Sequence record: SRR31156797_2750
Length of the DNA stretch: 23,317 bases
Direction: 5' to 3' (one strand)
This document shows, one piece after another, positions 1 through 23,317 of the stretch. The notes beneath the pieces are model-generated. The model had not been told where the DNA came from and ran no database searches. It saw nothing but the letters and a program-made list of their open reading frames with translations. Every line of letters begins with the position of its first letter. Positions within the stretch are counted from its first letter, which is position 1. Both the position numbers and the translations under genes were made by a program.

Positions 1-713
1 ATAATCCGGACCTCATACAAGATGCACACGATGTTGAAGTAGAGACCTCCTATGGCTCCCCTTCTGCTCCGCTTAAGGTAGGAACAATTGCAGGGAAAGA
101 AGTTGTTCTGCTTGCACGACATGGTCGGGAACACACAATTCCACCTACTTTCGTAAACTATCGTGCTAACATTCAGGCGCTGAAGAACGCTGGCTGCTCG
201 TTAATTCTTGCGACAACCGCCTGTGGCTCTTTGCGTGCTGGAATTGACCGTGGACACCTTGTTATTCTTGATCAATTTATTGATTTTACTCGCCGCAGAC
301 CGGTCTCTTTTTATGAAGAATTTGAACCGCATGGAGCTGTTCATACCGGTATGGCTGACCCCTTTGATAAAACTTTGCGTGGTGTATTCAATCAGGCATG
401 CGACTCTCTTGATCTCACACACCACAAGACAGGTACTGTCATTACCATTGAAGGTTCTCGATTTTCCACTCGGGCGGAATCCAACATGTTTCGCATGTGG
501 GGTGCCGATGTAATCAACATGTCTGTCGCACCCGAATGCATACTCGCCAATGAGGCCGGTGTTCCTTATGCCGCAGTAGCCATGTCCACTGATTACGATT
601 GTTGGAAGACTGATGAAGCCCCTGTGACTTGGGAAGAAATCCTTGAAGTTTTTCAGGGAAATGTGGAAAAAGTTACTTCTTTGCTTGTCGAAGTTATTAA
701 AAATATAGATTGA
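1..713 (+). CDS. mtnP: S-methyl-5'-thioadenosine phosphorylase (5' end outside window)
   Basis: Frame 3 is open from base 3 (NPDLIQDAHDVEVETSYGSPS...LLARHGREHTIPPTFVNYRANIQALK...TTACGSLR) into ORF 231..713. It carries the MTAP-type motifs LARHG, VNYRANI, TIEGSRFSTRAES, GADVINM and MSTDYDCW. Confidence 0.9.
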   Translation, partial: NPDLIQDAHDVEVETSYGSPSAPLKVGTIAGKEVVLLARHGREHTIPPTFVNYRANIQALKNAGCSLILATTACGSLRAGIDRGHLVILDQFIDFTRRRPVSFYEEFEPHGAVHTGMADPFDKTLRGVFNQACDSLDLTHHKTGTVITIEGSRFSTRAESNMFRMWGADVINMSVAPECILANEAGVPYAAVAMSTDYDCWKTDEAPVTWEEILEVFQGNVEKVTSLLVEVIKNID

Positions 714-718
714 TTTTA

Positions 719-2068
719 ATGAATACGAATCAAACCACTGTATCCGTTCCAACCAAATGTGATCTGCTTGTTCGAGCAGATGTAGTTGTTACACAGGATG
801 CGGACCGTCGGGTTATTACTGGTGCCGGCGTAGCTGTCACCGATGGCCTTGTCGTAGAAGTCGCTGAATATAATGAACTTGAAGCCAAATTCCAACCGAC
901 TCAACGATTGGATATGTCTGGCAAAATGCTTATGCCTGGACTTGTCAACGGACATACGCATTTACCCATGACGCTTTTTCGCGGTTATGCCGATGATCTA
1001 CCACTCATGGAATGGCTTGAAGATCATATCTGGCCCGTGGAATTCCAATTAACCGATGAAATTCTCACCATCGGAGCAGACATTGGTTGTTGTGAGCTAA
1101 TCAAGACTGGCTGCACCGCTTTCCTTAATGGCTATTTTCACGAGTATGTCACTGGTGACGCGGCCAATGCAGCCGGTTTGCGAGCGGTTTTAGGCGAAGG
1201 TTTCTTTCATTTCCCTTCACCGCATTTCCCCACGGCCAATGATTGCTGGGATACAATACGCACCTTGAATGCCCGCTATGATAAAAATCCCCGCATACGA
1301 ACGGCAGTCACCCCACATGCCGCGTTCACCGTTAACCCAGATGAATTACAGGCCAGCTTTGAACTGGCGATTGACCTGGACATTCCGTGGCAGGTGCATC
1401 TGGCTGAATCTTCTGTAGAAACATCTGTCTGTCTGGAGAAGCATGGTAAGCGCCCTGTGGAACTCCTCCGCTCTCTTGGCTTGTTGACATCAAGAACCAC
1501 CCTTCATCATTGTGTTGATGTAACGGATGATGAGATCGCGCTTCTTGCTGATAATGACGTGAATGTCGTTCATAATCCGGCTTCCAATCTCAAATTGTGT
1601 TCAGGCCTTTCGCCGGTACAAAAGATGGTGGATGCAGGAGTGACGGTTGGCTTGGGAACTGATGGGGCTTCAAGTAATAATCAATTGAATATGTTTCGTG
1701 ATATGGCTTTGGCGGCTTTGATAGGCAAAGTCCGTCATGAGGATGCTTCGGCAGTAAACGCACAAACCGCTCTTGATATGGCAACTATCAATTCAGCCCG
1801 TTGTCTCGGTTGGCCTGAACTTGGACGTATCGAAGAGGGGTGCCCGGCGGACATGATTGCACTTGATCTAGGCAGTCCAAATCTTATGCCAATGTTCTCG
1901 CCTGTCTCTCATGCCGTATATGCGGCAACAGGCATGGAAGTGTGCATGACCATGGTCGCTGGGAAAATTCTCTATCTTTATGGAGATTTCAGAACTATCG
2001 ACGTGCAAGCCTTGCGAGACAACGCTTTTAGTGCGGTTGAGTGGGTTCGATCCAAGGCGAAAAAATAA
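719..2068 (+). CDS. mtaD: Amidohydrolase, MTA/SAH deaminase (MtaD/DadD) family
   Basis: Motifs PGLVNGHTHLPM (HxH), LMEWL, PHA, VHLAES, HNPASNLKL, GTDGASSNN; lies next to mtnP. ATG at 719 chosen over the TTG at 710. Exact substrate is inferred. Confidence 0.8.
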   Translation: MNTNQTTVSVPTKCDLLVRADVVVTQDADRRVITGAGVAVTDGLVVEVAEYNELEAKFQPTQRLDMSGKMLMPGLVNGHTHLPMTLFRGYADDLPLMEWLEDHIWPVEFQLTDEILTIGADIGCCELIKTGCTAFLNGYFHEYVTGDAANAAGLRAVLGEGFFHFPSPHFPTANDCWDTIRTLNARYDKNPRIRTAVTPHAAFTVNPDELQASFELAIDLDIPWQVHLAESSVETSVCLEKHGKRPVELLRSLGLLTSRTTLHHCVDVTDDEIALLADNDVNVVHNPASNLKLCSGLSPVQKMVDAGVTVGLGTDGASSNNQLNMFRDMALAALIGKVRHEDASAVNAQTALDMATINSARCLGWPELGRIEEGCPADMIALDLGSPNLMPMFSPVSHAVYAATGMEVCMTMVAGKILYLYGDFRTIDVQALRDNAFSAVEWVRSKAKK

Positions 2069-2087
2069 AAAAAATGTCGTAAAAAAC

Positions 2088-2115
2088 TTGACAACACCCA
2101 CTCCGGGTGCATATC
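2088..2115 (+). promoter_or_regulatory. Candidate sigma70 promoter of the PxxKW gene
   Basis: Perfect TTGACA at 2088-2093 preceded by an A-tract; only a weak -10 (CATATC at 2110-2115). Confidence 0.45.
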
Positions 2116-2197
2116 GAATTCTGCTCTTGCATTAATATGAAATTTTTATGCCGCTGGCATCCCGTGAGCCGCATTATTTTTAGGAGGAAGGCACCAA

Positions 2198-2485
2198 ATG
2201 GCCAAAAAGAAAGTTACCGTTTCCTTGGAAGGCGCTGTCATGACCGATGAAGGTCTGAGCTACAAGGGCGTTATTATGGAACCCATTGATGAAAAATGTG
2301 AAGGTTGCGAACGTATTGTCACATTTGAAGACAAGAAATACTGCCCGACTTACGCACAGCCCACGACCAAGTGGAGCAAAGGCGTCTGCAATTTCGCCAC
2401 TCATGCCCGTGCAGAAGTTGACAAGGCCGGCAAGGTCAAGGTCAACCCGCTGAAGGCTTCCAAGCGCGCTGCTCGCGGCCGCTAG
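2198..2485 (+). CDS. PxxKW-family small cysteine-rich protein
   Basis: SD AGGAGG upstream. 95 aa with CEGC...C...PTTKW...CNFATH and a basic tail NPLKASKRAARGR. Has its own terminator. Confidence 0.85.
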   Translation: MAKKKVTVSLEGAVMTDEGLSYKGVIMEPIDEKCEGCERIVTFEDKKYCPTYAQPTTKWSKGVCNFATHARAEVDKAGKVKVNPLKASKRAARGR

Positions 2486-2497
2486 GCTAAAGTTCTT

Positions 2498-2531
2498 AAA
2501 AAAAGGCGGGGCAAGTCCCCGCCTTTTTTTT
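2498..2531 (+). terminator. Intrinsic terminator (potentially bidirectional)
   Basis: A7-GGCGGGG-CAAGT-CCCCGCC-T8. Confidence 0.9.
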
Positions 2532-2586
2532 GTTTGTATGAATCGTATTTTGGACTATTTTATTGAAAATGAACCGGAGGCCCCAC

Positions 2587-3810
2587 ATGGACGCTCTCTT
2601 TTCCGAACTGGACAAACAGTCTGAAGCCGTTGTCGAACTGCAAACTAAGCTTACTGCTATTCCTGCCCTTGGGCCCATGAATGGTGGTGACGGTGAAAAA
2701 GACAAAGCTGATTTTCTGATCGCTCACCTCAAGTCCATGGGTATCGAAGATATCCGCGAGTATAATGCCCCAGCCAAGGACGTTTCCTGCGGTTACCGCC
2801 CGAACGTTGCGGCCATCATTCCTAGCAAAAACACGGAAAAGACCTTGTGGGTCATCTCTCATATCGACATTGTTCCTCCGGGCGACTTGTCTTTGTGGGA
2901 CACTGATCCTTACACGTTGGTACGCGATGGTGATAAAATCATCGGACGAGGCGTTGAGGACAATCAACAGGGTATTGTTTCTTCGCTGCTGACGGCACAG
3001 GCTCTGCTCGATTTGAAAGTTACCCCGGAAGTCAACTACGGCATGATTTTCGTTGCTGACGAAGAGACCGGCAGCGGCTTCGGTTTGGAGTATTTGGTTA
3101 ATGAACATGAAGATATGTTCGCCAAAGACGATCTTTTCCTGGTTCCCGATTTCGGTGAACCTACTTCCGAAATGGTTGAAGTCGCTGAAAAGTCCATGTT
3201 TTGGCTCAAAGTTACTGTTAAGGGCAAACAATGCCACGCATCAACCCCATATCAGGGTGTGAACTCTTTGGTTGCCGCTTCCGATTTCATTCTTCGTATT
3301 AAAGAGCTTGAAAGCATTTATGATGCCGAGAACCCCATTTACGATCCGCCCCGCTCCACATTTCAGCCGACCATGAAAGAGGCAAATGTAGCCAATATCA
3401 ATACTTTGCCTGGCCGTGATGTTTTTTATATCGATAGCCGTGTCATGCCTGAATATGATGTTGAAGAAATCCTGAAGACCATCCGTAGTTTTGGTTCTGA
3501 AGTGGAAAAAACGCATGGCGTAACCATTTCCTATGAGACCGTACAGGCCGAACAGGCGGCTCCCTCCACACCGGTCGATAGCGAAATAGCTGTCAAGGCG
3601 ATCAAATCCATCAAAAAGATTTACAACAACAATCCTCGTACCGTTGGCGTTGGTGGTGGCACTGTTGCTGCTTTCCTGCGCCGTAAAGAGTATCAGGCTG
3701 TTGTCTGGGCTACTTTGAATCATTGCGCTCACCAGCCCAATGAATGGGCCTCCATCAAGAACACCATCAATGATGCCAAAGTCATTGGTGATCTTCTGCT
3801 GACCAAATAA
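2587..3810 (+). CDS. M20 family metallohydrolase (DapE/ArgE-like)
   Basis: SD GGAGG at 2576-2580 before ATG 2587. Motifs SHIDIVP, GRGVEDN, ADEETG, GKQCHAS, AHQPNE. Confidence 0.85.
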
Positions 3811-3827
3811 ACGGATGCGAAAGGCAA

Positions 3828-5711
3828 ATGCAGCGTAAAGCCCCATTTCCAAATCAATTCGATCTCATTGTCGTGGGAGCGGGTCATGCTGGCTGTGAAG
3901 CCGCCATGGCCGCTGCCCGACTTGGGCTTAAAACGCTCCTTTTAACCATCAATGCCGACCGCATTGGTCATTTGTCCTGCAATCCTGCTATCGGCGGATT
4001 GGCCAAGGGACATATGGTCAAAGAAATCGATGCCCTTGGTGGCATGATGGGATTATGGGCTGATGCTGCCGGTATTCAATTCCGTATTCTGAACACCCGC
4101 AAAGGACCAGCCGTTCGATCCAGTCGTGCACAAATTGACCGCACCGAATATATGCGTGTGGTCCAAAAATCCATCTTTGCTCAGGAAAATCTGTGGGTAT
4201 TCCAAGACATAGGTGCTGCCGTGCTTACCAAGGATGGACGAGCCTGCGGAATCCGTACTGAATTGGGTGAGGTATTGCCTTCCCGAGCAGTACTCCTCAC
4301 GACCGGTACATTTCTGCGTGGCCTCATGCATATTGGTTTGGAAAACATCAAGGGCGGTCGTATGGGCGACCCAGCCTCGAATCAGTTGTCTGACAACCTG
4401 CGAGAACTTGGCTTTGATTTGGGACGCCTCAAGACGGGGACTACTCCAAGGCTCTTGAAAGATTCCATTAACTTTGATGTTATGCAGATGCAGGCAGGCG
4501 ATGATCCGCCGATGCCATTTAGCTTTCGTAACACAACAGTCCCGATGCCGCAGGTTCCATGTTATCTGACCTACACCAATGAACAGGCGCACGAAGCCAT
4601 TCGTTCCGGCTTTGATCGTTCCCCTATGTTTACAGGTGTCATCGAAGGAACTGGCGCACGATACTGTCCGTCTATTGAAGATAAGGTTGCTCGCTTTCCA
4701 GAAAAGAATCGCCATCAGATTTTTGTGGAACCGGAAGGTTTAAACAGTCCTGAAATGTATCCAAGCGGTATCCCTACCAGTCTCCCTTTTGATGTGCAGA
4801 AAAAAATGGTTGCCGCCATTGTCGGATTGGAAAATGCACAGATCGTCCGCCCTGGTTATGCCATTGAATACGATTTTGTCCCGCCCACCCAACTTAAGCC
4901 CACGCTAGAGACTAAAAATGTGCCCGGCCTTTATTTTGCCGGACAGATCAATGGCACTTCTGGATACGAAGAGGCTGCAGCGCAGGGACTCTGGGCCGCA
5001 ATCAATGCCGCCAGTCAGCTCCTTGGCCGTGAGCCATTCCTGCTCTCTCGCGATCAGGCCTATATGGCCGTGCTTGTGGACGACCTTGTCACCAAAGGAA
5101 CTGAAGAGCCGTATCGTATGTTTACCTCTCGCGCCGAACACAGACTTTTGCTTCGAGAAGGGAATGCGGATGAACGACTGACCTCCATTGGTCGAAATCT
5201 TGGTCTTGTCGATGATGATCATTGGAACATTTACACCACCAAGCAGGAGCAACTGCAGTCCACACTCAAAGCCTTGCGTTCCATTCGCATTCGTCCTGAC
5301 GCGCCGACTCGTGCGATTATACAGGAAATCGGAGCCTCGGTACCAGGGAAGGCCGTTGAGCTTGCTGCCTTGTTGCGCCAACCACAAATGACTATTGAGC
5401 AATTGGAAGTTTTTTATCCAGCTATTGCCGACTTGGATCAAGTGGTCCTGCGTGAAGCTGAAACTCAAATTCGTTACGAAGGATATCTTGTCAAACAGGC
5501 AGAACTCGTCACCAAGTTCAAATCCATGGAGAACGTCGCTCTACCGTCTGACCTTGATTATTCCAAAGTTTCAGGTTTAACGCGTGAAGTTGTGGAAAAA
5601 TTATCTTCAGTTCAGCCAATGACATTGGGACAGGCTGGACGCATATCCGGCATTACTCCTGCCGCACTGACCTGCCTTGAGGTCCATCTCAAAAAAATCG
5701 GACTCTTGTAA
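3828..5711 (+). CDS. mnmG: tRNA uridine-5-carboxymethylaminomethyl(34) synthesis enzyme MnmG (GidA)
   Basis: [71 protein letters not shown]. Confidence 0.98.
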
Positions 5712-5732
5712 TCAAAGCGTTAGTTCGTTGTA

Positions 5733-5761
5733 TTGACAGTGAGTGACTCTCTGTCTAAATA
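5733..5761 (+). promoter_or_regulatory. Candidate sigma70 promoter with overlapping 21-bp palindrome
   Basis: TTGACA at 5733-5738 with an AT-rich -10 region near 5756-5765. Dyad GACAGTGAGT-G-ACTCTCTGTC at 5735-5755. Confidence 0.45.
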
Positions 5762-5844
5762 TAAAGAATACGATGAACTGATCGCAGTTGCGTGATTTCA
5801 TCAATATTTTAACGTATTGCCAACCCACCTCAAGGAGTCTGATC

Positions 5845-6666
5845 TTGGACGAAGGATCTGACAGTCGGTTTTTTACCATTTTTAAAAAACTATTCGGCAC
5901 GAACGGCCAGCAAATTGAGGAACATATCCTTGAAGCCAAAGCGGACGGCGAGCTTGAAAGCGATGAAGTTTCCATGCTGCTCAATGTTTTGGAACTTGAC
6001 GAAAAACAGGTCAAGGAAATCATGGTTCCACGTACGGACATGGTTTGTGCCGAAACCGACAGCACGGTAAAAGCAGTCGCCGATCTCATTGCCAATCAGG
6101 GTGCCCATTCCCGTATTCCCATATTCAAAGAGACCAAAGATCATATTCTTGGCTTGGTCCATGCTAAAGATCTTTTGGAACCACTTCTGCAAGGAATGGA
6201 TGACACATCTGTAGATGGACTTATGCGTCCGGCTTTTTTTGTCCACGAGGGAAAACCATTGGATGAAGTCCTGGCTATTCTCAAACAGGAAAAGCTCCAC
6301 ATGGCTATCGTGCAGGACGAATACGGCGGAACATCTGGTATGGTCACCATGGAAGATGTTCTGGAAGAAATTGTCGGCGAAATCGCGGATGAATATGACC
6401 AAGAACGTCCTATAGAAATTCAGGAACTTCCTGATGGAGCATATATTGTCTCCGGCCGTGTGCCTCTGGATGAAATCAGTGAACGATGTTCTCTGGATCT
6501 TGAAAGCGAAGATGTGGATTCCATTGGTGGATACATTGCCGACATGGCAGGTCGTATCCCGGAACAAGGAGAATTCTACACTTTCGACAACAGACGATTT
6601 ACGGTCCTTGAGGCCGATGAGCGACAAATCTGGTCTATCAAAATCGAACCTCTCGCACACGAGTAA
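5845..6666 (+). CDS. corC: CBS-pair plus CorC/HlyC domain protein (YbeX/CorC-like)
   Basis: AAGGAG at 5832-5837 before in-frame TTG 5845. Motifs VKEIMVPRTDM, HSRIPI, AIVQDEYGGTSGMVTMEDVLEEIVGEIADEYD. Directly upstream of lnt, like ybeX-lnt. Confidence 0.85.
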   Translation: MDEGSDSRFFTIFKKLFGTNGQQIEEHILEAKADGELESDEVSMLLNVLELDEKQVKEIMVPRTDMVCAETDSTVKAVADLIANQGAHSRIPIFKETKDHILGLVHAKDLLEPLLQGMDDTSVDGLMRPAFFVHEGKPLDEVLAILKQEKLHMAIVQDEYGGTSGMVTMEDVLEEIVGEIADEYDQERPIEIQELPDGAYIVSGRVPLDEISERCSLDLESEDVDSIGGYIADMAGRIPEQGEFYTFDNRRFTVLEADERQIWSIKIEPLAHE

Positions 6667-6669
6667 GCT

Positions 6670-8187
6670 GTGTTAACACTGGTCCTTATCGCTACTGTCG
6701 GTGCGTGGATAGGTTTTGCCAATTCCGTGTTCCATTTCCCTCTAGCCGCATTAGCCTTTCCTTTAGGACTTGCCTGGATTGGACTTCGGGCTACATCCTG
6801 GAAAAAGGCTCTCAAATACAGTTGGCTGGCCGGGACATTGGCTGCCATGGGTTGCTATTATTGGATGGTTATTCCTGTCCAGATATATGGCGGACTTCCA
6901 TGGTTTATAGCTCTCCCCTGTCCGGTTTTATTAGCTGCCTTCATGAGCCTTTATTTTGGTTTGTTTTCAGTGGGCATGTACCACGCAGGCAAACAAATTG
7001 ACGGCATCCCATTATGTTTATTGGCAGGTTTTTCCTGGGCAACTATGGAAATGCTTATGGGAACATTATTTTCAGGCTTTCCATGGATCAATCTGTCTTC
7101 TGCATTCGCCACGTGGCCTTTTGCCATTCAAGGCGCGTCTGTACTCGGAGCCTATGGCCTTTCCGGCGTATTTGCGATGTTGGCAGTGGCTTTACTGCTT
7201 TACAGCACATATAAAAGCACTCTCTGGTTTGCTATAGGATTGACTGTTTGCCTAACGGTGTTTGGTTTCTATAGGATAACGACTTTTGATACCGGCGTAT
7301 CGAGTTTCCCAATTTCTCTGATTCAAGGAAACGTTGATCAAGGGAAAAAGTGGGTGCCATCTTATCAGGCTTCAACCGTCAAGAAATACAGCAAGCTGAC
7401 CTTGGAGGCCATGCGCAACCATAAGTCTGTTTTGGCTATCTGGCCCGAAACTGCCATGCCATTTTATTTGCAAAATATGACTCCACTGCGCAAAGGTGTT
7501 GAAATATTGGCCAGAGAAGCCAAGATCAATATTATTACAGGATCTCCGGCGTATCATGTGACCAACATGAAAAAGAATAATTACGTGCTCTACAACCGGG
7601 CATGGCTTATGGATACAACGGGAAGAACAACTCAGCACTACGATAAAGAACACCTTGTTCCATTTGGTGAATATATGCCTTTCGAAGAATGGATGCCGTT
7701 TGAAAAGCTCGTTCAGGCTGCTGGTAATTTTCTTCCTGGCACAGACAATCATCCGCTCAAAGTGAATGGCGTTGCTCTTGGAGTACTCATTTGTTATGAA
7801 GCCATATTCCCTGATTTAGCGCAAAAACAGGTTGAACGAGGGGCAAGCGTTCTGGTGAATATCAGTAATGACGCATGGTTTGGAAACACCTCGGCCCCAC
7901 AACAACACCTCAATTTATCAATCATGCGCGCCGTTGAACAAGGCCGTTGGCTGGCAAGAAGCACCAATACCGGCATTTCTGCATTTGTTGATCCTGTTGG
8001 TCGAATTGCAACTATGGGAAATCAATTTCAAGCTGAAAGTTTGAGTTTGAGCATTGCACCTTTGAACAAAACGACTGTGTATCATCAAATAGTTGGCTGG
8101 CTAACCTTCTTTATTTACACCATGACCATTGCTGCATTCGGATTTATCGGCTACACAGCCTTTCGACATAAAGGAAAAATTGAATAA
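6670..8187 (+). CDS. lnt: Apolipoprotein N-acyltransferase
   Basis: Multi-TM N-terminus with GFPW; nitrilase-domain motifs QGN, WPETA, YDKEHLVPFGEY, ICYEAIF, NISNDAWFG, RSTNTGIS. Confidence 0.97.
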   Translation: MLTLVLIATVGAWIGFANSVFHFPLAALAFPLGLAWIGLRATSWKKALKYSWLAGTLAAMGCYYWMVIPVQIYGGLPWFIALPCPVLLAAFMSLYFGLFSVGMYHAGKQIDGIPLCLLAGFSWATMEMLMGTLFSGFPWINLSSAFATWPFAIQGASVLGAYGLSGVFAMLAVALLLYSTYKSTLWFAIGLTVCLTVFGFYRITTFDTGVSSFPISLIQGNVDQGKKWVPSYQASTVKKYSKLTLEAMRNHKSVLAIWPETAMPFYLQNMTPLRKGVEILAREAKINIITGSPAYHVTNMKKNNYVLYNRAWLMDTTGRTTQHYDKEHLVPFGEYMPFEEWMPFEKLVQAAGNFLPGTDNHPLKVNGVALGVLICYEAIFPDLAQKQVERGASVLVNISNDAWFGNTSAPQQHLNLSIMRAVEQGRWLARSTNTGISAFVDPVGRIATMGNQFQAESLSLSIAPLNKTTVYHQIVGWLTFFIYTMTIAAFGFIGYTAFRHKGKIE

Positions 8188-9306
8188 TGTTTGAATATCC
8201 TGAACTTAAAGCTGCTTCCCAAGACCTTCTTGGCCAATTCGAAACCCTTTGGGGGCGTCTTTGACTACGTCCAGACCAAAGAACGACTCGACGCTATAGA
8301 AATAGAACTTTCCAAGCCCGGCGCGTGGGATAAGCCTGAAGCACTTACCCCTGTGCTCAAAGAAAAAAGTCAACTTTCCACCAAGCTTGGCATGTATGAC
8401 GCGCTGTCGGAGGCCAAAGAAGATCTTGAGGCATGGCTTGAATTGGCTCAAGAATCGCCCGACGACGAATCCTTGACGGCTTTGGATGGCCAGGTGTCCT
8501 TGTTGAGAGAACGACTGGCAGGGACGGAATTGGCGACAATGTTCGCCTTTGAGCATGATAAAAGCAATGCCATTCTTGAAATCCATCCTGGAGCTGGTGG
8601 CGTAGAATCGCAAGATTGGGCGGAAATGCTCCTTCGCATGTACAATCGTTATGCGGAACGCAAAGGATTCAAGGTCTCTCAACTCGACTTTCAGGCCGGA
8701 GATGAAGCAGGAATTAAATCCGTTACCCTTCAAATCGAAGGCTTGTTTGCCTACGGGTTACTTAAAGGCGAAGCTGGCGTACATCGTCTGATACGCATCT
8801 CACCTTTTGATTCATCAGGTCGACGTCATACGTCTTTTGCATCGGTGGATGTTTATCCCGATATGGACGATGATATTGAAATCGAAGTCAAAGATGAAGA
8901 TATACGAATAGACACTTTTCGTTCGAGTGGCCCCGGTGGACAATCAGTCAACAAAACCAGTTCTGCTGTCCGAATCACACATATCCCCACTGGTATTGTA
9001 GCTCAATGTCAGAATGAAAAATCACAACACAGAAATAAGGCTACAGCTTTACGTTTGTTAAAAGCGCGACTCTATGAGCAAGAGTTGAAAAAGATTGAAG
9101 AAAGCCGCAGGCAGGATTATCAGGCCAAGGAAGCCATAGCCTGGGGAAGTCAGATACGCACTTATACGCTCCAACCTTATCGTTTGGTCAAAGACCACCG
9201 GTCCAACAGTGAAAGCGGCAATGTTGACGCATTTTTGGACGGAGATCTGGACGAAATGATCCGAAACCACCTACTCTATATCCATGCCCAAGGAAAAAAA
9301 GATTAA
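8187..9306 (+). CDS. prfB: Peptide chain release factor 2, expressed via +1 programmed frameshift
   Basis: ATG 8187 overlaps the lnt TAA and reads MFEYPELKAASQDLLGQFETLWGRL, then CTT TGA C (8259-8265); the +1 frame continues DYVQTKERL... with SPF and GGQ motifs. About 372 aa. Confidence 0.97.
8250..8265 (+). other. RF2 +1 frameshift cassette
   Basis: TGGGGG-CGT-CTT-TGA-C: internal SD-like G run, 3-nt spacer, then the canonical CTT TGA C. Confidence 0.95.
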
Positions 9307-10138
9307 TTTCCCTGAACAGGAACTCGCTACTGAACTTTCTGAACTTCAGAAAGAACTGTGTAGCCTTTCCCAGTCTTGCCTAGGCAAGCTCGATACAGAT
9401 GCAGTCTGGATTTTTCGACTTTTTGAAGGAGTTACTCCGGAAGAATGGGACGATCTATCCGCAAAGCATGATTTGCAACAGTGGTTAACCATGCCCATCG
9501 ACGGAGATGCTTTTCCTCAACTCAAAAAACTACAGAAAACGCTGGAAAATTTATCGTATCAAACCGACCATGATGCCTTAACTGGTTTGGCGAACCGACG
9601 GGCTTTCGATCGTATTCTTGATATTGAAATGGAACGATCAAAACGAGCCAAGACCCCACTGTCTCTCGCAATTTTCGATCTCGACAACTTCAAATCTGTC
9701 AATGACACTTATGGTCATACCAAAGGCGATGAGGTGTTAGCACGCTTTGCCGAGCACCTGCAGGCTTCAACCAGGCGATATGATTTGGCTTCCCGTTTTG
9801 GAGGAGAGGAATTTGCCTTGATTATGGCAGGTTCCGGTGTGGTCAAGGCGACACAACTTTTGAATCGTTTGCTTAAGGAATTTAAGGAAATAGAATTCTA
9901 TTCTTCAGATGGAGAAACTTCCTTCAATGTGACATGTTCCGCAGGGTTAACCTGTTTCAAGGGAACGATGGACATGACAGAAAAACAACTCATCGATCTG
10001 GCTGACGAGGCCCTCTATGAAGCGAAATCGTCCGGTAAAGATCAGGTGAAAGTATCCAAACTGCCCTTTGTGGACAATGTACCAAACGCCACCCTTGTCC
10101 AGGCAAATGAAAAGCAATTCCTGTTCGGCGGGAAATAA
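9284..10138 (+). CDS. GGDEF-domain diguanylate cyclase
   Basis: DALTGLANRR, DLDNFKSVNDTYGH, RRYD (RxxD I-site), SRFGGEEF, ADEALYEAK. Overlaps the prfB 3' end by 23 nt. Confidence 0.92.
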   Translation: MPKEKKINFPEQELATELSELQKELCSLSQSCLGKLDTDAVWIFRLFEGVTPEEWDDLSAKHDLQQWLTMPIDGDAFPQLKKLQKTLENLSYQTDHDALTGLANRRAFDRILDIEMERSKRAKTPLSLAIFDLDNFKSVNDTYGHTKGDEVLARFAEHLQASTRRYDLASRFGGEEFALIMAGSGVVKATQLLNRLLKEFKEIEFYSSDGETSFNVTCSAGLTCFKGTMDMTEKQLIDLADEALYEAKSSGKDQVKVSKLPFVDNVPNATLVQANEKQFLFGGK

Positions 10139-10150
10139 CGGAGACAGGCC

Positions 10151-10957
10151 ATGAACAAAAACAAGACACTCAGCCTTGCCATAATGAGCGGAAAAGGCGG
10201 CGTGGGTAAAACCAATATCGTTCTTAATTTAGGATATGCTTTGCAACAGGCTCAGGCAAAAGCAATGCTTATGGATTGTGACCTTGGGCTGGCAAATCTT
10301 GATGTACTGCTCGGCATTTCACCAGAAAAGAATTTACATGATCTTTTACAGACCGGGGTTGCAGCTGAAGACGTCCTTGTGTCCATTGAACCGGGATTTG
10401 ATATGTTGCCAGCCACCAGTGGCGTACCGGAATTGGTCGAAATGGACGAGGATATTCAGGATATCCTTTTCAAAAAACTTATCACTATCGCCGGCCAATA
10501 TAATTATCTCATGCTTGACCTTGGAGCAGGCATCAGTCCGACAGTTTTATCTCTTGCTGCTTTATCCCAGCTTCGGGTTGTCGTTGTTACCCCGGAACCC
10601 ACATCGTTAACTGATAGTTATGCCATGATCAAAGTCTTGACTACACAGTACGGCATCAAGGACTACTTGGTTGTTGTAAATCAGGCTCTCAGTGCTCAGG
10701 AAGCGAATCAAACATTTGATAGATTGTCAGCTGCATGTAAAAATTTTCTAAATATTGAATTGCGAAACCTTGGATTTGTCCATCAAGACTCGACACTTGT
10801 TGAATCGGTACGGCGTCAGACGCCACTCATGAAATATGCCCCAAAAGCCCCAGCCAGCAAGGATATTACAGCACTTGCTCGTAAAATAATGAGGTACCGT
10901 GAAGACAATCTTGAACGAATCGGTGGACGTCCGATTTTGAAAAATTTTCCATCCTGA
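10151..10957 (+). CDS. MinD/ParA family ATPase, FlhG/FleN-like
   Basis: SGKGGVGKTN deviant Walker A, DCDLGLANLDVLLG, DLGAGI, TPEPTSLTDSYAMIK. Confidence 0.88.
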   Translation: MNKNKTLSLAIMSGKGGVGKTNIVLNLGYALQQAQAKAMLMDCDLGLANLDVLLGISPEKNLHDLLQTGVAAEDVLVSIEPGFDMLPATSGVPELVEMDEDIQDILFKKLITIAGQYNYLMLDLGAGISPTVLSLAALSQLRVVVVTPEPTSLTDSYAMIKVLTTQYGIKDYLVVVNQALSAQEANQTFDRLSAACKNFLNIELRNLGFVHQDSTLVESVRRQTPLMKYAPKAPASKDITALARKIMRYREDNLERIGGRPILKNFPS

Positions 10958-10976
10958 CGAAAATACAAATAAAGGG

Positions 10977-11006
10977 TTGACGAAAAGAGTTATTTTTCGG
11001 CATAGT
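10977..11006 (+). promoter_or_regulatory. Candidate sigma70 promoter of the IHF/HU gene
   Basis: TTGACG (10977-10982), 18-nt spacer, CATAGT (11001-11006), with an AT-rich upstream tract. Confidence 0.45.
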
Positions 11007-11097
11007 TAGTGAGAATTTTGGAGAATGACTTCATTTCCATTTTTTCGTAGAGCCATTTGCTGGTGCTACGAATCAAGCAATGTTTCAGGGGGAAACC

Positions 11098-11373
11098 ATG
11101 AATAAAAGCGAATTGATCAAGGCTCTGTCCGAACAGAAAAAAATGCATGTTGACGAGGCCACCAAAGTGGTCGGAGCTTTCGTCGATTCCGTCAAGGAAG
11201 CCCTTCGACGTGGCGACCGTGTCGAAATCAGAGGTTTTGGCAGCTTTAAAATCAAAGATTACGAAGGTTACACCGGACGCAATCCCAAAACCGGGACCGT
11301 TGTTCAAGTCAAACCTAAAAAACTTCCCTTCTTCCGTCCTGGTAAAGAGTTGAAAGAATTCATCAACCAGTAG
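11098..11373 (+). CDS. ihfB: HU/IHF family DNA-binding protein (IHF beta-like)
   Basis: GGGGGA SD before ATG 11098. MNKSELI...GDRVEIRGFGSF...GRNPKTG...PFFRPGKELKE resembles IHF-beta more than HU. Confidence 0.75.
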   Translation: MNKSELIKALSEQKKMHVDEATKVVGAFVDSVKEALRRGDRVEIRGFGSFKIKDYEGYTGRNPKTGTVVQVKPKKLPFFRPGKELKEFINQ

Positions 11374-11374
11374 G

Positions 11375-12235
11375 ATGAAGCGACTTTCATACTGCCTTTT
11401 TTTGGCGGTCTGGCTATTCGCCTGCACTAACGCGTGGGCGAAAGAGCCGGTCCTGACTTTTCTTTACTCGGCAAATACGTATGGCACGGTGCGTCCATGT
11501 CCATCATGAGGTGGTAAAACCCTTGGTGGTGTGGCCCGGCGGGCCACGTATTTTTTTGACGTTCATAAAACATCGGCACCAAGATTTGTGGTTTCCGGTG
11601 GGTGGGAATTTATGCGTCCACAAAGCAAACTCCCGACCCCGGACGTTCTGCGTTCTTTGATCAAGGCATACAACATCATGTCCTACGATCTTGGTTTTAT
11701 CCCCAAAGAAGAAGCTAAGGCCCTGAAACAAGCTCAAGTAGCTGTGGGTTCATGGCAAAAAACTTCTGAAGAAGCTCCTATCACAATTTTAACAACCAAG
11801 AACGGTGATAGGATCGGATTTGTCCGATTTCCTTCCTTGGGCCAAGATGAAGATATACCAGGGGCTGAACTCATTTCACGCATTGGACGACAGATTAAAT
11901 CATTACGTAATAAAGTTCGTCTCATTGTCGGCTTGTCTGGTTGGGGATGGCTTGGAGAGAATGAATATTTGATGAAAAATCCTAAGTTCGTCCCTGATCT
12001 TCTTTTGGGAAGCGGACGAGGATCAGGGCTGAATGGTCGAGTTTTGGCTAATGACCGTTGTATCTGGGTTCGTTCTTATGACAAAGGACGGAGCATTTGC
12101 GAAATACAGATATACGAATGGCCTGATCGAAAGAATTCGTTTGCCTGGACTGTCGCGAAGAATTATAACACATCTTCAATAGGGTTAAACGATTCCTATA
12201 AGGACAATCCGGAAGTGGCCGCTATATTACAATAA
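11375..12235 (+). CDS. Secreted UshA/5'-nucleotidase N-domain-like probable selenoprotein (CxxU, U45), 286 aa
   Basis: ATG 11375 gives MKRLSYCLFLAVWLFACTNAWA-KEPVLTFLYSANTYGTVRPCPS[TGA 11507-11509]GGKTLGGVARRAT..., in frame with ORF 11531..12235. Has a signal peptide, a GGxARR motif and a downstream hairpin. Confidence 0.85.
11507..11549 (+). other. Sec codon and SECIS-like hairpin
   Basis: TGA followed by stem GTGGCCC (11531-11537), loop GGC, GGGCCAC (11541-11547), extendable by two G-U pairs. The G-initiated loop starts about 28 nt after the TGA. Confidence 0.7.
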
Positions 12236-12279
12236 TGGCTTACATCCGTACGTTTCATAGAAACAAGAAGGAGATGACT

Positions 12280-13161
12280 ATGGAATTCAGAGGAGCTTAT
12301 ACTGCCCTCTCGACCCCGTTTATAAATGGGGAAATCGATGAATCTGCATATCGAGATTTTATCGAATGGCAGATTGAGCAGGGAATTGACGGACTGGTAC
12401 CATGCGGTACTACTGGTGAAGCCGCAACGTTGACTCATGAAGAACAAGGGCGGATCATCAAAATTTGCGTGGAGCAGGCTAAAGGCCGTGTACAGGTTGT
12501 GGCCGGTGCCGGTTCCAACTCCACAAAAGAAGCCATCGCATTAACTCAGATGGCTAAAGACGCCGGCGCAGATGCTGCCCTGCAAATCACACCCTACTAC
12601 AACAAACCGACGCCCGGTGGATTGGTCGAACACTTCAAAGCCATCGCAGCAGAAGTCTCCATGCCTTTCGTCATTTACAATGTCCCGGGTCGAACAGGTT
12701 TGAACCTTCTCCCAGCTCATCTCAAGATGATTGTGGACGCTGTTCCCGAAACGGTTGCTGTTAAAGAGGCAACGGGAGATATGAATCAAGCCGCTCAGGT
12801 CATTGAACAGTGTGGTAAAGATTTCAACTTGCTGTCTGGGGATGATTTCACTGTCCTTCCTCTGCTTTCAGTCGGTGGTGTGGGTGTTATATCCGTCGTT
12901 TCAAACATCATGCCCAAAACAATGAGTGACATGTGCAAAGCTTTTTTTGACAAGGATCACGCAACAGCTTTGGATTTGAGTTTAAAAATGGCTCCAGTTA
13001 ATCGAGCCCTGTTCATGGAGACCAACCCTATTCCTGTCAAAACATCCCTGGCCATGATGGGTATTTTTAAAGATGCACAGTTCCGTCTGCCAATCGTTCC
13101 CTTGCAGGATGAGAATAAACCCAAACTGAAATCCGTGCTGAAAACCGCCGGTATTTTGTAA
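12280..13161 (+). CDS. dapA: 4-hydroxy-tetrahydrodipicolinate synthase
   Basis: AAGGAG at 12268-12273 before ATG 12280. Motifs GTTGE, GAGSNST, PYYNKP, YNVPGRT, VKEATG, SGDD, ETNPIPVK. Confidence 0.97.
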   Translation: MEFRGAYTALSTPFINGEIDESAYRDFIEWQIEQGIDGLVPCGTTGEAATLTHEEQGRIIKICVEQAKGRVQVVAGAGSNSTKEAIALTQMAKDAGADAALQITPYYNKPTPGGLVEHFKAIAAEVSMPFVIYNVPGRTGLNLLPAHLKMIVDAVPETVAVKEATGDMNQAAQVIEQCGKDFNLLSGDDFTVLPLLSVGGVGVISVVSNIMPKTMSDMCKAFFDKDHATALDLSLKMAPVNRALFMETNPIPVKTSLAMMGIFKDAQFRLPIVPLQDENKPKLKSVLKTAGIL

Positions 13162-13165
13162 TTTC

Positions 13166-13197
13166 AAAAGCCCCTGCCATTTGGTCGGGGCTTTTTT
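13166..13197 (+). terminator. Intrinsic terminator 1 after dapA
   Basis: AAAAGCCCC-TGCCATTTGGTC-GGGGCTTTTTT. Confidence 0.8.
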
Positions 13198-13209
13198 CGT
13201 CATCTCCTT

Positions 13210-13240
13210 AAAAGGACGACCAAATGGTCGTCCTTTTTTT
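13210..13240 (+). terminator. Intrinsic terminator 2 (possibly bidirectional)
   Basis: AAAAGGACGACC-AAAT-GGTCGTCCTTTTTTT. Confidence 0.8.
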
Positions 13241-13379
13241 ATTCACCAACTTTTTTTGTTATGAAATCTATAAAACAATTAAAAAGCCTTTTTTCTTCGC
13301 ACGTTCCAGTGCATGAATCATTTCGCATATGAATTTTGTACACCATCTATTTTAATAAATGTAAGGCAGATCCCTATCA

Positions 13380-13397
13380 ATGTGAATTATTGCACAA
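13380..13397. promoter_or_regulatory. Rex/HcpR-like palindrome in convergent intergenic region
   Basis: ATGTGAATTATTGCACAA, two mismatches to TTGTGAA-N4-TTCACAA. Confidence 0.35.
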
Positions 13398-13413
13398 CCA
13401 ATCCGTTCTGCAT

Positions 13414-13447
13414 AAAAAAAGGCCCGCCAGCACAACGCTGACGGGCC
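13414..13447 (-). terminator. Intrinsic terminator of ppaC
   Basis: Minus strand GGCCCGTCAGC-GTTGT-GCTGGCGGGCC-T7. Confidence 0.88.
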
Positions 13448-13478
13448 AATACTTTGCGCTTCAATCAGATCGCTTCAA

Positions 13479-14399
13479 CTAGCCTTCAAAGGCCTTGATG
13501 AAGTTGGGAGCAACCTGTTTCTTACGGCTCATCACGCCGTCAAGGTATACGGAGGTTCCTTCAGGTGCGATACCAAAGGCTTTCTCGACAACGGAAGCGT
13601 CATCGGAAGCGATCAGCATCTCAGAACCTTCTTTCATGATATCAGTCAGGAGAAGGAAGACAGAATGACGACCATCAGCCTTGACCTTTTCGATTTCGGC
13701 CTGCAGGGCTTCTTTGTGAGCATCCAGCATGGACAGATCAACAACTTCCAGCTGGCCAATGCCAACCTTGTTGCCATTCATGTCGAAATCTTTGTAATCA
13801 CGGAAAACCAATTCGTTCGGAGTCGCACCGTCAACGGCAGACTTGACCTTGAACATTTCCATGCCCAGAGCCATGACATCGTCAACACCAGCAATCTTAG
13901 CCAGAGCTTCAACAGCTTCTTTATCAGCGTCAGTGCAGGTAACGGACTTGAACATGACAGTGTCGCTCAAAATGGCACACAGCAGGATACCAGCGATGTT
14001 AGCAGGCATTTCTACGTTGTAGAAATCATACATGTTCTTCAGAACTGTTCCGGTACAGCCCACGGGCCAGACCCACATTTCCAGCGGACCGGAAGTGGTG
14101 ATATCACCCAGCTTGTGATGGTCGACGACGGCAAGGAGTTCACCCTTGTCCAAATTGTCGATGGTCTGAGAAATGTCAGTGTGGTCAACCAGAATAATCT
14201 GCTGATCAGTCGCATCGGTAACGATCTCGGGAGCGGCAAGGCCGAACTTTTCGAGAACGAAAACAGACTCAGGAGCGATTTCGCCCTGGGTGATTGCCTT
14301 GGCTTCCATGCCACGCTTTGAGTACAGATCAGCGGCAGCAATCGCGGAAGCGACAGTGTCGGTATCGGGGTTTTTGTGTCCAACAACCAAAATAGCCAT
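13479..14399 (-). CDS. ppaC: Manganese-dependent inorganic pyrophosphatase (family II)
   Basis: GHKNPDTD, LVDH, VDHH, ILSDT, DYKDF, SRKKQ; SD AGGAGG. Confidence 0.97.
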   Translation of the reverse strand: MAILVVGHKNPDTDTVASAIAAADLYSKRGMEAKAITQGEIAPESVFVLEKFGLAAPEIVTDATDQQIILVDHTDISQTIDNLDKGELLAVVDHHKLGDITTSGPLEMWVWPVGCTGTVLKNMYDFYNVEMPANIAGILLCAILSDTVMFKSVTCTDADKEAVEALAKIAGVDDVMALGMEMFKVKSAVDGATPNELVFRDYKDFDMNGNKVGIGQLEVVDLSMLDAHKEALQAEIEKVKADGRHSVFLLLTDIMKEGSEMLIASDDASVVEKAFGIAPEGTSVYLDGVMSRKKQVAPNFIKAFEG

Positions 14400-14455
14400 A
14401 TCAAGTCCTCCTAATTGAATTGTCCTTTAATAAGGAAATTTGCCTCGAAAATAGA

Positions 14456-14473
14456 ATGTGACGAATATCACAA
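14456..14473 (-). promoter_or_regulatory. Rex-like (TTGTGA-N6-TCACAA) operator upstream of ppaC
   Basis: Minus strand TTGTGATATTCGTCACAT, 57-74 nt upstream of the ppaC ATG, overlapping a possible TTGGCA-17-TATTCG promoter. Confidence 0.65.
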
Positions 14474-14491
14474 CCTACCCGGACTGCCAAG

Positions 14492-15189
14492 CTAAAAACG
14501 GCTCCAAACCAAGAAAAGGACAAAAAGACTTATTCCTGTTGTCAAGACGGCATACGCACGTTTCACCCGAAGGGCCATTAATCCACCAAGAGTGGCTGCA
14601 ACCCAGAGGTGTGCCCATGTAATATCAATGGATGTAAGAAAACCAGGATACACAGAAAAAAGGAGCTGCATACATTGTTTGATGACAAGGATAGCAATAA
14701 AAAAGGATAAACCTGACATGACAAAAGTACGTGCCAGGGATTTCATAATCAATGTCGTCGGCAAATTTTGTATTTCAGGATTGCGTGCCCAATTTAACAA
14801 TCGATTATAGCTCCCCTGCTCTTGGTCACGAATCATCATTTCAACTCGTGTGCCAAGCCATGCGAGCGGCATACTGGCAAAGAGTACACCCATAATTCGG
14901 GCTGGGTGCTCCAGACCAAAAAACGTTGTCAGGGAAAGCGCTGAAAAAGTTGCAGCCGTCAAGTGTGGTGGAATAAATGTTCCGACGGGTATGAGATCGA
15001 GCCACAAAAGCTCAAAAAAAATGGCGATGTAAAGACTCGTCGTATAATCGCCGCTAAAAGCTCCCCAAAAAAGACCAATGACAAGGGGACGCTCAAGAAG
15101 TCCTATGCTGATTGAATATCTAAACAGGGAGAACAGGGCAAAAAAAAAGCGACCATGGCAAACCATGCGAACGGGTTATGAACTATCAT
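14492..15189 (-). CDS. Mannose/sorbose-class PTS IIC-like membrane protein; SD-equipped start is out of frame with the body (T9 run at 15140-15148)
   Basis: Body (ORF 14492..15166) has LLERPLVIGLFWG...FFELLWLDLIPVGTFIPP, typical of EII-Sor IIC. The likely start is ATG 15189 (ATGA overlap with the IIB stop, GAGGT SD), which needs a -1 shift to join the body. Confidence 0.75.
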
Positions 15190-15650
15190 GATTCAAACCT
15201 CACCTGAACAGGGTCATTGGGAACACATCTGAAATCGAGTTTCACACCTTTTCGGTTGAGAAGTTTGAGACAGTTCTCGTCCTCATCCGACAATGCGACA
15301 CTCGGAGAAATTTGTTTTTTACCAGGGCTGTAATGGACATTGCCAACATTTAACACATCAAAATCAAAACCGGCTTCATAGGCTCTTTTTGCGTCTGCAC
15401 AACTAGAGAACAGAATTATAATCTGTTCTCCGTCGAATCCGATTTGGTTGATGGTATCGTGGAGAGCTTCAACACTGACAAAAGAACTATCCACGGTTTG
15501 TGGAATGGCTAATGACATTATTTCCTGTTGCAAGATATCACGAGATAATTCGTCATTGGCAACAACGACTTGTTTTGCTCCAGTATAAGGAAGCCAAGTC
15601 TCAATGATCTGGCCGTGAATCAGGCGGTTGTCAATACGAACAAGAATCAC
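15186..15650 (-). CDS. Mannose/sorbose-class PTS IIB
   Basis: RIDNRLIHGQ phosphorylation motif, VVVAND, LNVGN. Confidence 0.93.
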   Translation of the reverse strand: MILVRIDNRLIHGQIIETWLPYTGAKQVVVANDELSRDILQQEIMSLAIPQTVDSSFVSVEALHDTINQIGFDGEQIIILFSSCADAKRAYEAGFDFDVLNVGNVHYSPGKKQISPSVALSDEDENCLKLLNRKGVKLDFRCVPNDPVQVRFES

Positions 15651-15659
15651 GGCACTACC

Positions 15660-16097
15660 TTATTTCTTCGTTTTTTTTCGAAGCATTGCGCCCGCAACTT
15701 TAATACCCTGCCGTCCAGCGGTTTTTACTTTTTCGGCCAGAGCATTCAAATCCATTTTGCGTGATTGCAAAGTTGCGACCAACATTGGCAGGTTAACGCC
15801 AGTGATGACTTCAAGATTCTCAGACTTCATGAGAGAAAGACTCATGGTGGTGGGTGAACCGCCAAACAAATCTGTCAAAGCCACAACGCCCTTTCCGGTT
15901 TCGACCGTCTGTATAGCCTTCCTGACGGCCTCCATGGTCTCGTCTACACTTTTTTCGACATCAATTCCCACAGCCAAACAGTTTTCCTGTTTGCCCATGA
16001 CCATTTTTGCCGCGTCAAGCAGAGTGTCCCCGAATGTTCCGTGGGTTACCAAGACGATGCCAACCATTGCATCTTTTTTATCTGACTTTGATGCCAT
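15660..16097 (-). CDS. Mannose/fructose-class PTS IIA
   Basis: IVLVTHG, LTDLFGGSP, VITGVNLPML. Confidence 0.93.
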   Translation of the reverse strand: MASKSDKKDAMVGIVLVTHGTFGDTLLDAAKMVMGKQENCLAVGIDVEKSVDETMEAVRKAIQTVETGKGVVALTDLFGGSPTTMSLSLMKSENLEVITGVNLPMLVATLQSRKMDLNALAEKVKTAGRQGIKVAGAMLRKKTKK

Positions 16098-16100
16098 TAT

Positions 16101-16982
16101 TTATCCAAGTTCCATATGTCGGTGTTCAATCGAAACAGTATACCCTTTTTTCTTCAGGGTCGCCAGTACGGACTCTCCCACTGAAACCGACCGATGTCGA
16201 CCCCCAGTGCACCCAAGGGCCAAGGTTATCCTGTATCGCCCTTCATCGGCATACAAGGGGAGCATATAACTCAAAAAATCAAGAAAACGTTTTTCAAATT
16301 CACTCCCTACATCACTTTCAAGAACGTATTGAGCGATGGATTTGTCCATACCGGAAAGTGACCTGAGTTTTTCGTCAAAATAAGGATTAGGTAAAAAACG
16401 TAAATCAAAAACCAAATCGGCCTCTGACGGCACTCCGTATTTAAATCCAAAGGAAATGAGATGCACACGCATACCACGGCCCACTTCTTCTATTGCAGAC
16501 CATTTAGTTTGAATTACGCGTCGAAGGTCGTGAATTGAATAATTTGTTGTATCAAGAACTAGAGCAGCACCTGTTCGAACTGGATCAAGAAGTTCTTTTT
16601 CCTGTTCGAGCGCCTGTTCAAGTCCAAGATTCTTACTTTCAAGGGGGTGTGGCCGACGAGTTGTGGCATAGCGCCGAACGAGTTCGTTCATCCGTGCTTC
16701 AAGGAACAATACCTGCGGAGTAATTCCTAATTCGTGAAAATCCCGCAAGGCCTGAGCCCAACCGTCCACAAATTCAAGCTGCCGCAAATCCATACCAAGG
16801 GCGAGGCCTCTATATTGGGAATCAAATTTTAAAATAAGGTCCGCAATCTTGGGTGACATTTCCGAAGGCAATCCATCAATACAAAAAAAACCCAAGTCCT
16901 CAAAAACATTAAGGGCTGTACTTTTTCCTGATCCGGAAAGCCCGGTCACGATGACAACGGGGAATGAATTGGAAGGCGTCAC
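16101..16982 (-). CDS. rapZ: RNase adapter RapZ (YvcJ/YhbJ)
   Basis: [42 protein letters not shown]; canonical position in the rpoN operon. Confidence 0.96.
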
Positions 16983-17000
16983 AGATACGTCCTCAGTTTA

Positions 17001-17450
17001 TTATACACCCTTGAGAAGCCCCCACAACTCTTCAAGACCATCGGCTTCAAGAAAGGATTGTCGAAAGGTATTGTCCTTCAATAACCGGGAGATCTGAGCC
17101 AAAATGCGCAGATGTAATCCAGCTGCTTGCTCTGGTGCGAGTACAAGGAAGAAAATTGAACAAGGCTTTTGGTCAAGAGCATCAAATTCGATCCCTTTGA
17201 AACTCCGTCCAACGATAACAATGACTTTTTCCAGATTTTCCAATTTCCCGTGCGGGATGGCTATACCATCACCTATTCCGGTGGTTCCCAGTTGTTCACG
17301 GTCAAGAAGGACACGGACCGAAAGGTCCGTGTCCATCTCTGGATATTTAACCCCTAATGGGGCTATAAGTTCTTTCAATGTGTCCGATTTGCTTTCGGAC
17401 AGCAGTTCGGGAAGGACAAATTCCTTCGCCAGGTAATCACCAAGTTTCAT
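17001..17450 (-). CDS. ptsN: PTS IIA-Ntr
   Basis: REQLGTTGIGDGIAIPHGK, FDALD, HLRILAQISRLL; downstream of hpf. Confidence 0.92.
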   Translation of the reverse strand: MKLGDYLAKEFVLPELLSESKSDTLKELIAPLGVKYPEMDTDLSVRVLLDREQLGTTGIGDGIAIPHGKLENLEKVIVIVGRSFKGIEFDALDQKPCSIFFLVLAPEQAAGLHLRILAQISRLLKDNTFRQSFLEADGLEELWGLLKGV

Positions 17451-17452
17451 TT

Positions 17453-17995
17453 TTAGTATCCAGGATCAATCAGGCCGTAATCGCCATTCTTTCTTTTATA
17501 GATGACATTAACGCCTTCGGTTTCAGCATTGCGGAACACCAGGAATTCATTCTCAAGAGTATCGAGCTGCATAGCGGCTTCGTCAACTGACATTGGTTTT
17601 GGTACATACTCATCAGTGCCGACAATAGTGGGCTCAGATTCACTCGGCATATCTTCATAAGACAATACATTCATCTGTACCATCTTGTTGCCACGGCCCT
17701 GCTTTGAACGGCTCTTCATTTTCTCACGCATTTTACGCAGCTGGGCTTCCAGCTTGTCCAACACCATGTCAATGGTGGAATACATATCTTCAGAAGCCTC
17801 ATAAGCTGATATGTGAATGCGATCCGAATTCAAAAGAACGTCCGCCTTGTGGCGAAATTTGTCGACCAACAGATTTACCTGGAGATCGGCTTCCGAATCG
17901 GAAACGTATCTTGCTACTTTTTCAAAACGCTTCTTAGCGTATCCCTTGAGATGATCGGACGGCTCAAAGTTCTTGAAAGTGAAGCTGATGTTCAT
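17453..17995 (-). CDS. hpf: Ribosome hibernation promoting factor, long form (RaiA/HPF)
   Basis: DMYSTID...KLEAQLRK and C-terminal KPMSVDEAAMQL...FLVFRN...VIYKRKNGDYGLI. Confidence 0.95.
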   Translation of the reverse strand: MNISFTFKNFEPSDHLKGYAKKRFEKVARYVSDSEADLQVNLLVDKFRHKADVLLNSDRIHISAYEASEDMYSTIDMVLDKLEAQLRKMREKMKSRSKQGRGNKMVQMNVLSYEDMPSESEPTIVGTDEYVPKPMSVDEAAMQLDTLENEFLVFRNAETEGVNVIYKRKNGDYGLIDPGY

Positions 17996-18030
17996 ACGTT
18001 GCCTCCTGGTTTTGAGTGCGGCAAACAGAA

Positions 18031-19440
18031 TTAAAAATACTGCTTACGTTTTGATGAAGACGGGATGCCCATGGCTGAACGATATTTTGCAACAGTACGT
18101 CGGGCGATATTCACATCAAGCTTTTCCTGAAGTATCTCGCCTATACGTTCGTCACTGAGCGGTTTTTTCGTGTCTTCATCTGCAATCATTCTCTTGATGA
18201 GCGCCTTGACGCTCTCAGAACCCACCTGTGAACCATCATTCAAATCCAAGGCTGAATTGAAAAAGAATTTTAATTCAAATATTCCATGTGGAGTTGAAAC
18301 ATATTTACTGGTGGTAATACGGCTCACCGTGGATTCATGCATCTCGATGTCCTCGGCTACCTCCTTGAGGATCAGGGGTTTGAGCTTTGTCACACCTTCT
18401 TCGAAGAATTCCCGCTGAAAGCCGACAATACTCTCAACTACTTTATACAATGTTCTCTGACGCTGGTACAGGCTTTTCATGAGCCATGCGGCAGATCGCA
18501 TCTTTTCCTGAAAATATTCTTTTTCCTTGTTTGCAGCACCTTTCATTGAATCCATATAAAAAGCATTCATCTGCAAACGAGGGAGACCATCTTCATTGAG
18601 AATGATGACAAAATCCTCACCATACTTGTAAACGAAGACATCCGGACTAACATAATGAGGCTCAGTGCTTGAAAAGTTAGTCCCAGGCATGGGGTCAAGC
18701 GTCTGCATCATGTCCAGATATTCCTTGAGTTCTTCCATGGATATCTTGAACTTGCGAGCTAATGGCTTGTACCGATTCTTTTCCAGATCTTCCAGATGAT
18801 CGGTAACCAGTGAGACAAGGATGGGGTCCTCATAACCAAGAACATCCATTTGCACGAGTAAACACTCTTGCGGATCTCGTGCTGCTATACCAACCGGGTC
18901 AAGGCGCTGAATACGCTTAATGGTGGATTCAATCTCTTCATCTGAAGCCTGAACCATCAACTGCAGTTCTTCGATAGATGCTTGCAGATAGCCATTCGAG
19001 TCGACATTTCCAAGAATTATTTCACCAATGGCAATTTCGTGTTCGGAAAAATTGGAAAGACGCATCTGCCAATTGATATGTCCTTCAAGGGATGGCTTGG
19101 AAGCAAGACGAGCCTCAAAGGACATCCCTTCTTCCGGGACTTCTGAATCCCGTCCGGTCGCTTGCTTTGAAGTGCTTGAAAATTCGCCAAGATAGTTTTC
19201 CCAGTCGGCATTTCTGACCAGTTCTTCCTCAGCTTGAGATTCGGTGAGAACTTCGGCAGGGTCTGGAACATCTGTTTCCGTTTCCTTTTCATCAAGAAAA
19301 GGATTTTCCATAAGTTCCTGTTGAACAGTTTCAAGCAACTCAAGTCGCGAAAGCTGCAGCAATTTGATTGCCTGCTGCAACTGCGGAGTCATAACCAGTT
19401 GTTGAGAAAGCTTGAGTTGTTGTCTGAGTTCCAATCCCAT
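18031..19440 (-). CDS. rpoN: RNA polymerase sigma-54 factor
   Basis: QQLVMTPQLQQAIKLLQL, HESTVSR, RpoN box ARRTVAKYR. Confidence 0.99.
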   Translation of the reverse strand: MGLELRQQLKLSQQLVMTPQLQQAIKLLQLSRLELLETVQQELMENPFLDEKETETDVPDPAEVLTESQAEEELVRNADWENYLGEFSSTSKQATGRDSEVPEEGMSFEARLASKPSLEGHINWQMRLSNFSEHEIAIGEIILGNVDSNGYLQASIEELQLMVQASDEEIESTIKRIQRLDPVGIAARDPQECLLVQMDVLGYEDPILVSLVTDHLEDLEKNRYKPLARKFKISMEELKEYLDMMQTLDPMPGTNFSSTEPHYVSPDVFVYKYGEDFVIILNEDGLPRLQMNAFYMDSMKGAANKEKEYFQEKMRSAAWLMKSLYQRQRTLYKVVESIVGFQREFFEEGVTKLKPLILKEVAEDIEMHESTVSRITTSKYVSTPHGIFELKFFFNSALDLNDGSQVGSESVKALIKRMIADEDTKKPLSDERIGEILQEKLDVNIARRTVAKYRSAMGIPSSSKRKQYF

Positions 19441-19677
19441 AGTGTATATCTCGAAAGGCTAATATGGTCTCGTTCACGCTACCGGTTTGAATTCTTTTCC
19501 GGTCATACCCTTATGATTCTGATTTGAGTATGTCATACCTACGATAACGAAGCAAGGACATTGTTATAACATGCCGTTACTATTAACGATATAGCACAGT
19601 GCAAACCGCATGAAAAAAGTGTACCAACCTTTGTGTACCCTGTAAATCGCGAATGCGTGAAAGTTGAATGATAGTGA

Positions 19678-20403
19678 TTACAATCGGAAATCTTCACCCA
19701 GATAAATCTGGCGTGCACGACTATTCTGAACGATCTCTTCGGGCGATCCTTCAAGGATAACATTACCCTCATAGACGAGATAAGCTCTGTCACAAATATT
19801 GAGTGTTTCCCGAACGTTGTGATCTGAAATCAAGATGCCGATCCCCATGCTTTTCAGCACGGAAATGATCTCCTGGATATCAATAACCGCGATGGGATCG
19901 ATACCGGCAAAAGGCTCATCCAAAAGAATGAATTGAGGGTCAAGAATAAGTGCACGGGCGATTTCAAGACGCCGCCGTTCACCACCAGACAGATACATTG
20001 CAGCCTGATCGGCCAACTTAGTGATGGTAAACATCTCCATCAATTCATTAGCACGCGCCTTCTGCTGCTTGGAAGACATGGCTGTTTGCTCAAGAATAAT
20101 TTCAAGATTTTGGCGCACTGTCAGCTTTCGAAAGATGGAACTTTCCTGAGGAAGATAGCTGACGCCCATACGGGCTCGTTCATGCAGTGGTTTTTCCGTC
20201 AAATCCACTCCGTCCAAAGCCACGTTCCCGGTGTTCGGCTCAACTATTCCGACAAGCATATAAAAAGTCGTGGTTTTACCTGCTCCGTTAGGGCCAAGCA
20301 GTCCGACAACTTCCTTGGGATTCAATTCCAGACTGATGCCATGCACGACCTCTTTTTGGCCGTACCGCTTGGAAAGATTTGCTGCGCGCAGTCCTTCTGC
20401 CAT
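19678..20403 (-). CDS. lptB: LPS export ABC transporter ATP-binding protein
   Basis: GPNGAGKTT, YLPQESSIFR, LSGGERRRLEIAR, LLDEPFAGIDP, DHNVRETL, YLGEDFRL. Confidence 0.97.
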   Translation of the reverse strand: MAEGLRAANLSKRYGQKEVVHGISLELNPKEVVGLLGPNGAGKTTTFYMLVGIVEPNTGNVALDGVDLTEKPLHERARMGVSYLPQESSIFRKLTVRQNLEIILEQTAMSSKQQKARANELMEMFTITKLADQAAMYLSGGERRRLEIARALILDPQFILLDEPFAGIDPIAVIDIQEIISVLKSMGIGILISDHNVRETLNICDRAYLVYEGNVILEGSPEEIVQNSRARQIYLGEDFRL

Positions 20404-21273
20404 TTATTGCACCTTCATATTGCCGGGAGTCATGAAAATAGCTTTGACTCGTTGGCCTTTGCCGCCCACCACTTCGGAACGATTGTCCTTCATGTTGAAC
20501 TTGATAATTTCACCGGTCAAACTATTGGGGCCATCTTGCAACAATGGATTCTGTTCCATCTGCAACAATTGGTCATTCACAAAGTATGTTAATTTGCCGC
20601 AGGTACCTTCCGCAGTCCCCTTTTTGGCTTTGACATTTCCTTCCGCAATAATACGATCCACGCTGTCTGCCGTAAATTTTTTACCGCTCTTGGAAGAAAG
20701 ATACGCTGACAAATTATTTGCCCACAAAGTTAATTGGCCGTGTTCAGCCACAACGTTTCCTACAAATGAAACAACTTTGCCCGATTCATCGTAAGTCATG
20801 CGATCAGATGAGATTTTCACTGGCATGCGACTCGGATCTATACCAATCTTGGTAGGATTTTCTTTGGGAGCGACTGCTGCTGAAGCTTTGACTTCACCAT
20901 CCCCACTCTTGGCGCTTACAACAGCCTCAGTCTGCTCTAAACTCTTTTCAGAGGAGGTAACAACAGGCTCAGGAGTAGGAGTAACCACCAATTCAAGGTA
21001 TTTCACATTGGCATACCCAATGGCTTTGGTTTGATCTCTATTGGCTTCTGTTAGATTAAAAATTGTTGCCCATCCATTTTGAATAAAATCAACCTTGACC
21101 CGTTGGCCTTTTGCCAGTGTGAGAATATGTTCACTGTCCTTATCGGGGCGCTCGCGAACATTAAGATTGACGGTGGCCTCACGAATTTCACCCCATTCCT
21201 CAGCCATAACCACGGAAGGGAGAGATAACACGACCAGTAAGAACAGGGTCGTCAGTGCATATATATTCTTCAT
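20404..21273 (-). CDS. lptA: LptA/OstA family protein with N-terminal SH3b-like domain
   Basis: GAGGAG SD before ATG 21273. Signal peptide, SH3b-like LNVRERP...LAKGQRVKV...NGW...GY, low-complexity linker, then OstA domain (PVKISSDRM...FVGNVVA...IIAEGNV...GEII). Lies between lptC and lptB. Confidence 0.85.
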   Translation of the reverse strand: MKNIYALTTLFLLVVLSLPSVVMAEEWGEIREATVNLNVRERPDKDSEHILTLAKGQRVKVDFIQNGWATIFNLTEANRDQTKAIGYANVKYLELVVTPTPEPVVTSSEKSLEQTEAVVSAKSGDGEVKASAAVAPKENPTKIGIDPSRMPVKISSDRMTYDESGKVVSFVGNVVAEHGQLTLWANNLSAYLSSKSGKKFTADSVDRIIAEGNVKAKKGTAEGTCGKLTYFVNDQLLQMEQNPLLQDGPNSLTGEIIKFNMKDNRSEVVGGKGQRVKAIFMTPGNMKVQ

Positions 21274-21280
21274 GAAAGGC

Positions 21281-21898
21281 TCACTCCTCGTCTTCATTCA
21301 ATGGATTCTTATCAAGCCCTTCTGGGGCCAATAAAGCCGTTACACCGCCCGCTGCCACGAGTTGACGAGTAACAAGATCAATTTCCAAGGCTTTGGCTTG
21401 TACGGTCATATCGGGCCGGCGTATTGTTACACCACCCTTAAGATAAACTTTATCAATCGCTCCGACATAATCAAGTTGCTGAGCATCAAGAGCAAGATCT
21501 CCGAAACGCCCTGATACGCCGTCATACATTGTCAGGTTATCATTAGCCTGATCAACTTCGCCACGGTCTGCCCTGACGTACACTTCTTTACGATCTTCAC
21601 CGAAATAAGCCGTCAATTGAGGACGTTCAACGCCGATAAGCCCTTGTTCTTGATTATATTTCGCTGTTTTTGCGAGCAATTTCCATGCGAGGTATCCTTG
21701 TTTACCCTGTACAAGTTCAATATCCTCGGCCGTCACATCAGCTTCCTCAAGCAGACGTTTTCGCGATTTGGAACTACTCTTTTGTACTGAATCCGGTTCA
21801 ATGATCGGATCAGCAAAGAACACAGAATTAACCGTGATCCCGACAACGAGACCTACGGCAAATATTAGAATAAGTATCAGCGCCGGACGCCCTTTCAT
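21281..21898 (-). CDS. lptC: LPS export periplasmic protein LptC
   Basis: ATG 21898 overlaps the kdsC TAA. Single N-terminal TM followed by a beta-rich domain (WKLLAKTAKY, VRADRGEV); kdsC-lptC-lptA-lptB synteny. Confidence 0.85.
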   Translation of the reverse strand: MKGRPALILILIFAVGLVVGITVNSVFFADPIIEPDSVQKSSSKSRKRLLEEADVTAEDIELVQGKQGYLAWKLLAKTAKYNQEQGLIGVERPQLTAYFGEDRKEVYVRADRGEVDQANDNLTMYDGVSGRFGDLALDAQQLDYVGAIDKVYLKGGVTIRRPDMTVQAKALEIDLVTRQLVAAGGVTALLAPEGLDKNPLNEDEE

Positions 21899-22425
21899 TA
21901 GTCCGCCCACTGCTTTAAAGCTTCATCCTTAAGTCCACGAGCTTCGAGAATATAAGCGATGGCTTCTCTGACAGCTCCATCCCCACCCTTACGAGTAGAA
22001 ATCCAATCTGCAGCTTCTATGACTTCAGGCACTCCATTGGGGACACTCATGGCTAATCCAGCCACATTCATGACACCAAGATCAATCCAGTCGTCGCCCA
22101 TAAATGCGGCTTCAGACAAAGACACACCAACTTTCTCACATATCTCTTCAAAAAGCGGTGCTTTGTCGTGCTTTCCAGCATAATAATGAGTGATACCTAA
22201 TTCTCGCACACGTTTTTCGACAGGCTTCTGGTTCAATCCTGTGATAACACCTATTTCAAGGCCCACAGCTTGCGCCAGCTTAATACCGAGACCATCCTGA
22301 ACATGAAAACGTTTCATGACAATCCCGTCGTCACCATAATACAAGCCGCCGTCGGTGAGGACACCGTCCACGTCAAGAACAAGCAGCTTAATGCTTTGTG
22401 CAAGCTTCATCGCGTTATCAACCAC
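21898..22425 (-). CDS. kdsC: KDO 8-phosphate phosphatase
   Basis: [35 protein letters not shown]. Confidence 0.95.
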
Positions 22426-23221
22426 GATTCAACTCCCACAACGCTTTAAGGCGAATGAGCAACGGTTCCACTTTGTCCAGCGGAAGGCTGTTCGGGCCGT
22501 CACAGAGTGCTTTGTCGGGATCTGGATGTACTTCCATGAAGACACCGTTGACCCCCGCTGCGACTGCGGCAGAAGCGAGTACGGGAACATATTCACGTTG
22601 CCCACCGGACATGCCACCAAGGCCACCCGGTAATTGAACCGAATGCGTGGCATCCATGACTACGGGGACATCAAAGCCCTGCATTTGCGGGATGGAACGC
22701 ATGTCTACGACAAGATTATTGTATCCATAAGTGGAGCCACGTTCGGTCAACCAGACCTGCTCATTGCCGGAAGCACGGACTTTTTCCACGGCGTTTTTCA
22801 TATCCCAAGGGGCCAAGAATTGACCTTTTTTAATATTGATGACCCTGCCGGTTTTAGCGGCAGCGACAAGCAAATCAGTCTGACGACACAAAAAGGCCGG
22901 AATTTGAAGCACGTCTGCCACTTCGCCAACCGGAGCAGCCTGCTCCGGATGGTGAATATCGGTGACCACGGGCAAGCCCGTGGTTTTCTTTACTTCAGCA
23001 AGTATTTCCAGCCCTTTTTCCATGCCGGGACCACGAAAACTGGTTACGGAAGTCCGGTTTGCCTTATCAAAAGAGCTTTTGAAAACAAGCGGAATATCCA
23101 GTTTTGCAGCCAGTTCGGCCAGAGTACCAGCCGTCTGAAGTACAATTTCCCGACTTTCGATGGCGCAGGGACCGGCCAGAATAAACGGACCGGACCTGCT
23201 TGCTTGATAAAGGTCTGCCAT
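22418..23221 (-). CDS. kdsA: KDO 8-phosphate synthase
   Basis: [45 protein letters not shown]...CDG. Confidence 0.98.
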
Positions 23222-23224
23222 AGG

Positions 23225-23317
23225 CTATTTCTTGCCCTTTTCGTCCTTTGATGCCTTGATGAAGTCTCTGAAAAGCGGATGAGGCTTCATGGGATTGGAC
23301 TTGAATTCCGGGTGGAA
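23225..23317 (-). CDS. pyrG: CTP synthase C-terminus (rest outside window)
   Basis: Minus strand reads [30 protein letters not shown]; pyrG-kdsA synteny. Confidence 0.93.

What the first reader, a model, noticed from the sequence alone, without database searches (positions are those of the whole stretch)
11375..12235. Hidden secreted CxxU selenoprotein on a degenerate UshA/5'-nucleotidase fold
Seen: the ORF track starts at 11531, but ATG 11375 (1 nt after the IHF stop) gives a clean signal peptide (AWA|K, or a possible lipobox LFAC). The frame runs to 12235 with one TGA, in R-P-C-P-S-U-G-G, followed by a G-looped hairpin at SECIS-like distance. Known: UshA-like selenoprotein families have been reported, and CxxU is a redox motif. 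Inference: the calcineurin-like metal ligands look replaced (DxH to NTY, DxGD to SGGWE, no GNHE, SH to SG, GGHSH to GSGRG) and there is no C-terminal nucleotidase domain. It is therefore probably not a nucleotidase but a periplasmic thiol/selenol redox or metal-binding protein of unknown function, embedded in an ihf-X-dapA unit.
Basis: partly seen in the sequence, partly recalled or inferred. Interest (0 to 1): 0.8.

Follow-up and report, generated by a model that had tools for sequence, protein, structure and literature searches.

The report
Catalogued exported UshA-like selenoprotein gene
The in-frame TGA is a real selenocysteine codon in an exported protein that keeps the 5'-nucleotidase fold but not its metal site; the family is already catalogued, and its function has never been tested.

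Summary
ATG 11375 to TAA 12235 is one 286-codon gene with a single in-frame TGA (11507-11509) in R-P-C-P-S-U-G-G, followed by a hairpin that meets the published bacterial SECIS rules.

The read-through protein scores 318.7 bits (cut-off 140) against NCBIfam NF049981, "UshA-like (seleno)protein family 2". A 2026 review already lists this family as a CxxU selenoprotein. This scan also reached the same verdict on another genome (e1-3027919). The finding is therefore correct but already known.

Main support:
- The nearest held genome has selA, selB, selD and tRNA-Sec.
- 174 of 301 sampled genomes of the order carry the family, nearly all with TGA. Cysteine forms sit at the same position.
- The hairpin shows covariation and fixed synonymous codons in Sec forms only.
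- An AlphaFold model (pLDDT 93.7) matches only the N-terminal domain of 5'-nucleotidases and SoxB (Z about 24.8). The aligned metal-ligand motifs are replaced.

The lipobox alternative is rejected; a conserved A-x-A signal-peptidase site fits better.

New here:
- Order-wide synteny ihfB-X-(dapF)-dapA.
- Clean absence of X from one genus that keeps selA.
- In this genus, a U-tract after the hairpin that is fixed at synonymous sites, which makes the SECIS look like an intrinsic terminator.

Function remains inferred; I favour periplasmic selenol chemistry.

The parts
10977..11006 (+). Promoter-like site (TTGACG-18-CATAGT) upstream of ihfB. It is only a candidate operon promoter.
   Evidence: a consensus scan only. 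It found 6 sites against 3.8 expected from shuffles, so this is weak.
11098..11373 (+). ihfB-like gene (integration host factor beta / HU family). Its stop TAG lies 1 nt before the start of X.
   Evidence: NF001222, 98.7 bits (below its cut-off of 115), matching residues 7-96 of ORF 11080-11373. I infer the start at ATG 11098 from the model match and the GGGGGA upstream. A homologue lies just upstream of X in 50 of 53 related loci.
11375..12235 (+). Full coding sequence of the UshA-like selenoprotein family 2 member: 286 residues, one Sec, stop TAA 12233-12235.
   Evidence: NF049981 scores 318.7 bits against a cut-off of 140, model positions 1-262 on residues 27-286.
11375..11440 (+). Signal peptide, residues 1-22, with predicted signal peptidase I cleavage at A-W-A|K.
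   Evidence: The sequence shows it. An A-x-A-type site is visible in most relatives shown, while Cys17 is not conserved. The model has a lone helix at residues 2-18, and structural matches start at residue 22-25. No signal-peptide predictor was available.
11498..11500 (+). Cys42 codon (TGT), first residue of the C-P-S-U motif.
   Evidence: At least 90% conserved in A1. Replaced by Val in L008 and by Ile in L068.
11507..11509 (+). UGA read as selenocysteine 45.
   Evidence: Invariant Sec/Cys column in A1. One TGA in 137 of the 150 listed family matches and no stop in the other 13. Four Cys forms were read directly (TGC).
11529..11549 (+). SECIS hairpin: core stem 11531-11537 with 11541-11547, loop GGC 11538-11540. 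It is encoded by the V-A-R-R-A-T codons.
   Evidence: 90.5% of cells pair, against 83.8% in shuffles and 28.5-48.5% when the partner is slid. Four of 8 pairs have changes on both sides.
11550..11559 (+). U-rich tail (ATTTTTTTGA) directly after the hairpin. Together the two read as an intrinsic-terminator-like site inside the gene.
   Evidence: Its function is not shown.
12280..13161 (+). dapA (4-hydroxy-tetrahydrodipicolinate synthase), the downstream gene of the unit.
   Evidence: TIGR00674, 342.6 bits. I infer the start at ATG 12280 from the model match beginning at residue 21 of ORF 12235-13161 and the GGAG upstream.
13210..13237 (+). Terminator-like hairpin with a T-run after dapA. It is the likely end of the ihfB-X-dapA unit.

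Best explanation
Positions 11375-12235 encode one exported, 286-residue selenoprotein of the curated family 'UshA-like (seleno)protein family 2'.

How the gene is read: UGA 11507-11509 is read as selenocysteine because the mRNA forms a SECIS hairpin 22-38 nt further on. The hairpin is built from the codons of the conserved peptide [V/L]-A-R-R-A. It should recruit SelB carrying Sec-tRNA(Sec).

Export: the protein is exported by the Sec pathway and cut after A-W-A.

Fold: the mature protein is a single 5'-nucleotidase/SoxB-type N-terminal domain. Its metal-binding His, Asp and Asn residues have been replaced.

Active centre: the residues conserved across the family still cluster in the old active-site motifs (N34; G75/E78; S188-x-W190-G191; D208...G212-x-G214-x-G216). 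They are joined by an invariant Sec45 in a P-C-P-x-U-G loop that follows motif I in the sequence.

Inferred mechanism: Sec45 is the reactive centre, a selenolate nucleophile or redox group. It would act on a sulfur, selenium or disulfide substrate docked in the former metal pocket. Cys42 would usually act as the resolving residue and form a selenenylsulfide. Periplasmic electron carriers would then re-reduce it.

Shown: gene structure, Sec decoding signals, family membership and fold. Partly shown: loss of the metal ligands (motifs I-III by alignment, IV-V by reading). Inferred: the chemistry, the substrate and the export itself.
For: Family and gene:
- NF049981 scores 318.7 bits against a cut-off of 140, over the full model.
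- The same gene, with one TGA, is in the nearest genome.

Sec trait:
- In that genome selB scores 398 bits, selA 615, selD 342 (itself with a TGA) and tRNA-Sec 81.8.

Sec/Cys pairs:
- 13 of the 150 listed family matches have no stop and the other 137 have one TGA.
- Four Cys forms were read as TGC at the aligned codon.
- Among 24 full-length database relatives picked by motif, 22 show Cys at that place by eye, one shows Trp and one neither.

SECIS:
- Covariation test.
- In 50 distinct Sec sequences the codons GCC CGG CGG GC[C/T] are almost fixed, while neighbouring Gly codons vary freely. All 4 Cys forms depart from these codons.
- The geometry meets the rules quoted in PMC13188914.

Fold:
- AF2 pLDDT 93.7, pTM 0.89.
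- Foldseek top hits are 5'-nucleotidases, E 3.5e-14.
- VIA-align gives Z 24.8 to SoxB 2wdc (rmsd 2.4, 237 aligned) and to 5'-nucleotidase 2z1a (rmsd 2.9, 247 aligned). Only residues about 27-361 of these roughly 500-residue chains are covered.

Metal-site loss:
- Profile alignment puts N-T-Y where 2z1a has D-T-H, and s-p-e-e where the snake enzyme has G-N-H-E.
- There is no Pfam Metallophos hit.

Redox leaning:
- 6 of 30 superfamily loci (the C-G-U type) carry four C-terminal CxxCH haem motifs.
- CxxU is the usual redox motif in the selenoprotein tables of PMC2398784 and PMC13188914 (passages seen).
Against: - No experiment of any kind exists for this family. The searches found only table rows.
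- Cys42 is Val or Ile in 2 of 55 relatives, so a Cys-Sec redox pair is not obligatory.
- Family 2 has no haem domain and no conserved redox partner gene. Its conserved neighbours (ihfB, dapF, dapA) say nothing about redox chemistry.
- I had no model coordinates, so I could not measure whether Sec45 faces the old metal pocket.
- C-P-x-C-G also resembles a metal-chelating knuckle (a recalled motif), which fits the rival explanation.
- The window's own assembly is not held, so the sel genes were checked only in a genome that shares 79% of sampled words.
Confidence: 0.6

Rival explanations
1. Metal-site swap. The dimetal centre of the phosphoesterase fold has been replaced by a Cys42/Sec45 'knuckle' (C-P-x-U-G) that chelates a soft metal ion. 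The protein would then be a periplasmic metal-binding protein, metallochaperone or new metalloenzyme, not a thiol/selenol oxidoreductase.
For: - The motif C-P-[ST]-[U/C]-G lies between two short strands (42-43 and 49-50) in the model. It resembles the CPxCG knuckles of rubredoxins and zinc ribbons; that resemblance is recalled, not tested.
- Acidic and polar residues conserved in the old motifs (N34, E78, E195, D208) could complete a coordination sphere.
- Sec is a metal ligand in other periplasmic enzymes of sulfate reducers (established knowledge, recalled).
Against: - There is one knuckle only, so two ligands at most.
- Cys42 is Val or Ile in L008 and L068, and superfamily cousins have V-K-A-U or D-S-G-U.
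- No metal transport or maturation genes lie nearby.
Confidence: 0.2
2. The protein still works as a phosphoesterase or nucleotidase, or as a SoxB-like hydrolase, with Sec only modulating it.
For: The fold match to 5'-nucleotidases and SoxB is strong (Z about 24.8). The GG-ARR helix motif is shared with real 5'-nucleotidases.
Against: - The metal ligands of motifs I-III are replaced in the alignments. No His survives in the motif IV/V positions of the family consensus.
- There is no Pfam Metallophos hit.
- The substrate-binding C-terminal domain is absent.
Confidence: 0.04
3. Catalytically dead scaffold. The domain is a binding or structural periplasmic protein, and Sec/Cys45 only forms a structural or regulatory bond.
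For: Many enzyme folds that lose their metal ligands become pseudoenzymes (general knowledge). The gene is cleanly absent from one whole genus that keeps selA, so it is dispensable.
Against: - Keeping a costly Sec codon and its SECIS in 137 of 150 listed matches argues for a reactive residue.
- Conservation is concentrated in the old active-site motifs.
- Haem-fused cousins exist.
Confidence: 0.1
4. The TGA is a true stop. A 44-residue peptide and a separate 234-residue protein (GTG 11531) are made, and the hairpin with its U-tract is simply the ihfB terminator.
For: Gene callers produce exactly this. Database relatives mostly start after residue 50. A 90%-identical NCBI record is a 207-aa 'hypothetical protein'. 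The hairpin scores as terminator-like.
Against: - Residues 27-44 are part of the curated model and are conserved.
- Cys codons replace the TGA in relatives.
- The truncated ORF would lack a signal peptide and strand 1 of the fold.
- Synonymous constraint on the hairpin is limited to the Sec forms.
Confidence: 0.02

Closest known systems
NCBIfam NF049981, 'UshA-like (seleno)protein family 2'. Listed as 'UshA-like selenoprotein family 2, CxxU, GenBank annotated' in the table of PMC13188914.
   Same: Full-length match at 318.7 bits against a cut-off of 140. Same CxxU motif, size and single domain.
   Different: Nothing distinguishes it; this is a member. The sources give no function. The synteny, SECIS anatomy and distribution reported here are additions, not differences.
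NCBIfam NF041198, 'UshA-like (seleno)protein' (UshA_like_PCGU), the 'COG0737 UshA-like, CxU' selenoproteins of the GOS survey (PMC2398784).
   Same: The same remodelled 5'-nucleotidase N-domain, with a signal peptide and Sec in the loop after motif I followed by GG-ARR.
   Different: - Only 40.4 bits against a cut-off of 275, over residues 7-105.
- Motif C-G-U rather than C-P-x-U.
- The C-G-U forms seen here (6 of 30 loci) are 446-480 residues long with four CxxCH motifs.
- Many cousins keep an N-D and D-x-G-D pattern that family 2 lacks.
Bacterial and eukaryotic 5'-nucleotidases (UshA, CD73, T. thermophilus 2z1a) and the sulfate thiohydrolase SoxB (2wdc).
   Same: Fold of the N-terminal metallophosphoesterase domain: Z 22-25, rmsd 2.4-3.4 Å, 237-248 residues aligned. 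The shared GG-[VL]-ARR helix start. Periplasmic or extracellular location.
   Different: - Metal-ligand motifs are replaced (A1).
- No C-terminal substrate-binding domain.
- A Sec/Cys-bearing loop is present instead.
- SoxB and the nucleotidases tie in Z, so no special kinship to SoxB can be claimed.
Bacterial SECIS elements of the consensus model (PMC13188914, Fig. 2 legend; the fdhF type is the studied example).
   Same: Hairpin inside the coding region, 3-nt G-first apical loop, 7-9 bp upper stem, 28 nt between UGA and loop.
   Different: In this genus the hairpin is followed by a U-tract of 6-7 U that is fixed at synonymous sites, so it looks like an intrinsic terminator. The selD SECIS of the nearest genome has no such tail.

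Membership tests
NCBIfam NF049981 UshA-like (seleno)protein family 2 | Score above the curated cut-off over the whole model | tested here: met
   318.7 bits against 140; model positions 1-262 on residues 27-286.
NCBIfam NF049981 UshA-like (seleno)protein family 2 | CxxU (or CxxC) motif at the family's Sec position | tested here: met
   C42-P-S-U45. The column is invariant Sec/Cys in 46 aligned members. The review table gives CxxU.
Bacterial selenoprotein (any) | SECIS hairpin downstream of the UGA that fits the bSECIS model | tested here: met
   Loop GGC, 7-bp core stem, 28-nt spacing, -17.3 kcal/mol. Covariation and Sec-specific codon fixation. Not bound or assayed.
Bacterial selenoprotein (any) | selA, selB, selD and tRNA-Sec in the genome | tested here: met
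   All four are over their cut-offs in G001, the nearest held genome with 79% shared words. The window's own assembly is not held.
Bacterial selenoprotein (any) | Selenium actually incorporated at the UGA | not testable with these tools
   Needs 75Se labelling or mass spectrometry.
NCBIfam NF041198 UshA_like_PCGU (CxU type) | Score above the cut-off; P-C-G-U motif; usual long form of about 519 positions | tested here: not met
   40.4 bits against 275, N-terminal 100 residues only. The motif is C-P-S-U. There are no CxxCH motifs.
5'-nucleotidase / UshA family (metallophosphoesterase N-domain plus 5'-nucleotidase C-domain) | N-terminal domain fold | tested here: met
   Foldseek E 3.5e-14. VIA-align Z 24.8, rmsd 2.9, 247 aligned to 2z1a.
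5'-nucleotidase / UshA family (metallophosphoesterase N-domain plus 5'-nucleotidase C-domain) | Dimetal ligand motifs (DxH, GDxxD, GNHE, H, GHxH) | tested here: not met
   Motifs I-III are replaced in the profile alignments to 2z1a and 5h7w. Motifs IV-V were read from A1 as S-x-W-G and G-S-G-x-G against motifs I recalled. No Pfam Metallophos hit. No residue-level structural superposition was available.
5'-nucleotidase / UshA family (metallophosphoesterase N-domain plus 5'-nucleotidase C-domain) | C-terminal nucleotide-binding domain | tested here: not met
   The protein ends at residue 286. Matches cover only residues about 27-361 of chains of 495-565 residues.
SoxB sulfate thiohydrolase | Dimanganese site and the sox gene context | tested here: not met
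   The fold is tied for best match (2wdc, Z 24.8). The His and Asp ligand motifs are absent, and the neighbours are ihfB and dapA.
Bacterial lipoprotein | Conserved lipobox with an invariant Cys at +1 | tested here: not met
   Cys17 is absent in L038, L053, L060 and L061 and in other genera. The -1 residue is often V, H or T.

The most novel reading that the evidence does not exclude
In this genus the SECIS hairpin has a second job. Together with the U-tract fixed behind it, it would act as an intrinsic terminator or attenuator 156 nt after the ihfB stop. Most transcripts of the abundant nucleoid protein gene would then end inside the selenoprotein gene. Only a fraction, possibly dependent on SelB or selenium supply, would go on to make the selenoprotein and dapA.
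Probability: 0.2. Interest if true: 0.6.

Novelty: already known. Interest (0 to 1): 0.3.

Why it matters
- The gene is a clean example of a selenoprotein that ordinary gene callers cut in two. A 90%-identical NCBI record is a 207-residue 'hypothetical protein'.
- The family is common in its order (174 of 301 sampled genomes) yet has no known function.
- It shows a metallophosphoesterase fold that gave up its metal ligands and gained a selenocysteine loop. That would be an unusual route to new periplasmic chemistry in sulfate reducers.
- If the terminator-like SECIS proves functional, it would link selenocysteine decoding to transcription of neighbouring housekeeping genes.

Tried and rejected
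- Rfam at gathering thresholds found nothing in the window. This says little, because no matching bacterial SECIS family may be in the library.
- Pfam gave only a sub-threshold YedD hit.
- Sequence search of the PDB with the single protein gave nothing useful. With the family profile it gave only weak hits.
- Single-sequence folding energies of the hairpin region are not better than shuffles.
It found nothing with the window protein. With a same-genus protein it returned only 14 distant relatives from Deltaproteobacteria/Thermodesulfobacteriota and spirochaete MAGs.
- The protein-atlas search did not accept the read-through protein. That lead was dropped.
- Lipoprotein reading: rejected.
- Twin-arginine export: considered, because many genus members start M-R-R. 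Rejected as a family feature, because other genera have M-R-L, M-L-R or M-K-H.
- Loss of X explained by loss of the Sec trait: rejected. Genus g3 has selA in 39 of 48 genomes but X in 0 of 48.
- Pairing of the U-tract with the A-rich codons just after the UGA: rejected, because the Lys codon there varies freely (AAA, AAG, CGN).
- A functional link to lysine/DAP synthesis from synteny alone: left as unexplained. In g3, ihfB and dapA are adjacent without X.
Full report
**What is in the sequence.** The ihfB-like ORF ends with TAG at 11371-11373. One base later, ATG 11375 opens a frame that runs to TAA 12233-12235 with a single TGA at 11507-11509. Read through, it gives 286 residues. They begin MKRLSYCLFLAVWLFACTNAWA|KE and carry V-R-P-C-P-S-U-G-G-K at residues 39-48. 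Under table 11 only a 234-residue GTG ORF (11531-12235) is listed. Downstream of the TGA lies the hairpin G-U-G-G-C-C-C/GGC/G-G-G-C-C-A-C. Its core stem is 11531-11537 with 11541-11547, and its loop is 11538-11540.

**It is a member of a curated family.**
- NCBIfam NF049981, "UshA-like (seleno)protein family 2", matches at 318.7 bits (cut-off 140) over all 262 model positions, on residues 27-286. The stretch before the TGA is therefore part of the family model.
- The sister model NF041198 (UshA_like_PCGU) reaches only 40.4 bits against a cut-off of 275.
- Pfam has no significant hit.
[quoted passage not shown] I saw the passages only.
- The CxU-type "COG0737 UshA-like" family goes back to the 2008 GOS survey (passages) and appears in a 2022 review table.
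- Full-text searches for "UshA-like" with "selenoprotein" returned only these three papers. A search for selenoproteome, Desulfovibrio and nucleotidase returned none. I found no statement of function.
- This scan has noted UshA-like selenoproteins 150 times. It noted this very family between ihfB and dapA on another genome, with the same verdict (e1-3027919).

**Selenocysteine decoding.** The window's own assembly is not held. The nearest genome, G001, shares 79% of sampled words and has the identical protein with one TGA. It also has selB (398 bits), selA (615), selD (342, itself with a TGA) and tRNA-Sec (81.8 bits), all over their cut-offs.

**Distribution and Sec/Cys pairs.**
- In an even sample of the phylum, 4 of 401 genomes pass the family cut-off, while 179 of 401 have weaker superfamily hits, most with one TGA.
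- Within the order, 174 of 301 genomes pass. This includes 27 of 27 in the window's genus and 0 of 48 in genus g3.
- Of the 150 listed matches, 137 have one TGA and 13 have none.
- I fetched 20 further regions and read 55 distinct proteins. Of these, 51 have TGA and 4 have TGC (Cys) at the aligned codon. Two of the Cys forms sit in tandem with a Sec copy (L064, L065), and both copies pass NF049981.
- A search of 1.84 billion cluster representatives found only 269 at E <= 0.001. Most start after residue 50, so they were cut at the Sec codon.
- Among 24 full-length relatives picked by a motif pattern, 22 show Cys at the Sec place, one shows Trp and one neither. This was judged by eye from the printed motifs.
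- A 90%-identical, 207-residue fragment is filed at NCBI as "hypothetical protein [Pseudodesulfovibrio sp.]". That is my only tool-based hint to the genus.

**The SECIS.**
- The hairpin is built from the codons of [V/L/M]-A-R-R-A-[T/G/S].
- In 50 distinct Sec-form sequences, Ala+9 is GCC in 48. Arg+10 is CGG in 42, with the variable third base lying in the loop. Arg+11 is CGG in 45. Ala+12 is GCC or GCT only.
- The four nearby Gly codons use all four synonyms.
- All 4 Cys forms depart from these codons (TCG/TCC/GCG, CGC, GCG), and their hairpin is broken.
- On the ungapped alignment A2, the 8-pair helix has 90.5% of cells paired. Column shuffles give 83.8% (0 of 500 reach the observed value), and slid partners give 28.5-48.5%.
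- Four pairs have changes on both sides, for example G-C/C-G at columns 40-56 and C-G/U-A in L008.
- Related sequences can inflate such shuffle tests. The slid controls and the Sec-versus-Cys contrast are the stronger arguments.
- The loop starts 28 nt after the UGA and begins with G-G. The stem has 7-9 pairs and the local MFE is -17.3 kcal/mol. All four rules quoted in the review's Fig. 2 legend are met.
- Against this, folding energy alone is not better than shuffles (z -0.68 and -1.14).
- The GG-[VL]-ARR peptide is also present in genuine 5'-nucleotidases: YGGVARRAT in 5h7w and VGGVARRVA in 2z1a. The SECIS therefore uses the naturally palindromic codons of an older structural motif. This last point is my inference.

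**Export.**
- The N-terminus has a basic start and a hydrophobic core. An A-x-A-type site is visible in most relatives shown: AWA|K, ARA|G, AHA|E, AQA|Q, AGA|K.
- The Cys of the proposed lipobox is missing in 4 of the 15 same-genus sequences in A1 and in other genera. The residue before it is often V, H or T, so the lipoprotein reading is rejected.
- M-R-R is not conserved outside the genus, so I infer Sec-pathway export.
- No signal-peptide predictor was available.

**Fold and active site.**
- With the 46-sequence alignment A1, AlphaFold2 gives pLDDT 93.7 and pTM 0.89.
- Foldseek finds 141 PDB chains at E <= 0.001, led by 5'-nucleotidases (5h7w_B, E 3.5e-14, TM 0.67).
- VIA-align gives tied top scores to SoxB (2wdc: Z 24.8, rmsd 2.4, 237 aligned, chain residues 35-361) and to T. 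thermophilus 5'-nucleotidase (2z1a: Z 24.8, rmsd 2.9, 247 aligned, residues 28-320). CD73 follows at Z about 23.5 and E. coli UshA at about 22.4.
- Model residues 25-286 always map to the N-terminal domain only.
- The family profile aligns L-T-I-L-Y-S-A-N-T-Y-G...P-C-P-S-C-G-G-K-T-L-G-G-L-A-R-R with L-T-L-V-H-T-N-D-T-H-A-H...L-S-G-E-K-T-P-V-G-G-V-A-R-R of 2z1a. So D becomes N34, H becomes Y36, and the Sec loop is the loop between motif I and the first helix.
- It also aligns y-d-l-g-l-l-s-p-e-e with Y-D-A-M-A-L-G-N-H-E of the snake enzyme, so GNHE is lost. These alignments are weak (E 0.0026-0.078).
- For motifs IV and V (S188-x-W190-G191; D208-x-L-L-G-S-G212-x-G214-x-G216) I rely on A1 and on motifs I recalled.
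- Invariant columns in A1 are U45, G51, G52, R55, R56, A57, P153, G191, E195, G212 and G238.
- Columns at 90% or more include N34, G37, P41, C42, P43, G46, G75, E78, S188, W190, D208, G214, G216, G218, W231 and R233.
- Many of these conserved residues fall in the old active-site motifs. This argues for a re-tooled site and against a dead one.
- I had no coordinates, so the position of Sec45 relative to that pocket is unmeasured.

**Context.** I compared the window's neighbours with 53 related loci by tblastn. These are not independent: 21 come from one genus.
- An ihfB homologue lies just upstream of X in 50 loci, and dapA lies downstream within the fetched flank in 49.
- The wider order of genes is lnt-prfB-(GGDEF-ParA-like)-ihfB-X-dapA.
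- In all 11 loci from other lineages where I examined the gap between X and dapA, it holds a 277-297-residue ORF. Two of these were confirmed as DapF, at 281 and 256 bits.
- In 5 of 5 complete genomes of genus g3, ihfB is followed directly by dapA with no X.
- That genus keeps selA in 39 of 48 genomes, and the order keeps it in 273 of 301.
- X is thus a dispensable insert or loss in a stable housekeeping cluster. The synteny gives no clear functional clue.

**Mechanism.** The selenoprotein identity is close to certain; I put it at about 0.97. The chemistry is inferred.
- I favour (about 0.5-0.6) a periplasmic selenol enzyme. Sec45 would attack a sulfur, selenium or disulfide substrate held in the former metal pocket, and Cys42 would usually resolve the adduct as a selenenylsulfide.
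- For this reading: CxxU is the commonest redox motif among catalogued selenoproteins; Sec is maintained at high cost; and 6 of 30 superfamily loci (the C-G-U type, 446-480 residues) carry four CxxCH haem motifs, which implies electron transfer.
- Against it: Cys42 is Val or Ile in 2 of 55 sequences; family 2 has no haem and no partner gene; and C-P-x-C-G also looks like a metal-chelating knuckle (recalled). The knuckle resemblance supports the metal-binding rival, which I put at about 0.2.

**An unexpected detail.**
- The consensus scan calls 11529-11549 plus ATTTTTTTGA a terminator-like site. It found 4 such sites in the region against 2.7 expected, so this is not significant on its own.
- In the genus, all 20 distinct Sec sequences have at least 6 T in the 8 bases after the stem. 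In other genera 12 of 30 have at least 5. In the Cys forms 0 of 4 do.
- The T-run is fixed at synonymous sites. Tyr+14 is TAT in 21 of 21, Phe+15 is TTT in 20 of 20 and Phe+16 is TTT in 14 of 15. Elsewhere in the same genes TTT:TTC is 106:80 and TAT:TAC is 103:86.
- The selD SECIS of G001 has no such tail.
- There is no room for a terminator between ihfB and X. The hairpin may therefore double as an attenuator for ihfB transcripts.
- One full-text search for SECIS with "intrinsic terminator" found a single paper, a review on viral recoding judged from its search listing only. No RNA run was available to test the idea.

**Verdict.** The object is an already catalogued selenoprotein family of unknown function. 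Interest is modest. It lies in the untested chemistry of a metal-free 5'-nucleotidase fold and in the terminator-like SECIS.

Noticed in passing
window 11529-11559: The SECIS hairpin is followed by ATTTTTTTGA and scores as an intrinsic-terminator-like site inside the gene. In the genus the T-run is fixed at synonymous sites (TAT 21/21, TTT 20/20 and 14/15). It is weaker in other genera and absent from the 4 Cys forms.
   Followed up: partly
window 8187-9306: prfB (release factor 2) carries the classical programmed +1 frameshift. ATG 8187 is followed in frame by CTT TGA C at 8259-8265, with GGGGG just upstream. The long ORF 8191-9306 is in the +1 frame. This is a second UGA-dependent recoding event in the same window.
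   Followed up: partly
L064 2991-4770 and L065 2990-4773 (genus g259): Tandem paralogues downstream of ihfB: a Cys form (P-C-P-T-C-G-P) directly followed by a Sec form (P-C-P-S-U-G-G). Both are over the NF049981 cut-off. This is a natural Cys/Sec pair within one genome.
   Followed up: partly
L098-L102 (genus g3): In 5 of 5 complete genomes looked at, ihfB is followed directly by dapA with no X gene. The genus has X in 0 of 48 genomes but selA in 39 of 48.
   Followed up: yes
L008 and L068; also L016 and L034: The first Cys of the motif is not universal: P-V-P-T-U (L008), P-I-K-A-U (L068), P-V-K-A-U (L016) and D-S-G-U (L034). Sec itself is never replaced by anything except Cys in the loci read.
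   Followed up: no
L018, L022-L024, L026, L031: Superfamily cousins with a P-C-G-U motif (446-480 residues) carry four C-terminal CxxCH haem-binding motifs. The C-P-x-U forms do not.
   Followed up: partly
L083 (second copy in G565) and second copies in G554, G587, G664, G666: Some genomes have a second family-2 copy away from the ihfB-dapA locus. None of the window's neighbour genes lies within 3 kb of the L083 copy.
   Followed up: no
window 710-2068 and 2563-3810: Two hydrolase genes give sub-threshold hits to 'selenium metabolism' models. A TRZ/ATZ-family amidohydrolase hits SsnA (TIGR03314) at 193.5 bits against a cut-off of 455.5. An M20 family hydrolase hits YgeY at 94.7 against 321. 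These are probably just family resemblance.
   Followed up: no

Follow-up and report, generated by a model that had tools for sequence, protein, structure and literature searches.

A conserved run of nine T's divides a PTS IIC gene between two reading frames and is very probably a programmed recoding site in a class of sulfate-reducing bacteria

The gene for a divergent EIIC protein of the phosphotransferase system (PTS) is divided between two reading frames that meet at a run of nine T's (T9), and exactly this out-of-frame layout is found in 119 of 125 genomes from one class of sulfate reducers. We analysed it in the window, by which we mean the whole stretch of DNA of 23,317 bases. On the comparisons given below, the T9 site is very probably a site of programmed recoding, whether by RNA polymerase or by the ribosome. 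Few bacterial genes that are chromosomal and non-mobile are known to contain a conserved recoding site; prfB and dnaX are among them, along with a handful of others.

Results

Organization of the IIC gene in the window

All of the features described here lie on the minus strand. The operon begins with an ORF read as hpf by its sequence only (17995–17453) and continues with ptsN, the gene for IIA-Ntr (17450–17001), and rapZ (16982–16101), both of which have Pfam matches. These are followed by a mannose-family PTS IIA gene (15660–16097; Pfam PF03610, E 2.1e-25), a sorbose-family IIB gene (15186–15650; PF03830, E 3.5e-47) and the divergent EIIC gene, and the last member is a DHH/DHHA2 pyrophosphatase gene, also with a Pfam match (14399–13479). 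The IIA and IIB genes thus adjoin IIC, and the IIB gene is directly upstream of it and coupled to it.

The start codon of IIC is an ATG (15187–15189, frame 0) that overlaps the IIB stop codon TGA (15188–15186) in an ATGA, and a Shine-Dalgarno (SD)-like GAGGT (15197–15201, direct read) is located 7 nt 5' of it, within the 3' end of the IIB gene. The 5' segment read from this ATG (15149–15189) encodes M I V H N P F A W F A M V and supplies the first two bases of an Ala codon. It is followed by the T9 run (15140–15148), flanked by GC and GCC, which is the point of the -1 frame change. Beyond the run, frame 0 is closed by a TAG (15105–15103); the frame-0 ORF has 28 codons and reads MIVHNPFAWFAMVAFFLPCSPCLDIQSA, and its unslipped product would be a hydrophobic peptide of 28 aa. 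The EIIC body (FFFALFSLFRYS...) extends from the run to the stop codon at 14494–14492 in the -1 frame (14492–15148; PF03609, E 3.8e-12). Counted from the ATG at 15166, the body ORF (15166..14492) has 224 aa (MVCHGRFFFALF...) and is in the -1 frame relative to the ATG at 15189. A -1 shift, or one extra U, at T9 would give 14 + 3 + 215 = 232 codons. The frame-0 phasing of the run is NNU UUU UUU UUG, i.e., a U_UUU_UUU heptamer (X_XXY_YYZ) lies in phase, both in the window and at all of the 119 T9 loci. T9 is the sole A/T run of nine or more bases in the window.

The original prediction had described this arrangement, and its particulars hold. The overlap of the ATG at 15189 with the IIB stop and the GAGGT 7 nt upstream were re-read at these positions, the TAG was seen in the minus-strand read as well as in the ORF list, and the run between GC and GCC counted exactly nine bases. 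The body that it had placed in the -1 frame from the ATG at 15166 is the 224-aa ORF with the PF03609 match, and the shifted product of about 232 aa agrees with the codon sum.

The T9 run was also looked up in independently assembled reads. The window DNA probably stems from run X1, whose Logan contig spans T9 with 0 gaps at a word depth of 103. The Logan contigs of three runs from related strains (X4, X5, and X8) stop or start at T9 and do not span it, and they yielded no indel rows. Length heterogeneity of the DNA could cause such breaks; a branch in the assembly graph at the homopolymer, or low depth, may be another cause.

Conservation of the T9 run across the class

A protein search found the IIC gene in 38 of 41 relatives, among which G001 is the nearest genome, and in 254 of the 301 class genomes; the class consists of a single order, and 58 of 69 genus codes were matched. 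The 5' end of IIC was then compared in 125 species genomes of the class, covering 45 genus codes and 8 families. This sample comprises the loci returned by the search, 8 extra order-level matches and 60 genomes that were chosen from the match list for their spread over genus codes before their sequences were inspected. The 125 genomes are related and are not independent samples.

The run has nine T's in 119 of these genomes, ten in 2, and eight in 1, and 3 have no run. T9 is found in 42 of the 45 genus codes and in all 8 sampled families, and it persists at loci whose proteins are only 28–31% identical to the IIC of the window (L111–L115). Because 119 of the 125 related species genomes share this run at the homologous position, its presence is far beyond chance, and it is not a private mutation of the window. 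Every T9 locus has a start codon in the frame that requires a -1 shift (ATG 104, GTG 11, and TTG 4), 35–62 nt 5' of the run in 118 cases; the start of the remaining locus was assigned at -14. At the other T9 loci, frame 0 is closed 16–126 nt past the start of the run, with a mode of 40, and the predicted unslipped peptide has 26–36 residues in most loci. A scan of metagenome contigs with a pattern open to T7–T12 gave 14 matches, comprising 13 true sites, all of them T9, and 1 chance match (L155).

Outside the class, a homologue was found in 88 of 387 other genomes of the phylum sample. All of the best 16 among these 88 loci have an ordinary in-frame start and lack the run, which indicates that the T9 site arose at about the root of the class and has been kept since. 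The alignment of orthologous loci for an out-of-frame T run, which the original prediction had named as its check, thus yielded exactly T9 in 119/125 class genomes and at 13/13 metagenome sites, and this outcome clearly favours programmed recoding.

Coding frames and start codons around the run

The variation among related sequences reveals which frame is coding on each side of T9. In 32 distinct sequences of genus g1, third-position entropy over the 24 nt before the run was highest in the ATG frame (1.04, versus 0.62 and 0.39), while over the 45 nt after the run it was highest in the body frame (1.31, versus 0.47 and 0.25). The same trend, although weaker, was observed over all lineages. Dual coding of the frame-0 tail past the run was considered and rejected, because the variation there tracks the body frame alone; by the same measure of third-position entropy, no selection on the tail is visible after the run.

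Start signals also point to frame 0. An SD core is present 4–16 nt before the frame-0 start at 85 of the 119 T9 loci, and just 4 of the 119 have one before the body-frame codon at -18, the position of the ATG at 15166 in the window. This codon is an NTG at 64 of the 119 loci (CTG 43, GTG 9, TTG 7, and ATG 5), and it is composed of the wobble base of the preceding frame-0 codon and the TG of a conserved frame-0 Trp codon. At 78 of the 119 loci, the part of the body frame that separates its upstream stop from the run contains no ATG, GTG, or TTG, and at one locus (L037) a TAG directly abuts the run on its 5' side. Past the run, the distance to the first start codon in the body frame ranges from 3 to 80 codons, counted from where the run begins; because of this variation, translational reinitiation past the frame-0 stop was rejected.

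Genome annotations overlook the probable recoding at T9. Among 17 public protein records, 5 represent natural in-frame forms; in the others, the start is in the body frame (11 records) or at a later codon (1 record). The public models give either a 224-aa protein from the -18 codon or proteins of 196–202 aa from later starts, and their labels are an N-terminally truncated 'PTS subunit IIC', 'membrane protein, putative', or 'hypothetical protein'.

Selection on the length of the run

Across the IIC bodies, TTT accounts for a 0.517 share of the Phe codons. At the 25 loci with a GC content of at least 0.60, where TTC is preferred, the share falls to 0.275, which gives a 0.02 chance of three consecutive TTT codons; nevertheless, T9 is kept at 25/25 of these loci. 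The ninth base is T at 119 of the 119 T9 loci, though a heptamer shift would make that position synonymous. The gene has another conserved Phe-Phe motif (FFE, with T8 at 15021–15014 in the window), the T runs of which range from 2 to 8 over 88 loci.

Flanking sequence totalling 157 kb contained no further A/T run of nine. In G100, a GC-rich genome, 6 A/T runs of nine or more occur in 3.8 Mb, among them the IIC site; of the five others, at least two adjoin terminator-like hairpins. At the IIC site, no conserved terminator-like hairpin precedes the run. Likewise, no conserved RNA structure flanks it: the mean z was 0.03 for the 60 nt downstream and 0.22 for the 40 nt upstream, and the alifold consensus was empty. 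An SD-like stimulator upstream was not seen in the comparison of flanking consensus and structure. The original prediction had found no convincing downstream hairpin in the single sequence, and the mean z of about 0 and the empty consensus bear this out across the loci.

The two segments as parts of one membrane protein

The body in the window matches Pfam EII-Sor (PF03609) from profile position 10 onwards, with a score of 46.6 bits (cut-off 26.3). It scores 15–30 bits with the NCBIfam equivalog and subfamily models for IIC, whose cut-offs are 278–340. A profile of six in-frame relatives matched no chain when compared with the PDB sequences. Structural information was obtained from an AlphaFold model of P0007, an in-frame relative and not the protein of the window itself, which was built on a 50-homologue alignment and has a mean pLDDT of 90. 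Foldseek ranks 1–10 of this model are all man-PTS entries of the PDB, with a probability of 1.00 and TM scores of 0.49–0.61 over 226–253 columns; the E values are only 0.01–0.06. In the model, a single continuous helix (residues 7–28) crosses the position that corresponds to the T9 junction. The frame-0 segment is therefore predicted to encode the first half of transmembrane helix 1, and an IIC that starts at or after the run would, according to the model, retain less than half of this helix.

The in-frame relatives P0006, P0007, P0011, and P0017 form a small clade related to L022 and carry a comparable N-terminus fused to the body. The W-F-A-x-V motif of the frame-0 segment is common to the in-frame proteins P0006 and P0007. 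The frame-0 segment and the body belong together as one protein.

Close known counterparts are the EIIC proteins of mannose-family PTS (ManY; PDB 6k1h, 8hfs, and 7vlx), with which the window gene shares the PF03609 match, the adjacent IIA and IIB genes, and the man-PTS structural matches of its in-frame relative. It differs from them in that its protein is very divergent and in that IID is encoded elsewhere: in G001, the IID homologue is found at a distant locus beside HPr. We know of no ManY-type gene that requires recoding.

Exceptions and length variants

All six class genomes without T9 are in frame from an ATG. The run is lost in L070, L085, and L093, which are in frame, and L022 has T8 together with one compensating base just 5' of the run. 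The two T10 records are probably homopolymer miscalls. One of them (L023/L167) is a single assembly; the protein record P0001, which carries the same species name, matches the L023 ORF with 100% identity but has the T9 reading frame. In the other (L021), the frame breaks again approximately 80 nt downstream of its T10, at a G7 run. A T7-like in-frame form is represented by P0024, a protein from a Logan assembly. No out-of-frame T8 occurs among the 125 class genomes and the 13 metagenome sites. The hallmark of phase variation is a variable tract of which the on and off states are both common; here, 119/125 genomes and 13/13 metagenome sites are T9.

Discussion

Proposed mechanism

The original prediction had proposed programmed frameshifting or transcriptional slippage, and this proposal is sustained by the conservation of the out-of-frame T9, by the switch of the coding frame in third-position entropy, and by the in-frame relatives that carry the fused N-terminus. 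We propose the following scheme. Translation would start at the ATG at 15189, coupled to the IIB stop, and enter T9 after 14 codons; the remainder of IIC lies one base back. RNA polymerase would slip on the nine-base U:A hybrid and add one non-templated U, producing a U10 mRNA that is read normally, and a -1 tandem slip of the ribosome on U_UUU_UUU may contribute. The full-length IIC of 232 aa would arise only where decoding gains one base at T9, and the remaining events would end approximately 10 codons past the run and release the 28-aa peptide. IIC would thus be made in a low, set proportion relative to IIA and IIB from the same mRNA, and the split layout would therefore fix a low ratio of IIC to IIA/IIB, as the original prediction had suggested. 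That slippage occurs at this site, which enzyme slips, and what ratio of IIC results are points that we infer from the sequences.

The T9 run is also a canonical -1 heptamer in phase; hence, the sequence alone cannot tell slippage of the ribosome from that of the polymerase. Of the two, we consider that the recoding is probably mainly transcriptional. The polymerase is favoured because there is no conserved flanking structure, because all nine T's are kept when the heptamer needs only seven, and because nine is the length of efficient slippage, which matches the hybrid of 9–10 bp. The accessible text of PMC5009743 describes highly efficient in vivo slippage of bacterial RNA polymerase at nine A or T and a hybrid of 9–10 bp, and that of PMC1088944 also gives nine-base runs as an efficient slippage length. 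Three features expected of transcriptional slippage are present here: a T run of hybrid length, two frames that one base joins, and a conserved out-of-frame layout. Among those expected of -1 programmed ribosomal frameshifting (-1 PRF), the heptamer is present, and the conserved stimulator, which is usual but not obligatory, is absent.

Alternative explanations

A programmed shift that is mainly ribosomal, with tRNA-Phe in both the P and A sites and -1 PRF on an ordinary U9 mRNA, is possible but somewhat unlikely. It has the correct X_XXY_YYZ heptamer in phase at the window site and all 119 T9 loci, and the conservation and the frame-switch evidence fit it equally well. However, neither a conserved downstream hairpin or pseudoknot nor an upstream SD-like stimulator was seen. 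Seven T's would suffice for the ribosome, yet the ninth T is kept in 119/119, including the 25 GC-rich loci that prefer TTC, and nine is the hybrid length at which the polymerase is described as slipping efficiently (accessible text of PMC5009743 and PMC1088944). Whether the polymerase or the ribosome slips, recoding assumes that the two frames are joined. Were they not, the 28-codon ORF would be a separate leader or small membrane peptide, and IIC would start independently in the body frame, at the -18 NTG or after the run. Weak initiation is conceivable in the species that have the NTG (64/119 loci), the window has an ATG there at 15166, and the public records do annotate 224-aa proteins from the -18 codon and 196–202-aa proteins from later starts. 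Nevertheless, an independent start is improbable: an SD core before the -18 codon is found at only 4 of 119 loci, 55 of 119 have no NTG there, and upstream of the run 78 of 119 body frames offer no ATG, GTG, or TTG. Substitutions in this upstream part follow frame 0 and not the body frame. Moreover, the in-frame relatives fuse both parts, and a start at or after the run would, according to the model, lose over half of helix 1.

Explanations at the level of the DNA fare less well. In phase variation, replication slippage would switch the gene between T9 (off) and T10 (on) in mixed populations. A homopolymer in the 5' coding region is the kind of tract that this needs, T10 was recorded twice and a T7-like form once, and the contigs of X4, X5, and X8 do not continue across T9. 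However, 119/125 genomes and 13/13 metagenome sites would then all be 'off', no out-of-frame T8 exists among them, and both T10 records resemble miscalls (P0001 is in the T9 frame, and L021 has its second break at G7). The gene is also a housekeeping-type permease in an rpoN cluster and not a surface antigen. The near absence of length variants argues against phase variation, which the original prediction had listed as an alternative and which the near-uniform T9 makes highly improbable. Its other alternative, a homopolymer error in the assembly, is likewise contradicted, and the same applies to a decaying pseudogene; the chance of either is minute. Some sequencing chemistries are indeed error-prone at homopolymers, but the independent X1 contig has T9 at a depth of 103, 119 other genomes, whose assemblies come from many groups, share the out-of-frame T9, and the body is under purifying selection across the class. 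An assembly error is ruled out because the orthologues conserve the out-of-frame T9 and the coding frame switches there.

Comparison with known recoding sites

Among known recoding sites, Shigella flexneri mxiE comes closest to the IIC site; its slippage run consists of nine T's. As far as the accessible text of PMC1088944 and PMC5009743 describes it, mxiE (and also spa13) resembles the IIC site in its short 5' start ORF, in the U run at the overlap, and in the one non-templated base that fuses the frames. In mxiE, the longer, functional protein is the slipped product (same sources), as it would be for IIC if slippage occurs as proposed. The settings differ: mxiE is a plasmid-borne virulence regulator of one genus, while the IIC site lies in a chromosomal transporter gene, within transmembrane helix 1, and in 42 of 45 genus codes. 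The dnaX gene of Thermus thermophilus (tau/gamma) is comparable in having a nine-base run of hybrid length in a cellular gene and no need of a stimulatory structure (accessible text of PMC5009743 and PMC1088944). Its unslipped product is long and its slipped product short, and both are functional, whereas the unslipped IIC product would be a 28-aa stub. The -1 frameshifting site of Escherichia coli dnaX shares with the IIC site the X_XXY_YYZ heptamer in the zero frame and the direction of the shift. In E. coli dnaX, the heptamer is A_AAA_AAG and is accompanied by an SD-like element on its 5' side and a hairpin on its 3' side; neither is conserved at the IIC site.

A published description of the T9 site in IIC was not found in the full-text literature or in the accessible text of the recoding surveys PMC3711429, PMC5009743, PMC1088944, PMC4066793, PMC2405797, and PMC3543383; the GeneTack clusters of PMC3711429 may list it.

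Functional hints and biological meaning

Published transposon data bear on the use of the IIC body in one species. The start and stop coordinates of L088 coincide with DVU1633 and DVU1634; T9 is present at this locus, with an ATG in the frame that requires a -1 shift 41 nt upstream. In the portion of PMC10102598 that was available (Supplementary Table 5), the transposon reads of DVU1634 ('membrane protein, putative') track those of the IIB gene DVU1633. The normreads values in the wild type and in JW710 are 8.35 and 0.29 for DVU1633 and 7.48 and 0.24 for DVU1634, and those of the neighbouring numbers are 0.98 and 0.87 for DVU1631 and 0.27 and 1.18 for DVU1632 (same portion of PMC10102598). This pattern suggests that the IIC body is used in the species of DVU1634. 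It is suggestive only, because polar effects on downstream genes could explain the shared transposon pattern. According to the same source, as far as available, PtsI shows strong cofitness with the IIA gene DVU1632 during growth on alternative sources of nitrogen (PMC10102598).

The T9 run could also act as a regulatory device and be more than a fixed attenuator, although we regard this as quite unlikely. Polymerase slippage depends on elongation kinetics and nucleotide pools; therefore, the U10 fraction would track the nucleotide or energy state of the cell, and so would the level of IIC relative to IIA/IIB in this rpoN-linked PTS. The 28-aa peptide could itself be a small membrane regulator. 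If this reading were true, it would couple a nutrient-sensing phosphorelay to transcription fidelity.

Almost all of the species examined from this class of sulfate reducers have retained the T9 site, and a well-studied model strain is apparently among them. The site makes hundreds of gene models correctable and offers a clean natural system in which polymerase and ribosome slippage on a plain T9 can be set against each other. It may also provide a handle on how the level of the membrane part is set in a PTS that is genetically linked to nitrogen-source phenotypes, according to the available portion of PMC10102598.

Long A/T runs in the window and in a GC-rich genome

The PTS IIC gene contains a second homopolymer besides the T9 run (15148–15140, minus strand), namely a T8 run on the same strand (15014–15021) located in the codons of a conserved I-F-F-E motif. 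This run served as an internal control for the conservation of the T9 run. The number of T's at the motif ranges from 2 to 8 among 88 related loci; therefore, the T run at this motif is not conserved. The window also has four further 8-base A/T runs, located at 2067–2074, 2524–2531, 15671–15678, and 16883–16890; the third of these makes up the Lys-rich end of IIA.

A GC-rich genome of 3.8 Mb (G100:C1, loci L175–L179) contains only six A/T runs of at least 9 bases, among them the run in the IIC gene. Terminator-like GC hairpins adjoin two or more of the remaining five.

Sequence records at the T9 run

The Logan contig from the probable source run of the window DNA (X1) is continuous through the T9 run. 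Contigs from three sequencing runs of closely related strains (X4, X5, and X8) start or stop at it, and two records from X4 and X5 share a 30-base overlap (window 15124–15153). These breaks could reflect a homopolymer branch in the assembly graph, low depth, or real heterogeneity in run length.

T10 occurs in only two records, L023/L167 and L021, and both have the appearance of homopolymer miscalls. The L023 protein has a 100% identical counterpart (P0001), annotated with the same species name, that is read in the T9 frame. In L021, a G7 run approximately 80 nt downstream of the T10 run carries a second frame break.

Public gene models and the IID subunit

Public IIC models (proteins P0001–P0120, and DVU1634, the model-strain homologue, in Table S5 of PMC10102598) have a misplaced start, which is either out of frame or too far downstream. 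In many, the product has 224 aa and begins at an NTG codon 18 nt 5' of the run, and others have 196–202 aa; the start codon of P0001 is apparently ATC. Their labels are "PTS sugar transporter subunit IIC", "membrane protein, putative", or "hypothetical protein", and none of the family records examined carries a frameshift mark.

In the nearest genome (G001), the IID gene of the mannose-type PTS (PF03613, 262 aa) is located approximately 1.4 Mb from the IIA-IIB-IIC genes, at L117 (G001:C1:2833293-2836793, ORF 1453–2241). It is directly followed by an HPr gene (ORF 2291–2593) and preceded by bioB- and bioY-like genes.

Transposon insertions in the model strain

In Supplementary Table 5 of PMC10102598, the IIB and IIC genes are enriched approximately 8-fold in insertions in the wild-type library and depleted approximately 4-fold in the JW710 library, while the neighbouring rapZ-like gene has no such skew. 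The pattern in the wild type versus JW710 is a background-dependent phenotype of the IIB and IIC genes.
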